Part shown: one piece after another, positions 1 through 64,000 of the stretch
Layout: each line of letters opens with the position of its first letter
How positions within the stretch are numbered: position 1 is the first letter of the stretch
Origin: an uncultured Methanoregulaceae archaeon
GTDB taxonomy: Archaea > Halobacteriota > Methanomicrobia > Methanomicrobiales > Methanospirillaceae
Assembly (NCBI GenBank): GCA_963705255.1
Contig: OY970061.1
Span: forward strand, 1,312,001-1,376,000
DNA: 64,000 nt
Direction of reading: 5' to 3'
Made by a program: the position numbers and the translations under genes
The notes under the pieces: model-generated
Told to the model about the DNA's origin: nothing
What the model saw: only the letters and a program-made list of their open reading frames with translations
The model's database searches: none

Positions 1-203
1 CCGACGCGGAGGCCATGTACGATCTGCTCAAGAAAGAGATCATTCCCCTTTATTATACTATCGATGACGGCGGCATCCCCCGCGGGTGGGTGAAGGTCAT
101 GAAGGAGGCCATGAAGAGCGTAGGGCCGGTATTCTCCACCCGCAGGATGGTAAAAGAGTACGTCAGGACGTTTTACCGGGAAGCGCTGGACCATGTTCAT
201 TGA
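1..203 (+). CDS. glgP: alpha-glucan (glycogen) phosphorylase, C-terminal end (5' truncated by window)
   Basis: LYDLL.KEIIPLYY...W...MKEAM..VGP.FSTRRMVKEY is the typical C-terminus of glucan phosphorylases. Confidence 0.85.
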   Translation, partial: DAEAMYDLLKKEIIPLYYTIDDGGIPRGWVKVMKEAMKSVGPVFSTRRMVKEYVRTFYREALDHVH

Positions 204-425
204 GCGATCGGATGCGGAACGCGAGACAGGGCAATGGTTCCAGGTAATTTTGCTGCGACGCGGTGAGAACCGGTTTACTGGCTGAATTGCCGGGGAGCCA
301 TCAGGATATTGACGAAGCCTGTCGTACCGGCCGGTTTTGAAAGGTGGGGGATTTCTGTCTGACGGCGCCTGCACGCCGGTCCTGAAGAGATCCGGTACGG
401 ATTATGCAATAGCACCGTGGTTCTG

Positions 426-869
426 TCAGAACTCTCCCGTCCGACACTCATCTGTCCTGAGGTTCTGGTAATCCTGTGCGTTCTCTTTCAGGATCGAAAA
501 TTCGCTATCGATACTGATGTCGGAATACCCCAGAAGGGTTAAATCTTTTTTCAGCTCGTCAAGAGGCAATGCCCGGGAGATCCTTTGTGAAAAATCGATC
601 AAAAATTGAGTGAACAATGGAAGGAAATCTCCCGGCCCGCTATGAAAAATATGACTCAAAAACAGAACAAAAGCGTTTTTTATCACTTCACGACCATATA
701 AATCCGGCCTGTGATCCTGGGAGTATTCCAGATAATCTTTCCATGCATCAGCCAGATCATGATCCCTGCAAAAGACTGAAAAATTGTCAGATGACAGATA
801 TTCTTCGACAGGAAATGTAAATAACTGTGCAGTCAGTCTGCTGATCGTTTTTTCAGTGTCATGAGGCAT
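426..869 (-). CDS. hypothetical protein
   Basis: 147-aa ORF with protein-like composition, no motif recognised. Confidence 0.6.
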   Translation of the reverse strand: MPHDTEKTISRLTAQLFTFPVEEYLSSDNFSVFCRDHDLADAWKDYLEYSQDHRPDLYGREVIKNAFVLFLSHIFHSGPGDFLPLFTQFLIDFSQRISRALPLDELKKDLTLLGYSDISIDSEFSILKENAQDYQNLRTDECRTGEF

Positions 870-938
870 TTTGAGTACCTTGAATTTTTACTTCCGGCTA
901 TGGCCGGAAAAGTTTATCGGATGCCCGTTTTCACCGGT

Positions 939-1127
939 TCAACCATCTACTTTGACAAATTGATCTTTCCCGGCCCCGCACTCCGGGCAGATCCAGTCAT
1001 CTGGTAATGCATCGAACCCCACACCAGGCAGGATTCCAGCCGTGGGATCTCCCACGTTCGGATCGTAAATATATCCGCAAACCAGGCATACATAAGAATC
1101 AATCTGGTTTGTCATCTCTTTTACCAT
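939..1127 (-). CDS. rubredoxin
   Basis: [31 protein letters not shown]. Confidence 0.95.
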
Positions 1128-1217
1128 TTTTACCTCCAGTTTTACCCCATCAACGATGCCTCGTTATGGCATCCTCATCTTCGTTTACCGTTTACTCTTC
1201 CCCCCGGGTCAATCCGG

Positions 1218-1514
1218 TCAAGGATTTTTATTTTCCGTAAGGGTCTTCATATACCGCTGTGCTGCTTCTGATCCGAGCAGGCAGAATGTGAGGTTCACAA
1301 GACCGATCTCGTCCACGACCGGACACGCAGGGCAGATACAGCCGACGTCTTCGGTAACACATAGGAAACTTCGCCCGTACAGGCAGTAGAGCAACTCTTT
1401 TGCATCTGCGGCACAGGTATTGTAGGTAGGACACCGGGCACAGATGCATTTATTCCAGAGCTCGGAGATCTTCTTCTCCTGGATCGTTCTTATTGCTTCG
1501 TCGAACCGGTCCAT
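1218..1514 (-). CDS. DUF2769-like Cys-rich protein
   Basis: CICARCPTY..C...LYC..G.S..C....GCICPACPV pattern. Confidence 0.8.
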   Translation of the reverse strand: MDRFDEAIRTIQEKKISELWNKCICARCPTYNTCAADAKELLYCLYGRSFLCVTEDVGCICPACPVVDEIGLVNLTFCLLGSEAAQRYMKTLTENKNP

Positions 1515-1520
1515 ATCGTA

Positions 1521-2012
1521 TCACTTGCGGTACATCACCTTCGGCACGGTATTGTGCACTCCATTGATCTTCCATTCACGAAGGAGTATCTTTTCGAACA
1601 TCGTGCCGATATCGACAAGGTCTTTCCGCGGGAAATAATACGGCGCGTGGACAAAGACGTCGGTCTCCTCCTTGAGCCAGTGGGAGCTGATAACATCATA
1701 GAAGGGGAAGATCCGCGGGCGCCATAACCGGTCGGTATATGGCATCTCCGCCAGATCGTCTGCCAGCATGTCCATACCCCGGTGCTCCTCGATAAGAACA
1801 AGGGTGATCGCGGCAAGATCCGGTTTTTTCTCCATCACCGGAAATATCGTGGCCTCTTCTGCCACGTGATGCGCATGGATCCGTTTTTTCAGAAACGGGT
1901 ACACTTCCTCCCGCAGCGCTCCTTCTTTCGGAGTGCTGTCCATCAGCCGTTCAAACATCAGCCGGAAATCGTCATGATCCCTCTTGATATACTCTCCAAT
2001 GGTCGTGGCCAT
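1521..2012 (-). CDS. hemerythrin (HHE) domain protein
   Basis: DH...HHVAEEATIFP...EEH...HWLKEE..VF motifs. Confidence 0.85.
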   Translation of the reverse strand: MATTIGEYIKRDHDDFRLMFERLMDSTPKEGALREEVYPFLKKRIHAHHVAEEATIFPVMEKKPDLAAITLVLIEEHRGMDMLADDLAEMPYTDRLWRPRIFPFYDVISSHWLKEETDVFVHAPYYFPRKDLVDIGTMFEKILLREWKINGVHNTVPKVMYRK

Positions 2013-2313
2013 ATTCCACCCCCGTCCACGTTTCCTTCTCCCGCTCCGGCAGCCAGGACTCGTGACCTCACACGAAGCGGGAGACTATCGATACTCCGTA
2101 GTACAGAACATACAATATAAAATGATTTTTAAAGGGGAACCCTGGCGCCCTGATGTGATACCAACCGGTATCCCGGAGAATTTCCTGCCCGGGGATTTCA
2201 GGAAAGAGACGGAGCGGAGGGAGCTCGTATTTGGAGGATCTGATGCTTCGGATATCCACCGGCCCGGTGGCACCAAAATAACCTATTTATTGTCACCAGC
2301 TCATCTATCCCGC

Positions 2314-2694
2314 ATGGAGAGCGAGAAACTTCAGTTCTGGACAGCAGTTTTCCTCGGGTTTGTTGTCATGATCCTGTTCGCGATCCTGACCGTCAATATC
2401 CTTGAGCTGATACCGGTGGTCGGTCCGTTCTTCGGCGGGATCGTTGCCGGGTACTTCGCAGGGAAAGATTTCCTGAACGGGGCGAAAGCGGGCCTCGCAT
2501 CAGGCCTCCTCGGTTTACTGGCCGTCTCGATCGATTTCATGCTGAATACCGGTTACCTTCGGGCGGCGATACCCCACGCCCTTCAGGTTGCAGGAGTCCT
2601 GTTCCTCATATGGGCAATGATCATCTACTTTCCCATCCTTGCTTTCATCGGGGGTGCACTCGGAGGGCCATTGAAGCGCTTTTCCAAAAAATGA
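2314..2694 (+). CDS. small membrane protein (DUF5518-like)
   Basis: Hydrophobic, PVVGPFFGGIVAGY and FIGGALGG motifs; start placed at ATG 2314. Confidence 0.7.
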   Translation: MESEKLQFWTAVFLGFVVMILFAILTVNILELIPVVGPFFGGIVAGYFAGKDFLNGAKAGLASGLLGLLAVSIDFMLNTGYLRAAIPHALQVAGVLFLIWAMIIYFPILAFIGGALGGPLKRFSKK

Positions 2695-2819
2695 ACAATA
2701 GACCAGACTTTATTACGATAGATAAATGCAATCGGGGTCCGTCCAAGAAGGGATGAATGAATTTTCCCAGCTGATGCAGGGAAGGGAAAGATCCACGGGA
2801 TCTCAAGAGCCGGAGTTCC

Positions 2820-3173
2820 TTGTCAATTAACCTGAAACGGGTGTATGAATCCTCTGCGGACAGTGACGGGTACAGGGTGCTCGTTGAACGCCTGTGGCCC
2901 CGTGGGGTATCAAAGGAACGGGCACATGTTGACCTCTGGATGAAGGATGCCGGGGCAAGTCCCGAACTCCGGGTCTGGTTCGGCCATGACCCCGGGAAAT
3001 GGGAAGAGTTCCGGAAAAAGTACTTTGAAGAGATCCGGAACCGGCCCGATGTGCTCAGGGAACTTAAGGAGGTCATCCGCAGGGAAAAAACCGTGACGTT
3101 CCTGTTTGCAGCCCGCGATGAGACACACAACAATGCCGCCGCGTTAAAGGAATTCCTTGAGACGGAGGGATGA
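2820..3173 (+). CDS. DUF488/YeaO family protein
   Basis: KRVYE....DGYRVLVERLWPRGVSKE...ELRVWFGHDP.KWEEFRKKYF. Confidence 0.9.
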   Translation: MSINLKRVYESSADSDGYRVLVERLWPRGVSKERAHVDLWMKDAGASPELRVWFGHDPGKWEEFRKKYFEEIRNRPDVLRELKEVIRREKTVTFLFAARDETHNNAAALKEFLETEG

Positions 3174-3240
3174 CCGGATGGTTCAATCTGAGGACCACCC
3201 GGTGCCTGCATGGTTGATTCGGCTGGGGACAACTACCATC

Positions 3241-3700
3241 TCATGAGTAAGGATGGATACGGGTAAACAGCCTGACTTTCACGGTATCATTGATCACGAA
3301 GAAGAAGAGCGCATAACCCCATACCATGAGGGCAAGTGTGAGCCCGATAGACTGCATGAATATGCCAAAAATGGCAAGACAGGTTCCCAGAATCGCGGTC
3401 AGCTCGGTGGCACCAAACAGCGAAAGCGTGGGAAGTGGCTGTTCCCAGAAATGCTGCTTCCCTGTACGGGCAAGATAGATCGTCATATGTCCGGCAACCG
3501 CGAGTTTGACAAAGATGAGCGACTGGACGATACCGGGGCTCAGGTGATAGTATTCTCTGGCAATCCAGAGTAGCAGGAAACTTTCTGCAACACCGAGAAT
3601 CCCCAGGATACTGGCGAGGGTCAGGATCCGGTTCATCCGCCAGCGGACCGGTCCTGCCGCAGCCACCGCATTGTCATACGCGATCAACATGATCGGGACT
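3241..3700 (-). pseudogene. C-terminal fragment of a plasma-membrane proton-efflux P-type ATPase
   Basis: PIMLIAYDNA...PVRW.M..IL...QSLIFVKLAVAGHMTIYLART matches the last TM helices; no DKTGT or catalytic domains upstream; 5' boundary approximate. Confidence 0.7.
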
Positions 3701-4371
3701 CGTTTACCGATAATGCCCTGAATACCGTAGGCCTCGCCCGGATATTCCCGGGGGTAAACGTACATTCTTACCCGGTACTGTGCATCCTCGGGCGCAGGAA
3801 CGATCCTGTTGATACCCGCAACGGGATTGAGGTCCCCGCCCGCAAAAAGGCCGTGCCCCGGCACGACTTCCAGGGTCACATGCGACTATCTCCCCGGTCC
3901 GGGCGATTGTGTCTGCGCCCGTGATACCATATCAGCAGGACGGATTTCCTGCGCAACTCCGCCCACGTTGCCGGATCAATTTCAGCATTGATTTCAGCAT
4001 GCAGGAGTTTCCATCCGGTCGTTCATCCTGCAACGTCATCCTGCAACGTACTCCCCGAATCCTGTCTCGATGAGTGCTGCTGAGTGACCGATCTTCACTC
4101 CGGCATTGATGGGGATGATCCTCGTAATACCTGACCAGTTCCATCGCCGTCAGCTACGGGGATGACGTTCGCACCGCGTTTTTATGCAGCCTTCTTTTCG
4201 CATCCTTCCTCCTCGCACTCGATATAAAATTTGAAAACTCGTGAAAAGTTTATATCAAAAAACCACGCATGGCCATAAATCCGGCACCGGATGGTTCCAT
4301 CCTGTGCAGAAAGGAGGGACTGCTTCGGGCCCGGCAGCACGTGGCATATCCCGGATCCTGTGGAGATCGTT

Positions 4372-5781
4372 ATGACCGGGGAATCGATCCTGATTGTAGA
4401 AGATGAAGGATTCATCGCGCTCCAGATCAAGGAACTGCTGGAGAAGAACGGGTACCGGGTTTCCGGTACCCTCGCGTACGGGGAGGACGCCGTGGTGATG
4501 TCAGAAAAGGACCCCCCGGATCTCGTCTGCATGGACATCGAGTTGATGGGAAAGATCGACGGGATTGAGGCAGCCCGGCAGATCGATGAACATGCCGATA
4601 TCCCGATCATTTATCTGACTGCGTATTCCGACAGCCAGCGGCTCGCCCGGGTAAAGGATACCGTGTCGTACGGTTATATTGTCAAGCCGTTCAACGACCG
4701 GGAGCTGCTCGCCGCGGTGGACATGGCGATCCACCGGCATAAGGTCGACCAGCAGCTCCGGGAGAGCATGCAGCGCTACCGGGCCATCGTCGACAATGCT
4801 GCGGAGGGCATCCTCCTGGTCTCCTGCGGGACCGGGGCGATCCTCGAAGCCAACCCGGCGTCTATCCGGCTGCTCGGGTATACCCCCGGGGAACTCTCTA
4901 GCATGACTGTTGGCGAGCTCGCCGCGACCCGTGACGAACAGGCCGGAGTATGGGAGGAGTCCGTCTGCAGGCAGGAAATCTGGTCAGGAGAGGTGCAGTT
5001 GCGGTGCCGGGACGGCTCGCTGCGGGACGTTGAACTCACCTCCCGTATCATCCGCCGGGAGGGAGCCCCTGAGTTATCCTGCATAATGGCCCACGATAGA
5101 ACGGACCTGAAACGTTCGGAAGCAGCGCTGCGGGAAGCGCACCGGAAACTCAACCTCCTTTCGAGTGTCACCCGTCACGATATCCTCAACCAGCTCACCG
5201 TGCTGTACGGGTTCCTCGAACTGTCCGGGCCCGACGTTGCCGGCACCCGGTTGGAAGAGTATGTGACGAGAGAGAGGAAGGCTGCAGAAGCGATCCGGCG
5301 TATGATCAGTTTCACGAAGGATTACGAGGAGATCGGGCAGCAGCGGCCCGGCTGGCACCGTGTGGAGGCAATCATCTGCCAGCTGGCAAAAACCGCAAAC
5401 CTCCCGGGTGTTGCGCTCGATCTCCGGCTCGGGGAACTGGAACTCTATGCCGACCCGCTCCTCGAACGGGTCTTCAACAACCTGCTGGACAATGCTTTTC
5501 GCCATGGAGAGCATGTGAAGACGATCACGGTGGCAGCCGGGACAGCGCCCACCGGCCTTGTGATCCGGTGGGAGGATGATGGCACCGGGGTTCCCGATGC
5601 GGAGAAGGAGAGGATCTTCGAAAGGGGCTATGGGAAAAATACCGGTCTCGGTCTCTTCCTTGCCCGGGAGATCCTCAGCCTGACCGGCATTACGATCCGG
5701 GAGACGGGCACGTTTGGCAGCGGTGCACGGTTCGAGATCATGGTGCCTGCCGGGGCATTCCGGTATCCCGCAGCGGGATGA
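4372..5781 (+). CDS. hybrid receiver-PAS-histidine kinase
   Basis: ILIVEDE..MDI receiver, PAS, TRHDILNQL H-box, NLLDNA, EDDGTG, GLGLFL. Confidence 0.92.
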   Translation: MTGESILIVEDEGFIALQIKELLEKNGYRVSGTLAYGEDAVVMSEKDPPDLVCMDIELMGKIDGIEAARQIDEHADIPIIYLTAYSDSQRLARVKDTVSYGYIVKPFNDRELLAAVDMAIHRHKVDQQLRESMQRYRAIVDNAAEGILLVSCGTGAILEANPASIRLLGYTPGELSSMTVGELAATRDEQAGVWEESVCRQEIWSGEVQLRCRDGSLRDVELTSRIIRREGAPELSCIMAHDRTDLKRSEAALREAHRKLNLLSSVTRHDILNQLTVLYGFLELSGPDVAGTRLEEYVTRERKAAEAIRRMISFTKDYEEIGQQRPGWHRVEAIICQLAKTANLPGVALDLRLGELELYADPLLERVFNNLLDNAFRHGEHVKTITVAAGTAPTGLVIRWEDDGTGVPDAEKERIFERGYGKNTGLGLFLAREILSLTGITIRETGTFGSGARFEIMVPAGAFRYPAAG

Positions 5782-6170
5782 GCAGAATTCACCGGATTCC
5801 CGTCCTCCTTGCTGGTATCGGACAGGGGATTTGTTTCCGGTTGTCCAGCACCCGTGCAGCACAAACAGCCCGGTTCTGCGGTGGAGGAATTTCCCGAATA
5901 CCGGTACGATAATGGGATCCGGCTCCTGACGAAGGAATCTCGTGGCAGCCTGGAACAAAGACGATACTCTCTGGAATTTCCTTACGCTCAGTGACGGATA
6001 CCATCTTCCCAACGATTCCGGACAGCAGTCTCAGGCTCCCGGCAGTCTGCAATCGCCCGGCTTCAATCCGGTGAACTTCCTCGCCCGCCACCAGCTCCGG
6101 GCAGAGATCGGTATACGGCAGACAAATGTACTGAGTTTATTTTCCGGCTGGACAATACGGAAGGTAACCC

Positions 6171-6551
6171 ATGAGCGGAGAGACCATTCTGGTAGTCGAA
6201 GACGAAGGGCTGATCGCCCTCCACATGACTGAAGTACTGGAAAAAGCGGGATACCGCGTCCCCGGCCCGGCTTACTCCGGGGAGATGGCGCTCCGGGCGC
6301 TCGAAACGTCCCCGGTACCCGATCTCATCCTCATGGATATCGGGCTTGCGGGAACACTCGACGGGATCGAGACTGCCCGGCAGATCCGGAAGCGGTTTTC
6401 GATCCCCCTGATCTTCGTCACTGCCTATACCTCGGAGCGTATGCTCGAACGGATACGCGAAGTTGCGCCGGACGGGGTTCTCAACAAACCGTTCGTTGAC
6501 GAGGAGCTGCTCGCCCTTGTCGGGAAAGCCGTGGGAGGGGGATCCGCATGA
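6171..6551 (+). CDS. single-domain response regulator
   Basis: ILVVEDE, LILMDI, FVTAY, NKPF. Confidence 0.92.
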   Translation: MSGETILVVEDEGLIALHMTEVLEKAGYRVPGPAYSGEMALRALETSPVPDLILMDIGLAGTLDGIETARQIRKRFSIPLIFVTAYTSERMLERIREVAPDGVLNKPFVDEELLALVGKAVGGGSA

Positions 6552-6641
6552 TACCGGGTCTGTCGGTTATCCCTGCCTGGAGACATATGCACTGGTTATA
6601 TGTATCCGGGAAGGAAAAAAGAAACATTTGTGGTGTAATGT

Positions 6642-7220
6642 ATGCCAGAGGAAGTCGTCATTGTTGAAACCACATTCCACCCGGTGAAATGGGGTTCGTT
6701 TATCGTCCGCGGACTGATTGCCCTCATCATCGGGATTCTCGTCCTGATCTGGACCGGTGTAGCGGTACAGGTTGTGGTAACCCTCATCGGGATCCTGATC
6801 ATCATTGCTGCGATCCTCGCGCTGGTCCTTGCCCTCAAGGCGCCGGCCGGTGCTTCGCAATCCACCGTGCTCCTCGTGGTGGGAGTCCTGGGCCTGCTCG
6901 TCGGAATCGCGGCCATCCTGTACCCGTGGGTTGCTGCTGCGGGGCTTACGGTTATCATTGCCCTCCTTATGCTCTTCTTCGGGTTTATCGATCTCTCGAT
7001 CGCAATCTTCCATCCCGAATTCACGAAGCACCGGCTGGTGCTCGGCTTTTCCGGGGCGCTTTCGGTAATTCTCGGGGGGGTATTCTTCTTCCTGCCAGTG
7101 CTCGGGGCGCTGGTGCTTGTTGCCGTCTATCTCGGGATATTTGCAATCATCTACGGCATCCTGAGCATCGTCATCGGGCTCATGGTGAGGGGTGAGCAGA
7201 AGAACGTGACGGCAGGGTAA
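6642..7220 (+). CDS. HdeD/DUF308 family membrane protein
   Basis: Six hydrophobic helices, W..FIVRGLIALIIGIL start. Confidence 0.8.
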   Translation: MPEEVVIVETTFHPVKWGSFIVRGLIALIIGILVLIWTGVAVQVVVTLIGILIIIAAILALVLALKAPAGASQSTVLLVVGVLGLLVGIAAILYPWVAAAGLTVIIALLMLFFGFIDLSIAIFHPEFTKHRLVLGFSGALSVILGGVFFFLPVLGALVLVAVYLGIFAIIYGILSIVIGLMVRGEQKNVTAG

Positions 7221-7373
7221 CCATTCGCAGGATCCGGATTCCGGATCATTTCCACCTTTTTACCGGAAAGGGCGTCGTATCGAAAAACGGTGCTGCCGGG
7301 ATTACGGCTGGTGACTCCTGTTTCACCTCATTAAAATGTCCCTGTCAACCATCACCTTCTCAGGACCTCCGCG

Positions 7374-8579
7374 TCAGTGACCCGATGGCCCGCTGCCGTG
7401 CGGGTTCCTGGTGGTCCAGACAAGGAGGAGCGTTCCCGCCGCAGCGATGACAGCGGCGACCATGAACCCGGCGCTGTACCCCACGAAGGTCCAGATGAAC
7501 CCGATCATCACGCTGGATACGAGATCGCCGACCCCGTTCATGGTGGCGAGCGCCCCGAAACCGAGAGCCCGGGAATCTTCCTCCACCATCTCGCCGGCGA
7601 GGGCGCTTTCGAGGGTGTCCTCGGCCGCGATGAAGAGCCCGCACATCGCGAAGAGGACCCCGTACGCGACCAGGTTCACCGGGACGAGAACAAAACCGAT
7701 GAAGGTCGCGACCGCGATGGCATACCCGAGGATGAGCATCGGCCTCCGCCCGACCCGATCGCCAAGCGATCCGAGGGGGTACGATGCCCCGGCATAGACG
7801 ATATTCCGGACGAGGTACAGGCCTGCGCCCGCAGCAGTCGCCGTCATGAACCCGAGCGAGGGGGTGAGACTGACGATGGCAAATGCGATGAGCAGGGTCT
7901 GGGAGAAGTCCGCAATCCCGAAGACCAGCACCGCGGAGAGGAACGCCCTGAACCGTGACGGGAGTCCCTTCAGGGAGGCAGCAAGGGGAAGGGGCCGCGG
8001 GTGCGGGGCAGTGTCACGCTCGCGCAGGAAGAGCCAGATTGCGACGAACGCAAGGATCCCGGGAATGACCGCCAGCCAGAGGATCTCCCGGACACCCATC
8101 GATGAGACGAGGACGAGGGCGATGGCCGGCCCGGCGACCGCCCCGAGCGTGTCCCCGGCCCGGTGAAACCCGAAGGCCTTGCCGAGATCCTTCTTCTCCA
8201 CCGATTTCGAGAGGATTGCGTCCCGGGAGGGGCTGCGGATCCCTTTGCCGATCCACCCGACGAGCCTCCCCGCGAGCACGACTTACCACGAGCCGGCAAT
8301 AGCGATGATCGCGGGGAAGATGGCGGTCGCGACCGAACCTCCGAGGGCAAACTCCCGCCGCCTGCCCAGCTTGTCGGCGAAATAGCCCGAGAAGAGCTTA
8401 ACGAAACTGGAGGCGCCGTCGCTCAGGCCCTCGATGATACCGAGGGCAAAGACCGGCGCACCGAGGATGATCAGGAACGAGGGGAGGAGGACGGTCACCG
8501 ACTCGTACCCGAGATCGCCAAAGAAACTCGCGACCCCGGCCCCAAGGACTGTCCGGTTCAGCCATGCCGGCCACTTCAT
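7374..8579 (-). CDS. MFS transporter, interrupted by one in-frame TAA at 8283-8285 (possible sequencing error)
   Basis: ORFs 8283..8579 and 7374..8279 are in the same frame (GSW*VVLAGR); GYFADKLGRR and GKAFGFHRAGDTLGA motifs. Confidence 0.8.
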
Positions 8580-8710
8580 ACCAGTACATCGGGAGAGGAT
8601 CCCTGATAAATGCTGGGGATTCTGGTTTTGTTAAGGGGGCAGTGAGCGACCGATCTTTCAGCTCATTACCATATCCTTGTCAGCCGTCAACGGTCAGTAC
8701 CTCCTCCCTC

Positions 8711-10072
8711 TTACCTCAGTCTTTTTATCCTCACCATCGCCAGGACCCCCGCGACCGATGGCAGAGCGGTACTTGCCATCGCTCCCTGCCACCCGATGAG
8801 CGGCACGAGGCTTTCGGTGATCAGGGGAGCTGAAAGGGCGGCGAGCCCGACCATCAGGTTCAGGATACCGGATGCCGGACCGGCGTGTTCCGGGCCGACG
8901 ATCTCCCGGGGTGAGGCAAAGACCATTGCCGGCGTCATCCCCCAGACTATCCCGAGGACGGCAAAAAAGAGTGCCCATGGCAGGAAACCCCGGCCAAGGA
9001 AGAAGATCACCGCGCAGAGCAGGAGCCCCGCCGCCATCGATGCAAGGATAAAGGTTCTCCGGGTGCAGAACCTGTCCGACACCATGCCGGTGACCGGGGC
9101 TGCCCAGATGATCATCGAGACGGGGAGGATCGCAAGCACGGACGCCGTAAAGAGATCAAACCCGAGAACCGTCGTGAAATACGCGGGTGCGAGCGACGTT
9201 ATCCCGAGCATGTAATAGTTGACCGCGAACCATGCGACAGCAACGAGCCACATCTCCCGGTCGAGAAACACGGACTCAAGGCAGTCATGGGAGAGGCAGG
9301 CCGCCCGCTCATCAGCGAAATACCCCCCGGACCGCATTCCGTCGTCCGCCGGTTGTTTTGCGAGACCCGCCCAGAGGGCGAGGGACGCGATCGCAAAGAG
9401 CAAGGAGAACCAGAGGACCGATATCCAGCCGTACGTGGCGATAAGGACCGGGGCGAGTACGAAGATGAGCAGCCCTGATACCGGGAGTGTCGTTGACCAG
9501 ATCCCGGTCGCAAGGCCCATTTCGTCCTTCCGGAACCAGATGGAAAGGGCGCTCACCGGCCACGTGAATGCCATCCCGAAGCCCAGCCCCGTTATGAACC
9601 GGCCGGCGAAGATCCCCCAGAACGTCGGGAACCCTGCCGTGACGATGGTGCCGAACAGGATCGTCCCGAGGCAGGCGATCCCTGCGAATTTCCAGCCGAG
9701 CCTGGGGGAGAGGATCGCAAACGGGATCGCCATGATCGAGATACCGATACCAAAACCGGTCATGGTGGCGAACCCGACATCGGAGAGGGAAACACCGAGG
9801 AAAACGGTCAGGGCGGGGAAGAGCGGCGGCATCGCAAAGAGTGCGATCGGCCCGGCCATGCCGGCGACGAACGCAGCGAAGAGAATTGCCCAGCGGTACC
9901 GGTAACTTTCGCTCCCCTGCACAGACGCACTCCGTAATGCAAGGCAATGGTAGCAGGGATTATTTGTAAGTTTCGTCAAACAATGACAGGACCCCGCGGT
10001 GCCGGACCGGCAGGGCCCCTCCTGCCCATCAGGCTGCCGGAAAAATCCGGCCCGGAAACCGGATCCGGACAA
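8711..10072 (-). CDS. MFS transporter (true start probably downstream of 10072)
   Basis: YRWAILFAAF, ~12 TM helices, GMVSDRFCTRR MFS motif. Confidence 0.8.
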   Translation of the reverse strand: MSGSGFRAGFFRQPDGQEGPCRSGTAGSCHCLTKLTNNPCYHCLALRSASVQGSESYRYRWAILFAAFVAGMAGPIALFAMPPLFPALTVFLGVSLSDVGFATMTGFGIGISIMAIPFAILSPRLGWKFAGIACLGTILFGTIVTAGFPTFWGIFAGRFITGLGFGMAFTWPVSALSIWFRKDEMGLATGIWSTTLPVSGLLIFVLAPVLIATYGWISVLWFSLLFAIASLALWAGLAKQPADDGMRSGGYFADERAACLSHDCLESVFLDREMWLVAVAWFAVNYYMLGITSLAPAYFTTVLGFDLFTASVLAILPVSMIIWAAPVTGMVSDRFCTRRTFILASMAAGLLLCAVIFFLGRGFLPWALFFAVLGIVWGMTPAMVFASPREIVGPEHAGPASGILNLMVGLAALSAPLITESLVPLIGWQGAMASTALPSVAGVLAMVRIKRLR

Positions 10073-10283
10073 TGACAGGAAGGGGGGATTACCGGGTCTG
10101 ATTCAGGAGATACGGCACTATCATAACCGGGGGCGCCACGGCAGAAGGGGGCAGACCGGAGGAGCAACCCCACGGCGTGTCAGGGGATCGGACTATCTCA
10201 CGAGTTCCGTGTCCATTATCCGGCATAGAACGGAAGGGGAAAATGCAATGAATAAAACAGAATGCCTGTTCCAGTCCTTATCC

Positions 10284-10730
10284 TTACGCCGGGCGGATCT
10301 CCACCAGCTTCAGGGGCCGCCCCTTCTCGCAGATGTCCGGGGCATTGCCCATCACCTCGGTGACCACGTACTTCTCTCCCTCGACTACACCGTCGGGGCG
10401 GCAGAGCGAAAAGCTCCGGCAGTCACTCTTGTAACAGGAGAGCTCGGGCTTGATCTTGGAGTTGACAATCGCCATCTCGGGACTGATGAGCATCGTCACC
10501 GGGGCCTCCATCACCTCGACTGCAGTCGCACCGTTCAGGTGGACATTGCATTCGTGGTGGGTGGTCCGGACCGAGACGATCCGGTATTTCCTTCCCTTCT
10601 GGAGGTTGTGGCAGGCCTTCTTCACCTTACAGATGTCGCAGGCAGCGACCTCCCCCTCATAGATGAACTCCACCCCCTGCTTTGCGAGCACGGTCCCCAC
10701 CAGCGTCACCTTTGTCTTGGATTCTGCCAT
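10284..10730 (-). CDS. UPF0179 family protein
   Basis: VTLVG..LAK.G.EFIYEG....CDICKVKKAC.NL..GRKYRI; usual neighbour of egsA. Confidence 0.85.
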   Translation of the reverse strand: MAESKTKVTLVGTVLAKQGVEFIYEGEVAACDICKVKKACHNLQKGRKYRIVSVRTTHHECNVHLNGATAVEVMEAPVTMLISPEMAIVNSKIKPELSCYKSDCRSFSLCRPDGVVEGEKYVVTEVMGNAPDICEKGRPLKLVEIRPA

Positions 10731-10742
10731 GCCGTCGTCACC

Positions 10743-11831
10743 TCACTCCTTGTAGAGCATCTGCACGAGGGTCTCGGCCGACTCCCGCGTGAGCCCCATA
10801 TCGAGTATAGTAAAGCGCTCAGGACGGATATCCTTTGCCATGAGGAGGACCTCGACCGCGGTCGCATCATCGATGCCGACCTCCGCGGGCGTCACCGGCG
10901 CCCCGATGCTCCTGAGCGAGGAGCGGATGCTGCGCCAGTCGCCCCCGTGGAGGTACATGGTGATGATCGTCCCGATCCCGCAACTTTCGCCGTGCAGCGC
11001 CTTCCCGGGCGCGAGCCGGTCCAGGGCATGGGAGAACTTGTGCTCCCCCCCGCTCGCCGGGCGGGACGAGCCCGCGATGCTCATCGCGACACCGCTGGAG
11101 ACAAGCGCCTTGATCACAAACCATGCCGACTGCTCCTGGTGCGGTTTTATCAGGTTGGCGTTCTTCACCAGGATCTCGGCGGTCATCTTCGAGAGGGCCA
11201 TGGCGTATTCGCTCATCGGCTCGCCTTTCACCCGGTGTGCAAGTTCCCAGTCGAGGATAGCGGTATAGTTGGAGATGACGTCCGCACAGCCGGCCGCGAG
11301 GAGGCGGTGCGGAGCGGAGGCGATGATCCCGGTATCGGCAACGATGGCAATGGGAGGCTGTGCCTCGAGCGACGAGTGGCCTTCCTCAATGGGGACCGAG
11401 GCCCGGGCTGACGCGATGCCGTCATGGGACGCCGCCGTCGGGACCGAGATGAACTGGAGGTCGAGGTTGTACCAGACGATCTTGGCCGTGTCGATCACCC
11501 TTCCGCCCCCGACGCCGATCAGGAAGTCCATGCCGGATGCCGCCTTCTCCGCGTCCTTGATGACCCTGACGCTGATCTCCCCGGCAAGGTAGGGGGTAAC
11601 CTCGTACTTTTCTGCAAGGACGGCCCTGACCCGTTCGCCGGCCAGCCCCATCGTGCCCCTGCCGGAGACGAGCAGCGCAGAGCGGCCGAGTTTCAGGTCG
11701 TTGCAGATCGCGGGAAGCTGCCCGAAGACATCGTGCCCGATCACCACGTCGCGGGGCAGCTGCATCCACTTGGACTTGTCAAAGACCCTGGGTTTGAGTA
11801 ATTTTATTGCATCTGCGCTCATTGTACTCAT
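10743..11831 (-). CDS. egsA: sn-glycerol-1-phosphate dehydrogenase
   Basis: GVGGGRVID, VPTAASHDGIAS, SSRPASGGEHKFSHALD, LHGE. Confidence 0.95.
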   Translation of the reverse strand: MSTMSADAIKLLKPRVFDKSKWMQLPRDVVIGHDVFGQLPAICNDLKLGRSALLVSGRGTMGLAGERVRAVLAEKYEVTPYLAGEISVRVIKDAEKAASGMDFLIGVGGGRVIDTAKIVWYNLDLQFISVPTAASHDGIASARASVPIEEGHSSLEAQPPIAIVADTGIIASAPHRLLAAGCADVISNYTAILDWELAHRVKGEPMSEYAMALSKMTAEILVKNANLIKPHQEQSAWFVIKALVSSGVAMSIAGSSRPASGGEHKFSHALDRLAPGKALHGESCGIGTIITMYLHGGDWRSIRSSLRSIGAPVTPAEVGIDDATAVEVLLMAKDIRPERFTILDMGLTRESAETLVQMLYKE

Positions 11832-11833
11832 GG

Positions 11834-12682
11834 ATGATTAGTGATTTCCTCTACAAATATTACATTGATCCCATACGCTACGAGCAGCCCTATAATACCG
11901 TGGAGACCATCACCTACGCGCTCATCCTCATCGTAGCGGTGTACCTTCTCTACCGCTGGTTCAGGAAGTCCGGGTTCCCCCTTGACGGCCCGTTCGTGCT
12001 GGCCACGATTCCCTATATAATCTTCGGCGGCGTGCTCAGGGTGGTCCAGGACACCCACATGATCCAGGGGGATATCCAGTTCGCGATCGTCACCCCGTTC
12101 ATCTATTTCGTGATATTTTTTTACACCTTCGGGATGCTCCTCATCTCGCGGTCCCTCGAGCGGCAGGGCCTGTGCGACAGTTACCTCAAAGTCTATGCCG
12201 GTATCGGTATCTTCTCAGTCTTCTGTGCGGCGCTCGTGCTCGTCGCATGGGCAACGACCCATACCCGGATCGACCTCGTCGTGCTTGCGATCATCCTGCT
12301 GATGGCAACGGTATCGACGCTTCTCGTCTTTGCCAGCATGCGGTACCTGCTGCGCTGGGAGTACGTGACCGACCCGCTCTACATCACGCTCCTCTTCGGC
12401 CAGCTGCTGGACGCCAGCGCAACCAGCTACGGCATCGACTTCCACCCCTCGGTGCACTATATCGAACAGCATGTGGTGGGGTCGGCCCTGATCGACTGGG
12501 CCCACACCGCGTTCATCATGTTCCCCCTGAAACTGGCGGTCCTGTTCCCAGCGATCTACATCATGCAGATGTACCGGAAAGAGGCGAACCCCGCGTTCTG
12601 GCACCTCGTCCTCCTCGCGATGATCGTGGTCGGGTTCGCGCCTGGCATCCGGGACATGGTACGGATGGTCATTTATGTCTAA
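11834..12682 (+). CDS. DUF63 family membrane protein
   Basis: YNTVETITY, GQLLDASAT, EQHVV, GFAPGIRD. Confidence 0.85.
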   Translation: MISDFLYKYYIDPIRYEQPYNTVETITYALILIVAVYLLYRWFRKSGFPLDGPFVLATIPYIIFGGVLRVVQDTHMIQGDIQFAIVTPFIYFVIFFYTFGMLLISRSLERQGLCDSYLKVYAGIGIFSVFCAALVLVAWATTHTRIDLVVLAIILLMATVSTLLVFASMRYLLRWEYVTDPLYITLLFGQLLDASATSYGIDFHPSVHYIEQHVVGSALIDWAHTAFIMFPLKLAVLFPAIYIMQMYRKEANPAFWHLVLLAMIVVGFAPGIRDMVRMVIYV

Positions 12683-13241
12683 TTCCGCACTGACGAATGC
12701 CATCATCATCACGTTCCTCCTCTTCTTTACCACGCTTACGGTCGGCTGGCTGGGGTCGGCACAGAACCCCGCGATCGGCCAGAACCTCATGACGCTGTTC
12801 GAGAAAGAGGTTGCCGGGCAGATGTCGACCAAGGACAGCGTTGACATGTTCCTCAAGCTCTTCGCAAACAACCTCGAGGCCTGCATCCTCCTCTTCCTTG
12901 GCGGAGCTTCCTTTGGCATCCTCACGATCTTCATCATGAGCCTGAACGGGATAGTGATCGGTGCCATCATGGAGATCGTGCACCTTGACCATTCGCCGCT
13001 CTTCGTGGCCGCCGCGATCCTCCCGCACGGCATCTTCGAGATCCCGGCCTTCATCATCGCCGGGGCCCTCGGGATCCTGCTGGCCCAGTCCCTGACCGCG
13101 GAATGGTACGGGGGCGGGGACGCTGCAGCCGATGCGGGAAAATACGCCCGGACCTTTCTCCTGTACGTCCTGCCGCTCGTTGCCGTTGCCGCGTGCGTCG
13201 AGGCATTTATTACGCCGGTGGTCATACATCTAGTAGCTTAG
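12675..13241 (+). CDS. stage II sporulation protein M (DUF95) family membrane protein
   Basis: FANN, NG..IG, ILPHGIFEIPA, EAFITP. Confidence 0.88.
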   Translation: MSNSALTNAIIITFLLFFTTLTVGWLGSAQNPAIGQNLMTLFEKEVAGQMSTKDSVDMFLKLFANNLEACILLFLGGASFGILTIFIMSLNGIVIGAIMEIVHLDHSPLFVAAAILPHGIFEIPAFIIAGALGILLAQSLTAEWYGGGDAAADAGKYARTFLLYVLPLVAVAACVEAFITPVVIHLVA

Positions 13242-13253
13242 AGGATTTTGTTC

Positions 13254-14690
13254 ATGGACGACGATGCGGGCGCCCTGCCGCCGAAACAGGACTTTTCCGG
13301 ATGGTTCAACGATCTCCTGTGGCGTGCCGGGATCATGGACGTCCGTTACCCGGTCAAGGGGCTCTATGTCTGGTACCCGTACGGGTTTGCGATCCGCAAG
13401 TTCGTGTACCAGCGGCTCCGCGACCTGCTGGACCGGGACCAGCAGGAGACCCTTTTCCCGCTGCTCATCCCTGAGCAGGAGTTCATGAAGGAGGCGGAGC
13501 ACATAAAGGGCTTCGAGGACGAGGTCTACTGGGTGACCCACGGGGGGACGACACCACTCGACGTGAAGCTCGCCCTCCGGCCTACGAGCGAGACCGCGAT
13601 CTACCCGATGTACGCGCTCTGGCTCCGCTCGCATACCGACCTCCCGATGAAATATTACCAAATCGTGAATACATTCCGGTACGAGACCAAGCAGACCCGC
13701 CCCCTGATCCGCCTCCGTGAAATCACCTCGTTCATGGAGTCGCACACCGTCCACGCCACGTGGGACGAGGCGGAGGCGCAGGTGGAGTACGAAATCGCCC
13801 TCACCCGCGAGTTCTACGACGGGCTCTGCATCCCGATCACGGTCTCGAAGCGCCCGGACTGGGACAAGTTCCCCGGTGCCGATTACACGATCGCGGTCGA
13901 CGCGATCATGCCCAACGGGAAAACACTCCAGATCGGCACCGTCCACCACCTCGGCACGCACTTCTCGAAGACCTTCTCGATCCAGTACGAGGACCGGAAC
14001 GGGGAGCAGCAGTTGGCAAACCAGACCTGCTACGGGATCTCCGAGAGGTGCATCGCAGCTCTCATCAGCCTGCACGGCGACGACAAGGGGCTCATCCTCC
14101 CACCTGCTGTTGCACCGGTCCAGGCAGTCATCGTCCCGATCACAATCGGGAAACGGCATGAAGATGTGCTCGCCGCCGCGCAGAAACTGGAGTCAGACCT
14201 CAGAAAGGAAGGGGTCCGGGTGAAGACGGACACCCGCGACATGCGGCCCGGCGCGAAGTACTACTGGTGGGAGCTCAGGGGCGTCCCGCTCCGGCTCGAA
14301 CTCGGGCCAAGGGACCTGGATGCCGGAAAAGTGATGGCCGTGAAGCGGACCGGTGAAAAGAGCCAGATCGAGCTTGCGACCGTCACTGACGGCGTGACCC
14401 GCGTCCTCGGCGAGATTACCGCTGCCATCCGTACCCGTGCGGAGGAGCACACGCAGTCGCACCTCTGCACCGTGGACTCCATGGAGGCGCTCGTTGCTGC
14501 CCTCAACGAAGGGAAGGTCGCGGTCGTCCACTGGTGCGGGCAGCGGGACTGCGGGGACGCGATCGAAGAGAAGGCCAGTTCGAGCATCCTCGGGACAGAC
14601 GTGCGGTCGGCATACGTAACCTGTACGGAAGGGTGCTGCATCGTCTGCGGGAAGCCGGGGAAGGCGACCCTTGTCGGACGGACGTACTGA
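13254..14690 (+). CDS. proS: proline--tRNA ligase, archaeal/eukaryotic type
   Basis: [32 protein letters not shown]-terminal Zn site ending in GRTY. Confidence 0.97.
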
Positions 14691-14899
14691 ATTTCTTACC
14701 TCCCACCTCCCCTAGCATGGGAGGGTTACTCACCCTCCCTACCCCAGGCAACCGTGTAAATGGGCAGGGGCGGCAGACAGAGAGGTATAACAGGTGACCC
14801 CATTCTCTATCGGGAGCGATGCATGCCATCAACTGCGTCCGATTGACGCGGTCCCCTGCCCACTCCCATACCTATTTATCCCGTCTCACGCTACCGCTC

Positions 14900-15613
14900 A
14901 TGATGATCGGGATCTCGACCTACTGCCTCCTAGGGGAACCGCTTCCCGTTGCGCTGGACAGGCTCTCCGCCATGACCACCCTCATCGAGGTGATGGACGA
15001 GGGCCCGCATTTCGTGGACGACCCCGGTCTGTTCGCGAGTTATTCCGGGGACTTCGTCCTCCACGCCCCCTACCACGGGATCAATGTCGCGTCCCTCTTC
15101 GAGTCCATCCGTAGGGCGAGCGTTGAGGTCATGACCGACTGCTTCTCAGTTGCAGCAGAGATTGGCGCCCCCGTTGTCCTCCACCCGGGATATTTTGCCT
15201 GGGAACAAGAGCGTGGGCAGGCCGACCGGCAGTTCAGGAAGTCCCTCGATGAGCTCAAGGAGGCAGCAGAGGAAAGCTCGGTCACGTTCTGGTTCGAGAA
15301 CATGGGAGACATGCACTTCTTCAACCTCCGGACGCCGGAGGACCTCGGGTTGATCGACGGGAGCGGGTTCACCCTCGATACCGGCCATGCGAACCTCAAC
15401 CACTGCCTCGCGGGGTTCCTCGATACGGGGTTTGAGCACATGCACCTCCACGACAACGACGGGAGGCGGGACTCCCACAGCCCCGTGGGGGAAGGCACGA
15501 TCGATTTCCGTGCGGTAATGGCTGCACAGCAGCGGGAACGTGCGACCGCGGTCATCGAGGTCAGGACGCTGGACGGGGTCATGAAGAGCCTCCGGGCACT
15601 GGAAAGCCTGTAA
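14900..15613 (+). CDS. sugar phosphate isomerase/epimerase (AP endonuclease 2 TIM barrel)
   Basis: HAPY, VLHPG, FENM, LDTGHA, HLHDNDG..DSH. Confidence 0.88.
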   Translation: MMIGISTYCLLGEPLPVALDRLSAMTTLIEVMDEGPHFVDDPGLFASYSGDFVLHAPYHGINVASLFESIRRASVEVMTDCFSVAAEIGAPVVLHPGYFAWEQERGQADRQFRKSLDELKEAAEESSVTFWFENMGDMHFFNLRTPEDLGLIDGSGFTLDTGHANLNHCLAGFLDTGFEHMHLHDNDGRRDSHSPVGEGTIDFRAVMAAQQRERATAVIEVRTLDGVMKSLRALESL

Positions 15614-15732
15614 GCGGGGCTGACCCGACCCACCCGTTTCGTGCCCCGGGCGGAACGGGCACGGGAAGCGAAGATCTTCCGACCACAAACCTGTTGACCC
15701 CCGCACCCGGATAGCTTGTTCGGGGAACGATC

Positions 15733-16137
15733 ATGGGGATTGGGAGAGGCAGTGCGGGGCCCGCCCACGTGATCATCGCATCCTTTATGGCGATAGGTCT
15801 CGTGGCGGTGCCTGCTGCCCTTGCAGCGGGACACGGTAACCCTACGGGGATGCAAAAGTTGGCGGGCGGCCCGGACCTTAATATAAGCGCCGGTATCCTG
15901 AATGAGTCGGCGGTACCGGTGCAGTTTCGCCCTACCCCGGCGCCGGTCAGGATCTTCGAACTCGAGGTGGGCGGCCCGACCATGCCCGGCCCGAGGTACA
16001 TGGCCTTTGGCCCGGTGCCCATCGGTATATCCGTTGACCCGAGGATTCTTGCCGTGCTCTTCGCGGCCGTGGTCGTGGCACTGGACGCATGGTCTGTCAG
16101 CCGCCGGAAACGGGACGACAGGAAAGAAGAGCCGTAA
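15733..16137 (+). CDS. hypothetical membrane-anchored protein
   Basis: N-terminal signal-like segment, C-terminal TM helix followed by basic residues. Confidence 0.55.
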   Translation: MGIGRGSAGPAHVIIASFMAIGLVAVPAALAAGHGNPTGMQKLAGGPDLNISAGILNESAVPVQFRPTPAPVRIFELEVGGPTMPGPRYMAFGPVPIGISVDPRILAVLFAAVVVALDAWSVSRRKRDDRKEEP

Positions 16138-16276
16138 TTTTCCCGCAACCCCTGCATTACCGTCGGAACATGCCCGGCCCGCTATCATGGGACATCCCGT
16201 ATTTTTCCGGGCGGTAAGCCCGGTCTTTTTAACCCCTGCAGGGAATATGGTAGTAACGAAGCATGGGGCGGCAGCG

Positions 16277-17590
16277 ATGAGCGGGGATTCCGAAGACTTC
16301 GACAAGCCATACCTGCCGGAGCGCTACCGGCAGAAAGTGATGATAAACCGGCGGCGGCGCCTCGTCAGGCGGGCTATCCTTGGCGGTATCTTCATCGCTA
16401 TCGTTGCGGCGGCAGTTCTTTTCTCCGGCGTCCCGTCCCCCGGCTGGGTGCATGTACCGGCACTCTCATCGCAACAGCCCGTGACCGTGCCGGCTCCTCC
16501 CGCGGCCACCATCTCCCCTGTCCTGAATGCCACGGCGACCCCCACACCGGGTTTTGTCGTCGGGCCCGGTGTCCCATCGCAGCCCTCTGCCGGGAATATC
16601 TCCCTCGCAGACGCGGTTGCGGCACTCCGCCGCTCCTACCCGGCGGAGGAGTTCGCCATCCTCAGCGTCAACCTCTCCACTATGTCAGGCCATACCCTGT
16701 TCGGGTTCGTCATCCGCCCGGTCAGCGGGGGAGCCGGGGACGAGTCCACAGCGTTCATCGATGCCGCGAGCGGTGAGTCCTGGACCCCCGGGCAGGACAC
16801 CTCACCGGTATCGGCAGGACAGGCAAAATTCATCGCGGGATCGGTGTTCCCCTCCCTGAACCCGGACAGGGTTGACGTGCGGTACGGCGATGATCCCGAG
16901 CGGGGGAAGGTCTGGGCGTTCACTCTCTATTCCGGAAATACACAACTCCTGAACGGGAGCATCGATGCCACGTCCGGGGGAATCGCCACATTTTCCCTCA
17001 CGGTCCCTGCCGCCGGCAGGCCGGCAACCCCTGTATTCAGTCAGCAGCAGGCGCAGGATATCGCCGCCCGCTACATCTCCGACCACACGATCGGTGCCCA
17101 CCCTGTCAACATGACGGTATCCCGTTACGAGCCATGGGGGACTGCGGCCGGCCCGGTCGCAGGGGAGTACCGCTTCACCTACAGGCGGATATATTCGGGG
17201 TACCCCACCGACGAGGACAGGTTCATGGTGGCCGTCGATGCCGTCAGCGGGGAGGTGATCGGGTACGACCAGCTCTGGACAACGCAGGACTATTCGTTCG
17301 CCGTGACCATGGGGCCGTCCCTGACGTGGTATGATGCCGGGGTCGCCGTCATCCGGGCAGCAGGGAACGTATCTCCCGCGTCCGCGGAGAGTATCCATAT
17401 CCTCTCGGAGGAGATCCTCTGGCAGAACCGGCACCCGCCCGGCATCATCCAGCAGCCGGGCAGCATCCCCCTCCGCTGGAAGGTGATCTTCGACGACGAC
17501 ATCATCCGGGCGAACGCATCCCTCCCACCCGCGACCGGCTGGGTCGATATCCGGACCGGCAATGTCACGGAGCTGGACTACCAGCACTAA
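16277..17590 (+). CDS. membrane-anchored PepSY/YcdB-like repeat protein
   Basis: N-terminal TM; repeated IDA.SG(E) motifs typical of PepSY-like domains. Confidence 0.7.
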   Translation: MSGDSEDFDKPYLPERYRQKVMINRRRRLVRRAILGGIFIAIVAAAVLFSGVPSPGWVHVPALSSQQPVTVPAPPAATISPVLNATATPTPGFVVGPGVPSQPSAGNISLADAVAALRRSYPAEEFAILSVNLSTMSGHTLFGFVIRPVSGGAGDESTAFIDAASGESWTPGQDTSPVSAGQAKFIAGSVFPSLNPDRVDVRYGDDPERGKVWAFTLYSGNTQLLNGSIDATSGGIATFSLTVPAAGRPATPVFSQQQAQDIAARYISDHTIGAHPVNMTVSRYEPWGTAAGPVAGEYRFTYRRIYSGYPTDEDRFMVAVDAVSGEVIGYDQLWTTQDYSFAVTMGPSLTWYDAGVAVIRAAGNVSPASAESIHILSEEILWQNRHPPGIIQQPGSIPLRWKVIFDDDIIRANASLPPATGWVDIRTGNVTELDYQH

Positions 17591-17616
17591 AAAAATATAA
17601 ACGTCCGTTTCGGTCT

Positions 17617-18072
17617 TCAGCACCGGTCGCAGACGTACTCGACCGCGAGGGCGGTCTTCCGCATGTCGCCCCGGATCTGCTTTTTCCCGCCGCGGAAGAA
17701 CCAGCGGTTACATTTCGAGCAGCGCTTTGGCATGACACGGGCCAGCGCCTTCATCGGGATCTCGAGCACGAAGCCGGTCTTCTCCCACTCCTCGGGAGGC
17801 TTCTCCACATTCTGCTCATAGGTGGAGACGAACTCCATGATCTGGTGAGGGGGAACCCCGAGGTCAACGAATTTCTTGAAGACAAAGTAGTTGAAGATGA
17901 GCCACGAGAGGTCCGAGCGATCGAGGATCCCTTCGTACTCCCCGAACGACTCGTCGAACTCCTCGAGCGAGCAGCCGCACAGGGGACATTTCCCACCTAC
18001 GAGCTCGTCAAGAAATACCTCTTCCTGGCACCCCGGACAGGTCGTGTGAGGGGATTGCATACGTGATGTCAT
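17617..18072 (-). CDS. zinc-ribbon hypothetical protein
   Basis: CPGC, CPLC, CSKC, CDRC pairs. Confidence 0.75.
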   Translation of the reverse strand: MTSRMQSPHTTCPGCQEEVFLDELVGGKCPLCGCSLEEFDESFGEYEGILDRSDLSWLIFNYFVFKKFVDLGVPPHQIMEFVSTYEQNVEKPPEEWEKTGFVLEIPMKALARVMPKRCSKCNRWFFRGGKKQIRGDMRKTALAVEYVCDRC

Positions 18073-18230
18073 GGTAGCTCCGGTCGTGGTTGACGTAGGG
18101 TATTCATCCGGGCCGGGTGAATGATCCGTCCCGGCAATGGTATCGTTCCTAGTATTGATCGGGTCTGCACATATAGGTATCACCAATGCACATTTTCCCC
18201 GATAAGTGCTTTCTGGTTGGAGGGAAAAAG

Positions 18231-18554
18231 TCAGTCCGCGGATGGCTCCGCAGGCTCCATGATCAGCGACCCGAAGATCACTTTCTCGAGGACCTGCGCG
18301 ACGAACTTGATGTACATCGCTTTCTCGAGGTCCTCGTTCCGGTGGATATCGGCATACAGCTGGAGCCTCATCAGGGAAAAACGGAACCGGTCGAGCGTAT
18401 CGTCATCAAGTCCCATCGCTTCCCGGTAGATCGGTTCGAGGAGGTCGGGGAACGCCTGCGGGTTCTCGAGGCACGCCACCACGCCCTTGTAGATCGGGAG
18501 CGGCTTCTCCTTGCCGGTCAGGACCCGCTGGAAGTCCATCTTACCCCTCGACAA
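18231..18554 (-). CDS. conserved hypothetical protein
   Basis: Overlaps the Mrp stop; protein-like composition. Confidence 0.7.
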   Translation of the reverse strand: MSRGKMDFQRVLTGKEKPLPIYKGVVACLENPQAFPDLLEPIYREAMGLDDDTLDRFRFSLMRLQLYADIHRNEDLEKAMYIKFVAQVLEKVIFGSLIMEPAEPSAD

Positions 18555-19434
18555 CCCGGATCAGCTCTTCCATGACCTTGTCCACGCTCTTCCACGTGGG
18601 GCTGTCGCCGCGGCGGATGATGAACGGGCGGCCCTCGTCCCCGGCCTTGCGCATCTCGATATCGATCGGGATGGCCCCGAGGAACGGGATGCCGAGCTCT
18701 TCAGCGATCTTCTTCCCGCCGCCCTTGCCGAAGAGGTCGATCTCTCCACCACAGTGGGGGCAGAGCATGCCGCTCATGTTCTCGATGATCCCGATGACGG
18801 GGAGGCCGAGTTTCTCCACGAACTTTGCCGATTTGCGGGCGTCCAGCGTTGCTACGTCCTGCGGGGTGGTCACGATGACCGCTCCCCGGACATTGGGGGC
18901 GAGCTGGGCGATAGTGAGGGCTTCGTCGCCGGTCCCCGGGGGGAGGTCGACCACGAGGTAGTCGAGGGAGCCCCAGTTGACCTCGGAGAGGAACTGCTGA
19001 ATCGCGGCCATCTTCATGGGCCCGCGCCAGATGATCGGGGTGCTGGTGTCAGGCAGCAGGAACGCCATCGAGATGACCGAGAGCATGCCGGTAACGTGGA
19101 CGGGCTCGATCCGGTCGCCCATCACCTGGAGCTTATGGTCCTCGATCCCGAGCATCTTGGGGATGTTGGGGCCGTGCATGTCGAGGTCGAGGAGCCCGAC
19201 CTTCTTGCCATGGTTCGAGAGGGCGTAGGCGAGGTTGACCGATACGGTGGACTTGCCGACCCCTCCTTTCCCGCTCAGGACCATGATGACGTGTTTCACG
19301 TCGATCTCTGCCTTGGGCGGAAGGCCGGCCCCCCCGCTCTTTGCCGACGGGCATGTGCCGGCAGTCGGACAGCTGGAGCACTCTTTTTCGCACGTTTCAT
19401 CCGGCTGCTGGTTCTGGGTATTGTTCTTTGCCAT
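18541..19434 (-). CDS. Mrp/NBP35 (ApbC) Fe-S cluster carrier ATPase
   Basis: N-terminal Cys cluster, SGKGGVGKST, DLPPGTGD, ENMSG..CPHC. Confidence 0.95.
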   Translation of the reverse strand: MAKNNTQNQQPDETCEKECSSCPTAGTCPSAKSGGAGLPPKAEIDVKHVIMVLSGKGGVGKSTVSVNLAYALSNHGKKVGLLDLDMHGPNIPKMLGIEDHKLQVMGDRIEPVHVTGMLSVISMAFLLPDTSTPIIWRGPMKMAAIQQFLSEVNWGSLDYLVVDLPPGTGDEALTIAQLAPNVRGAVIVTTPQDVATLDARKSAKFVEKLGLPVIGIIENMSGMLCPHCGGEIDLFGKGGGKKIAEELGIPFLGAIPIDIEMRKAGDEGRPFIIRRGDSPTWKSVDKVMEELIRVVEG

Positions 19435-19530
19435 CTGGATGCCTCACAAAAAAACCAATCTGTACTCTCACCAGTTGTCCCTGCAAGACAATAAAGGTGG
19501 GAGATCGGGGCAGGCCGTAATTCTGCCGCA

Positions 19531-19974
19531 TCAGTCCTTGACGCAGTCCACTGCCGCGATGAAAGGCTTGAGGTCCAGCAGCGGGGTACCGTCAAGCGCA
19601 TCGAGCCCCCGGACGACGAGGCGGTTGCCGTCCCTGCGGACAACATCCACAACCGAAAACGCGATCGGGTTGGGCCGGTCGGGAGAACGGGTGGCAAATA
19701 CGCCGTGTTCCGTGCAGGTGCCCGGGGGTGTTGCCTTCAGGGTTCCCCGGTCGGCACGGTCGAGCCAATAGAGAACGATCAGGTGCGGGTGAATCTCCAC
19801 GTCCTGCAGTCCCTCCGCGTACTCCGGCAGTATCTCGATTGCTGATTCCTGGTCCGACAACCGCCCCTGACGGGGTGCGTCCCCGCGCCGGAAGTACGGC
19901 GAATGGATTACACCGATGGATTTCAGCTCCGCATTACCCGGTGGTTCCCGTAGTGAGCCCATGTACTGACGCAT
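19531..19974 (-). CDS. tsaA: tRNA (t6A37)-N6-methyltransferase TrmO/TsaA family
   Basis: IGVIHSPY, APRQG, GVFATRSPDRPNPI, GLDALDGTPLLDLKPF; start approximate. Confidence 0.9.
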   Translation of the reverse strand: MRQYMGSLREPPGNAELKSIGVIHSPYFRRGDAPRQGRLSDQESAIEILPEYAEGLQDVEIHPHLIVLYWLDRADRGTLKATPPGTCTEHGVFATRSPDRPNPIAFSVVDVVRRDGNRLVVRGLDALDGTPLLDLKPFIAAVDCVKD

Positions 19975-20049
19975 GCTGTTCCGGGGATTAAAATGGTAAC
20001 GAAATGACCGGCCGGGAACTTTCATGGTCTCCCGCCACAAGTCTCTAGT

Positions 20050-20502
20050 ATGGATCGCCTTGTCGCCATACTGGACTTCCTGGAATTTCCCCCTACGCAC
20101 ACCTGCGATGGTGAGAACCTCTCGCCGAGGATCATGCTGAGGGAACTGCATGCTGCCTCGGTCGCGGTCATGGTCTTCAACCCGTTCGAGAAGTCCTGCT
20201 GTTCGTTCACGCCCTGGACCTGCTGGAACCTCCCTGGCCGGCCGGTAATCCTGGCCGGCATCCCCCGTGAAGGGGTCGTGACTGTACCGGTCCCTGCCGT
20301 GCAGGGCACCACCGATTACGGCACTGTCGGCTACACCGGCCCCTGCCCGCCACCGGGGCAGATGATCCGGTACCAGTTCAAGGTCTACGGGCTGGATGCC
20401 ATGCTCGACCTCGCCCCCGGCTCGGGCAAGCACGAACTCGTCGCCGCGATGAGAGGGCATGTCCTTCAGTTCGGAGAGACTGCGGCCGTCTGTTCGCGAT
20501 AG
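20050..20502 (+). CDS. YbhB/YbcL (PEBP/RKIP-like) protein, divergent copy
   Basis: HTCDGENLSP, GYTGPCPPPG..RYQFKVYGLD. Confidence 0.85.
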   Translation: MDRLVAILDFLEFPPTHTCDGENLSPRIMLRELHAASVAVMVFNPFEKSCCSFTPWTCWNLPGRPVILAGIPREGVVTVPVPAVQGTTDYGTVGYTGPCPPPGQMIRYQFKVYGLDAMLDLAPGSGKHELVAAMRGHVLQFGETAAVCSR

Positions 20503-20575
20503 CAATCGGCCCCCTGCCCCGAACGTCATGTTTAAGAGCATATCCGTGCTTATTGCCAGTAACGGAGGTTTGGGA

Positions 20576-21037
20576 ATGGAAGAACTGAAAATAACGATTT
20601 CGGTCAAAATTCTCCCCAGCGACTACACGTGCGACGGCGAGGACCGGTCGCCGGAGATCGGGGTCGGCGGAGTGAACACGGCACTTTCGAAATGCCTTGC
20701 CATTATCCTCACCGACCCGGACGCTCCCGGCGGGGGTGGGTTTGTCCATTGGATCGCGTGGAACATGGAACTGGCAAGACTCATCCCGGAGAAGATCCCC
20801 AAGACCCCGGAAGTGACGTTCCCCATGAAGGCGGTTCAGGGAAAGAACAGCTTCGGCAGGATAGGGTACAACGGCCCCTGCCCACCGAAAGGGCAGACCC
20901 ACCGCTACTTTTTCAAGGTGTACGGGCTGGACGCTGAACTGCCGCTGAAGGGCGGGGCGACCAAAGACCAGCTGGCAGGGGCCATGCAGGGACATGTCGT
21001 CCAGTACGGGGAGACCTATGTCACCTACGGGAGGTAA
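20576..21037 (+). CDS. YbhB/YbcL (PEBP/RKIP-like) protein
   Basis: YTCDGED.SP, DPDAP...FVHW, GYNGPCPP...HRYFFKVYGLD. Confidence 0.92.
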   Translation: MEELKITISVKILPSDYTCDGEDRSPEIGVGGVNTALSKCLAIILTDPDAPGGGGFVHWIAWNMELARLIPEKIPKTPEVTFPMKAVQGKNSFGRIGYNGPCPPKGQTHRYFFKVYGLDAELPLKGGATKDQLAGAMQGHVVQYGETYVTYGR

Positions 21038-21273
21038 ATTGCAAACCAGAAAACCTTTTAAAAATTTTCCGGATTTACGAGGTCTCCCCGCCTCAGGGCC
21101 TCTCCGAGGCACGGCGGGGCACGGTGGTTCACACAAAAACCTCATTTTTTGGTGAATTTTCCGGTAATTGATCCGCCGCGGGGGCGAGTCGAAAATTCTT
21201 TATAGAATTTTCTTCAGCCAGCCCTGACCATCTGGTCATGGCTGGCTCCCCGTTGGGGCAGCCGAAGGCAGTG

Positions 21274-21357
21274 GAGAAGTCCTCAAACTTCGAGTTCCGA
21301 AGAGGTTCATCGGAACCTAGAGGATGAAAAGAACTCGTCAGAGTTCTTCGAGTGCGG
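21274..21357 (+). repeat. copy (~1.5 units) of the GA-flanked double-hairpin module
   Basis: TTCCGAAGAGG[hairpin]AGAGGATGAAAAG[hairpin]CTTCGA matches the units at 48345-48673. Confidence 0.75.
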
Positions 21358-21603
21358 CGGCGTTCATCGCATCGGAAATGTAAGTGTACTCATCTCGTCG
21401 AAATATCTGAATAATGTGTTTTGGCGGAATACCCAGTGCTCTCTGAAAAGCACATCCTTACAATTATCTTGTATTGGACGATAAACCATCTGAATCTTCG
21501 ATATATATGTGTGCAAAATTTTCCCATGTCCACCATTTTCATTTATTTTCCTTTTCATTCCGGCACCACCCTTAATACCCCCCGGCACTGACTCTCCTCC
21601 GGC

Positions 21604-22809
21604 ATGAAAAAACCGTCACGGACACGGGTGCCCGATACTGGACTGGCTTCTTCCATCAAGGCTATGTCGCAAAAACGAGAGTCGCTCCTCTCCCCGCTCG
21701 CAACTACGGGCGCCGATGCGGTCCGGAGGCACAACCGGACACCGGATGATATCCGGACCCCCTATTCACGCGATGCAGACCGGATCATCCACACCCGGGC
21801 GTACACGCGGTACATTGACAAGACCCAGGTCTTCTTCTTCGTGGAGAACGACCACATCACCCACCGGGTCATCCACGTCCAGCTGGTCTCGAAGATCGCA
21901 CGGACGATCGGGCGGTGCCTCCGGCTCAACGAGGACCTGATCGAAGCAATAGCACTCGGCCACGACATCGGGCATATCCCTTACGGCCATTTCGGCGAGT
22001 CCTGCCTCTCTGGGATTTGCGGGCAGCACGGGATCGGGAAGTTCTTCCACAACGTCCAGAGCGTCCGTTTCCTCGACCAGATCGAGGACTGCGACCTGAC
22101 CATGCAGGTGCTGGACGGCGTCCTCTGCCACAACGGCGAGGCCGACGATGTCCGGATACGGGCGGAGCCCTGTACCGGCTGGCTCGCGTTCGACAAGAAA
22201 GTGCAGGACAACGCTGACGGAAGGCGCTCCCGCTCGCCCATGACGCTCGAGGGATGCGTGGTTAAGTTCGCCGACACCATCGCGTATATCGGGCGCGATC
22301 TGCAGGATGCCCGGGAAGTTGGCCTCATCGGGGCAGGCGAGGAGATCCCGGAGCAGTCGAAAGAGGTCCTCGGCGGGACAAACCGTGAGATCATCAACAC
22401 CCTGATCTACGACCTGCTGGAGAACAGCGAGACCGAGAACGAGGGATACATCTCCTACAGCAGGGACGTCGAGTCCGCCCTGATCGCCCTGCGTACCTAT
22501 TCGCGGGAGCGGATCTACGACAACCCGGTCCTGACCGCGGAACGGGGCAAGATCCGCCGGATGTACTCAACCCTGTTCTTATCCTGTCTCGAAGATATCA
22601 AAAGGGACGATAAAAGCGCAAGGATCTTTACGGATTTTATCGCGTCCGGCTGGACCAGTCCCCGCTATCTCGGGTCTGCAACACCTGCCGAACTGGTGAG
22701 GGACTTCATCGCCGGTATGACCGACCGGTACTTTGCAAAACGGTACGAGGAGTGCGTGATCCCCCGCAGGACCGAGGGTAAGTTCTGCAGCCAGCTGGAA
22801 CGGACCTGA
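21604..22809 (+). CDS. HD-domain dGTP triphosphohydrolase-like protein
   Basis: RDADRIIH, DKTQVF, HRVIH, LGHDIGH.PYGH.GE, ADTIAY, DFIAGMTD. Confidence 0.9.
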   Translation: MKKPSRTRVPDTGLASSIKAMSQKRESLLSPLATTGADAVRRHNRTPDDIRTPYSRDADRIIHTRAYTRYIDKTQVFFFVENDHITHRVIHVQLVSKIARTIGRCLRLNEDLIEAIALGHDIGHIPYGHFGESCLSGICGQHGIGKFFHNVQSVRFLDQIEDCDLTMQVLDGVLCHNGEADDVRIRAEPCTGWLAFDKKVQDNADGRRSRSPMTLEGCVVKFADTIAYIGRDLQDAREVGLIGAGEEIPEQSKEVLGGTNREIINTLIYDLLENSETENEGYISYSRDVESALIALRTYSRERIYDNPVLTAERGKIRRMYSTLFLSCLEDIKRDDKSARIFTDFIASGWTSPRYLGSATPAELVRDFIAGMTDRYFAKRYEECVIPRRTEGKFCSQLERT

Positions 22810-22812
22810 ACG

Positions 22813-23011
22813 TCAGTCGTATTTTCCCTTGGGCTCGGCCCAGCCGGTGAACCCACAGTAGATGCAGCCCACGCCCTCGCAGTGCCGGCAGGGCCTCTTC
22901 GGGGCGGCGACAAGGACGGTCCCGGTCCTGCTGCAGGTACAGGCAACCTTCCCCCCCGCAGTGTCCGCAGGTGGCGGGTTCGTAGGTCTTCCCGTTATCC
23001 GTCACAACCAT
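22813..23011 (-). CDS. small DnaJ-type (CxxCxGxG) zinc-finger protein, +1 frameshift near 22936
   Basis: Removing one base gives ...CGHCGGEGCLYCSRTGTVLVAAPKRPCRHCEGVGCIYCGFTGWAEPKGKYD*. Confidence 0.75.
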
Positions 23012-23063
23012 CCACCTTCATTCGCATACCCTCTGTAGCCGTTACCGGCAGCAGAGCGGTACA

Positions 23064-25102
23064 TCAGTCTTCGTCCTCGTCGAGATAGCCGTGGAGGGCA
23101 TCGAGGAGTTCTGCCGTGGACTGGTAGCGCTGCGCCGGGTCTTTCTCAAGGCACTTCAGGATGATCTTCTCCACTGCCTCGGTTTCGGGGTTGAACTCGC
23201 TCGGGGCGACCGCCGTCTCCCGGAGGATGGCATTTCCGACCTCCACGATACTCTCGCCGCCGAACGGGATCGACCCGGTCACCAATTCGTAGAAGACCAC
23301 GCCGAGCTGGTAGATGTCCGTGCGTTCGTCCGTCCTCCCGAACTCAGATGGAGAGACCTGTTCCGGTGCGGCATAGGAGAGCGAGAACCCGGCAACGCTC
23401 GACTTTTTCACGTCGGCTGCAAGCACCTTGCTCATCCCCCAGTCGGTGATCTTGGGCACGAGCTCCTCGGTGAGGAGGATGTTGTGGGGCTTGATGTCCC
23501 GGTGGATGAACCCGTGCCCGTGGGCGTAACGCAGACCCTCCGCCACTCCCGTGATGAGGTGGACCGCCTTCCAGACCGGCATGGGTTTCCCGACCCCCTC
23601 GAGCGAACCGGCCACGAACTCCATCTCTACGTAGGGGACCGGCAGGATATTGACTGCGGTCACCTCGACGATATTGGGGTGCCGCAGGGTCTCCCAGGCC
23701 GCGATCTCGTTCAGGAAACACTTCCCGGTCACTTCGTCAAAGCTGATCGGGATCTTGACTGCCACCCTGACACTGTCCGATTTGCGGCAGGCAGAGAAGA
23801 CCCAGGCGATCCCGCCGCGCCCCACGAACCTGATACCGGTATACTTATTCTCAAGTTCCTTTGGGAAGTAGCTCTTCTTGTCGGTTGCGGACGGGAGTGG
23901 TGATGAGGCCGTCTCGTCCACGTGAATGGTCTTATCAGCGGGGAAGGTGAGCAGGGAACGGGTGCGCCCGGCCACGGTATTGAGCACACGGGTTACCGTG
24001 GAAGCTGCCTGGACCCGGGCCTCATGAGGAGTACCACCCTTTTTCCGGGCAAAGAAATACACTCCCGCGGCTGTTGCCGCGACCAGAAGCAGGGTGACGG
24101 CAAGGCCGGCGCTCCCGAAGGGGAACTGGCCCTGTGCTGAGGGCGCCGTTGTCCTCGCCGGAACAGACGCAGTGGGATTCACTGATGGGGGGGGACTGCC
24201 GGATGGGCTGACAGGCATGGGCGCCGTACTCTGAGTAACACCGGTATAATATTCCGGCGGGTCCATCAGGGGGAACGAATCAACGATATCCTGCGGGCCC
24301 CCCCCGGACTGTTCCTCCCGGCCGAAAGGCTGATGACATAGGGTGTATCCCCGATGCCATTGCCATTCTTGTCCTGGCCGTAATAGTCGCTCCAGTAATT
24401 GCCCATCCGGCTCTCATCCATCAGGCCGAGATACGTATAGGTGAATGGGGCGGGAGAGCTCCATACGGAATCAGGGCTCTTCGAGACGACGTTTTCAGGA
24501 TTCACGAACGTGTTCCGGTATATGGAATTTGCGAGCGAACTTTCGTCTAAGGAGATCCCGACAGTATTTTTCTGCAGGACATTCTTCTCGATCAGATTCC
24601 CGCTGGAGGACTCGAGGGCTATGCCTGCCTTGTTGTTGTCGGAGATCTCATTCCCGGTGATAGTGGTTTTTCCGCCCGAGACGATTGCGATGCCCTGCGC
24701 AGTGTCCCGGATGGTATTGTTCAGGATTGTGTTGCCCTCCGACGTGATCCGGATCCCGCCCGATGAGGTACCTGACTGCACGGTGAAACCCTCGATGGTG
24801 CACCCTTTGGCAAGGACCGTGATGGCATCTCCCCGCCCGGTCGCGATCACCGGGGCTCCGCCTCCGGTATCAACACCGATCAGGGAGACCTGCCTGTCAA
24901 GTTTCAGGTTCTCCGTATAGGTCCCGCTTTTCACCAGGATGGTGTCCCCGCTGGCAGACCAGTCGATCGCGTCCTTGATGGTGACGAAATCGGCACCGGA
25001 TGGGGCAACGGTGTGTTCTGCTGCCGTGACCGGCAGGCACAGGAAGGCAAGGGTAAGGGCGACGATGAGCAGGGAGGGGAGAAAGCGGTGCATCGGGATC
25101 AC
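23064..25102 (-). CDS. receptor-type Ser/Thr kinase: signal peptide, NosD/CASH beta-helix, TM, kinase; frameshift in G-run near 24300
   Basis: GNYWSDY.G.D.NGNGIGDTPY; shifted frame reads QDIVDSFPLMDPP into the kinase ORF; GRGG, VAVK, HRDIKPHN, DWG, APE. Confidence 0.85.
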
Positions 25103-25180
25103 AGGCGGGTCAGAAGGTCGTGGGTGCCGGTGCGGTATGAAAAGCGGGGAGGCTTGTTCCGGGTACGGAGACAGGATACA

Positions 25181-25966
25181 TCAGCTATTCCCTGGGAGGA
25201 TCAGCAGCAGTTTCACGCCGGAAATTCCTTTTGCGAGCTCGATGAGGTCCCCATCCCGGACCGGGGCCCGGACATTCTTTTCGAGCTTCGTGTTGTTCAG
25301 CTGGGTCCCGCCGGTGCTCCCGCAGTCTTCGATGAACCAGGTCCCTTTGTCATGTACGAGCCTGCCATGCGGGCGGGAGACGCGGGTCACGGCAGTGTAA
25401 CTGTCGGAGAGGACGATATCGGAATCAGGGCGGTATGATGAGGCGTGTTCCGGGTCATTCCTGCCGATGCTGACCGTGCTGTCCCGCAGTGAGAACACTT
25501 TCCCGTCGTCAGATCCGCCAAGCGCGATTGCTGCGGGGACATTTCCCAGCACTTCCTTCGAGAGGGTACCTTTCACTTCGCCGAGACGTTTTGAGATCTC
25601 GCTTCCCACGACCTGGACCCGGGTATTGGAGAAGAGCCCGAGGTTCCTGACGATAACTTCCATCCCGCCGGGGACGAGAGAATATTCCCAGACCGGGTGT
25701 ATTCCCTTGGACGTCGGGGCGCCAAGGCCGGCCTCTTTTTTGATGACGCCTATACTCAGGAGCCTGTCGAGATGTTTTTTGGTATTTTCATAGCTCGTCT
25801 CGATCTCTTTTGAGATCGCCCGTGCGTCGCGGGGCTTTTTCCCGAGGAATTTCAATATCCTGAGCCGTGCGCTGCTCGAGAGCACATCAAGATATTCCGA
25901 GAGCTCCTCCAGCGAATCGGCTTCTTCATGGACAATTATCGTGGGAGACTTATCCGCGGAATCCAT
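25181..25966 (-). CDS. ArsR-type wHTH plus FHA domain protein
   Basis: N-terminal RLRILKFL..HL..L..IGVI; FHA motifs IGR, VSRPH, EDCGSTGGT.LN, DGDLIEL. Confidence 0.88.
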   Translation of the reverse strand: MDSADKSPTIIVHEEADSLEELSEYLDVLSSSARLRILKFLGKKPRDARAISKEIETSYENTKKHLDRLLSIGVIKKEAGLGAPTSKGIHPVWEYSLVPGGMEVIVRNLGLFSNTRVQVVGSEISKRLGEVKGTLSKEVLGNVPAAIALGGSDDGKVFSLRDSTVSIGRNDPEHASSYRPDSDIVLSDSYTAVTRVSRPHGRLVHDKGTWFIEDCGSTGGTQLNNTKLEKNVRAPVRDGDLIELAKGISGVKLLLILPGNS

Positions 25967-26208
25967 AGCACCCCATCCGGATTCTCTCTGTTGGTGTCAC
26001 CATGTAGTCACCGGAAGATTGGGTCATGACGGTTTATATTACCTCCTCACAGGATAACCACCGTGGTTTTCTGTTGAACCCCGCGGTTATACCAACAAAC
26101 CAGGGCGATTTGGGGTATTTATCTGCAGGAGCAGAAAAAGAGTATAAGCAGGTGATGCACGAGCATAGTTCGGCATGTCACCGACCCAGGAACCGCAAGA
26201 AGGGGGAC

Positions 26209-26502
26209 ATGGACATGGACACAGGCAAGATCATCATCGGGTTTTCACTCATCCTCCTGTCCCTTGCGCTGATGGCGAACCCATCCCGTGCGGCAGGGCC
26301 GGATATCTCCTGCAGGGTTGGATGCGGGAGTGCCGTTTTTCAGGAGAGCGGCATGACATATCCTCTGACCGTGCCTGTGTTAGAGCGTTCTGTACCTCCT
26401 ACTCCTGTTTCCGCTCGAGGACCGGGCCCTGGTGAACGCACCGCAGACCCTGCTGCCATGGACAGCACGGGATTCCCCGTCAGAAGTCACCTGCCCGTTT
26501 GA
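26209..26502 (+). CDS. hypothetical secreted protein or remnant
   Basis: GGGGG SD-like run before ATG, signal-peptide-like N-terminus; the same frame continues after TGA to 26721. Confidence 0.35.
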   Translation: MDMDTGKIIIGFSLILLSLALMANPSRAAGPDISCRVGCGSAVFQESGMTYPLTVPVLERSVPPTPVSARGPGPGERTADPAAMDSTGFPVRSHLPV

Positions 26503-26863
26503 ACGATGACCACCCACGTACATTCCCCCTCCTCACTGCAGAGGGCCAAGAAATCAGCCAGCAGTACACCAAGATCGCCCCGTACATCCGCGGTAATCTC
26601 TCTCTCCAGAGGCCGGGAGGGATACGAAAAGATCCCTGCCGGGTCATACATGCAAAGTCTCCACTTTTTTTACGATCGTCCGGCGCCGGTCACGGTAAAA
26701 AGAATGGCCATAAACCGCTGACCTGAACCCTTCCGTTCCCGGCAGTGTTTGTCATCAGGCAATTCCTCAAACCGTACGGATAAATCCCGTGCTGCACATA
26801 CCGGGAAAAATACCTCAGCCGAAGGCCCGGCGGGATTTTCAAATGGGGGAACACGGGAAAAAG

Positions 26864-27814
26864 TTATTTCTTTCTCACCGGAAGAAGCCAGCTGCAGAGG
26901 GCTGCAATACCGAGTGCCGCAATGGCAAGGACTCCCGGCAAGGGGGACTGCGGGGTGGCCGTCGGGTATGGCGTCGGTACCGTCAGAGTCGGTTTATGGG
27001 TCGTCACCTTTGTCAGGGCCGATCCGGGAGCGGGGGTCTGAGTCAGGGTGGCGGCGAATGTCGGCACCGGCGTAACCGTGGACGGAGTGGTCAGGCGGAC
27101 ACTGTCGATGTATCCCTCGGCAAAGATGTACATCTGCCCGTAATCGCCTATTGAACCAAGGTAAATCCGGTCCATCCCGTACAGCGGGTCGATAGTATTG
27201 ATGAAATAGCCCCAGATCTCAGTTCCGGTATTCCTATCGTTTACCCTCATGCTGAGGATATTCGTAACGTTATCATAATTCACGGTAACGTGGTACGTCG
27301 TGTTCACTTCGTATTTGGCAGTTGGCCCCTCGTACGCGATGGTGCCGCTGGTCAGGGTATCGTCATGCTGACTGTCAACCTCGACCATCTTGTTGCCGGG
27401 CGTGACCATGTGCAGCCACATGATCTGGCCGAATTTGGCGTTGGTAAATTCTGTCAGGACATTGGGGCCTTTGCCCGGGTTCATCTCTGCTCCCGAGAAG
27501 CCGAGGCGGAAGGTTGCACCATCGTCGATCCGGGTGAGCATGACATCGTATTCAAGCGTGAACGGGCCCCCGTTATAGTTGACTTCTTTATAGGCATAGG
27601 CGCCCGTGCTTGGTTGTATGGAAAAATGGTACATCCCCCGGTTCGGGTCCCAGTAATCGGTCGACGGGTTGTTCGTGATCCACCGGGGATCCGTTGAGAA
27701 CGTGCTCTGGTAGATCACGTTCACCTGCTGGTTGTCGTCAGCATGGAGCGGCGGCACGATGGCCAGCAGGCAGACTGCGATGAAGAGGTATATGAGAAAT
27801 TTCCGTAGCGTCAT
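26864..27814 (-). CDS. secreted/surface protein with Pro/Thr linker and C-terminal sorting-signal-like TM
   Basis: Signal peptide; T/P-rich linker; SPLP..hydrophobic..RKK end. Confidence 0.8.
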   Translation of the reverse strand: MTLRKFLIYLFIAVCLLAIVPPLHADDNQQVNVIYQSTFSTDPRWITNNPSTDYWDPNRGMYHFSIQPSTGAYAYKEVNYNGGPFTLEYDVMLTRIDDGATFRLGFSGAEMNPGKGPNVLTEFTNAKFGQIMWLHMVTPGNKMVEVDSQHDDTLTSGTIAYEGPTAKYEVNTTYHVTVNYDNVTNILSMRVNDRNTGTEIWGYFINTIDPLYGMDRIYLGSIGDYGQMYIFAEGYIDSVRLTTPSTVTPVPTFAATLTQTPAPGSALTKVTTHKPTLTVPTPYPTATPQSPLPGVLAIAALGIAALCSWLLPVRKK

Positions 27815-28302
27815 GATATTCTCCTGTACTGACTTCCCGGGAGCTGCAGGAGCTGCGGGGCTCCTTCAGGCTTGCGGGTATGAATTCCCTGTCGTCCTGC
27901 CGGAAAGGGGACTGAAAAGGACTGTCGTGTATGTACTCTGTCCCGGTTTTCTTAATAATATCGAAAAGAGCCAAAACAAAAGAGATCGTGCCGGCTGTTG
28001 TCTTTCTTCCCGCGCCCCACTCCAGGACCGGGGCGGGCCCCAGCTCGGTTTTATAGTGTTGAACACAACAATTATGACCAATTGTAGCCTCAAAAGAGGC
28101 GGAGAAAGTCCCACATCGAAGATGTGAGACTGCGGCGTAAGAATTACGCCGCATGGTCTATTTAAGAAGTAGCTGTGTTAACACTATTTGAGAAAACCCA
28201 AGTTGTAATAAAAGCCGGGTTTTCGAGTTTAAATGGGAATCCTTAAAAAACACTATATTTATGTTAAAAACACGCAATATAAGAGAACAGCAACATCACC
28301 GT

Positions 28303-28372
28303 GCGATAATAGTCTAGCGGTAGGACAGGAGCTTCCCAAGCTTCTAACCCGGTTCGATCCCCGGTTATCGCA
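28303..28372 (+). tRNA. tRNA-Gly(CCC); T-stem appears one G short
   Basis: Acceptor GCGATAA/TTATCGC, anticodon arm GGAGC-TTCCCAA-GCTTC, TTCGATC loop. Confidence 0.9.
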
Positions 28373-28380
28373 TCATTTGC

Positions 28381-29064
28381 ATGGAATCTGAACCTGAGCG
28401 CTCGGCAATCCGGATCATAGCGGAAAACCGCAGGGGCGTCCTGCGGGACATCGCCACGGTCGTTGCCGATCACGATGCCAACATCGTGATGATCAACCAG
28501 GAAGTCTTCGATTCCGGGCCGTACATCGGTCTTGCTGAACTCTATTTTGAATACGAAAGTGCTGAGGTCCGCGATCACGACCGCCTCATCAGTGACCTGA
28601 ATGGCATCGCATCCGTCAGGGACGTCAGATCCTACCAGCCGTTCGGCCATATTTTCGGGTCACGGGTGATCATCATCGGCGGCGGGGCACAGGTTGCCCA
28701 GGTCGCGCTCGGTGCGGTGAACGAGGCAGACCGGCACAACATCCGCGGCGAGCGGATCTCGGTGGACACCATCCCGCTCGTGGGCGAACGGACGCTCGCG
28801 CTTGCGGTGGACGCAGTCGCACGCCTGCCCCGGGCGTCCATTCTCGTGCTGGCCGGTTCGATCATGGGGGGGGATATCTCGAAGGCGGTGGACCGCGTCC
28901 GGGAAGCGGGGATCCCGGTGATAGCCCTCAGGATGGCGGGGACCGTGCCGGACCACGCCGACCTCGTGGTCACCGACCCGATCCAAGCCGGCGTATTTGC
29001 CGTGATGCACATCTCCAGCAAGGCTGTCTTCGATATCAACCGCGTCCGCGGACGTGAGTTCTGA
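28381..29064 (+). CDS. ACT-domain/DUF5612 protein
   Basis: ENRRGVLRDIA ACT start; GGGAQVAQVA.GAVNEADRHNIRGERISVDTIP. Confidence 0.88.
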   Translation: MESEPERSAIRIIAENRRGVLRDIATVVADHDANIVMINQEVFDSGPYIGLAELYFEYESAEVRDHDRLISDLNGIASVRDVRSYQPFGHIFGSRVIIIGGGAQVAQVALGAVNEADRHNIRGERISVDTIPLVGERTLALAVDAVARLPRASILVLAGSIMGGDISKAVDRVREAGIPVIALRMAGTVPDHADLVVTDPIQAGVFAVMHISSKAVFDINRVRGREF

Positions 29065-29636
29065 TGGATATCATTGAAAAGGCAGTCTCCATCCTGATGC
29101 ATGACGGGATCGTGGTTTATCCCACGGAGACTGTCTACGGTCTCGGGGCGGATGCGTTCTCCGATGAGGCCATTCTCAGGGTGTACGAGGCAAAGCAACG
29201 CCCGCTCTCGATGCCGGTCTCCATCGCAGTTTCGGATTTTGAGATGCTTTTCTGTGTCGCCCGCACCGAGCCGTGGATGGAGGGTTTCATCCAGGCGTTC
29301 CTCCCCGGGCCGGTGACCGTCGTCCTCCCCGCCCGGAATTGCGTGCCGGAGATCCTCACCGGGGGGACCGGCATGATCGGCATCCGGATCCCTGCCCAGG
29401 ATATCGCGCTTCGGCTGATCGAACGGTTCGACTCCCCGATAACGGCGACGAGCGCAAACCTCCACGGGTCGAAGGACCCCCGGACGCCGGACGAGTGCAC
29501 GGTCCCGAGGGACCTTCTGATCGATGGGGGCACGCTGCCCGGGGTGCCGAGCACGGTGGTCGATCTCACGGGGCGGACAATCGTGCGAAAGGGGGCCATG
29601 GCAGACAAAGTCGAAGCGTTCCTCTCGGGGAATTGA
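29064..29636 (+). CDS. L-threonylcarbamoyladenylate synthase (Sua5/YrdC)
   Basis: YPTETVYGLG, KQRP, PGPVT, ATSANLHG, STVVD. Confidence 0.93.
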   Translation: MDIIEKAVSILMHDGIVVYPTETVYGLGADAFSDEAILRVYEAKQRPLSMPVSIAVSDFEMLFCVARTEPWMEGFIQAFLPGPVTVVLPARNCVPEILTGGTGMIGIRIPAQDIALRLIERFDSPITATSANLHGSKDPRTPDECTVPRDLLIDGGTLPGVPSTVVDLTGRTIVRKGAMADKVEAFLSGN

Positions 29637-29645
29637 GGCCGGGAT

Positions 29646-30578
29646 ATGCCAAGACCTGTCCGCCTTCGCGATTTCATTGAAGATGAAGACGGGTGGCTCT
29701 ACGCGGTCTCCACGTATGACAACGATGAGCGGATTGGGTGCGTGCTCAGGTACGTCCCTGATGAGCAGGGTGAACGGGTCAATGCGGAAGGCAGGCACTA
29801 TACCAAATACGATTTTGAAGAGGCCTATGACCTCATCTCCCGCCGTAAGCCGCAGTATGCCGGGCTCCTCCACCACGTCCCCCATGGGGACGTGAAGAGG
29901 GTACTGAAACCCGATCACGAGATCGGGCGGATCGCCGCTGCCCACCCGGGAGTGCAGAAACTCGTCAGCCTCTTCTCGCTACCGGCGGGTACTGTCGGGT
30001 GCACCGGCTCACTCCTCTGCGGTCTCGAGAACGAGAGTTCGGACATCGATCTGGTCGTGTACGGGAGGCACTGGTTCGAGGCGCAGGCCCGGGTCCGGGA
30101 GGGAATCCGGAGCGGCAGAATCAAAAAACTCTCCGGACCGATGTGGAGGAAGGTGTACGAGAAACGCAGACCCGAGATCAGCGACGAGGAATTTGTTCTC
30201 CACGAACAGCGGAAGTGGAACCGGGGGCAGATCGGGGGGACCTATTTCGACATCCTCTACACCCGGTCCTACGACGAGATCCGGAGAGCCCCTGCAGGCA
30301 GGGGAACAGTCACCGGGAAGATGACCATCGAAGCAGACGTGACCGATGCGTCGCTTGCCTTCGACAGCCCGGCTGTCTATGAGGTGGAGCACGAATCGGT
30401 CTCCCGGGTCCTCTCCTTCACCCATACCTACAGCGGGCAGGCGCTCGCCGGAGAGACCATCGAGGCCTGCGGCGTCTGCGAGCGCCATGGCACCGAGCTC
30501 TGGCTGGTCGTGGGTACGACCCGGGAGGCCAGGGGGGAGTATATCGTCTCGAAGACCCTCCTGGGACATCAGTTCTGA
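29646..30578 (+). CDS. pol-beta-like nucleotidyltransferase domain protein
   Basis: GCTGSLL.G....SDIDLVVYG. Confidence 0.85.
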   Translation: MPRPVRLRDFIEDEDGWLYAVSTYDNDERIGCVLRYVPDEQGERVNAEGRHYTKYDFEEAYDLISRRKPQYAGLLHHVPHGDVKRVLKPDHEIGRIAAAHPGVQKLVSLFSLPAGTVGCTGSLLCGLENESSDIDLVVYGRHWFEAQARVREGIRSGRIKKLSGPMWRKVYEKRRPEISDEEFVLHEQRKWNRGQIGGTYFDILYTRSYDEIRRAPAGRGTVTGKMTIEADVTDASLAFDSPAVYEVEHESVSRVLSFTHTYSGQALAGETIEACGVCERHGTELWLVVGTTREARGEYIVSKTLLGHQF

Positions 30579-30612
30579 CTGCTGAGTGCGGGATACTTTT
30601 GCACACGCGCAC

Positions 30613-30982
30613 TCAGGAAAGGCCGGCGACCCTTACTTCAAGACGTTTCAGGAATGGATGATTCAGGATCTTCGGCCGGTACCAGACTTCGACGCAGTCT
30701 TCGGTACTGGCGGGGAAGGTATTCAAGGGACGGGACGAACCGGAACTTCCGGAGGATGTGCTGCATGATGGGGCGGGGCATCACCACCCGTACATTGTAC
30801 CCGATAGACAGCCAGGTCCGGATCAGGTCCTGGGTATTGCCCTCGCAACGGCGCCGTGAGATGATGTAGTGGAGGTAGAGCCGGTTGTCGTCCCGCACCT
30901 CCAGCCAACCGGAGAAGAGATCTTCAGAAAATCCCAGCGCGTCACCCTCCGGGGTGCCACTCTCGATCCGTTGTGCTCCCAT
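30613..30982 (-). CDS. hypothetical protein, +1 frameshift near 30703
   Basis: MGAQRIESG...LPRQY then shifted frame EDCVEVWYRPKILNHPFLKRLEVRVAGLS*. Confidence 0.55.
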
Positions 30983-31303
30983 GTGATTCGCCCCTATTTC
31001 TTCTGCGGATCTGATTGTTGTCGAGGAAGCCATAAAAGGAGGAGGAATGCGCACAGTGAAAGTGCCGAATGCGGGGAACACCCGGGGATCGGGAAAGTAC
31101 AGACCAGCGGGGGGCTCAAGGATAACCCCGGGGATACGGCCGTATGGACGCCCAGGGATAACGGAGCGGAGAACAACCGGGGATGCCGGTACCGGGGCTG
31201 TTTTCCGTGTCGGATAACCCGGAAGACCCCTTCGCGAAAAGCCGCCTTTTTTCCGCAATATTCAAGTCTGATTGGAGAATACAACTGATACAGGAAAACG
31301 GAT

Positions 31304-32209
31304 ATGAGCGATGATTCGATTAAAAAACAACGATTGCCGTATTTCAGGGTGATCACCAGCCTTGCCGTAATTATTGTTCTTTCTGTTCTCGTCTTCTTCG
31401 TCTCGGCACGGCTGAACCTTGCCGAGAACCTTGTCGCCACCCTCTCGGGTTTCGAGTCCTTCCAGCTGGACGAACTCCTCGTGGTCAGCATCTTTCTCGT
31501 CTTCGCCCTTGCCGTCTTCGCGATCCAGCTCTGGCATATCCTTGCTGCAGGGACGAGGAAGCACGGGCGCCTCGAGAGGGCACTGAACCATACCAACGCG
31601 AAACTCACCTTCCTCAACAGTGTGACGCGGCAGGACATTCTCGATGAGCTGACCGAGCTCTCCGGTGATCTGGAGCACGCCGAGAAGACCCCCAATATCC
31701 TGAAGATCCAGGCCGCGATAACCCGGATCCACCGCCAGATCAAGTTCATCAAGGAATATCAGGACATCGGTGTCAGCCCGCCGGAATGGCAGAACGTTGT
31801 GGACACCATCATGCGGGCACGGGTTGGCGTGCAGCTCGGGAAGGTCACTGTCGAGGTCGAGATCCAGAATGTGGAGATCTATGCCGACCGGCTCCTCGAA
31901 AAAGCGTTCTATTACATGATCGACAACGCCCTGAAGCATGGCGGCGAGAAGCTAACGAAGATACGGTTCTACGATCGCAAGTCAGAGGACAAGTTCGTCA
32001 TCGTCTGCGAGGATGACGGAGCCGGTATCCCCGCTGACAAGAAAGGAGCCCTCTTCCCTGCCGAGTACGGGCGGCATGTCGGTTACGGCCTCTTCTTCAT
32101 CAAGCAGATCCTGTATACCACGGATATCATCATCAAGGAGACCAGCCTGCCCGGGAAAGGGGCACGGTTCGAGATCCATGTCCCAAAAGGGGAATACCGT
32201 CGCATCTGA
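31304..32209 (+). CDS. membrane sensor histidine kinase-like protein (H-box His replaced by Gln)
   Basis: Two TMs, TRQDILDEL, IDNALKHG, EDDGAG, GYGLFF. Confidence 0.85.
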   Translation: MSDDSIKKQRLPYFRVITSLAVIIVLSVLVFFVSARLNLAENLVATLSGFESFQLDELLVVSIFLVFALAVFAIQLWHILAAGTRKHGRLERALNHTNAKLTFLNSVTRQDILDELTELSGDLEHAEKTPNILKIQAAITRIHRQIKFIKEYQDIGVSPPEWQNVVDTIMRARVGVQLGKVTVEVEIQNVEIYADRLLEKAFYYMIDNALKHGGEKLTKIRFYDRKSEDKFVIVCEDDGAGIPADKKGALFPAEYGRHVGYGLFFIKQILYTTDIIIKETSLPGKGARFEIHVPKGEYRRI

Positions 32210-32319
32210 CGGACGATAAAAAATCTTTTTTCCAAACCGGAGACGGGTTCACGACCAGATCCGAAAGATACGTCCGGCTGCCAGCTGCCACCCCCGCATT
32301 CGCGGTGCAGGGAATTTCA

Positions 32320-32991
32320 TCAGAGCAACTCGCTCAGCCGGTGGCCGCCGCTGCTCCCGCACCGCTCCCGGTACTTGCAGCGGTTGCAGGGAGCGTTGAG
32401 CGGGCGCCCGGGGATCTCCCCGTTATGGATGGACCGGATCCTGTTCAGGGTAGCGATCACCTGCCGCCGGTCGCGGGACTGGACCGCGTGGTACCGCGAG
32501 ACCCCGTCCGGGATGTATTCCACGCATCCGCCCTCGACAATCCTGCCGGTCATCTCCTCGAGGCAGAGCGCGAGCGCCGCAACCCGCAGCCGGTCGGCCG
32601 CGTAGGTCCCGAACGGCATGGCACCGGCGGCCCGGACGATGGAAAAAGCCCCGTCCTGGGTTATACGGTCGATCATCCCGACGATTCCGTGCTTTGCTGA
32701 CACTACCTTCACATCGCATTCCCGCGCAGGTTTCCATTCGGACTTAGTGCACGAGGCGATACAGAAGGCGAGGAATTCGCGGAGAGCCGGATCAACGGTC
32801 GGGCGGACAGCGAAAACTTCGCCCCAGATCGCCTCCGGGTCGAGCGGGTTCCCGAGGTGGTACGAGAGCTGCTTGCAGACCGCGTACCGGTCGGACTCCG
32901 CGAGCGGGTCGTTGCGTTCATAATAATAGCGGACCGGGCAGGCGTGAACCCGCACCAGGTCCGAGACCGTCACATGTTCCCCATGGGACAT
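32320..32991 (-). CDS. solo Cas4/Dna2-like Fe-S protein
   Basis: N-terminal CPVRYYY and C-terminal CNRCKYRERC; no CRISPR array or other cas genes nearby. Confidence 0.75.
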   Translation of the reverse strand: MSHGEHVTVSDLVRVHACPVRYYYERNDPLAESDRYAVCKQLSYHLGNPLDPEAIWGEVFAVRPTVDPALREFLAFCIASCTKSEWKPARECDVKVVSAKHGIVGMIDRITQDGAFSIVRAAGAMPFGTYAADRLRVAALALCLEEMTGRIVEGGCVEYIPDGVSRYHAVQSRDRRQVIATLNRIRSIHNGEIPGRPLNAPCNRCKYRERCGSSGGHRLSELL

Positions 32992-33201
32992 CGGGATGAT
33001 TCCTCATCCAATCTGGGAAGCGATTCGGGTTATAGTTTTGCTGAACCGAGTGGTTCGTCAGAACCACGAGGTCGAGAAGCCATCAGGCTTCGAGCGCCGG
33101 ATGGTCTGTTACAACCGCGAGACTCCCCGGGCAGGATCGGATGCCCTTCCCGCGCCCCCAAATATCAACTGTTATCTCGCAGCAGGGCATACCTGATCTC
33201 C

Positions 33202-33495
33202 ATGGCACAACAGGAAATCTCGGTCAATATCCCGCCCACCCTCGACCCGGTCTACAGCAACATGATCCAGATCGCGTACAAAGATGACGAGTTCACGTTC
33301 ATGTTCCTCCACCAGCTCCCGCAGGTGAACCAGGCGCGGGCAAAAGCCATCGTCTCGATCACGCCGTCACATGCCAAGAACCTTCTCGGGGTGCTCACCA
33401 AGACAGTAGCAGACTACGAGGCCAAGTTCGGGACCATCTCCCCGAAGGAGAATGCCGGGAAGGAGAACGTCACTGCGCTGAGCGGGTATTCGTAA
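33202..33495 (+). CDS. DUF3467 family protein
   Basis: VYSN...EFTFMF...I.ITPSHAK.L...L......YEAKFGTI. Confidence 0.85.
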   Translation: MAQQEISVNIPPTLDPVYSNMIQIAYKDDEFTFMFLHQLPQVNQARAKAIVSITPSHAKNLLGVLTKTVADYEAKFGTISPKENAGKENVTALSGYS

Positions 33496-33614
33496 TCCGG
33501 CAGGGAGAACAAAAGAGATTTTTATCAGGTACGTAGGGTATCGCCCCGGCTCCCCCACCGTTTTCCGATACACATATTTTATTAGCGCAGACACCCGATA
33601 TTGTGAGGTATCGC

Positions 33615-33686
33615 GCCGCCGTGGCTTAGCGGTATAGCGGCTGATTCGTAATCAGCAGGTCGGGGGTTCAAGTCCCCCCGGCGGCT
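33615..33686 (+). tRNA. tRNA-Thr(CGT)
   Basis: GCCGCCG/CGGCGGC acceptor, GCTGA-TTCGTAA-TCAGC, GGGGG-TTCAAGT-CCCCC. Confidence 0.96.
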
Positions 33687-33789
33687 TCTCTTCTTCTGTT
33701 CAGCTGACAGAAAATATCCTGAGTTGCGCATGTACCCCGGCCGTCACCCTTCGTTATGGTCATCCGGCTCGTGGAGGCACCGGATTGCA

Positions 33790-34827
33790 TCACGAGTACT
33801 TCCGCTCCGATTCGTCCCTCACCGTGCTCATGACCGCGGACATCCCGAAGTACTCGGTCATGCGGCTGCTGACCTCGACTGTTACCGTCGTGCCGTCCTT
33901 CTTCTTCTGGACCGCGTCAAAGAGCAGGTGGCCCCGGGAGAGGAGGACCTGCACCTTTTCCGGCGTCAGCAGGGTTTCGGGGTGCGTGTCCAGGTCGTGG
34001 AGCCTCATCTGCATGAACTCCTTCTTCGTGTAGCCGAGGTACCGGCTGGCGATCACGTTCGTCTCGAAGATCTTGCCGTCGAGGTCATGGAGGAAGATCG
34101 CATCGCTCGCCCCATCAAAGAGCGTGCGGTAGCGGAGCTCGGACTCGATGAGTTCGTCCTTGATCCGTTTCCTTTCCGTGATATCAGCGATCGAACAGTT
34201 GGCCATCCCGTCCTGTATCAGGGATGCCGTAGCAAGCACCCAGATCACGGCCCGGTCCTTCTTTCGCAGGGCGATCTCTGTATCGGCGATCTTCCCGTCC
34301 TGCCGTAATTTTTTCATGAACCTGTTCTCCTGGTCCGCGTCAAACCAGAGCGCCGAGATTTCCAGGTCCTTCATCTCTTCCGGAGAATAGCCGAGAATGC
34401 CAGCAGCCCGTGCATTGGACTCCCGGATCCGCGATGTCTCGGGGCTGAAGGTGAAGATACCGGCCTGCGAGTTCTCAACGATATCCCGGTATTTCTTCTC
34501 CTGCACAAGCTGGCTGGAGAAGGCGGAGATCACGATGCCGAGCGAGACGAAGACGTAAAAGAAGGCGATGCTCGATCCGTAGAGCTGGATGTCTGGCGAC
34601 CCGTACAGGTAGACGATGCCGAGGAATATCCAGCCGAGGAGGACCGTGAAATAGACAGCGTACCGCGGGGAGAAATACGCGATCAGGAAGATGGGAAGGA
34701 TATAGAAATACGGGAAGATACTGTAATAGCCGTTCTTTAAGGAGAAGATGGAGACGAGAATAATCCCCAGCGTAAGCAGTGCCGTGATGGAAAGCCAGAA
34801 TGTGGTCTGCGATGATATGGTCTTCAT
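33790..34827 (-). CDS. membrane protein with two PAS domains, no output domain
   Basis: Four N-terminal TMs; KYRDIVENSQAGI...DITERK; RYRTLFDGASDAI...RDESERK. Confidence 0.82.
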   Translation of the reverse strand: MKTISSQTTFWLSITALLTLGIILVSIFSLKNGYYSIFPYFYILPIFLIAYFSPRYAVYFTVLLGWIFLGIVYLYGSPDIQLYGSSIAFFYVFVSLGIVISAFSSQLVQEKKYRDIVENSQAGIFTFSPETSRIRESNARAAGILGYSPEEMKDLEISALWFDADQENRFMKKLRQDGKIADTEIALRKKDRAVIWVLATASLIQDGMANCSIADITERKRIKDELIESELRYRTLFDGASDAIFLHDLDGKIFETNVIASRYLGYTKKEFMQMRLHDLDTHPETLLTPEKVQVLLSRGHLLFDAVQKKKDGTTVTVEVSSRMTEYFGMSAVMSTVRDESERKYS

Positions 34828-34935
34828 GTCCTGATCAGCTCGTGCTTCCTGATGCGTTGTTGAACATGGTTCCGGAGATTTATTAAATATTGTTTTGAGA
34901 CTGCGATATCTTTTTCTGGATCCGGCATTTCGGGT

Positions 34936-35592
34936 TCATGACTGCCGTTTCCGGTCAGCGTCCCCCGCCCGTTTCCTCCCCTCGATGAGGGACGCAAGCC
35001 TGCGGGCTGCCGCGGTGATATCCGGCTGGGCCACCACCGCGGAGATCACGGCAACCCCGTCGGCGCCGGCATCAATTACGTCACAGACATTCTCCGGGCC
35101 GATGCCCCCGATAGCCAGAACGGGGACCGTTACATTCATGCGGATCTCCCTGATCAGGGCGGGGGCGAGCCCGGGCCCCGCGTCATATTTCGAACCCGTG
35201 GAAAAGACCGGGCTGATGACCACATAGTCCGCCCCTTCCTCTTCGGCTGAGACTGCCTCCTCAACGCTCCTGACCGAGACCCCGATGACGAACCCGGGCG
35301 GGGCGATCTGCCGTGCGACACCGGGCCGGAGATCCCCCTGGCCGAGGTGGACACCGTCTGCCCCGCAGGCAAGGGCGACATCAAGCCGGTCGTTTACGAT
35401 GAACCCGGTACCAGCAGGGCCGGTTACGGAAAGGATCCGCCTCCCGATACGGACGAGGTCCCGGCAGCTGAGGGACTTGTCCCGGAGCTGGATAACATCG
35501 GCACCCCCACGGACTGCCCGTTCCGCGATGACCTCGTGCGGGAGTCCGCCGGACAGGGCCTCGTCCGTGATCACGTACAGCTCGTATTTCAT
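34936..35592 (-). CDS. thiE: thiamine-phosphate synthase
   Basis: LYVITD, IQLRDK, VNDRLDVA, GVHLGQ.D, AIGGI. Confidence 0.95.
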   Translation of the reverse strand: MKYELYVITDEALSGGLPHEVIAERAVRGGADVIQLRDKSLSCRDLVRIGRRILSVTGPAGTGFIVNDRLDVALACGADGVHLGQGDLRPGVARQIAPPGFVIGVSVRSVEEAVSAEEEGADYVVISPVFSTGSKYDAGPGLAPALIREIRMNVTVPVLAIGGIGPENVCDVIDAGADGVAVISAVVAQPDITAAARRLASLIEGRKRAGDADRKRQS

Positions 35593-35601
35593 AAAGGGGA
35601 C

Positions 35602-36402
35602 TCAGGGTGACCGGATGCGTGTACAGGACGAGAGGTCCGCGGGGACGAGGGCTGCAAGCTCGTCGAAGAGGGCCTGCTTGAACGAACCGGGCCCGCAGGA
35701 TGCGGCAGCCGCCCGTTCCCCGGCAATACCGAACGCGGCGAAAGCGGCAACTGACGCGGCGAGAGTGTCACGGGATACAGCGGCAAATGTCCCGGTCACG
35801 GACGCTGCCATGCAGCCGGTACCTGAGATTCTGCCCATCATCGGGTGGCCGTTGTCCACGAGGATGACACGCCGCCCGTTGGTCACGATATCGGTGGCCC
35901 CGCTCACTGCTACCGTAATCCCAAGGGACCTGGCCAAGTCTTTGGCAACGGCGACCGGATCGCCCTCGAGGCCGTGGGAGTCGACCCCCCTGACCCTCCC
36001 TTCCGCCCCCGCGATAACACCGATCTCGCCGGCATTGCCTTTGAGGACCGCGACCTCCAGTTCGTCGAGCAGGCGCCGGGCGCACGCTGTCCTCATCCGG
36101 GTGGCGCCGGCCCCGACCGGGTCGAGGATGACCGGGATCTCCCGCTCGTTTGCCATCCGGCCGGCAAGGAGCATGGACCCGATCTGGGCCGTGTTGAGGG
36201 TCCCGATATTCAGGACGAGCGCCCCTGCGACAGCCGCCATCTCCTCCACCTCTTCCGGTGCATCGGCCATGACCGGGGCACCGCCAGCGCAGAGCGTGAT
36301 ATTGGCGCAGTCATTCACAGTCACGTAGTTGGTGATATGGTGCACGAGAGGCCGTCTCTCACGAACAAGGGCGAAGATATCGGCGAGGTGTTTTGGTTTC
36401 AT
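35602..36402 (-). CDS. thiM: hydroxyethylthiazole kinase
   Basis: [36 protein letters not shown]. Confidence 0.96.
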
Positions 36403-36536
36403 GGAAGGTCACTCAAAGACCGGGAGCAGGACTGCCCCCTTGTGGTACCAGAACTATATCGGTCTGTTCCTATAAATCATGATAATAACGTCTCTGCCCG
36501 GAGGGGGCAACGGTAGTGAAAAGGACTGAACGGGGA

Positions 36537-39176
36537 CTACCTGACGATCTCTTCCATGGTCGCAAGGAATAGGTCCGCCTCCTCGGCCGTGTTGTACGGC
36601 CCGAGGCTGACCCTGACCGTCCCGTCCGGGAGGCCGAGCCGCTCCATCAGGGGGATGCAGCAGTGGTGCCCGGACCTCACCATGATATCGGCCGTCTCGT
36701 CAAGGCGCTGGGCCACCTCGTGCGGATGGAACCCGTCGACAACAAAGGAGATGACCCCGACCCGGCGGTCCGCCGGTTCTGTGATATAGAGATGAACCCG
36801 GGAGATCCCGCGGAGACCTTCAATGATCCGGGTGGCCAGGGCCTGCTCATGCCTCCGGATCTTGTCCATCCCGATCGCCTGGAGGTAATCCACCGCTACC
36901 CCGAGGCCGATCCCCCCGGCAATGTTGCCGGTCCCGGCTTCATACCGCTGGTACCCTTCGGACAGCACGAACTCCCTGCCTTTCACCGTCTCGACCCCGC
37001 CCCCGCCGAGCAGCAGGGGTTCGATGAGCGGTTCCTTCATCCAGAGGACGCCGGTACCGGTCGGGCCGAGCATCTTGTGGCCGGAGAATGCGCAGAAATC
37101 GCAGCCGATCCCGGATACATCGACCGGCATGTGCGGGACGGTCTGGGCCATATCGGCAAGCAGGAGAACTCCGTGGTCCCGGCAGATCTTCGCAATTTCG
37201 GCAAGGGGGGTTATCACGCCCAGCACGTTGGACGCGTGGGTAACGGCAGCGAGTTTTGTCGCCGGGGTGATGGCTGCTTCGAATTCGGACAGGTCGATGG
37301 AGTAGTCGTCTCGTATCCCCACGACATCGACACCCACTCCCCGTTTGGCAAGGTTATACCATGGCAGGAGGTTCGAGTGGTGCTCAAGGATGGTGGTGAC
37401 CACCCGGTCTCCCGCTTTCCAGGGAAGGCCGTAGGCGACCATGTTGATCGACTCGGTGGTGTTTTTCGTAAAGACCGTAACCCCGCTCTTTCCCCCGATG
37501 AACCCGGCAACCTTCTCGTGGGCATGCCAGTAGCGCTGCGATGCGATCTGGGTGAGGCGGTGGACGCCGCGCCCGACATTTGCCCGGTAGTTGTGTTCGA
37601 ACTCCACGAGCGACTGTATCACGGGCTCAGGGGAGAGGCTGGTGGCTGCATTGTCAAAATAGACGATCTCGGAAACGAGCGGGAAGTCTTTCCGGATTTC
37701 CTGTACGGCATAGTCCTGCCCGGACTGCTCTGTCATCTTCCTGTCCATTCTTCTCTCTCCTGAAATATCAACCATTTCATGCTTCTTTTCTCCCTGCGGC
37801 ACTCCGCGGAGGGTATAGTCGTCGTTGACCGCGACGCCTTTTCTGGCGCAGAGCTCCCGCATCTTGGGGGGAAGGGCCTTCCACCGCCAGAGCCCCCAGC
37901 GACAGTAGGCTTCCGGGAAGCTCTTCTTCTCCGCCCATCTTTCGACAAATGCATCCCAGCGGCGGGCAAACTCCGGGTGCATGACCCGCAGCATCTCGTA
38001 CTCGCTCTCGAGCATGGCAGGGCAGAGGAAACACCCGATTCGTTCGATCCCCTGTTCGTAGAGCGGGTTCATCTCCGCCTTCTGCCACCAGAGGTACAGG
38101 AATACTTCGAGGGCCCGCCAGTTCCGGATCGGCGAGATGTTGAGCTGCAGCGGGTTGTCGGGGTTCTGGCTCGCCTCCTCGAGGCCGGCCCGGTTCCATG
38201 ACTCGTACCAGCGGTTCCCCTGCACGGTGGCACAAGGACCGATCTCCGCGAGGTAGAGCTTGAGGGGGCGGAGCTTCTGGAACTTGCAGCACCAGCGGTT
38301 GTCCTTTCCCGGCGGTCCCGCCTTCTCCACGGCCTGCCAGAAGTCACCGCCCTTTTCGATAACCTCCACTCCCTGCGATCGGACAAATTCCAGCGTTTCG
38401 GGGAACTCCAGAGTGGTATCTATGAAAAATGCTTTGGTGACTCCGGCTTTCCGGGCGAGGTGGAGGACCGCGGTGCTGTCCTTGCCACCGGAGAACGAGA
38501 CGTTGACCGTAGGGCGGTCGCTCATGTGCTGCCGGATGGTCCGGATGGCATTCCGTTCCAGGTTTTTTAAGTGGTAGCGGTTCTTCTCAATGACCTCATC
38601 CCAGCCGGGATCCGGCAGGGTGCGGGTGACAACAGGGTTGAGCTCCCTGACCTTGACGGTCCGGTCCCTCACCATGCCTGTCCCGTACCGGTTTTTATAT
38701 TTCACGACCACTGACCCGTCCGGAAGAGAGGCTTTGAGCGGGATCCGTTTTCCCCCGACCCGGCCCGGTTCCCTCCGTATGTCGGTACAGAGGTCGAGGT
38801 CCACGATCCCCTTCGTGACATGCGGGAGGATGAACGGGAGTGCTTCCGCTGCAACATCAAGGCTGAACTTCCGCGCAACCGGATCGAAGGTGAGCCGCCC
38901 GAACGGTTCGCCGTTCATGATCACGAGGTCTGCACGGTCGGTCCCGCCGGTCTTGTTCAGGAGGATGACCCGTGAGAGCGGCACGTCACCGAACTGCTCC
39001 TGCACGAGGTCCCGGATCAGGGCGCTGTCCGCGGAAAGGGCCGGGCGGAGATCATAGGGCTGCAGGAGCTCGATCTTCTTTCCCACGTTCCCGCACGCAC
39101 AGCTCTTTGCGATCAGGGGGACATTGCAGTGTTCACACCAGTAGAGGATCTTTTTTACCGGCGGCTCGCGCATCAC
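36537..39176 (-). CDS. fusion of PAPS-reductase-family domain and SufS-type cysteine desulfurase
   Basis: N-terminal Zn ribbon; SFSGGKDS, RWCCK..KL.P, RIGCFLCP; then YFDNAATS, SGHKMLGPTG, RSGHHC in one 879-aa ORF. Confidence 0.9.
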   Translation of the reverse strand: MMREPPVKKILYWCEHCNVPLIAKSCACGNVGKKIELLQPYDLRPALSADSALIRDLVQEQFGDVPLSRVILLNKTGGTDRADLVIMNGEPFGRLTFDPVARKFSLDVAAEALPFILPHVTKGIVDLDLCTDIRREPGRVGGKRIPLKASLPDGSVVVKYKNRYGTGMVRDRTVKVRELNPVVTRTLPDPGWDEVIEKNRYHLKNLERNAIRTIRQHMSDRPTVNVSFSGGKDSTAVLHLARKAGVTKAFFIDTTLEFPETLEFVRSQGVEVIEKGGDFWQAVEKAGPPGKDNRWCCKFQKLRPLKLYLAEIGPCATVQGNRWYESWNRAGLEEASQNPDNPLQLNISPIRNWRALEVFLYLWWQKAEMNPLYEQGIERIGCFLCPAMLESEYEMLRVMHPEFARRWDAFVERWAEKKSFPEAYCRWGLWRWKALPPKMRELCARKGVAVNDDYTLRGVPQGEKKHEMVDISGERRMDRKMTEQSGQDYAVQEIRKDFPLVSEIVYFDNAATSLSPEPVIQSLVEFEHNYRANVGRGVHRLTQIASQRYWHAHEKVAGFIGGKSGVTVFTKNTTESINMVAYGLPWKAGDRVVTTILEHHSNLLPWYNLAKRGVGVDVVGIRDDYSIDLSEFEAAITPATKLAAVTHASNVLGVITPLAEIAKICRDHGVLLLADMAQTVPHMPVDVSGIGCDFCAFSGHKMLGPTGTGVLWMKEPLIEPLLLGGGGVETVKGREFVLSEGYQRYEAGTGNIAGGIGLGVAVDYLQAIGMDKIRRHEQALATRIIEGLRGISRVHLYITEPADRRVGVISFVVDGFHPHEVAQRLDETADIMVRSGHHCCIPLMERLGLPDGTVRVSLGPYNTAEEADLFLATMEEIVR

Positions 39177-39398
39177 ACAGACAGATGGATCTGATCAGGA
39201 GATAAGAGAAGCGATCGGGGGAAGTATGCGGGTGACCGCAAGGGGTGTAAACATCTTTTGTAAAACCTCACCGTTGCGGGCACGGGCCTGTTGCTCCCGG
39301 GAAATACAGGCGGTTCCTGCTGCCGGGAGAAAAGGACGGTTGTATCAACAGCAAAGTATATACGAATGCAATCCTGACGGAAAGATGGTGAAGGTACC

Positions 39399-39803
39399 AT
39401 GGTGAAGCTAACCGCAGAACTGAAAGAGGCAATCTCCAAGATGAAAGTTTTCCCCGTCGCGACCGCGACCAAGGACGGGACGCCGAACGTGATCCCTATA
39501 GCTGTCGTCGAGCTCGTGGACGACGAGACCCTCTGGATCACCGACAATTTCATGAACAAGACCCTCTCGAACTTACGGACCAACCCCAAGATCGCCCTGT
39601 ATGTCTGGGGGCCCGAGATCAAGGGGTGCTTCCAGATCAAGGGAGTGGCATCCATCAGGACAAGCGGGCCGGACTATGAATCGATGAAGGACAAGATCAA
39701 CAAGAAGAACCCGGCCCTGCCCGCCCGCTCGCTGGTCATCGTGAAGATCACGGAAGTCTTCGAGTGCAAGCCCGGCCCGACTGCCGGAGCAAAAATTCTC
39801 TGA
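39399..39803 (+). CDS. pyridoxamine 5'-phosphate oxidase-like FMN-binding protein
   Basis: VATATKDGTPNV, DNFMNKT..NL..NPKI, FQIKG. Confidence 0.9.
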   Translation: MVKLTAELKEAISKMKVFPVATATKDGTPNVIPIAVVELVDDETLWITDNFMNKTLSNLRTNPKIALYVWGPEIKGCFQIKGVASIRTSGPDYESMKDKINKKNPALPARSLVIVKITEVFECKPGPTAGAKIL

Positions 39804-40035
39804 CCGGATTTACCCGGTGCCGGGATCCGGCAGCAGTTTCAGGTTACCGGGCGGTTTCTTCCCGGTCCTGCTGCCGGAGGACAGGTCTTCATTTCCATTT
39901 TTTGATACCGGCATTAACGGCGGTCACGTGAGGTGCGGTCCTGCCATTGCCGGGATACGAACTGCGACTCGTTGCGTGAAGTTCCGACCATAAACCTGAA
40001 AATCCCGCAGGACGCATATCTCCCGGAGAGACCCC

Positions 40036-40758
40036 ATGGAACCTGACGGCCGGATCAAAACCCTTGCGGAATCGCTTGGTGCGGATTACTACGGGATTGC
40101 CGACCTGACCGACGCGCATGACGTTATCCTGATGCAGGGCGGCAGCCGGGTGGCACACTACCCCCGTGCCGTGGCCATGGGTGTCAGGCTTCTGGACACC
40201 CTCGTCGATCTCCTTCCCGATCGGAACGACGACGCCGGTGCGATGCTGTACCGTCACCACGCCTATGATGTGGTCAACCAGGCCCTCGACCAGATGGCAC
40301 TTCAGGTCGCAAACGCCATCCAGCGGGAAGGGTTCCGGGCCTTCCCTGTCCCGGCTTCGAAACGGACAAGCGACGAACAGATTGCCGGCATATTCTCCCA
40401 GAAACTCGCTGCAAACCTGGCCGGACTCGGGTGGATCGGGAAGAGCTGCCTGCTCGTGACTCCTGACCATGGCCCGAGGGTCCGCTGGGTCTCGGTCCTC
40501 ACCGATGCCCCGCTGGCGCCCTCCGGACTGCCCATGGAACCCCGGTGCGGAAGATGCACTGCCTGCGTGGATATCTGCCCGGTACATGCATTCACTGGCA
40601 GGCCGTTCTCCCGGGACGAACCCCGCGAAGCACGGTTCGATGCGAGGGCATGCGACCAGTACTTCAGGGAACTGGAACGATCGGGGCTCCCGCCGGTCTG
40701 CGGCCTCTGTCTCTATGTCTGTCCCTATGGGCGGACGCCGGAACAACAGGGTACATGA
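40036..40758 (+). CDS. QueG-like (epoxyqueuosine reductase-like) 2x[4Fe-4S] protein
   Basis: AGLGWIGKS.LLVTPDHGPRVR..SVLTD; CGRCTACVDICP; CGLCLYVCP. Confidence 0.85.
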   Translation: MEPDGRIKTLAESLGADYYGIADLTDAHDVILMQGGSRVAHYPRAVAMGVRLLDTLVDLLPDRNDDAGAMLYRHHAYDVVNQALDQMALQVANAIQREGFRAFPVPASKRTSDEQIAGIFSQKLAANLAGLGWIGKSCLLVTPDHGPRVRWVSVLTDAPLAPSGLPMEPRCGRCTACVDICPVHAFTGRPFSRDEPREARFDARACDQYFRELERSGLPPVCGLCLYVCPYGRTPEQQGT

Positions 40759-40874
40759 CCGGATCTCTTTTGCCCGCGAAGAAGGCAGGTATTCCTGATG
40801 CGAATGGCCGCAGGTGATCGGCAGGGAGAGGGACGGAAGAGGGCGGGAAAAGATACCGGCTCCCTTCAGGATGA

Positions 40875-41402
40875 TTACAGGGGCACCTGGTCAGGCCCCA
40901 GGAGTGTCTCCGATGTGGCAACCCACCAGTCGGCGCCATTGTTGTACTGGTGGATGGTCGAGTATCTCATGCCATCGAGTATGACAAAATTTGCCGGGTA
41001 CTGGCCCTGGTAGACGGGCGACGGGAAGATATTATAGGGTTTTAACGTCACATTGGACCCGCCCATACCCCCGGCAGCGAACCGGTATTCCATGCCGTCG
41101 GAATACCGGATCACGATTTCGACGGAACTGTACACCCCGTTCACCACCTCGATATTCCCGGGATATTCAAAGGTGTAACCCGTGCCCGGGTTGAAACCGG
41201 CACCCCGTGACTGGATGACTGCAAGTTCCGTGGGGGCTACGGTTGTGATAACCACGGGAGCAGGGAGCGGAGTGATGGGAAGGGCGGCAGGGATTGTTTC
41301 AGCCGGGTTTACCTGGCCGGGAGTGGGGGACCCGGCACACCCGGCAGCGAAGGAAAATCCGAGAATGAGAACCAAAAAAATCCAGATTTCACTTCTTTCC
41401 AT
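40875..41402 (-). CDS. putative lipoprotein
   Basis: Signal peptide ending in AAGC lipobox, Pro/Thr-rich linker. Confidence 0.7.
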   Translation of the reverse strand: MERSEIWIFLVLILGFSFAAGCAGSPTPGQVNPAETIPAALPITPLPAPVVITTVAPTELAVIQSRGAGFNPGTGYTFEYPGNIEVVNGVYSSVEIVIRYSDGMEYRFAAGGMGGSNVTLKPYNIFPSPVYQGQYPANFVILDGMRYSTIHQYNNGADWWVATSETLLGPDQVPL

Positions 41403-41527
41403 ACTTAAAATTCATCACATCGGTAATTGAATATTCCCATGATCCCACAATGATGGGCTCCGGGTACATCCGAAGGGAAACTACCAGCGTTTTATGTATC
41501 CCCGCGCACAGCAGGATACGCCCGGGA

Positions 41528-42640
41528 TCATACCGGCAGCGGCATTTTTGTCGCTTCCAGGGTATCCTCGATCTCCCGGATGGTCGCGAGCTTCGCTTTT
41601 GTTGACGGGCCGACGGGCACCGCCTTGCAACCGGATGCTTTTGACGTAGACTCGGCAAATGTCCCGATCCCGCGTGCGATCGCCATTGTCTCCTCTTTGT
41701 CATACCCGATCAGGGGCCGGTAGATCGGGACTTCGGACGCTGCATCTGTGAGGACGAGAAGATTATCGAGCGTCTGGCTGGCCACCTGGCCAAGCGACTC
41801 CCCGGTAACGATCCCCTTGGCACCTGCCTGCCGTGCAAATGCTGTAGCCACCCTGTACATCCTCCGCTTGCAGAAGATGCAGGTGTATTTCTCAAGCTGC
41901 CTGCTGACCAGTTCCCGCTTTGCGGCCGCAAGGTACAAGTCCCGGATGACGGTCAGCCTGATGCCCGGCTGGTACGTTGCCAGGACATCCACGACTCGCT
42001 GTGCCCGGGCAACGGTAGTCTCGTCAAGGAAGGTATCGAGCGCGACGAAGAGCGGGATGATCCTGCACCCGCGCTTCATCATCATCCACGCGGCGACCGG
42101 CGAGTCGATACCCCCGGAGACGAGGGCGACAAGCGTCCCCTCGACCCCGAGCGGGAGGTCGCCGACCGCCTTTGTCACGGAGTCATAGAGATACGCCTCT
42201 TCTGCCCGGATTTCGATATGGATCTCCTTATCGGGTGTCGCAAGGTTCACTTTAAGGTGGGGGAACTCGTGCCGGAGGAGGTCACCGTATTCGATCGCCT
42301 TGTCATTGGAACTGAAGGTGTGTTTGCCCACCCTCCTGACACGGACTGCGAACGTTTTTGCCTCGTTCAGGCCGTGCCGCCGGCAGTAATCGGGAAGGTA
42401 CCATTCAATCTCCCTGAGATTGATGTGCTCCACCTCGGAGAACGAAACGATACCGAAGATCTTCTTCAGGAGTTCCGGCTTCACGTCACCGTCAAGCCAG
42501 ATCCTGCCCCGTTCGTTCCGTACGTGGATGCCGGGCATCACTTCGACGATATTTGCAATGAGTACGTTCTCCCACTGCCTCCGGACCGGATCTGATTTTA
42601 AGAAAATTTCAGAGTACCGCACAAGCCATTGTTTTTTCAT
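41528..42640 (-). CDS. thiI: tRNA 4-thiouridine synthase (THUMP + PP-loop, no rhodanese domain)
   Basis: RYSEIFLKS, SGGIDSPVA, CIFCKR, GESLGQVASQT, RPLIG.DK. Confidence 0.95.
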   Translation of the reverse strand: MKKQWLVRYSEIFLKSDPVRRQWENVLIANIVEVMPGIHVRNERGRIWLDGDVKPELLKKIFGIVSFSEVEHINLREIEWYLPDYCRRHGLNEAKTFAVRVRRVGKHTFSSNDKAIEYGDLLRHEFPHLKVNLATPDKEIHIEIRAEEAYLYDSVTKAVGDLPLGVEGTLVALVSGGIDSPVAAWMMMKRGCRIIPLFVALDTFLDETTVARAQRVVDVLATYQPGIRLTVIRDLYLAAAKRELVSRQLEKYTCIFCKRRMYRVATAFARQAGAKGIVTGESLGQVASQTLDNLLVLTDAASEVPIYRPLIGYDKEETMAIARGIGTFAESTSKASGCKAVPVGPSTKAKLATIREIEDTLEATKMPLPV

Positions 42641-42649
42641 GACGTCAAT

Positions 42650-42946
42650 TCACCAGAGGGTTTTTTTCTTTCTTGCCGTTTTCCTGACACGGTCAGCCTC
42701 GTCGGCGTCTTCGATCCCCAAGAGATAGGTGCCGTGGCAGGGTTTGGTGTACGGGAAGACGATCTTTCCGCTGTCAAGCCTGAGGGCGATCGGCGGGAGG
42801 CCAATGAGGTATTCATCGAAGATCTTGTAGCCGGGATCGACATACCAGACCTCGGCAAAATTCTTCTCCACGTACTCCCGGCACTCCCTGAAGGAGGCGC
42901 CGAGCGGGAGGATCATCTCGTACTTCAGGTTCTCGATGCAGCCCAT
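42650..42946 (-). CDS. DUF1894 family protein
   Basis: MGCIENL.YE, PGYKIFD..LIG.PPI, FPYTKPCHGT. Confidence 0.8.
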   Translation of the reverse strand: MGCIENLKYEMILPLGASFRECREYVEKNFAEVWYVDPGYKIFDEYLIGLPPIALRLDSGKIVFPYTKPCHGTYLLGIEDADEADRVRKTARKKKTLW

Positions 42947-43416
42947 CCGAACACCTCGTTGATCTTCATCTTCAACTGCATCGGGTTGTGGACCGCCTTG
43001 TCGACGATCTTCTCGCAGGGGAAGGTGATCGTCTCCTCAAGTACCTCGGGGGTTCTTCCGAATACGATCACAACGAGCCTGCTCTTCAGCAGAAGGTAAC
43101 TCATGGTCGCCGCGTACTGGATGGCTGCATCGTTGTGCGCAAACACCACGCAGAGGTCGCAGTCCCGCTTCTTTTTGACCACCTCTTCGATGCACTTCTC
43201 GAGCACCATCATCTTCGGGATGTAATGCTTCCCGGGATCCGAGACTTTGAGCAGGTTGAGCACCGAGGGGTTGCCGGTGGCAAGGACAACGGTTCCCCGC
43301 TTCTGCAGGTTGTGCGCCATGTACAGGGCGATTGCCATCTGCACCGGGACCTCGGGGCACCCGAGCAGGAGGATCGCGTTCTTTATGTCGTGCTGTGCCG
43401 GTTCTTCTGAAGTCAT
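42925..43416 (-). CDS. DUF1890 family protein
   Basis: LLGCPEVPVQ, GNPS...LL.VSDP.KHY, HNDA, AVHNP..L. Confidence 0.8.
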   Translation of the reverse strand: MTSEEPAQHDIKNAILLLGCPEVPVQMAIALYMAHNLQKRGTVVLATGNPSVLNLLKVSDPGKHYIPKMMVLEKCIEEVVKKKRDCDLCVVFAHNDAAIQYAATMSYLLLKSRLVVIVFGRTPEVLEETITFPCEKIVDKAVHNPMQLKMKINEVFGWAASRT

Positions 43417-43422
43417 ATCTTC

Positions 43423-43959
43423 TCACCAGTCGCTGTCTTCCCGGGGGTGCAGACCGGCGGCTCCTGCGCAGGTGTACTCCATATCCGCCTCCTTTATCGG
43501 GTGGTGACAGTACGGGCAGGTGAAATCGCATTCCGACCCCTCGTACGGGCAGATCGTCATGGAGAGATCCGCAAGCGGGTGTCCCTTGCCATGGATCTCG
43601 AACTCCTTGTACCAGCCGAACGGGGCCCGTTTTACGTCGATCGACTCTTTCCCGAGGGACTCCTCGAGCCCTTTCAGGATCGAGAGGGCGACCTGCGGTG
43701 ACCCGAGAGCTGTTGTCAGGTGGGCGTACGGGTAGATCATCACCCGGTCCACCTTCAGCCTGGCCAGGCGCGCCATCACATTTTTCGTGGCGCTTGCAAT
43801 CACATGCGCCGGGTTCTTCTCATCCAGTTTCTCTACGCAGCAGAAGAGGACAACGCAGTCCTTCATGCTATCTTCGCGGGCACCGACCGGTTCTGCCATC
43901 TTCGTCTCCCGGGCGGCGTAGTACCACATGGAATCGGCATGGATCGAGAGTATCCTCAC
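43423..43959 (-). CDS. stand-alone archaeal-type ThrRS editing domain with Cys-rich tail
   Basis: [24 protein letters not shown]....KGHPLA. Confidence 0.88.
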
Positions 43960-45436
43960 GGGTTCCCCTCCCGACCAGGATACTGATCGCATCGCTCGTG
44001 ATCAGCCCGACAACCCCGTTTTCTCCGTCAACGACCGGCAGTGCCGAGATCGCGTGCTCTTCCATCTTCTTTGCCGCCGCTTCGATGGGTTCATCAGAAG
44101 TCGTAGTGATGACGTTGCGGGACATGATCTCGTCCAGCCAGAGGAAGTTGGATGCAACCGCTTTTGCGATATCCCATGAGGTGACAATTCCCACGAGCTG
44201 TCCCCCACCCGAGAGGACCGGCAGGTGGTTGACGCCGGTATGGATCATACGCCGGGCTGTTACGGCAATCGTCGTCCCTTCCTCGATTGTCTGGACGTCC
44301 CGGGCCATCACATCGCTGACAACTGTGCTGGAAAGGAACTTCCCGACAAGGTAGTTGATCTGGCCGGACTCAAGGAGGAACGCGTCATGCCCGTAGTTGG
44401 AGCGGATCTCGCAGTAATGGACCTCGGCCTCGTTTGCGGTCAGCGCCGAGACGATCTCCTGCGACTGGTACGGAGGGTAGAGCCAGTCGGAGGATACCGA
44501 GATCACCAGGAACGCTGCTTTTACCCCGGAAAGGCCCGTGGTGAGCGATCCGTCCTTTGTCAGGTCGAAATAGTCGATCGCCTTGGTGATGTACAGGTAG
44601 GAGTTGGCATCGAACCGTTTCGTGAACGTGTCCCCCTGGTGATGGAGGTAGCTCTCTACCTTGAAATCCGTGGAGAAGTCAAACCCGATCCGGTCCTTTC
44701 CCTGCAGGGCCCTCCCGAACTTCTCGTGCATGGACTCGTTGGAGAGGTAGGTGATATGCCCGACCATCCTCGCGAGAGCAAGGCCGTGGATCGGGAGCGT
44801 CTTCCCGTAATAGTCACCATGGTTCCAGTGCGGATCGGAGATGATCGCTTTCCTGCCCACTTCATTGAAGGCGATCTGCTGGGGTGTCGAGTATCCCGAC
44901 GTGGCGATCACGACCGCTTTTCTGACCGTCCCCGGGTACGAGACCGTCCACTGCAGGACCTGCATGCCGCCCATCGATCCGCCGGCAACCGCATAGAGCT
45001 GGACGATACCGAGATGATCGATGAGCAGCTTCTGGGCATTCACCACGTCCCTGACCGTGATGACCGGGAACGTTATGCCGTAGGGTTTTCCCGTTGCAGG
45101 GTTGACGGAAGACGGCCCTGTCGAACCCTTGCAGCCACCGATAATATTTGAACAGATCACAAAATACCGGTCGGTGTCGAACGCCTTACCGGGACCAACG
45201 ACGGCATCCCACCAGCCGGGTTTCTGATCACCCTCGTGGAACCCGGCAATGTGGGCATCACCTGAAAGGGCGTGACAGATCAAAACGGCATTGCTCCTCT
45301 CTTTGTTGAGCCTGCCATAGGTCTCGTAGGCGAGGGTAAGCGAGGGGAGGGTTTCCCCGCTTTCCAGTACAAGCGGGGAGGGATGACGATAATACTGCGT
45401 TGTTATAAGTCCCACGGAACCTTTGATCATCGACAC
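43868..45436 (-). CDS. metX: homoserine O-acetyltransferase with C-terminal CBS pair (true stop may be near 43956 if one C is missing)
   Basis: [32 protein letters not shown], two CBS repeats. Confidence 0.93.
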
Positions 45437-45515
45437 ACCCCGTGTCGTACCTGGGTGAGTTCTGCAAGGATATCCCGGATGTCCTTAAAACTAAGGGGCC
45501 GGAAGGTAGTGTGCT

Positions 45516-48343
<2,828 letters not shown>

Positions 48344-48344
48344 G

Positions 48345-48673
48345 GTGTTTCTCCTCATCGTAGTCCTGATGGACCAACCGGAAGTCGAAGGTTCGGCTTC
48401 GCCTCCCTCTTCTTACTTGTAGTTCGGACGAAACTTTTCGGGTTCGAAAAAGTGCTGCGCACTTCTTCTCATCCTCAAGATGCTGACATCTTTCTGAAAG
48501 TCGAAGATTACTTCGTAAATCTTCTCCTCATCGTGGTTCTGATGAACCACTCTGATTTCAAAGAACTGGTGCGCAGTCCTTCTCGTTGTCGAGGTCCCGA
48601 TGGACCTCCCGCAGTTCGAAGAAATGCATCGCATTTCTTCTCATCCTCGAGGCGCTCCGCGCCTCTTCGGAAA
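48345..48673 (-). repeat. tandem array (~5.5 units, period 57-59 nt) of a GA-flanked double-hairpin module; candidate structured RNA
   Basis: Anchor TCGAA/TCAAA on + strand at 48385, 48444, 48501, 48558, 48616; each unit has two hairpins with different but complementary stems. Confidence 0.85.
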
Positions 48674-48744
48674 AGCCATGACCCGGAGTCGAACCGGGAT
48701 CCGCTGATCTGCAGTCAGCCGCGTGGCCGTTCCGCCATCATGGC
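48674..48744 (-). tRNA. tRNA-Cys(GCA), copy 1
   Basis: GCCATGA/TCATGGC acceptor, GCTGA-CTGCAGA-TCAGC, CCCGG-TTCGACT-CCGGG, U73, G37. Confidence 0.96.
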
Positions 48745-48757
48745 ACCTTTGTCTGGA

Positions 48758-48808
48758 TTCACGATTGTGAATCTGACTATACTAGATAACAATTGTGAAT
48801 ATTTATAA
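48758..48808 (-). promoter_or_regulatory. tRNA-Cys1/pscS promoter (TTATAAAT) with two downstream palindromic operator candidates
   Basis: TATA at 48801-48808 on minus; TAACAATTGTGAA 48787-48799; TTCACGATTGTGAA 48758-48771. Confidence 0.65.
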
Positions 48809-48988
48809 GTTCGGTCATCGGCAGAATTTTCCTGATCCTGTTCTCATGTCGTGAATTTTCTTTGGTTTCAGGTTCCAAGGTCTTCTCTGGGAATGATCAT
48901 CGGGAAAGGCAGGCCGGACGCGCCAACAAGCATGACAGGAGATGTGATGGGCAGAAAAATTAATGCAGAAAGACGGTGAGCAAAAACA

Positions 48989-49035
48989 AGGAGAGAATCA
49001 TCCTCTCCTCATCATGGTTCTGATGAACCGCTCGT
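48989..49035 (-). repeat. single double-hairpin unit directly 3' of tRNA-Cys copy 2
   Basis: Minus strand GA-GCGGTTC-ATCA-GAACCAT-GATGAG-GAGAG...CTCTC. Confidence 0.7.
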
Positions 49036-49037
49036 AG

Positions 49038-49108
49038 AGCCAACGCCCGGAATCGAACCGGGATACGCTGATCTGCAGTCAGCCGCGTAGCCTTTCCGCC
49101 ACATTGGC
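49038..49108 (-). tRNA. tRNA-Cys(GCA), copy 2
   Basis: GCCAATG/CGTTGGC acceptor, same anticodon arm as copy 1, CCCGG-TTCGATT-CCGGG. Confidence 0.96.
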
Positions 49109-49227
49109 ACCTGTTCCGGCGATTGTTGTCGCCATACCATAGTAAGACGGGGGATATTTAGAGGCTGATCTGTGGGCGGGATTTGCCGCAAATCCGGGTT
49201 GGGGGGCTTTGCCCGTGAATGCCGGAT

Positions 49228-49312
49228 CAGGTCCAGATGAACCACTCTGGAAGCAGAAGGTTCGCCTTCGCCTCCCTTCTCATCCTCGAGGTGCTGCGCA
49301 CCTCATCGGAAA
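49228..49312 (-). repeat. ~1.5 units of the double-hairpin module upstream of tRNA-Cys copy 2
   Basis: TTCCGAT-GAGGTGC-GCA-GCACCTC-GAGGATGAGAAGG...CCTTC...GAGTGGTTCATC. Confidence 0.78.
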
Positions 49313-49322
49313 CCGAAATACT

Positions 49323-49335
49323 TAACAATTGTGAA
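49323..49335. promoter_or_regulatory. third operator candidate, upstream of the HTH gene
   Basis: Exact 13-nt repeat TAACAATTGTGAA of 48787-48799. Confidence 0.6.
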
Positions 49336-49390
49336 CTTCCATTCCATAATGGTGATCCACTATGAGGGATCGTTTTTGTCGTAACCACCA

Positions 49391-49644
49391 ATGAGAATAG
49401 CACCATACGAAGGATCGGGCACCTGCCGCCATCGGCAAAGCTCGTGTACAAAGTGCTTGAACACGGCGGCCAGCTGACCCAGAAGGATCTCATCCGCGAG
49501 ACCTCCCTGCCTTCCAGGACCGTGCGCTATGCATTGAACCGGCTGAAGGCAGAACAGATCCTTGTCGAGCGCTATTATTTCAGTGACGCCCGGCAGAGCC
49601 TGTACGGCCTGAACCCGCCACGCCAGGAGGTGGTTGCCGTATGA
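49391..49644 (+). CDS. small MarR-like wHTH regulator (apparent 1-nt deletion near 49410)
   Basis: LPPSAKLVYKVLE..GQLTQKDLIRETSLPSRTVRYALNRL; ATG 49391 joins this frame if one A is restored. Confidence 0.8.
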
Positions 49645-49850
49645 TGCGGCCTCACATGCGTCCTGCAGGCATGACATTCCTGTACCCCCCGGTGCGGTGC
49701 TGAACACGGTACAGGAATTCTCCTTATCCATCTTTTTTAAACTGCATGTATCATCAGCAAAAGATTTGTGAAATGGGCGTTCTCCCGTAAAATCCCCGGT
49801 TTTTTTGCAACCATCAAAGGCCAAATAACGCGGAGGGCGATGGATGCCTG

Positions 49851-50270
49851 CTAAGTCGGGCCATTTCCGAAGCTTGCATCAATCCACCGGATGATCTCGT
49901 CCCGCACCTGCCGGAACCCGGCCCGGACTTCCTCATCGGAGCCGGTGAATGCCGAAGGGTCCGGAAATCCCTGGTGAATTTCCTCCTTTGCGCCGGGAAA
50001 GAACGGACACGCTTTCTGTGCAGAATCGCAGACCGTGACAACCGTCTCAATTCCCTTCCCGTAATGTTCATCGATGAGCTTCGAGCGGTGGCTTGAGATG
50101 TCGATCCCGATCTCCTTCATCACCTCGATTGCCATCGGGTGGACCCGTCCTGGTTCGGTCCCGCCGCTGAATACCTCGTAGCGGTCACCGTACTTTTCCT
50201 TCATGTACCCCTCCGCTATCTGTGAGCGGGCGGAGTTGTGGGCGCAGATGAACAGGATCTTCTTTTTCAT
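49851..50270 (-). CDS. arsC: arsenate reductase (LMW-PTP type)
   Basis: LFICAHNSARSQIAE, TVCD, CPFFPG, FPDP. Confidence 0.93.
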   Translation of the reverse strand: MKKKILFICAHNSARSQIAEGYMKEKYGDRYEVFSGGTEPGRVHPMAIEVMKEIGIDISSHRSKLIDEHYGKGIETVVTVCDSAQKACPFFPGAKEEIHQGFPDPSAFTGSDEEVRAGFRQVRDEIIRWIDASFGNGPT

Positions 50271-50288
50271 GATTACACCAGTATCATT

Positions 50289-51365
50289 TCAGCGCAGCGA
50301 TGGGCTGCACGTACCGTCACTCTTTCCGCCATACCATTTCTTCCTGAGCCAGAGCGAGACGTTCACCAGCCCGATCAGTACCGGCACTTCGACGAGAGGG
50401 CCGATCACCGTGGCAAATGCCGCCGGTGATGCGATACCAAAGACGGCAATGGCGACTGCAATCGCAAGTTCGAAGTTGTTGGACGCAGCGGTGAAGGAGA
50501 GCGAAGCCGACTTCTGGTAATCGACCCCGAGACGGTGGGCCATCCAGAAGCTTGCAAAGAACATGATGACAAAGTAGCAGAGCAACGGGATCGCGACCCG
50601 TACCACATCGAACGGGACGTTCACGATGTACTCTCCCTTGAGGGAGAACATGACGATGATGGTGAAGAGCAGGGCAATAAGGGTGATCGGCGAGATCTTC
50701 GGGATGAAGACCTGCTCGTACCATGCCTTCGACTTTACGCGGAGGAGCGCGTACCGGGTGACCATACCGGCAATGAAGGGGATGCCGAGATAGATGAAGA
50801 CGCTCCCGGCAATCTGGACGATCGTGATCGAGACTGTTGAGCCGGCCCCGATGCCGAGCAGAGGCGGCAGGAACGTGATGAAGAACCAGGCATAGACGGA
50901 GTAGAAGAAGACCTGGAAGACCGAGTTCAGTCCCACGATTGCGGCGCAGTACTCACAATCTCCTTCAGCGAGATCGTTCCAGACGATCACCATCGCGATG
51001 CAGCGGGCGATGCCGACGAGAATCAGGCCGTACATGAGCATCGGCTGGTCGCGGAGGAAGACGATGGCAAGGACAAACATCAGGACCGGCCCGACAATCC
51101 AGTTCTGGACGAGCGAGAGCCCGAGGATTTTTGTGTTCTGGAATATTTTCGTGAGTTCCTCGTACTTCACTTTCGCGAGCGGCGGGTACATCATGAGGAT
51201 GAGGCCTATCGCTATCGGGATCGAGGTTGTACCGATCGAGAGACCGGTGATGAGTGCCGGTACTGCGGGCGAAAAGTACCCGATGCCGATACCGGCTGCC
51301 ATGGCAAGGAAGATCCAGAGGGTCAGGTAACGGTCGAGGAACGAGAGGTGTCTGGTGGTTTCCAT
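50289..51365 (-). CDS. acr3: ACR3 arsenite efflux transporter
   Basis: [45 protein letters not shown]. Confidence 0.95.
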
Positions 51366-51376
51366 AGGTATCATCT

Positions 51377-51811
51377 TTACAGGATCTTCTCAAGGATATC
51401 TGCAGCATCCCGGACGAGCGGCATGCATTTCGTAACGAAGAGTCCGTTATCGCGTGCCCGTGCAAATTCTTCCGGGTTGCCAAGATTGTAGCCGAGCAGT
51501 TCCGTGCAGTTGATCGAGCCATTCTTCTCAGTAAACCCGTGGATGAACTGCCGGACAAGGGCCCGCGTCTTCTCGGTTGCGACATCGTCGTCCGCTACGG
51601 TCTTCCCATATTTCAGCCCGATCACCAGGATTGCTCCGGATACGGCCCCGCAGATATTGCCAGTCTTCGAGATCCCGGCGCCGAAGCCGCACGCAATCTT
51701 TTTTGCCGTATCAGGGTCCAGGCCCAGATCTTCGGAAAATGCTGAAAATACTGCAGCAGAACAAGTGAACCTCTTCCCGTAACTGGCCACTGCTTCATCA
51801 GATTTTGTCAT
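51377..51811 (-). CDS. C-GCAxxG-C-C family redox protein
   Basis: [27 protein letters not shown]. Confidence 0.9.
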
Positions 51812-51835
51812 GGCACATTTCTCCGTATCAGTAAA

Positions 51836-52796
51836 TTATCCCAGTATCGCATTAAACAAATACCCCGTCAGCGTGAACGAGACGAACAGGATCCCTGCGA
51901 AGATCAGGATCAGCTTGATCTTGATCACTTTTCTCAGGATGACCATCTCCGGCAGGGACAGCCCGATGACCGACATCATGAACGCGAGCGCCGTGCCCAC
52001 CGCCATACCTTTTGCCGTGAGCACCTGCATGATCGGGATCATGCCCGCCGCGTTCGAGTAAAGCGGGACGCCGATAAGCACTGCAATGGGGACAGCGAGC
52101 GGGTTGCCGGGTCCCGCGAACGAGACCAGGAAATCTGCCGGTGCATACCCGTGGATGATCGCACCGATCGCGATACCGATGGCGATGTAGGGAAATACCG
52201 TAAGAGTGATGCTCTTCGATTCGCCGATGGCAAAAGCAATCCGCTCCCACCACGTCATCGGCTTATCGGCCTGGTCGTGCATCTTGCATTTCCAGACAAA
52301 CTCCTCGACCTCACCCTCCAGGTGAAGGCGCCCGATGATGATGCCAGCCACAATCGCAATGATGAGTCCGGAGACGATGTAGATGAGCGCAATCTGCCAG
52401 CCGAACATTGCAAGCAGCATTGCGGCTGCCACCTCGTTGATGAGCGGAGATGCGATCAGGAACGAGAATGTGATACCGAGCGGTACACCGCTTTCAACAA
52501 AACCGATGAAGAGCGGAACAGCCGAGCAGGAGCAGAACGGCGTGGGGATCCCAAGAAGTGCAGCGAGCACGTTGCCGACTCCTTCCGTCCGGCCCGCCAC
52601 CAACTTCTTCACCTTCTGCGGGGTGATGAACGAACGGACTATGGCTACCCCAAAGACCACTACGGCAAGCAGCAGCGAAACCCAGAATGATGTCGTTGAC
52701 AAAGAAGTTCACGGACGAGGCGAGGGGACTGCCCTGTGCAAGCCCGAGGACCGAGTAGGTCACCCAGTCGGCGAAGAGTTGTAAATAATTCTGCAT
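51836..52796 (-). CDS. ArsP/DUF318 permease, frameshift near 52688
   Basis: TPFCSCSAVPLF, ASPLINE, GVPLYSN, LSLPE; N-terminus is in the ORF starting at 52796. Confidence 0.85.
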
Positions 52797-52800
52797 AGTG

Positions 52801-53490
52801 TTATCCTCCGGTTATTTTCTGATCGATAATTTTCTCCATCTCGTCCGTGAATGGTTTCACCCGTGCACCTGCTTCGGGGGATACTTCGTTGATAGCTTTC
52901 ACGAGGTCCCGGATATGGAGCAGCCCGGATATCTCCTTGTCACAGGTCTTGCCGAACCGGGGCGCCCGGCAGAAGTGGCAGATCCGGAGACCGTAGTGCT
53001 GGAGCTGTTCAGGACTCACCTTGGTCCCGTGTAGTTCCGCACTTGCCGCAACGGTCGAACCGCAGGGCGATCCTCGCATGACCCGGACGCTGTCGATGGT
53101 CCCGTCCTCTTGAATCATAACCTCGAATGAAGGCCGTCCGAAGACTTTTGCAAACTCGTTGATCTCCGGTACCCAGGTATTGTCTTCAAGCGAGCACATC
53201 GTCAGGGGTGCAATAATATTCTCGTTGATCCCCTTTGCCTGCCGGAGGAACCCGGGGCCGAAACTGACCCCGAGGATTACCGGTTTCTGCTTCTCGATGA
53301 TCGCGAGGGCGACGTCCGGGTGGCGGACGTAGGAGATGTAGAGATCGCACTCCGGAAGATCGAGTTCGATGTCATCCACCATTATCGCCTGCGGGAACGG
53401 GGCCATGATCCATTCGGTCGGGAACCGTTCCCTGATTACCTCAAAGGCCCGGTCACCGAACTTCCCATCGCTGACAATACCAATCTTCAC
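52801..53490 (-). CDS. DUF166 family protein
   Basis: DGKFGDRA, HPD, MCSL, FGRP, RGSPCGST, HFCRA. Confidence 0.8.
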   Translation of the reverse strand: MKIGIVSDGKFGDRAFEVIRERFPTEWIMAPFPQAIMVDDIELDLPECDLYISYVRHPDVALAIIEKQKPVILGVSFGPGFLRQAKGINENIIAPLTMCSLEDNTWVPEINEFAKVFGRPSFEVMIQEDGTIDSVRVMRGSPCGSTVAASAELHGTKVSPEQLQHYGLRICHFCRAPRFGKTCDKEISGLLHIRDLVKAINEVSPEAGARVKPFTDEMEKIIDQKITGG

Positions 53491-53834
53491 GGGGATCCCC
53501 CATTGTCCGTAATAGCATGGATGACTTTCTCAATCTCTTCGTACTGCACATCCGCCATCCCGTTCTTCTGGATGCCCAGTTCGGTTGCGATGATATGGCG
53601 ATGGGGAGTGAGGCAGGATTTTGCAAGTTTCTTTGTCGCACAACAATCCGTGCACCCGTCGATCACGATCACCTGTTCGGCATCACCGGCTTCCGCTTCG
53701 AGCGTTGCGGCAGACTGCTTGGCATGCATCCACATGTACTGGCCCGGCTTTCGCTGGAGAAGGATCTGGGCCACCTGTGTGGTGAGCTTTCCGGTATTCG
53801 AGATGCCGGAGCATGTCACAAGTGCGAAGGTCAT
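53487..53834 (-). CDS. DGC-domain putative zinc-binding protein
   Basis: TCSGISNTGKLT, IDGCTDCCA. Confidence 0.85.
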   Translation of the reverse strand: MTFALVTCSGISNTGKLTTQVAQILLQRKPGQYMWMHAKQSAATLEAEAGDAEQVIVIDGCTDCCATKKLAKSCLTPHRHIIATELGIQKNGMADVQYEEIEKVIHAITDNGGSP

Positions 53835-53853
53835 TTCAGAACCCGAGGATGTT

Positions 53854-54312
53854 TCAGCAGGTGCCGCCGCACCCGCAGCCGCTGTCTTTACCACCGGTCT
53901 TTTTCCCGGGCTTTGCAGAATCCGTCTTCCGGCCCTCGCCCTTCCAGCATGCTGCAACGATCTTCTCTATATCATCATTCGTGTAGGATTTCGAGGGCCC
54001 CTTGGTGATGCCGAGTTCGGTCATGACAAGGTGCTGTCCTGCTGCAACGCCCTGTGCCCCGGCTATCTTCTTTGCACAGAGCATCGGGCAGCCGTCAAGA
54101 ATGACGACTTCATCGGCATTCATCGCGTTGGCGATAAGATTTTCCGCACCGATGGCGAGCAACGAGGCGCAGGCGATACTCCCGTAACCTTCCTCAGTCA
54201 GCTGAAGTGCCGCAAGGTTGGTCAGCTGTCCGACATTCGCCTGCCCGGCACAGGGAAAGATAATCCGTTTCGGTTCGTTGGCTCCGCATGAACATTTTGT
54301 CGTTTCTGTCAT
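53854..54312 (-). CDS. DGC-domain putative zinc-binding protein
   Basis: PCAGQANVGQLTN, LDGCPMLCAKK, C-terminal CGCGGTC. Confidence 0.88.
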   Translation of the reverse strand: MTETTKCSCGANEPKRIIFPCAGQANVGQLTNLAALQLTEEGYGSIACASLLAIGAENLIANAMNADEVVILDGCPMLCAKKIAGAQGVAAGQHLVMTELGITKGPSKSYTNDDIEKIVAACWKGEGRKTDSAKPGKKTGGKDSGCGCGGTC

Positions 54313-54317
54313 TGTTT

Positions 54318-54554
54318 TCACTCCGTCAACATTTTCTTGATCTCATTCACATCAGGTATCCGGCCTTCCGCCATTTTCTCTCCATTGATGAAGAGCGCAG
54401 GCGGGAGCATTACACCGTGCCCGACAATTTCAGCAAGGTTTTCCACTTTAACGACCTCTGCCGTGATTTTCAGTTCCATTACTGCCTGCTCGGCATTGGC
54501 AAAGAGCCGTTTGCACTTCGCGCAGCCGGTTCCGAGTACTTCGATTTTTGTCAT
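54318..54554 (-). CDS. small redox-active disulfide protein (thioredoxin-like)
   Basis: IEVLGTGCAKC, GVM..PAL.ING. Confidence 0.92.
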   Translation of the reverse strand: MTKIEVLGTGCAKCKRLFANAEQAVMELKITAEVVKVENLAEIVGHGVMLPPALFINGEKMAEGRIPDVNEIKKMLTE

Positions 54555-54571
54555 GATTTGCTCAGTCTGTC

Positions 54572-54844
54572 CTATTCCTGGTTTTGTTTCCGGCCCGATT
54601 TCCGGTATTCCTCAACGAGTGCCTCCGCATAATGGTTCTCGACAGCGGAAGGGATGTAATTGTACACCTTGACCTGTTTCAGGAGTGCCTCGCGGATTGC
54701 CGGATCGCTGGTCAGGTTCTGAACCCTGACAGCGGCAATGCTCTCATCAAGCATAGTAATACCGGTCGGGAGACCGTTGATGGTAATCTGCCGGATACGC
54801 CGGAGGGCCTCGGCAGCGCAGCACGGTTTGTTATCGTTCTCCAT
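54572..54844 (-). CDS. hypothetical protein with N-terminal CC motif
   Basis: KPCCAAEA, YNYIP..E..YAEAL; first gene of the operon. Confidence 0.75.
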   Translation of the reverse strand: MENDNKPCCAAEALRRIRQITINGLPTGITMLDESIAAVRVQNLTSDPAIREALLKQVKVYNYIPSAVENHYAEALVEEYRKSGRKQNQE

Positions 54845-54874
54845 TTCCTGACTCCGGAAATCTAATTTGTTTCG

Positions 54875-54948
54875 AATTTCAAATTTTGTTGAATTAGTGT
54901 GAACAAGGCAAGATTATATATCTTTGCATTTCAGATTATCTTGAAATG
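54875..54948. promoter_or_regulatory. divergent promoter with two ArsR-type inverted repeats
   Basis: AATTTCAAATTTTGTTGAATT 54875-54895 and CATTTCAGATTATCTTGAAATG 54927-54948 flank TTATATAT. Confidence 0.6.
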
Positions 54949-55347
54949 AAGCGAAAGGTCGCAACCTGCTGCGGTGCACCGGCACAAGAGGGGGATCCGG
55001 CAACAGAGATTCCGGAACAGATCCAGATTGAACTCGATGCGATAGGAGGACTTCCGGCCCTGTCGAAGCGCATTCCCTCGAAAAAAATTCTCGATGAGAG
55101 AGGAAGGATCTACCAGGCCCTTTCTGATCCGCTCCGCCTCTCGATTCTCTATATTATCAGGGACCAGCCACTCTGTGTCTGTGTCATCAACCGGTTCATG
55201 CGACTTTCCGGTTCAAAACTTTCCTATCACCTGAATATCCTAAGGGAGAGCGGGCTCATCGAAGGGGAAAACAACGGCAATTGGATTATCTATTCGATTA
55301 CTGATCGCGGGCGCCGGCTCCTTCAATGTACGGAACACGCGGGATAA
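54946..55347 (+). CDS. arsR: ArsR/SmtB transcriptional repressor
   Basis: ALSDPLRL.IL, LCVC, LSYHL.IL.ESGLI, WIIYS. Confidence 0.9.
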   Translation: MKRKVATCCGAPAQEGDPATEIPEQIQIELDAIGGLPALSKRIPSKKILDERGRIYQALSDPLRLSILYIIRDQPLCVCVINRFMRLSGSKLSYHLNILRESGLIEGENNGNWIIYSITDRGRRLLQCTEHAG

Positions 55348-55413
55348 CTGCGTATCTGTTAAAAAACTGCCTAAACTGCAAATTATTTATAGAACCTGCG
55401 ATAAGTATCATTC

Positions 55414-56053
55414 ATGTCAAATTCAAAAAAAGTTGAAATACCGCAGGGGGTCTGGGACTTCCACGGACATATCTGTCCGTTCATGCCGATCGGATACCGG
55501 ATGGGACAGGTTGCGATGCGGGAACTCGGCGTTTCGCATATCGGGGATCACGGTGCATTCGGCCTCTCGGAGATGGGTGTCGGGCACCCGCAGACCTGCA
55601 TGATTGACGGGTTCATGGCCGTCACCGGCTGGTACGTACGGGAAACTCATGATGGAGCGGCTCAATTATGGAAAGGTCGCATGTCTCCTCGTTGTCCCCG
55701 GGAAAGGAGCGGTTCGCGTGTACCTGAAATCGGAGTTCCAGGACGCGCTCGGCAAACAGGAATTTTTTGTCTACCGCAAGAAGGGGATCGAACCGTCGCA
55801 GGTCCCCGCCGATGTCGTGAAAAACGTCGTGGATATGGTTCTCACGGCAACGGAGGCTGAGCTGTTTACCGTCACGAAACTACCGGACTTCACCTTCGGC
55901 CGCCCGAAAGGTTCCTTTGCGAAGATGAAATGCAGCAAGTGCGGCGAGTATGTCTTCGAGCGGTACGCGCGGATGGTGGACGGCAAGCCCGAGTGCATTC
56001 CTTGTTCGGGATATGACCAGACCTGGGTAAACGTCCTGAAAGGTACGCAGTAA
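55414..56053 (+). CDS. FmdE/FwdE family protein with C-terminal Zn finger, +1 frameshift near 55631
   Basis: FHGHICP, CMIDG, restored TGCTYGK, CSKCGE...CIPC. Confidence 0.88.
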
Positions 56054-56064
56054 TCCGGTGAACA

Positions 56065-56838
56065 ATGGACAGCACCCTGTTGATCGCGGTCATCGCCGTC
56101 TTTCTGGTATCGATCATCTTTTCGATGTTCGGGCAAGGGGGCGGATCGCTCTACACACCGATCCTTTTCCTCATTGGATATACGGCGCTCGTATCGATTT
56201 CTACATCGCTTGTGCTAAACCTCATTACTGCTTTTGCAGCAGCGATTATATACTACCGGGCAAATCTTATCGATTTCCGTCTTGCAGCTGCTTTTATTCC
56301 AGGCATCTGTATTGGTGCGTTTATCGGTGGCGCAATGACTAACTTTGTGAATCCCGCGATCCTTCTGTGGCTCTTTGTCATATTCCTTGCCGGCGCGGGG
56401 GGACGGATGATCTATACCTGGTGGGAGAAGTCATCTGCCGAAGAGGAATGCCCCGTTACCTTCTCGCGGGGGATGTATGTGGGGATCGTTTTGTTCAGTT
56501 TCGCGGTCGGGATTCTCTCCGGTCTTCTTGGGGTTGGCGGGGGAACTATCATCATACCGGTTTTGATCTTCCTGTGCCGGTATCCAACGAAAAATTCAGC
56601 AGGTACCGTAAGTTTCATCGTAATCTTTTCCTCGATCTTCGGTGTCGTCGGACATTCGGCGTTTGGCAGCCTGGACCTGGAACTTATTGCAGTTACGGCA
56701 GTTGCGGTCTTCATAGGAGTTACCATCGGTGCTAGATATATGGTGAAAATCCAACCCCGGTATATCAAGGCGGGTTTCGGGGTGGTTCTCTGGGTGTTTG
56801 CTCTCCAGCTTATCCTCAAGCTGATGCAGAGCCATTAG
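56065..56838 (+). CDS. TauE/SafE family sulfite exporter-like permease
   Basis: FGQGGG..YTP and GLLGVGGG..IIP repeats. Confidence 0.9.
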   Translation: MDSTLLIAVIAVFLVSIIFSMFGQGGGSLYTPILFLIGYTALVSISTSLVLNLITAFAAAIIYYRANLIDFRLAAAFIPGICIGAFIGGAMTNFVNPAILLWLFVIFLAGAGGRMIYTWWEKSSAEEECPVTFSRGMYVGIVLFSFAVGILSGLLGVGGGTIIIPVLIFLCRYPTKNSAGTVSFIVIFSSIFGVVGHSAFGSLDLELIAVTAVAVFIGVTIGARYMVKIQPRYIKAGFGVVLWVFALQLILKLMQSH

Positions 56839-56951
56839 CATTTTTTTTAAGAGAGGTGGATATCAGAAAAAGAAAATTAAAATCCATTTTGAGTAATTTT
56901 CTTTTATGTCCTCAATAGTATCTTTCCGGTTCTGAAGTACCGAATGAGAGA

Positions 56952-57353
56952 TTAACGTGTTTTTGATTTTATTACCCTCTTTGATGGAATTTTCTCATCA
57001 TGGCAGTTTCCCCGGCACTGGTACCTGTCAATAGAATCCCGTTTCTCCGCCCACTGGATCAGGGGAAGGACTGCCTCGCAGAGCTGTTTCCCGTCTTCAG
57101 TCAGGGAATACTCAACCCGTGGCGGGATCTCCGAGAATGATTCCCGGTGAATCAGGTTTTCTTTCTGGAGATCTTTTAACACATCGGCAAGGGTTTTGGG
57201 ACTTATCCCGTCAAGCCTCTGCATGATATCATTGAACCGGATTTTCTCATGATGGCCGATGATGCTGATGATCAGGATGGCCCATTTTTTTGCAATGATA
57301 TTGATGATGCCTTCAAGGGGGCACAGGCAGATGTGATTACTATTGTTTTCCAT
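56952..57353 (-). CDS. HxlR-family wHTH regulator
   Basis: CPLE...II.KKW, RFND, ISPKTL, PPRVEYSLT. Confidence 0.93.
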   Translation of the reverse strand: MENNSNHICLCPLEGIINIIAKKWAILIISIIGHHEKIRFNDIMQRLDGISPKTLADVLKDLQKENLIHRESFSEIPPRVEYSLTEDGKQLCEAVLPLIQWAEKRDSIDRYQCRGNCHDEKIPSKRVIKSKTR

Positions 57354-57406
57354 AGTCACTTTAAAACTATAAACTTGACACTATTAATACTATTCAATTG
57401 ATAGTA
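57352..57406. promoter_or_regulatory. AT-rich divergent promoter with inverted repeats (HxlR operator candidate)
   Basis: TACTAT-N7-ATAGTA at 57388-57406; ATAGT-N9-ACTAT over the regulator start. Confidence 0.45.
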
Positions 57407-57440
57407 AGTTTAAAGAAGAAAATTTTTGGAGGAAAGAAGT

Positions 57441-57632
57441 ATGTGCCATGTATCAGCGGGAAATCCGGTATCGCCGATGAACGTCCATTGCGGTTGTGAA
57501 TGCGGCTGCCCCGTCATGCTCCCGGTTGAGGAGGAGATCCGCAGTCTTGAAGACCATAAAAAAATCCTGCAGGACCGGATTGAAACGATCGATAAGAAAA
57601 TTGCCGGTCTGAAGACCGCGAACAAATCATGA
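57441..57632 (+). CDS. small Cys-rich coiled-coil protein (DUF5320-like)
   Basis: GGAGG SD; HCGCECGCP then EEEIRSLE..KK.L..RIETIDKKI; overlaps the next start. Confidence 0.7.
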   Translation: MCHVSAGNPVSPMNVHCGCECGCPVMLPVEEEIRSLEDHKKILQDRIETIDKKIAGLKTANKS

Positions 57633-58546
57633 ACGCCATAGAAGCCGGACACCTCGTCAAGCGATTTGGCACGATAACCGCAGTGAACGATGTCGGCCTC
57701 ACCGTCAAGGAGGGTGAGATCTTCGGTTTTCTCGGCCCGAACGGGGCCGGCAAGACCACGACGATGCGGCTTCTCACCGGTGTTCTCACGCCGGACGCAG
57801 GATCCGTCAGGATTAATAGCATCGACATCCATCACCATCCCCTCACTGCAAAGATGCAGATGGGAGTGATCCCCGAGAGCAGCACGGTCTACGGCGATCT
57901 TTCCGCAGAACAGAACCTCCATCTGAGCGGGAAGATGTACGGCATGCCCCGGACACTCCGGGAAGAACGAATTGATGAGCTCTTATCGCGGCTGGGCCTT
58001 TCCGAAAAACGACGCCTCCCGGTCCGGACATTCTCGAAAGGAATGAAACAGCGGGTGAGTATCGCGTGCGCCATCATCCACCGGCCCCGCGTCCTGTTCC
58101 TTGATGAGCCAACCAGCGGGCTGGATGTGCAGAGCCGCAGGCTCGTGATCGAGACGATCCATCACATGAACGAACAGGGCAGCACGATCTTTCTCACCAC
58201 GCACAACATCGAAGAGGCAAACACGCTCTGCCGGATTGTCTGCATCATCAACAAGGGGAAGATCGTCGCGCAGGACAGTCCCGAGCGGCTCAAGAAGATG
58301 TTCGAGACAACGCAGTCGGTCGAGGTCTCCTTTGACCGGCCTGTAACCCGGGACCTGTTCGCTGCGGAAGGAATTTTGCGGGCAGAGCCGTGCGGTGACA
58401 AGTGGCGGCTGTACACGGACAATCCGGGCATGGTCCTGAAATATCTTGTCGGGCGGGCCGAGCGCGAGTCCCTTGGCATCACTTCGCTCACGACATCCGG
58501 CCCGAGCCTTGAAGAAGCGTTTGTCCAGATCACGGAGTGTGCATGA
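57629..58546 (+). CDS. ABC-2 exporter ATP-binding subunit
   Basis: GPNGAGKTT, FSKGMKQR, LDEPTSGLD. Confidence 0.95.
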   Translation: MNAIEAGHLVKRFGTITAVNDVGLTVKEGEIFGFLGPNGAGKTTTMRLLTGVLTPDAGSVRINSIDIHHHPLTAKMQMGVIPESSTVYGDLSAEQNLHLSGKMYGMPRTLREERIDELLSRLGLSEKRRLPVRTFSKGMKQRVSIACAIIHRPRVLFLDEPTSGLDVQSRRLVIETIHHMNEQGSTIFLTTHNIEEANTLCRIVCIINKGKIVAQDSPERLKKMFETTQSVEVSFDRPVTRDLFAAEGILRAEPCGDKWRLYTDNPGMVLKYLVGRAERESLGITSLTTSGPSLEEAFVQITECA

Positions 58547-59292
58547 TGGAGATCCCGCTATTCCTCCGTGGGATTCTCGTCATCACCGGGAAAAACATGA
58601 GGCTGTATTATACCAAGCCGCCGGTCCTGATGTTCGGGCTCCTCTTCCCGCTCTTCATGTTCTTTGCGTTCTTTGTCGGCCGCCACCTCGACCTGACAAC
58701 ATTCTTCCCGGCGTTCCTCGCGATGATGCTCTTTTTTACTGCATCGTCGGTAGGCCCGCTGATTACGCCCTGGGAAAAACGGGAGAAGACCTATGAACGG
58801 CTCCTTTCCTACCCGGTGACGCAGGACAGTATCATCCTTGGTGATGTTGCGGCGGGCGCAGTCTTCGGGATTGGGATCAGTATCCTCGTCTGGATCGCGA
58901 GTACCGCCTTCGTGCCGGTCGCGATTACGAACATCGGGTTGTTTGCCCTTGCATTTGTCCTCGGCACCCTTTCCTGTGCCGCACTCGGCGCCCTGCTGGC
59001 TGCACCCGCATCCGACAGTCCGCCCAACGTGATGATCTTTTCCAACCTGATACGGTTCCCGCTCATCTTCATCTCCGGGATATTCGTCCCGCTTGCGCAG
59101 ATGCAAGGGTGGGGTCTCGCGATTGCATACTGGTCACCGCTCACGTACCTTGTCGATCTGTTCAACGCGGCCATGTCCGGAACATCGGTATTTTCTCCGC
59201 TTGTCGACTGTGGCGTGCTCATCGGGGTCTCTGCCCTATTCATCGGTGCAGCACGGGTCATCCAGAAACGAAATCTGGTAAAAGGCATGTGA
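58543..59292 (+). CDS. ABC-2 exporter permease
   Basis: Six TMs, FISGIFVP, SPLTY. Confidence 0.92.
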   Translation: MMEIPLFLRGILVITGKNMRLYYTKPPVLMFGLLFPLFMFFAFFVGRHLDLTTFFPAFLAMMLFFTASSVGPLITPWEKREKTYERLLSYPVTQDSIILGDVAAGAVFGIGISILVWIASTAFVPVAITNIGLFALAFVLGTLSCAALGALLAAPASDSPPNVMIFSNLIRFPLIFISGIFVPLAQMQGWGLAIAYWSPLTYLVDLFNAAMSGTSVFSPLVDCGVLIGVSALFIGAARVIQKRNLVKGM

Positions 59293-59450
59293 GAAAACGA
59301 TCACAAACAGGATTCGGGGATTCTTTACTACCTGAAGTACCTCTCCGATGCTACGATTCATGTTGATCCCGCAACGGAATCCGGGCTGATCATCACCATG
59401 TCGCCGAGCACAGCCATGAATGACTGTCGCCTCATTCACACTGATTTTTT

Positions 59451-60062
59451 TTAAATGATGGGAAAATACTTGATCGCTATCGTCTCACAATTTTGCCCGT
59501 TCATGATGCAGAACCCACGAGTCTTTTCAATAACAGAAACCTGCACAAATCCCGCATTCCTGAAAAATTGGGTCACCTCTTCAACAGTCCAGTATGCAGC
59601 GAACCGTAAGAATCTGTCTTTTATTGGTTCGTGCTGATATCTTCGATAAATTTCCCCATCCTTTTCAATGAACCCGACAACGAGCATCCCCCGGGGTCGG
59701 AGCACACGATTCACTTCACGGAAAACCGCTTCGACATCATCAAGAAAACAGATGACCGTCATCATAAGGACGTAATCGAAGGAATCTGCACGATACGGCA
59801 GGTGCCCCCCCTCACCCAGCACGACCTCGATGTTCCGGCTCTTCGCTATTTTCAAAAGATTGCAGGACGGGTCGATGCCATACCCGACGCCGAGCGGTAC
59901 TGCAAACCGGCCTGACCCAATACCCACTTCAAGCCCACGCCCGGTACTGGTTACCGCCTCACCGAGCATCCGAACCTCTGCCTCATAAACCGAACCATGT
60001 TCGTCGAACCAACGATCATAATCAGCGGCAAACTCGTCAAAGACGCGGCGTGATGGAATCAT
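59451..60062 (-). CDS. class I SAM-dependent methyltransferase
   Basis: YDRWF, LEVGIGSGRF, LPY..DSFD, RVLRP.G. Confidence 0.92.
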   Translation of the reverse strand: MIPSRRVFDEFAADYDRWFDEHGSVYEAEVRMLGEAVTSTGRGLEVGIGSGRFAVPLGVGYGIDPSCNLLKIAKSRNIEVVLGEGGHLPYRADSFDYVLMMTVICFLDDVEAVFREVNRVLRPRGMLVVGFIEKDGEIYRRYQHEPIKDRFLRFAAYWTVEEVTQFFRNAGFVQVSVIEKTRGFCIMNGQNCETIAIKYFPII

Positions 60063-60457
60063 CTGCTATTCCCGTCCGAAGGGGCCAGCCGTATTTTCAT
60101 CTTATCCCGGATAGATTCCTCAACTCCTTTCAGTTTTGCAATCCCGGGCTCGCCTTCGCGTTCATAATACAGCAGAAGATGGAAGTAGTCCGCCACAAGA
60201 TCCTGGAACTCTTTTTTGTACCGCACTTCGACATTACTTTCCCAGAGAAAACCCTTGATGGAGATGAACTGCTCTTTTTCAAAAGAGAAGTAGGGTTTCC
60301 TGAGTTGTTCAAAAGACCGGACCGTGCCAAAATTTACCAGAAACTTCAGGAAGCCTTCGGTCAGCGGTTCGTCAAGCACGTACTCTTTCATGAGCGAGCC
60401 GTCAACACAGACTTTAGTCTGAACGGACTTGAGAATCCGCACTCCATGCCACCTCAC
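60059..60457 (-). CDS. hypothetical protein
   Basis: Overlaps both neighbours in an apparent operon; start uncertain. Confidence 0.65.
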   Translation of the reverse strand: MRWHGVRILKSVQTKVCVDGSLMKEYVLDEPLTEGFLKFLVNFGTVRSFEQLRKPYFSFEKEQFISIKGFLWESNVEVRYKKEFQDLVADYFHLLLYYEREGEPGIAKLKGVEESIRDKMKIRLAPSDGNSR

Positions 60458-61598
60458 GGATCGCTTCTGCCGCTACTCTGCACTCATCGCGGGTATTGAA
60501 ATACGAGAAACTTGCCCGGATACAACCTTTCCCGCCGTCAATGCATTCATGGACGAGCGGAGCGCAGTGCAGCCCGGTCCTCATAATCACGTTGTAGGCC
60601 CGGGCGAGGATGAATCCCGCTTCATGATTGTCGATGCCGGCGATATCAAACGATACGACCGGGAGATCGGGTTTTTCATTGTAGATGGTGATGCCCTGTG
60701 TATCCTTCAGTTCGCGGATGAAACAGCGGGTAAGGTCCGTATTCTTCTTCTCGATTGCTTCCTGACCGATCGATGTAATAAACCGTATCCCGGCGTAGAG
60801 CGATGCTATGCCGGGGTAGTTGTGCGTCCCTGCCTCGAACCGCATCGGCATCTCGAAGGGCTGGGTGAGCGTTCTGGAATCCGTACCCGTGCCACCCTGC
60901 CGGGTGATCGCGATAGCATCCGGCTCAGAGATGAAGAATCCGCCAATGCCGGGGATGCCGAAAAGTGCCTTGTGCCCGGTGAATACAAACGCACCGACCG
61001 GGATGTCCGAAAGATCGACCGGGATGTGGCCGGCGGTCTGGGCCCCGTCCACAATAAAAAAAATGTCATTGGCATGGAGGTATTCCGCAATCGGTCTTAT
61101 GTCCTGCACGGACCCGAGTACATTGCTCCCGTGTGTCATCACCACGAGCCGGGTCTCGGAACAGATCGCTTTTTCGATTGCTGCGAGGCTGACGGTATTA
61201 TCAATGAAAGGCACGACCGAAAGTGTGATTGCTCCTTCCTGTTCCAGCGTGGTGAGCGGGCGGAGTACCGAGTTGTGTTCGAGTTCGGTGGTGATTGCAT
61301 GGAACTGCATACCGGTCTTCTTCACAAACCCGTGAATCAGCAAGTTAAGTGAATCGGTGGCATTCTGCGTGAAGATGAAATTTTCAGCAGGCCCCGAATG
61401 GAAAAACGCAGCAAGGGCTTCCCGTGCGGCAGAGGGATAATCCATGGATCCATTTCCCGTTGTCCTTCCCGGTTCGTGCAGCGGCTGCCGCAGGCAGTTT
61501 GCAACTTCCTCAAGCACTTCGGATGGCTTTGGCCATGTCGTCGCAGCGTTGTTGAGGTAGATGAGCGGGGGCTGTGTATCCTGCGGTGCGTGATCCAT
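60414..61598 (-). CDS. class V PLP enzyme, cysteine desulfurase-like
   Basis: YLNNAATTWPKP, EHNSV, TGHKALFG, EAGT, RTGLHCAP. Confidence 0.92.
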   Translation of the reverse strand: MDHAPQDTQPPLIYLNNAATTWPKPSEVLEEVANCLRQPLHEPGRTTGNGSMDYPSAAREALAAFFHSGPAENFIFTQNATDSLNLLIHGFVKKTGMQFHAITTELEHNSVLRPLTTLEQEGAITLSVVPFIDNTVSLAAIEKAICSETRLVVMTHGSNVLGSVQDIRPIAEYLHANDIFFIVDGAQTAGHIPVDLSDIPVGAFVFTGHKALFGIPGIGGFFISEPDAIAITRQGGTGTDSRTLTQPFEMPMRFEAGTHNYPGIASLYAGIRFITSIGQEAIEKKNTDLTRCFIRELKDTQGITIYNEKPDLPVVSFDIAGIDNHEAGFILARAYNVIMRTGLHCAPLVHECIDGGKGCIRASFSYFNTRDECRVAAEAIREVAWSADSQVRSD

Positions 61599-61824
61599 CG
61601 AGATGACTTTTGTTGTGCACCCTCTTTGTTCTTTTGACAACCACGTAAATCAGCATCGTGAAACTCCCTGAAATTGTTCGTTCCTGCCTCAACTCCACGG
61701 TAACTCCCGGACCACTCATATCGCAGGACTGCGGTTCCCGGATACACCGTGTCTCTTATTGAAAACAACGAATATGAGACGGCACATTAGAATAGATCCA
61801 AATAAAAATGAATATCGGAACTCC

Positions 61825-62974
61825 ATGCCACCCTCCCTCAAAAGTCTGGACTTTTTTAAGGACTCATACGAGCTCCGCATCGCCCAGCTGAAATGAAGAG
61901 AGAGAAAACGGAATAAAGGTCGTCGGGACCTTCTGCCTCTATGTTCCGGATGAGATCATCTTTGCAGCGGGTGCCGACCGGATCGTGCTCTGTGGCGGAA
62001 GAGCCGATACGATTTCCGTGGCAGAGCAATCGCTTCCAAGGAACATATGCCCGCTGATCAAGTCCTCGTTCGGGGCGGTGGTCGACGCATGCTGCGGGGG
62101 GAACCTGGCGTGCCCTCATGTCCCCCTGGTCGATGTGGTGGTTGCAGAGGCGACTTGCGACGGGAAGAAGAAGATGTACGAGATCCTTGCTGATTTCCTA
62201 CCCACCTATGTCCTCGACCTCCCGCAGAAACCCGGGAGCCCCGAGGCCCTGAATTATTTCCTTTCTGAGCTCCGGAAGTTCGGGAAGTTCATGGAGGGCC
62301 TGACCGGAAATGTCGTGAGCAACGATGCACTGAGGCGGGAGATCCGGTCGGCAAATGAGACAAAACGGCTCCTCCACCGGCTCTTCGGGCTGAGGAGGCG
62401 CGATCCGCCACCGATCAGGGGATCCGAAGTCCTCCGGGTGATGCAGAAGCAGTTCTTCCTCTCACCCGGCCAGTTCAAGCAGGGAGTCAGCCAGCTCTGC
62501 GACGAGATGGAGCGCGCCACACCGGACGTCCGGACGGGACCGCGGATCATGATCTCGGGGTGCCCGATGGCGGCAGGAAATACGAAAGTGCCGGACATTA
62601 TCGAGCAGAAGGGCGGGGTGATTGTGGTTGAGGAGAGCTGTACCGGCACGAGGTCGTTCTGGGATCTTGTGGACGAGGATAAAGACCCGTGGACAGCCCT
62701 CGCAGAGCGGTACCTGGAGATTCCCTGTGCATGCATGACACCCAATGACCAGCGGGTCGCCCGTATCGTGGATCTCGCGAAACACTACGATGTCCAGGGT
62801 GTGGTGTATTACACCCTGCAGTTCTGCCATGCCTACAATATCGAACGCCTCCGGGTGCAGAGGGCCCTGAAGAAGGAGAAAATTCCCTTGCTTGCGATCG
62901 AGTCTGACTATGGAGACTCGGACATGGAACAGATCGGGATTCGTGTCGACGCGTTCCTGGAGATGATCGTGTGA
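61825..62974 (+). CDS. 2-hydroxyacyl-CoA dehydratase-family / double-cubane cluster protein, +1 frameshift near 61892
   Basis: Restored KVVGTFCLYVPDEII; CPLIKS, TCDGKKK, EESCTG, PCAC, QFCH, IESDY. Confidence 0.87.
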
Positions 62975-63738
62975 TCACCGCGGGGATCGACGCGGGTGCC
63001 GCCACGACGAAGGTGCTCCTGCTCCGGGACCGGGAGATCATAGGGTACCGGATCGCCGGCACCGCGTTTGATTTCCTCACCGCTGCCCGGAATATGTTTG
63101 ACGAGCTCCTTGCGAGCTGTGATATCGGGAGAGAGGTGGTCGGGGAAGTGTACGCTACGGGGTATGGCCGGAATTCCATTTCGTTTGCAGATACATCGAT
63201 CAGCGAGATTACGGCGCACACGAGGGGAGTATCCTTCCTCTTTCCGGAGGTGCAGGGGATCATCGATATAGGAGGGCAGGACTCGAAGGTCATCGTGGTA
63301 GAAGACGGGAGAGTCGCGGACTTTCTCATGAACGACAAGTGCGCTGCAGGGACCGGGAAATTTCTTGAGTACACGGCAAAGGCGCTGGAGGTCCCGATAA
63401 ACGAGCTCGGCGGTCTCGCGCTCGCATCCAACCACCCTGCCGACATCACCAGTATGTGCACGGTATTTGCAGAGTCAGAGGTGATCTCGCTCCGGGCGAG
63501 GGGCGTCACCAAGGAGGACATCGCAGCGGGCCTCATCACGAGCGTCGCGCAACGGGTGGTGGTGATGGCGAAGCGGATGGGATTGGAGGAGCGTATCGCG
63601 TTCGTCGGTGGGGTGGCGAAGAATGCCGGGATGAAGGCAGCACTCGAGAAGGAACTGGGTGTCACCCTTTACGTCCCTTTCGAACCTCAGATTACCGGGG
63701 CCCTAGGGGCTGCAATTGCCGCACAGGGGAACAGGTAA
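62971..63738 (+). CDS. ASKHA [4Fe-4S] activator ATPase (HgdC/BadF-like)
   Basis: GIDAG.TTK, TGYGR, DIGGQDSK, MNDKCAAGTG, CTVFAESE, GGVA.N. Confidence 0.95.
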   Translation: MITAGIDAGAATTKVLLLRDREIIGYRIAGTAFDFLTAARNMFDELLASCDIGREVVGEVYATGYGRNSISFADTSISEITAHTRGVSFLFPEVQGIIDIGGQDSKVIVVEDGRVADFLMNDKCAAGTGKFLEYTAKALEVPINELGGLALASNHPADITSMCTVFAESEVISLRARGVTKEDIAAGLITSVAQRVVVMAKRMGLEERIAFVGGVAKNAGMKAALEKELGVTLYVPFEPQITGALGAAIAAQGNR

Positions 63739-64000
63739 CACTCTCCATCAATTCGTATTCACCCGATCCGGCTGATATCGTGCGCTCCGGTTGGATAGGC
63801 GGTTCCGGTGCGTCGTCGTGACTTTTTAAATACTATGCCGGTATCGATTACGACGAGGTCATTTTCTTTAAGTCTCGTTCATGCACCAGAACCGCTGGCC
63901 GGGATTGTAATGAGAGGAAGAAAAATTTTTAAAACAGAAGGCCGGAAAAACGCAGAAATTTATTTTTCCGGGACATTCTCACCAAGAGGCTTGAGAATCG

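What the first reader, a model, noticed from the sequence alone, without database searches (positions are those of the whole stretch)
48345..48673. Array of ~5.5 structure-conserved 58-nt double-hairpin units linking tRNA-Cys to the pscS start codon
SEEN: read on the transcribed (minus) strand, the whole tRNA-Cys1 to pscS spacer is periodic (anchor spacings 59, 57, 57, 58 nt). Each unit is a short linker, hairpin A, a purine-rich linker (GAGGAT/GACAAC/GATGAG), then hairpin B beginning GA-GAAG and ending CTTC-GA. Hairpin A examples: GAGGCGC-gga-GCGCCTC, GAGGTCC-atcg-GGACCTC, GTGGTTC-atca-GAACCAC, AAGATG-tcag-CATCTT, TGGTCC-atca-GGACTA. Hairpin B examples: GAAGAAATGC-gat-GCATTTCTTC, GAAGGACTG-cgcac-CAGTTCTTT, GAAGAAGTGC-gca-GCACTTTTTC. 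Stem sequences differ between units but pairing is kept. Mismatches are mostly G-U on the minus strand, and most stems are closed by GA on both sides. The array starts right after the tRNA discriminator, and the last linker (GATGAGGAG) is the pscS Shine-Dalgarno. KNOWN: tandem sheared GA pairs next to a stem are the core of K-turn/SECIS-type protein-binding motifs, and cGNAg triloops are unusually stable in ssDNA. INFERENCE: selection acts on structure. This could be an undescribed repeated RNA element (protein-binding scaffold, processing/stability signal, or regulator of tRNA-dependent cysteine synthesis) or an archaeal REP/BIME-like element. I do not recognise it as a named family.
Basis: partly seen in the sequence, partly recalled or inferred. 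Interest (0 to 1): 0.9.

Follow-up and report, generated by a model that had tools for sequence, protein, structure and literature searches.

The report
Interspersed double-hairpin repeat array before pscS
The periodic hairpins between tRNA-Cys and the cysteine-synthesis gene are real, but they are a local array of a repeat found well over a hundred times across this methanogen's genome, not a dedicated cysteine switch.

Summary
On the minus strand, 48673-48385 is five head-to-tail units of 57-59 nt. A half unit (48384-48357) and a GAGGAG ribosome-binding motif follow, then the SepCysS start at 48343. Each unit is two hairpins flanked by GA dinucleotides. Pairing is kept by compensatory changes (89% paired; covariation 0.447 vs 0.159 in shuffles, 0 of 500).

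The proposed cysteine-specific function does not hold.
- The unit is a genome-wide family: 144 covariance-model matches, 243 nhmmer hits, about 92% intergenic, on both strands, alone or in arrays.
- It shows no orientation preference relative to neighbouring genes.
- Some copies sit inside transposon-like elements with inverted ends.
- In 45 of 80 related SepCysS loci, tRNA-Cys lies only 10-14 nt from the start codon. Units fill this junction in only some Methanoregula, in varying numbers.
- Complete genomes hold 144, 100, 41 or 0 copies.
- There is no Rfam match and no Y1 (RAYT) transposase.

Best reading: an undescribed archaeal interspersed hairpin-repeat family, similar in kind to bacterial REP/BIME or BOX elements. 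It expanded into the tRNA-Cys trailer and so became the pscS 5' leader. Its means of spread and any RNA-level role are unresolved. All three tRNA-Cys genes carry a unit right after them, including the one in the rRNA operon.

The parts
48674..48744 (-). tRNA-Cys (GCA), copy 1. The array starts at the next base after it.
   Evidence: ARAGORN; Rfam tRNA 56.9 bits
48616..48673 (-). Unit 1 (58 nt): hairpin A with a 7-bp stem and triloop, then hairpin B with a 10-bp stem
   Evidence: model R1 match at genome 1360614-1360673, 59.9 bits
48558..48615 (-). Unit 2 (58 nt)
   Evidence: R1 58.2 bits
48501..48557 (-). Unit 3 (57 nt), the copy closest to the family consensus
   Evidence: R1 74.3 bits
48444..48500 (-). 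Unit 4 (57 nt). Its hairpin B 3' arm holds the only T5 run of the spacer (48451-48447).
   Evidence: R1 64.5 bits
48385..48443 (-). Unit 5 (59 nt). Hairpin A is degenerate. Hairpin B is of the GGGAGGC...GCCGA subtype that recurs in other species.
   Evidence: (nhmmer E 1.2e-6)
48357..48384 (-). Half unit: hairpin A only (6-bp stem, ATCA loop)
   Evidence: (nhmmer hit on model positions 2-36)
48351..48356 (-). GAGGAG Shine-Dalgarno-like motif, 7 nt before the ATG. It occupies the place of the unit's purine-rich linker.
   Evidence: relatives keep a purine-rich motif before the same ATGAGTATC start
46979..48343 (-). SepCysS (pscS), 454 aa
   Evidence: NF006810 622.4 bits (cut-off 301) and TIGR02539 391.5 bits (cut-off 365.25)
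48984..49039 (-). Partial unit (hairpin A, then another hairpin and a T5 run) directly after tRNA-Cys copy 2
   Evidence: R1 24.5 bits, E 7.7e-4; sequence
49037..49108 (-). tRNA-Cys (GCA), copy 2
49252..49313 (-). Unit plus half unit upstream of tRNA-Cys copy 2. Similar to U1 and to U5/U6 of the array.
   Evidence: R1 32.4 bits; blastn matches of query positions 1-45 and 266-311
21294..21353 (+). Solitary unit of the same family elsewhere in the window
   Evidence: R1 52.6 bits
33042..33095 (+). Solitary unit of the same family elsewhere in the window
   Evidence: R1 55.6 bits
48798..48808 (-). The only fully A/T 8-mers near the operon (TATA-like). Likely promoter of the tRNA-Cys1, array and pscS transcript (inferred).
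   Evidence: no 8-mer with 8 A/T lies inside the array

Best explanation
SHOWN. The spacer is a head-to-tail array of 5.5 copies of a ~58-nt double-hairpin module. The module belongs to a genome-wide, intergenic, interspersed repeat family of this Methanoregula genome.

Module architecture: a 3-bp outer helix, a tandem G.A/A.G internal loop, a 7-bp helix with a 4-nt loop (mostly ATCA), a purine-rich linker, and a GA-flanked GAAG...CTTC hairpin whose inner pairs vary freely but stay complementary.

SHOWN. The tRNA-Cys to pscS junction is 10-14 nt in most Methanomicrobiales and Methanosarcinales. Modules occupy it only in some Methanoregula lineages, and in different numbers.

INFERRED. Modules entered the tRNA-Cys trailer and then multiplied locally in unit-length steps by slippage or unequal recombination between the repeated hairpins. 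Relatives have neighbouring units that are 90-91% identical. Here the units are old or of mixed origin (58-74% identical).

INFERRED. The family spreads at the DNA level by a mechanism that is still unknown. It is not RAYT. Some copies are carried inside transposon-like composite elements. The hairpin of one strand is what is preserved.

INFERRED. At this locus no promoter-like A/T stretch lies inside the array, so pscS must be transcribed through it from the promoter upstream of tRNA-Cys. After RNase Z cuts behind the tRNA, the pscS mRNA would begin with eleven hairpins, and only the last linker (GAGGAG) would be left open for the ribosome. The likely effect is passive. The array separates tRNA processing from translation start and caps the new 5' end against exonucleases. 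It is not a cysteine or sulfide sensor.
For: Family size:
- blastn with the spacer gives 57 matches in the own genome.
- Iterated nhmmer gives 243 hits at E<=1 and 157 at E<=0.001, 133 on the minus and 110 on the plus strand. They fall in 150 clusters, 58 of which hold 2-5 copies, often 57-58 nt apart.
- Covariance model R1 matches 144 of the 150 candidates scored.

Location:
- 224 of 243 hits are intergenic against 26% expected, using my own rough ORF calls.
- At the level of intergenic regions, 25 of 359 convergent, 11 of 354 divergent and 43 of 1096 tandem regions hold a unit.

No orientation rule:
- Tandem regions: 15 sense, 22 antisense, 6 mixed.
- Within 150 nt after a stop codon: 20 sense against 19 antisense.

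Structure:
- 89.2% of cells are paired.
- 116 cells show double changes against 31 in shuffles.
- The covariation score is 0.447 against 0.159 in shuffles (0 of 500 reach it) and 0.05-0.11 in slid controls.

The junction in relatives (80 SepCysS loci):
- 45 have tRNA-Cys 10-14 nt before the ATG, and 6 more have 17-26 nt.
- 17 have spacers of 47-335 nt, and 11 of those hold one or more units by HMM or covariance model.
- The closest relative (95% identical SepCysS) has a 24-nt spacer.

Patchy distribution:
- Complete one-contig genomes hold 144 or more (own), 100 (same genus), 41 (another genus), and 0, 0, 0 (two same-genus, one same-family) copies.
- 20 of 121 sampled genomes of the order have any match.

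Discrete unit-size changes:
- Paralogous composite elements differ by 50-62-nt indels.
- One is a 53-nt unit with CAGC on both sides against an empty site.
- Arrays in relatives have units 90-91% identical to their neighbours.

Other:
- No A/T-only 8-mer lies inside the array. The nearest is at 48798-48808.
- No Rfam family matches.
Against: - The GA-bearing strand folds better in 93 of 104 distinct copies and has 100 against 44 G-U pairs. A purely double-stranded or neutral element would not show this. It fits a single-stranded RNA or DNA form of one strand.
- All 3 tRNA-Cys genes, and none of the other 44 tRNAs, are followed within 1-3 nt by a unit on the same strand. This includes the copy between 23S and 5S rRNA. 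The same is seen after extra tRNA-Cys copies in relatives. This non-random link to one tRNA is not explained by random insertion.
- The first unit after the tRNA looks orthologous in several species and differs by compensatory changes. That would fit selection on the transcribed structure at this site.
- The same architecture with different stem sequences exists in other Methanomicrobiales genera.
- No mobilising enzyme was found. Y1 and ISL3 transposase searches were both empty.
- Gene calls used for the context counts are my own crude ORF calls (coding fraction 74%).
- No RNA data could be obtained, so co-transcription is inferred.
Confidence: 0.68

Rival explanations
1. The module is a functional structured RNA domain: a binding platform for a protein or RNase, recognised through the GA-flanked helices. 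It arose in the tRNA-Cys trailer and is used widely as a transcript processing or stability element. The pscS array would then be a multi-site version that controls the fate of the mRNA released from the tRNA.
For: - Strong covariation.
- Strand asymmetry of folding and of G-U pairs.
- Near-invariant GA dinucleotides and GAAG/CTTC helix ends.
- A unit directly after all 3 tRNA-Cys genes, including the one inside the rRNA operon, where it must be transcribed in the sense direction.
- The same architecture in other genera.
- The first unit after tRNA-Cys is retained with compensatory changes in several species.
Against: - No orientation preference relative to flanking genes: 15 sense against 22 antisense tandem regions, and 20 against 19 after stop codons.
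- Zero copies in two complete genomes of the same genus.
- Copy number at the orthologous junction ranges from 0 to 5 or more.
- Copies occur inside transposon-like elements in both orientations.
- No K-turn geometry and no Rfam match.
Confidence: 0.22
2. A dedicated cis-regulatory leader that couples tRNA-Cys or cysteine status to pscS expression.
For: The position between tRNA-Cys and the pscS start, with the last linker serving as the ribosome-binding site.
Against: - 51 of 80 related loci have only 10-26 nt at this junction.
- The unit occurs at 144 or more unrelated sites.
- A separate conserved palindrome upstream of the tRNA, also found before pscS in relatives that lack the tRNA, is a better candidate for regulation.
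Confidence: 0.04
3. A REP/REPIN population mobilised by a RAYT (Y1 transposase), as in bacteria.
For: High-copy intergenic hairpins, enrichment between convergent genes, compensatory changes and strand asymmetry.
Against: - PF01797 finds nothing in the genome, while the same search rings in 6 of 14 control genomes.
- The unit is two different hairpins in direct order, not an inverted pair.
- There is no conserved GTAG-type 5' tetranucleotide. That this tetranucleotide marks REPs is recalled, not tested here.
- The genome is scored only 89.5% complete.
Confidence: 0.04
4. The periodicity reflects a repeated peptide encoded across the spacer (73-aa ORF at 48634-48413, minus strand).
For: An ATG-started ORF of 73 aa spans U1 to U5.
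Against: - Unit lengths of 58, 58, 57, 57 and 59 nt shift the reading frame from unit to unit.
- Substitutions are compensatory in stems.
- The family occurs on both strands and in every context.
Confidence: 0.01

Closest known systems
REP / BIME elements of enterobacteria and pseudomonads
   Same: Short, high-copy, intergenic hairpin-forming repeats. They occur alone or clustered, are enriched between convergent genes, are transcribed with neighbouring genes, and keep their stems by compensatory change.
   Different: No Y1/RAYT transposase is present. The unit is two different hairpins in direct order. Arrays are mostly head-to-tail with a 57-59-nt period rather than alternating orientation. 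The stems are flanked by tandem G.A. The host is an archaeon.
BOX elements of Streptococcus pneumoniae and MIRU of mycobacteria (features recalled from the literature)
   Same: Modular intergenic repeats whose middle module is tandemly repeated a variable number of times. They are often co-transcribed with flanking genes, and no dedicated transposase is known.
   Different: No terminal boxA/boxC-type modules were seen around the arrays. Unlike MIRU there is no orientation rule and no small ORF overlapping the flanking stop and start codons. The sequences are unrelated.
MITEs, including MITEs that contain an internal minisatellite (Porphyromonas gingivalis, PMC4596501; I saw only its listing and abstract start)
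   Same: Some units lie inside ORF-less elements of 157-526 nt with a GGCTCTGTAGAAATC-type terminal inverted repeat and AT-rich duplications of about 8 bp. Their internal unit number varies between copies.
   Different: The 58-nt unit itself has no terminal inverted repeat or target duplication. Only 9 of 113 units lie between an inward-facing repeat pair, and none lies within 5 kb of the finding.
K-turn / K-loop motifs bound by L7Ae
   Same: Tandem sheared-type G.A/A.G next to Watson-Crick helices, and an archaeal setting.
   Different: The GA pairs sit in a symmetric 2x2 loop between two regular helices (hairpin A), or at a helix end with at most one closing pair (hairpin B). There is no 3-nt bulge. 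No C/D or H/ACA family matches. The best is sR34 at 17.6 bits against a 40-bit threshold, and it lies at another unit.

Membership tests
REP/RAYT (REPIN) system | A cognate Y1 (RAYT) transposase gene in the genome, typically flanked by the repeats | tested here: not met
   PF01797 gives 0 matches in the own genome. The control search rings in 6 of 14 known genomes. The genome is scored 89.5% complete.
REP/RAYT (REPIN) system | High-copy, short, imperfect palindromes confined to intergenic DNA | tested here: met
   144 covariance-model matches. 224 of 243 nhmmer hits are intergenic against 26% expected.
BIME | Clusters of palindromic units in alternating orientation, separated by conserved linker motifs | tested here: inconclusive
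   Clusters exist (58 of 150 hold 2 or more copies). Both head-to-tail and inverted arrangements occur. The array in question is purely head-to-tail.
MITE | Terminal inverted repeats and target-site duplication bounding the element | tested here: not met
   For the 58-nt unit, the shared flank words are just the neighbouring CTTCGA unit ends. The feature is met only for the separate 157-526-nt composite elements that carry some units.
K-turn (L7Ae-binding) | A 3-nt bulge followed by tandem G.A/A.G between a canonical and a non-canonical helix | tested here: not met
   Tandem GA is present on both sides of both hairpins. The outer 3-bp helix abuts the GA on both strands with no bulge.
Any curated RNA family (Rfam 15) | Score at or above the family's gathering threshold | tested here: not met
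   Only the tRNAs pass in 47900-49500. Nothing passes for units or composite elements at other loci.
Gene-specific cis-regulatory leader (riboswitch- or T-box-like) | Conserved at the orthologous position upstream of the regulated gene across relatives | tested here: not met
   51 of 80 SepCysS loci have a 10-26-nt tRNA-to-ATG spacer without any unit.
CRISPR array | Near-identical repeats alternating with unique spacers | tested here: not met
   The whole 57-59-nt period is the repeat. Units are 58-74% identical and there is no unique spacer. Adjacency to cas genes was not examined.
Structured nucleic-acid element under selection for pairing | Compensatory base changes beyond shuffled and slid controls | tested here: met
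   16 of 21 pairs show double changes. Covariation is 0.447 against 0.159 in shuffles (0 of 500 reach it) and 0.05-0.11 in slid controls. The alignment of 35 copies from several species was made by sequence alone.

The most novel reading that the evidence does not exclude
The module is a genuine structured RNA domain: two helices each clamped by tandem G.A pairs. It originated as the 3' trailer of tRNA-Cys in the rRNA operon and at pscS. A still unknown archaeal protein or nuclease reads it. It then spread, possibly through an RNA or single-stranded DNA intermediate of that one strand. Arrays such as this one would tune the fate of RNAs released by tRNA processing. This would be an archaeal counterpart of REP-type stabilisers, with its own recognition code and a tRNA-linked origin.
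Probability: 0.18. Interest if true: 0.75.

Novelty: new variant of a known kind. Interest (0 to 1): 0.45.

Why it matters
- It replaces an attractive but wrong reading (a cysteine-pathway riboregulator) with a documented one. What is there is a previously uncatalogued, structure-conserved, interspersed repeat family in Methanoregula and related Methanomicrobiales.
- Such families are well studied in bacteria and barely described in archaea. The MITE review I searched by keyword (PMC10969869, passages) lists only Sulfolobus, Halobacterium, Haloquadratum, Desulfurococcus and "several other" archaeal genomes.
- The family spreads without a RAYT. It has a defined G.A-clamped double-hairpin architecture and an unexplained link to tRNA-Cys trailers, so it is a tractable case for asking how such repeats move and whether hosts use them.
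- The locus is also a natural experiment. The same tRNA-to-mRNA junction exists with 0, 1, 2, 3 or 5.5 hairpin modules in close relatives.
- For annotation, the covariance model marks more than 100 intergenic sites per genome that could otherwise be mistaken for gene-specific regulatory RNAs.

Tried and rejected
- Tandem Repeats Finder on 47500-49800 gave 0 rows. The units are too diverged for it, so this is not evidence against periodicity.
- Rfam at E<=10 gave only sub-threshold chance-level hits besides the tRNAs: RAGATH-11 at 23.7 bits against 79.4, sR34 at 17.6 against 40, sul1 at 17.3 against 36.2.
- Replication-strand bias: cumulative GC skew shows no clear origin or terminus, and unit strand does not change by region. 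Inconclusive.
- Target-site duplications around solitary units: the excess of shared flank words (5.06 against 4.53) comes from neighbouring CTTCGA unit ends, not from duplications.
- Parent transposase for the composite elements: no ORF lies between any of the 11 inward-facing terminal-repeat pairs. PF01610 (ISL3; my recollection that GGCTCT-type ends with 8-bp duplications are typical of that family) gave 0 matches.
- A double-stranded DNA protein-binding palindrome was rejected as the main constraint, because stem sequences change freely while pairing is kept.
- Single-copy matches in another genus (L097, L098): the neighbours share no annotated function. One has an OLD-like TOPRIM gene nearby and the others have no Pfam hit. 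This gives no support for a conserved gene association.
- Viral contigs: a 28-nt IUPAC pattern taken from unit 3 gave 0 matches.
- RNA evidence: the look-up of sequencing runs listed no RNA holder.
- Literature searches listed nothing on this family or on hairpin repeats of Methanoregula or Methanomicrobiales. I read only keyword passages of PMC9499178 and PMC10969869. Supplements were closed. Subscription-journal genome papers are not in the library, so a prior description cannot be excluded.
- Structure prediction, complex prediction, fold search and the large protein searches were not used. No protein question arose.

Full report
WHAT IS THERE

The window lies in a 2.60-Mb single-contig genome. 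Its SepCysS gene is closest to those of Methanoregula MAGs, at up to 95% identity.

On the minus strand, tRNA-Cys(GCA) occupies 48744-48674. SepCysS starts at 48343 (NF006810 622 bits); the ATGAGTATC start is shared by relatives.

The 330 nt in between split at recurring (C/T)TT(C/T)GA ends into units of 58, 58, 57, 57 and 59 nt, plus a half unit. The spacer as a whole is far more stable than shuffles: z = -6.98 on the minus strand and -4.85 on the plus strand.

IT IS A GENOME-WIDE FAMILY

- blastn with the spacer finds 57 other places in the same genome.
- An nhmmer profile started from the five units and iterated four times finds 243 hits at E<=1 and 157 at E<=0.001. Both strands are hit (133 minus, 110 plus). 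The hits form 150 clusters, and 58 of them hold 2-5 copies, frequently 57-58 nt apart.
- A covariance model built from 35 copies (R1) matches 144 of the 150 candidates that were scored.
- With my own rough ORF-based gene calls (2228 ORFs, 74% coding), 224 of the 243 hits are intergenic against 26% expected.
- Counted per intergenic region, units occupy 25 of 359 convergent, 11 of 354 divergent and 43 of 1096 tandem regions.
- Orientation relative to neighbouring genes is not biased. Tandem regions split 15 sense, 22 antisense and 6 mixed. Within 150 nt after a stop codon the count is 20 sense against 19 antisense. Within 150 nt before a start it is 10 against 15.

ANATOMY AND COVARIATION

Thirty-five copies from this genome and from relatives were aligned by sequence alone (A2). 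They show:
- a 3-bp outer helix that covaries (pairs such as TCC/GGA, TCT/AGA, TCG/CGA, TAC/GTA, TTG/CAA);
- GA on both strands;
- a 7-bp helix closed by a 4-nt loop, mostly ATCA;
- a purine-rich linker;
- a GA-flanked hairpin that begins GAAG and ends CTTC, with inner pairs that vary freely.

For this structure 89.2% of cells pair. Sixteen of 21 pairs show changes on both sides, and 116 cells show double changes against 31 in shuffles. The covariation score is 0.447 against 0.159 in shuffles (0 of 500 reach it) and 0.05-0.11 when partners are slid by 1-3 columns.

The GA dinucleotides lie in a symmetric 2x2 loop between two regular helices. There is no 3-nt bulge, so this is not K-turn geometry.

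The GA-bearing strand folds better in 93 of 104 distinct copies (mean difference 3.1 kcal/mol). It carries 100 G-U pairs against 44 on the other strand. Part of the energy difference comes from the GA mismatch bonus, and copies within a subfamily are not independent.

THE JUNCTION IN RELATIVES

I examined 80 SepCysS loci.
- 45 have tRNA-Cys 10-14 nt before the ATG. They include Methanoregula, Methanoculleus, Methanolinea and Methanosarcina.
- 6 more have 17-26 nt.
- 17 have 47-335 nt.
- 1 has the tRNA 2.8 kb away.
- 11 show no tRNA upstream within the locus.

Eleven of the 17 long spacers contain one or more units by HMM or covariance model. Spacers of 75-83 nt hold one unit and longer ones hold two to four. 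The closest relative has a 24-nt spacer.

The short junction is therefore the usual and probably ancestral state, and the array is a lineage-specific filling. In two relatives neighbouring units are 90-91% identical, which indicates recent local duplication. Here the units are 58-74% identical.

THE LINK TO tRNA-Cys

All three tRNA-Cys genes of the genome are followed within 1-3 nt by a unit on the same strand. None of the other 44 tRNAs is.

The third copy lies between 23S and 5S rRNA, so that unit is part of the rRNA primary transcript.

Across 27 measured rRNA operons of the order, the tRNA-Cys to 5S spacer is 5-6 nt in 14 and 30-116 nt with hairpins in 13. The long group includes a related double hairpin in another family and a diverged one in a congener that otherwise lacks the repeat family.

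Extra tRNA-Cys copies in relatives also carry a unit 2-4 nt behind them. I cannot explain this association. Co-duplication of tRNA plus trailer, gene conversion between tRNA-Cys copies, and a role in trailer processing are all possible.

DISTRIBUTION AND MOBILITY

- Among one-contig genomes, copies number 144 or more (own), 100 (same genus), 41 (another genus of the family), and 0 in two further congeners and one other genus.
- In a sample of 121 genomes of the order, 20 have any match at E<=1e-4. Most of these have only 1-3, and the search scored only 44 candidates per genome.
- Elements of the same architecture but with different stems occur in other genera, including small tandem arrays.
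- Within this genome some subfamilies are near-identical and dispersed.
- Part of them sit inside ORF-less composite elements of 157-526 nt. These have a GGCTCTGTAGAAATC-type terminal inverted repeat and AT-rich flanking duplications, for example ATTTTATG on both sides of the copy at genome 585527.
- Paralogous composites differ by discrete 50-62-nt indels that correspond to single units. One is a 53-nt unit with CAGC on both sides where other copies have an empty site.
- Only 9 of 113 near-full units lie between an inward-facing terminal-repeat pair, 27 lie within 500 nt of such a repeat, and none lies within 5 kb of the finding.
- No Y1/RAYT transposase and no ISL3 transposase was found.

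HOW IT PROBABLY WORKS HERE

No 8-mer made only of A/T exists inside the array. The nearest is TTATAAATATT at 48808-48798, upstream of tRNA-Cys1. So pscS is most simply expressed from a tRNA-Cys1, array and pscS co-transcript (inference).

In the common 10-14-nt arrangement the mRNA released by tRNA 3' processing has almost no leader. Here it would start with eleven hairpins and end with an open GAGGAG 7 nt before the ATG.

I infer a passive effect: spacing, and protection of the processed 5' end. I see no sign of a sensor. The one T5 run, in unit 4, could cause some premature termination in an archaeon. This rests on general knowledge of oligo-T termination and was not tested.

WHAT IT IS NOT

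It is not a known Rfam family. It is not CRISPR, because there are no unique spacers. It is not a peptide repeat, because unit lengths shift the frame. It is not a RAYT-driven REP, not a K-turn, and not a conserved pscS leader.

VERDICT

The array is real and structured, but it is a local instance of an interspersed hairpin-repeat family. The family is new in its details: an archaeal host, a G.A-clamped double hairpin, a tRNA-Cys trailer link, and no known mobilising enzyme. The kind is known. Interest is moderate.

Noticed in passing
window 48757-48772 (plus a half copy at 48789-48800, and TTCACAATTGT near 49324-49334): A palindrome, ATTCACGATTGTGAAT, sits between the TATA-like stretch and tRNA-Cys1. 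Closely similar TCACAATTGTGA-type palindromes lie 40-60 nt upstream of SepCysS in relatives that lack the tRNA, and inside two long spacers (L047, L050). The strict pattern occurs only twice in the whole genome. It is a better candidate operator for regulating the pscS operon than the hairpin array.
   Followed up: partly
L009-L088; window 48343-48674: tRNA-Cys lies only 10-14 nt before the SepCysS start codon in 45 of 80 loci across Methanomicrobiales and Methanosarcinales. This implies a tRNA-mRNA co-transcript whose mRNA has an almost leaderless, Shine-Dalgarno-only 5' end after tRNA processing. My literature searches did not turn up a description.
   Followed up: partly
own genome, e.g. 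G000:C1:585527-585745, 2244253-2244734, 2577544-2577914 (L089, L090): A MITE-like family of 157-526 nt with a GGCTCTGTAGAAATC-type terminal inverted repeat and AT-rich duplications of about 8 bp. It has no ORF, and its conserved hairpin-rich core is present about 30-40 times. No parent transposase was found and there is no Rfam match.
   Followed up: partly
L105-L134 (rRNA operons of the order): The tRNA-Cys to 5S rRNA spacer is either 5-6 nt (14 of 27 measured) or 30-116 nt filled with one to three stable hairpins (13 of 27). The hairpins differ by lineage.
   Followed up: partly
window 46979-48343 (-), residues 1-58: SepCysS carries an N-terminal extension of about 58 residues ahead of the region matched by the family models (match starts at residue 59-70). 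A review passage (PMC9499178) says some archaea have a SepCysE-N-terminal-like domain fused to SepCysS. I did not test this here.
   Followed up: no
window 45516-46982 (-): An O-acetylhomoserine sulfhydrylase-family gene (TIGR01326 652.7 bits) starts 4 nt before the SepCysS stop. The tRNA-Cys, pscS and sulfhydrylase genes therefore look like one sulfur-amino-acid operon.
   Followed up: no
window 48984-49036 (-): After tRNA-Cys copy 2 come a half unit, the words GATGAGGAGAGGATGA, a further hairpin and a T5 run. The start resembles the half unit, GATGAGGAGA and ATG that precede pscS. This may be a remnant of a duplicated tRNA-Cys to pscS junction, now serving as a terminator.
   Followed up: no
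window 50289-51374 (-): An ACR3-family arsenite efflux gene (448.5 bits) lies upstream of the tRNA-Cys region. It is unrelated to the finding.
   Followed up: no

Follow-up and report, generated by a model that had tools for sequence, protein, structure and literature searches.

Short imperfect palindromes of the REP, BIME and REPIN type are known from bacteria, where they occur in 100 copies or more, are extragenic, lie in both orientations, form mosaic clusters, and show a lineage-specific copy number with fast turnover. Their multiplication in bacteria is explained by a RAYT transposase, and REP elements have a conserved GTAG or CGTC tetranucleotide at one end (PMC3733652). A 2025 survey of REP elements extends to archaea, and the available text of that survey includes no member of the order Methanomicrobiales (PMC12306157). 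Our literature search found no description of the repeat family reported here.

Other known systems resemble the present locus in single respects. The BOX-type repeats of streptococci are made of a few interchangeable modules in variable number, are non-coding, and lie within transcripts; we know of no link between them and tRNA genes. tRNAs and tRNA-like structures act as processing signals in Haloferax, where tRNase Z matures the 5' end of 5S rRNA, and in plant mitochondria, which have t-elements. Mimicry or sensing of tRNA is the principle of the T-box and of the thrS operator of E. coli, in which mimicry provides feedback control.

In this paper we describe a two-hairpin module that lies beside both tRNA-Cys genes in a 64,000-nucleotide stretch of an uncultured Methanoregulaceae genome; this whole stretch is called the window throughout. 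We consider it probable (roughly 0.6) that the module is one unit of a REP/BIME-like mosaic intergenic hairpin repeat, active in a subclade of the genus, for which the tRNA-Cys trailer was the founder or is a preferred site. The family is made of high-copy extragenic short imperfect palindromes like the bacterial elements and shares their occurrence in both orientations, mosaic clustering, lineage-specific copy number and fast turnover, and as RNA its copies would be expected to form stable hairpins in transcripts. It differs from them in its archaeal host, in its unit, a fixed hairpin pair that has GA flanks and an invariant purine linker where REP elements have one palindrome with a GTAG or CGTC tag, and in its strong tie to one tRNA species. 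Its modularity recalls the streptococcal BOX repeats, but the two are unrelated in sequence and their hosts belong to different domains.

Organisation of the tRNA-Cys loci

The unit is approximately 57 nt long (57-59 nt) and consists of two similar hairpins, each with a stem of 7-10 bp and mostly with an NTCA loop. Near its base each hairpin has a G-A/A-G mismatch pair, closed by one to three further pairs. An invariant purine linker, GAnGAnGAGAA, joins the hairpins; the base of the second is GAA/TTC, and the unit ends in TTCGA. The following features were located in the window:

46979-48343, minus strand: SepCysS, long form with an N-terminal extension of ~60 residues (NCBIfam TIGR02539 equivalog, 391.5 bits against a cut-off of 365; Pfam SepSecS and Aminotran_5)
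48349-48673, minus strand: array of 5.5 units between tRNA-Cys1 and SepCysS (sequence; repeat families D1 and D2; matches to covariance model R1; fold z=-6.3)
Array units, minus strand: U1 48615-48673, U2 48557-48614, U3 48500-48556, U4 48443-48499, U5 48384-48442, U6 (half) 48349-48383
48674-48744, minus strand: tRNA-Cys(GCA) copy 1 (tRNA-Cys1), linked to SepCysS (ARAGORN; Rfam)
48757-48810, minus strand: putative promoter of tRNA-Cys1, with a TATA-like box, a TTCACAATTGTTA box at 48798-48786 and the palindrome ATTCACAATCGTGAAT at 48772-48757 (conserved in 13 genome loci)
48981-49008, minus strand: terminator-like 6-bp hairpin with T-run, in place of the rest of the unit after tRNA-Cys2 (sequence; fold z=-4.6)
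49004-49036, minus strand: truncated half-unit directly 3' of tRNA-Cys2 (sequence; nhmmer match to model positions 12-42; R1 18.6 bits)
49037/8-49108, minus strand: tRNA-Cys(GCA) copy 2 (tRNA-Cys2; ARAGORN; Rfam tRNA model 56.8 bits)
49228-49255, minus strand: degenerate start of a further unit, spacer and imperfect first hairpin (repeat family D4, 90% identity to array unit 3; fold)
49256-49312, minus strand: full unit upstream of tRNA-Cys2 (R1 47.7 bits, E=9e-18, over 49236-49325; repeat families D2 and D5; fold)
49323-49335, minus strand: copy of the TTCACAATTGTTA box beside the upstream unit (sequence; the box is also in the tRNA-Cys1/SepCysS promoter)
21282-21369, plus strand: solitary family copy (R1 66.5 bits)
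33030-33111, plus strand: solitary family copy ~500 nt upstream of tRNA-Thr, the copy nearest to that gene (R1 50.9 bits)

The array runs into the start codon of SepCysS, and the linker of U6 forms a Shine-Dalgarno-like GAGGAG 8 nt before the ATG, so that SepCysS is predicted to have a structured leader of 330 nt once the tRNA is cut off. Array units score up to 75.4 bits with R1. Tandem Repeats Finder called no repeat at the array because its units are too diverged. A tRNA-Cys gene lies upstream of long SepCysS in 13 of 14 genome loci and in all 77 metagenome loci that include the upstream DNA. The TTCACAATTGTTA box and a TATA element precede tRNA-Cys in L050-L061, and a related palindrome does so in L062 (13 loci in all); the conserved region is probably the promoter. 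In gene content the locus matches the clade VII SepCysS loci with an associated tRNA-Cys gene of Mukai et al. 2017 (PMC5424206), having tRNA-Cys, long SepCysS, a Cys/Met PLP enzyme, and an alpha/beta-hydrolase and CBS gene that may be read as MetX-like; the available part of that paper describes neither a repeat array nor a 10-16 nt spacing.

Behind tRNA-Cys2 there is half a unit. On the minus strand it opens with 7 nt of lead-in (49036-49030), continues with a hairpin of 5 bp whose loop is ATCA (49029-49016), and closes with 12 nt of purine linker (49015-49004). The trailer region, 48968-49051, gives E=1.1e-5 with R1 in the window and contains only the first half of the unit as defined above. 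The end of the terminator-like hairpin and the T-run are also kept in the nearest relative, L134, which at this place has a full unit and more, this genome being ~87 nt shorter there. A first-pass annotation of the window, made from the sequence alone, had placed a whole unit directly 3' of tRNA-Cys2; the adjacency is real, and the unit is half of what was claimed. The same annotation correctly read about 1.5 units upstream of the gene in the tRNA's own orientation. They are the full unit at 49312-49256, with a GCA-triloop first hairpin (49304-49288), a linker (49287-49277) and a GGGAGGC-type second hairpin (49276-49256), followed by the degenerate start of a second one at 49255-49228. By R1 score the upstream unit and the array units are members of the family. 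The two stretches that flank tRNA-Cys2 have fold z-scores of -2.7 and -4.6. The TTCACAATTGTTA copy beside the upstream unit marks a partial duplication of the tRNA-Cys1/SepCysS promoter, and the copies around tRNA-Cys2 would be the decayed remnants of local duplication and deletion.

Both tRNA-Cys genes are thus followed at once by the module, tRNA-Cys1 by the array at 48673-48349, and neither tRNA-Gly nor tRNA-Thr in the window has a copy within 200 nt, in agreement with the first-pass remark that these two genes are not followed by the module. The description of the hairpins as shuffled was also apt: a second hairpin of the GGGAGGC...CCTTC type is found again in array unit 5, at 82% identity across 38 nt (family D5), and in many copies elsewhere in the genome.

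Covariation and fold

Across 52 aligned copies, 91% of cells pair, as against 77% in shuffles, and both sides have changed in 140 cells, as against 39.7; none of 500 shuffles reached either observed value. Such both-side changes are found in 13 of the 18 modelled pairs. The flanks CYGA before the stem and GAnGA after it are conserved, the GA flanks being strand-specific and conserved at 90% or more. By our own tally of the aligned copies, G-U cells exceed A-C cells (~34 versus 13), an excess which suggests that one strand is under selection, in the form of RNA or of single-stranded DNA.

We give practically no credence to the idea that the hairpins are chance palindromes or part of a coding sequence. 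An ATG-started open reading frame of 73 amino acids (48413-48634) does cover units 1-5, but with unit lengths of 57-59 nt, which do not hold to a multiple of three, the frame shifts from unit to unit. R1 matches in the window reach E-values as low as 1e-29. The covariation, the presence of at least 138 copies in the genome, and the absence of the stretch from most relatives at the orthologous loci refute both versions of this idea.

The GA-flanked hairpins might instead be recognised by L7Ae or a protein like it, as sites of the K-turn or C/D-box kind. A K-turn has a 3-nt bulge next to tandem G-A pairs, and a box C/D sRNA has C and D boxes and 12-nt guides. The CYGA and GAnGA boxes on either side of the first hairpin are consistent with such sites, as are opposite-strand loops that read TGATGA and a weak Rfam match to the C/D-box RNA sR34 at 49265-49310, which at 17.6 bits (E=2.3) is below the threshold of 40. 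The covariation, however, shows pairing between the bases that immediately follow and immediately precede the GA: the position just outside the G-A/A-G pair is UA in 14, CG in 13, GC in 6 and AU in 3 copies of the first hairpin, and GC in 21, UA in 8, UG in 5 and CG in 2 of the second. Because these flanking bases covary as a pair, the G-A pairs lie in a continuous helix without a 3-nt bulge, which speaks against the K-turn register. The 12-nt guide spacing is absent, no Rfam threshold is reached, and orientation is unbiased relative to transcription, which together make ribonucleoprotein sites very improbable. Between 48200 and 49500 only the two tRNAs reached the gathering threshold of an Rfam family, also when the search itself was run at a permissive threshold.

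The GCA triloops to which the first-pass annotation drew attention exist and are rare. They account for 3 of 196 loops genome-wide (one first hairpin and two second hairpins, out of 98 of each), the loops of the family being mostly ATCA or GTCA. Two of the three fall in the tRNA-Cys region, and a GCA-looped second hairpin is also present in the modules behind tRNA-Cys of G002, L134, L135, G083 and G095. The array lies in the predicted leader of SepCysS. The arrangement resembles the thrS operator and the T-box in that the leader of a gene for the cognate aminoacylation pathway contains hairpins, of which some display the anticodon triplet in their loops. GCA-loop hairpins that imitate the tRNA-Cys anticodon arm could then bind SepRS or SepCysS and exert feedback control. 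We find this scarcely credible: the loops are triloops closed by C-G and not 7-nt anticodon-like loops, GCA is neither conserved nor typical, and the array is missing from most orthologous loci. The orthologous second hairpin has a GCA, GAT, GAA, ACA, ACG or ATCA loop in different relatives, a variety more in keeping with common descent of a single hairpin lineage than with selection for GCA.

Genome-wide distribution

A search with nhmmer gave 172 matches in this genome; R1 recognised at least 138 copies, with 150 of 1696 candidates scored. The copies lie on both strands, and our own crude ORF calls place 93 of the 98 strong copies between genes. Counts by gene context are approximate because the gene calls were home-made and give 74% coding coverage: copies occupy 63 of 1919 gaps, with convergent gaps at 26 against an expected 15 and divergent gaps at 11 against 15.7 (p=0.0045), and in co-directional gaps 15 copies are in the sense of the genes and 21 antisense, which is no orientation bias. 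No replication-strand bias was visible across eight genome bins.

Clusters are tandem, inverted or mixed. Inverted and mixed clusters occur, for example, at genome positions 406699-406906 and 1282266-1282466, and pure head-to-tail arrays are found too, such as the tRNA-Cys1 array and one at 2461043-2461300. Composite mosaics of 300-470 nt without an ORF are present at 16 places, and a larger autonomous element, sought around a near-identical subfamily, was represented only by non-coding mosaics of the same 300-470 nt.

The family departs from bacterial REP/BIME elements with respect to a transposase: Y1_Tnp (RAYT-type, PF01797) was found in none of 10 genomes, seven of them high-copy, by a search that detected its positive controls in 6 of 14. 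Among five genomes searched, only this one has a reverse transcriptase, which lies in a KilA-N/HicB-like island and is absent from G002. TnpB-like domains are uninformative as a mobiliser since they occur in high-copy and copy-free genomes alike. Viral contigs gave no match to a degenerate 29-nt pattern of the repeat. Comparison of two of four 2.5-2.6 kb regions around solitary copies with five genomes yielded no clean pair of empty and filled sites with a target duplication outside the tRNA-Cys junction; the insertion junctions of solitary copies are unreadable there because coding identity is 75-81% and synteny breaks at the repeat. MITEs are marked by terminal inverted repeats and a target-site duplication; many solitary copies of the present family have a CTTCGA box at both ends, which could be a duplication, a target, or the remnant of a neighbouring unit.

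Variation among related genomes

Copy number is bimodal among related species. Among 81 genomes of the genus, for each of which ~54 candidates were scored, 14 gave 29 matches or more and 31 gave none at E<=1e-6. A smaller sample of relatives had 76 copies in G002 and 0-9 in the rest.

We compared 89 orthologous tRNA-Cys/SepCysS junctions. Short junctions of 10-40 nt without a module make up 57 of them, 21 contain 1, 2, 3, 4 or 6 units, and the other 11 are long and gave no match. Counted on a quick tree, the module state has changed at least 11 times. L134 is identical to this genome at 96.9% of 3479 coding bases, with no gap, and its array lacks U2-U4, a difference of 173 nt that leaves 3 units against 6. 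L135 and L136, which are close relatives of each other, have the second hairpin and the flanks in common and different first hairpins. Inverted units are found inside the transcribed spacer in L183 and L186. Many metagenome lineages retain a one-unit trailer, each then with its own ribosome-binding site.

Association with tRNA-Cys genes

A copy lies within 5 nt of the tRNA 3' end, in the same sense, at 3 of 3 tRNA-Cys genes and at 0 of 44 other tRNA genes, in a census of all tRNA genes that covers this genome (G000) alone. In other high-copy genomes, the tRNA-Cys genes with such a copy number 3 of 3 (G002), 3 of 4 (G083), 3 of 5 (G095), and 1 clear plus 1 partial of 2 (G101). Behind tRNA-Cys every copy is in sense and begins 1-3 nt past the tRNA, and this position is occupied in the rRNA operon, in the SepCysS operon and at stand-alone tRNA-Cys genes. 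The enrichment at tRNA-Cys 3' ends is real. The first-pass annotation offered three readings of the module, and a repeat that prefers tRNA 3' ends came nearest to the evidence. Tabulated genome-wide by flanking gene and orientation, the copies give a mixed answer, since their number and random orientation speak against a Cys-specific role, and they are enriched at tRNA-Cys genes.

Between tRNA-Cys and 5S rRNA, a two-hairpin trailer of the form GGAGAA-stem-TTCGA is present in 7 of 28 rRNA loci, including this genome, and it is also found in G002, G001, G101, G095 and G083. Its architecture is kept over three families although the sequence has diverged. In 12 of 28 Methanomicrobiales rRNA operons 5S rRNA starts 2-3 nt after tRNA-Cys, and SepCysS follows tRNA-Cys by 10-16 nt at most loci. 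tRNase Z cleavage would therefore make the 5' end of the downstream RNA, as in the known tRNA processing signals, and the module lies at the joint. It differs from those signals in that it is not tRNA-like and its presence is optional.

It is possible, though unlikely, that the hairpin pair is a working part of the tRNA-Cys transcription units, as a trailer or leader RNA, and that the dispersed copies are its escaped progeny. After the tRNase Z cut the hairpins would stand at the new 5' end of 5S rRNA or SepCysS mRNA, where they could be a processing spacer, protect against 5'-3' exonucleases, or tune SepCysS translation, the linker of the last unit holding the ribosome-binding site. The constant sense and start, the equal position in the three settings, the architecture kept at the 5S junction, the strand-specific GA flanks, the G-U excess, and the retained one-unit trailers all argue for a function of this kind. 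Yet the 57 module-free SepCysS junctions and the 12 rRNA operons, essentially spacer-free, indicate that the trailer is dispensable; close relatives have 0 to 6 units, units are inverted within the transcribed spacer in two of the loci, and most genomic copies have no orientation bias. The second tRNA-Cys of four related genomes has plain T-runs behind it. A role in pre-tRNA-Cys processing had been suggested at first pass; with the module-free junctions and the short 5S spacing, the plain T-runs leave a needed role of that kind unsupported.

Discussion

The REP/BIME-like mosaic repeat that we favour would multiply and vanish rapidly by duplication, deletion, insertion beside existing copies, and gene-conversion-like swaps of single hairpins, and would persist mainly in gaps at gene 3' ends. 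The results establish the family with its structure, distribution and turnover and its enrichment at tRNA-Cys; from them we infer copying at the DNA level, neutrality, and a founder role of the rRNA-operon trailer. The older two-hairpin trailer behind the rRNA-operon tRNA-Cys would be the likely founder, and the tRNA-Cys gene copies, of which high-copy species have 3-5 per genome, may bring the trailer along or regain it by recombination with the tRNA as homology. The link with tRNA-Cys would then be historical and mechanistic and not physiological, and a cysteine-specific job of the repeat is not supported. Copies inside transcripts would fold into stable hairpins, and the long leader may alter SepCysS expression; relatives manage without it.

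Several observations count against this repeat reading. The enrichment at tRNA-Cys, in sense and at 1-3 nt, exceeds what a purely selfish model predicts, and the strand-specific GA flanks, the G-U excess, the tRNA-Cys/5S architecture kept across three families, and the negative searches for a mobilising enzyme and for a clean empty site are further points on that side. A bolder alternative, which we regard as quite doubtful, is that an old working RNA trailer of Methanomicrobiales tRNA-Cys units (rRNA and SepCysS operons) escaped in one subclade and went genome-wide as a tRNA-trailer-derived mobile element with no known transposase, a prokaryotic counterpart of tRNA-derived SINEs, and still sets the amounts of tRNA-Cys, 5S rRNA and SepCysS.

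If the repeat reading is true, an archaeal REP-like mosaic repeat multiplies without the transposase by which such repeats are explained in bacteria, and its attachment to the 3' end of one tRNA species alone is both unusual and reproducible. The family is a concrete system for how small hairpin repeats spread in archaea, and 14 high-copy and 31 copy-free species within one genus are material for phyletic profiling. Such repeats reshape a tightly packed tRNA-mRNA unit, as in the leader that SepCysS has gained in this genome. In annotation, the hairpins should not be taken for riboswitches, small RNAs or leader peptides.

Distribution of the repeat in the genome and in relatives

The two-hairpin unit that accompanies tRNA-Cys in the window is best read as a high-turnover mosaic repeat of REP/BIME-like type, for which the tRNA-Cys trailer would be the founder or a favoured residence. 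The window occupies positions 1,312,001-1,376,000 of the source genome, a single contig of 2.60 Mb with 54.6% G+C. In this genome nhmmer detected 172 matches at E<0.01, of which 92 lie on the minus strand and 80 on the plus strand, and the covariance model built for the unit, R1, gave at least 138 (150 of 1696 candidates scored). By home-made, crude ORF calls, 93 of 98 strong matches are intergenic. Of 1919 gaps, 63 contain copies; convergent gaps are over-represented (26 vs 15 expected) and divergent ones under-represented (11 vs 15.7, p=0.0045), and co-directional gaps hold 15 copies in the sense of the genes and 21 in the opposite sense. No replication-strand pattern was seen among the genome copies. 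Many dispersed copies without orientation bias remove the general Cys-specific function that the first-pass annotation had considered, an outcome which it had itself named beforehand as counting against that function.

Copies are solitary, in head-to-tail arrays, in inverted pairs, or inside composite non-coding mosaics of 300-470 nt that are present in 16 places (e.g. genome 233375-233735 and 1026893-1027361). The mosaics combine the unit with additional hairpin blocks in which C- and G-runs are frequent; they recur at high identity and probably represent the family in its youngest and most active state.

Among the 30 relatives sampled first, one genome (G002) had 76 matches and the others 0-9. 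Across 81 genomes of the genus, with about 54 candidates scored per genome, 14 had at least 29 matches, 31 had none at E<=1e-6 and the remainder had 1-9. A Y1 (RAYT-type) transposase, as in bacterial REP elements, was found in 0 of 10 genomes searched, including seven with high copy number, and the presence of TnpB-like domains does not track repeat copy number. Neither an enzyme moving copies into new gaps nor a target duplication was found, and a degenerate repeat pattern had no match in viral contigs. A reverse transcriptase occurs in this genome only, among five searched; it is a 528-aa protein (RVT_1, E=6e-10) at genome 315000-321500 (region L214). Its neighbours are a gene with a KilA-N domain and a small HicB-like gene, unusual variants of the repeat lie nearby, and the region looks like a defence or mobile island. 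Our literature search found no description of this repeat family, and the part of a 2025 REP survey including archaea that was available to us lists no Methanomicrobiales member (PMC12306157).

Structure of the unit

Copies were gathered by regular expression and nhmmer, and 52 were aligned, comprising 49 representatives of 80 strong matches (near-identical copies collapsed) and three from the window. The unit, of about 57 nt, consists of a CTTCGA box, a 2-3 nt spacer, hairpin 1, an invariant purine linker (GAnGAnGAGAA), hairpin 2 with a GAA/TTC base, and a TTCGA end; it matched no Rfam family. RNAalifold and pair counting identify a design common to both hairpins, in which G-A and A-G mismatch pairs border the stem and are themselves closed by additional, covarying Watson-Crick pairs (hairpin 1: UA 14, CG 13, GC 6, AU 3; hairpin 2: GC 21, UA 8, UG 5, CG 2). 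The GA flanks are strictly conserved on one strand. Across 18 pairs, pairing reaches 91% of cells compared with 77% in shuffles, and two-sided changes number 140 cells compared with 39.7; none of 500 shuffles attained the observed pairing or covariation values. A K-turn carrying a 3-nt bulge was dropped because it does not fit the covarying register of the G-A flanked stems. ATCA, GTCA and TTCA account for most loops. Mimicry of the Cys anticodon towards SepRS by GCA loops, an earlier suggestion, is not supported: 3 of the 196 loops carry GCA, each time as a triloop, and the loop varies among orthologous hairpins.

The tRNA-Cys/SepCysS locus

According to ARAGORN the genome has 47 tRNA genes, including three for tRNA-Cys. 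Two lie in the window and the third lies between the 23S and 5S rRNA genes (genome 1622440-1622760, L088). The window features are as follows.

49312-49256, minus strand (tRNA sense): full unit upstream of tRNA-Cys2
49255-49228, minus strand (tRNA sense): degenerate start of a further unit upstream of tRNA-Cys2
49037-49108, minus strand: tRNA-Cys(GCA) copy 2 (ARAGORN, Rfam)
49036-49004, minus strand: half-unit immediately 3' of tRNA-Cys2
49008-48981, minus strand: terminator-like hairpin and T-run joined to the half-unit
48674-48744, minus strand: tRNA-Cys(GCA) copy 1 (ARAGORN, Rfam)
Directly 3' of tRNA-Cys1 to the SepCysS ATG, minus strand: 330 nt of hairpin units, read from the sequence
ATG at 48343, minus strand: SepCysS (NCBIfam TIGR02539, O-phospho-L-seryl-tRNA:Cys-tRNA synthase; 391.5 bits vs cut-off 365)

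The module upstream of tRNA-Cys2, reported earlier in the same sense, is confirmed as one full unit and the degenerate start of a second. Of the whole unit placed right after tRNA-Cys2, the start does abut the tRNA, but only a half-unit is present before the terminator-like hairpin and T-run. We conclude that the copies flanking tRNA-Cys2 are likely decayed products of local duplication and deletion, to which a partial promoter-box copy by the upstream unit (49335-49323) also points.

The window SepCysS has about 60 additional residues at its N-terminus. For this kind of SepCysS, a fused N-terminal SepCysE-like domain and linkage to a tRNA-Cys gene and to sulfur genes are described in print (PMC5424206, in the part available to us). 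Downstream are a Cys/Met-metabolism PLP enzyme and then an alpha/beta-hydrolase and CBS gene, read as MetX-like. A shorter SepCysS paralog (genome 405380-406906) is 62% identical to residues 81-452 of the window protein and has a cluster of three units of mixed orientation just downstream, which may be chance, about 3% of gaps being occupied.

Association with tRNA-Cys

That both window tRNA-Cys genes are directly trailed by the module holds genome-wide: a same-sense unit lies within 5 nt 3' of 3/3 tRNA-Cys genes and 0/44 other tRNA genes, the closest behind a non-Cys tRNA being 59 nt from tRNA-Ala(TGC). The chance of 3/3 at 3.3% gap occupancy is about 4e-5 before exact abutment and sense are demanded. 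The link of the repeat to tRNA-Cys is real. Among related genomes a unit follows tRNA-Cys at once in 3/3 genes in G002, 3/4 in G083 (one judged by eye), 3/5 in G095, one clear and one partial of two in G101, and 1/2 in G018, whose whole assembly has one or two copies; plain T-runs stand behind the second tRNA-Cys in copy-poor relatives. Two CAT tRNAs (Met according to ARAGORN) apart, tRNA-Cys(GCA) is the only same-anticodon tRNA in three copies here, and the high-copy genomes G083 and G095 have four or five (G095 five), so that tRNA-Cys and the repeat seem to multiply together.

Turnover of the array and the rRNA-operon trailer

A tRNA-Cys lies directly upstream of long SepCysS genes in 13/14 genome loci and in 77/77 metagenome loci with upstream DNA (three further metagenome loci begin at a contig end). 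In 57 of 89 such loci analysed the spacer is 10-40 nt and holds only a ribosome-binding site. Units are present in 21: 15 loci have a single unit, one has two, three have three, one has four, and this genome has six. A further 11 have a longer spacer without an nhmmer match, some resembling decayed units. At least 11 changes of module state are required on a quick maximum-likelihood tree, and well-supported branches force only 2 of these. L134, the nearest relative, shows 96.9% identity across 3479 coding bases with zero gaps; units 2-4 (173 nt) are missing from its array, and more than one full unit stands in its tRNA-Cys2 trailer, this genome being about 87 nt shorter there. The shuffling of hairpins noticed at first pass is borne out by two close relatives with a single unit each (L135, L136), which have the second hairpin and flanks in common and different first hairpins. 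Array unit 3 is closer to a dispersed subfamily than to its neighbours, which suggests that arrays enlarge both through tandem duplication and through import. Within a conserved tRNA-mRNA unit, the array is an unstable insertion of recent date.

In the rRNA operon, surveyed across Methanomicrobiales (including L090-L119), tRNA-Cys and 5S rRNA were both recovered in 28 of 30 loci. The spacer between them is 2-3 nt in 12, 21-57 nt with a single hairpin in 7, and 85-113 nt in 9. Seven of these nine, and further loci, have the design hairpin, GGAGAA, hairpin, TTCGA in diverged sequence, and loci with the two-hairpin trailer represent three families together. This older and wider trailer is a candidate founder of the repeat family.

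Alternatively, the copies behind tRNA-Cys could be a working leader or trailer, serving as a processing spacer, in 5'-end protection after tRNase Z cleavage, or in SepCysS translation control. Their exact position and sense and the age of the rRNA-operon trailer are consistent with such a role, but the element is absent at most orthologous sites and unit number ranges from 0 to 6, and we consider it unlikely.

Other features

Where 5S rRNA begins 2-3 nt after tRNA-Cys, tRNA 3' processing could directly create the 5S 5' end; in Haloferax, processing of a tRNA-like element makes this end. In most relatives only 10-16 nt, with a GGAGG- or GGTGG-like site, separate tRNA-Cys from the SepCysS ATG (window 48344-48810, minus strand; L051-L062, L134-L213), so the mRNA left by tRNase Z cleavage would have a leader of about 10 nt. 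A conserved TATA box stands upstream of the tRNA-Cys/SepCysS unit, followed by TTCACAATTGTTA and by ATTCACAATCGTGAAT, an operator-like palindrome.

A 73-aa ATG ORF spanning array units 1-5 (48413-48634, minus strand), with two Cys codons among its first residues, is taken as spurious because its frame shifts against the repeat unit and the stretch is absent in relatives. A small ORF at 49444-49644 (plus strand), oriented divergently to the tRNA-Cys2 region, had no match in NCBIfam; by eye it looks like a winged-helix regulator, and this putative regulator might control the palindromic boxes. A 16-nt exact repeat is found just upstream of its start (49412-49427) and at 46753-46768, within the N-terminal portion of the ORF predicted for the Cys/Met PLP enzyme. 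Adjoining the tRNA-Cys region is a possible arsenic-resistance-like cluster (49851-51811, minus strand) of an LMW phosphatase/ArsC-like gene, an SBF/ACR3-like transporter and a C_GCAxxG_C_C redox protein.
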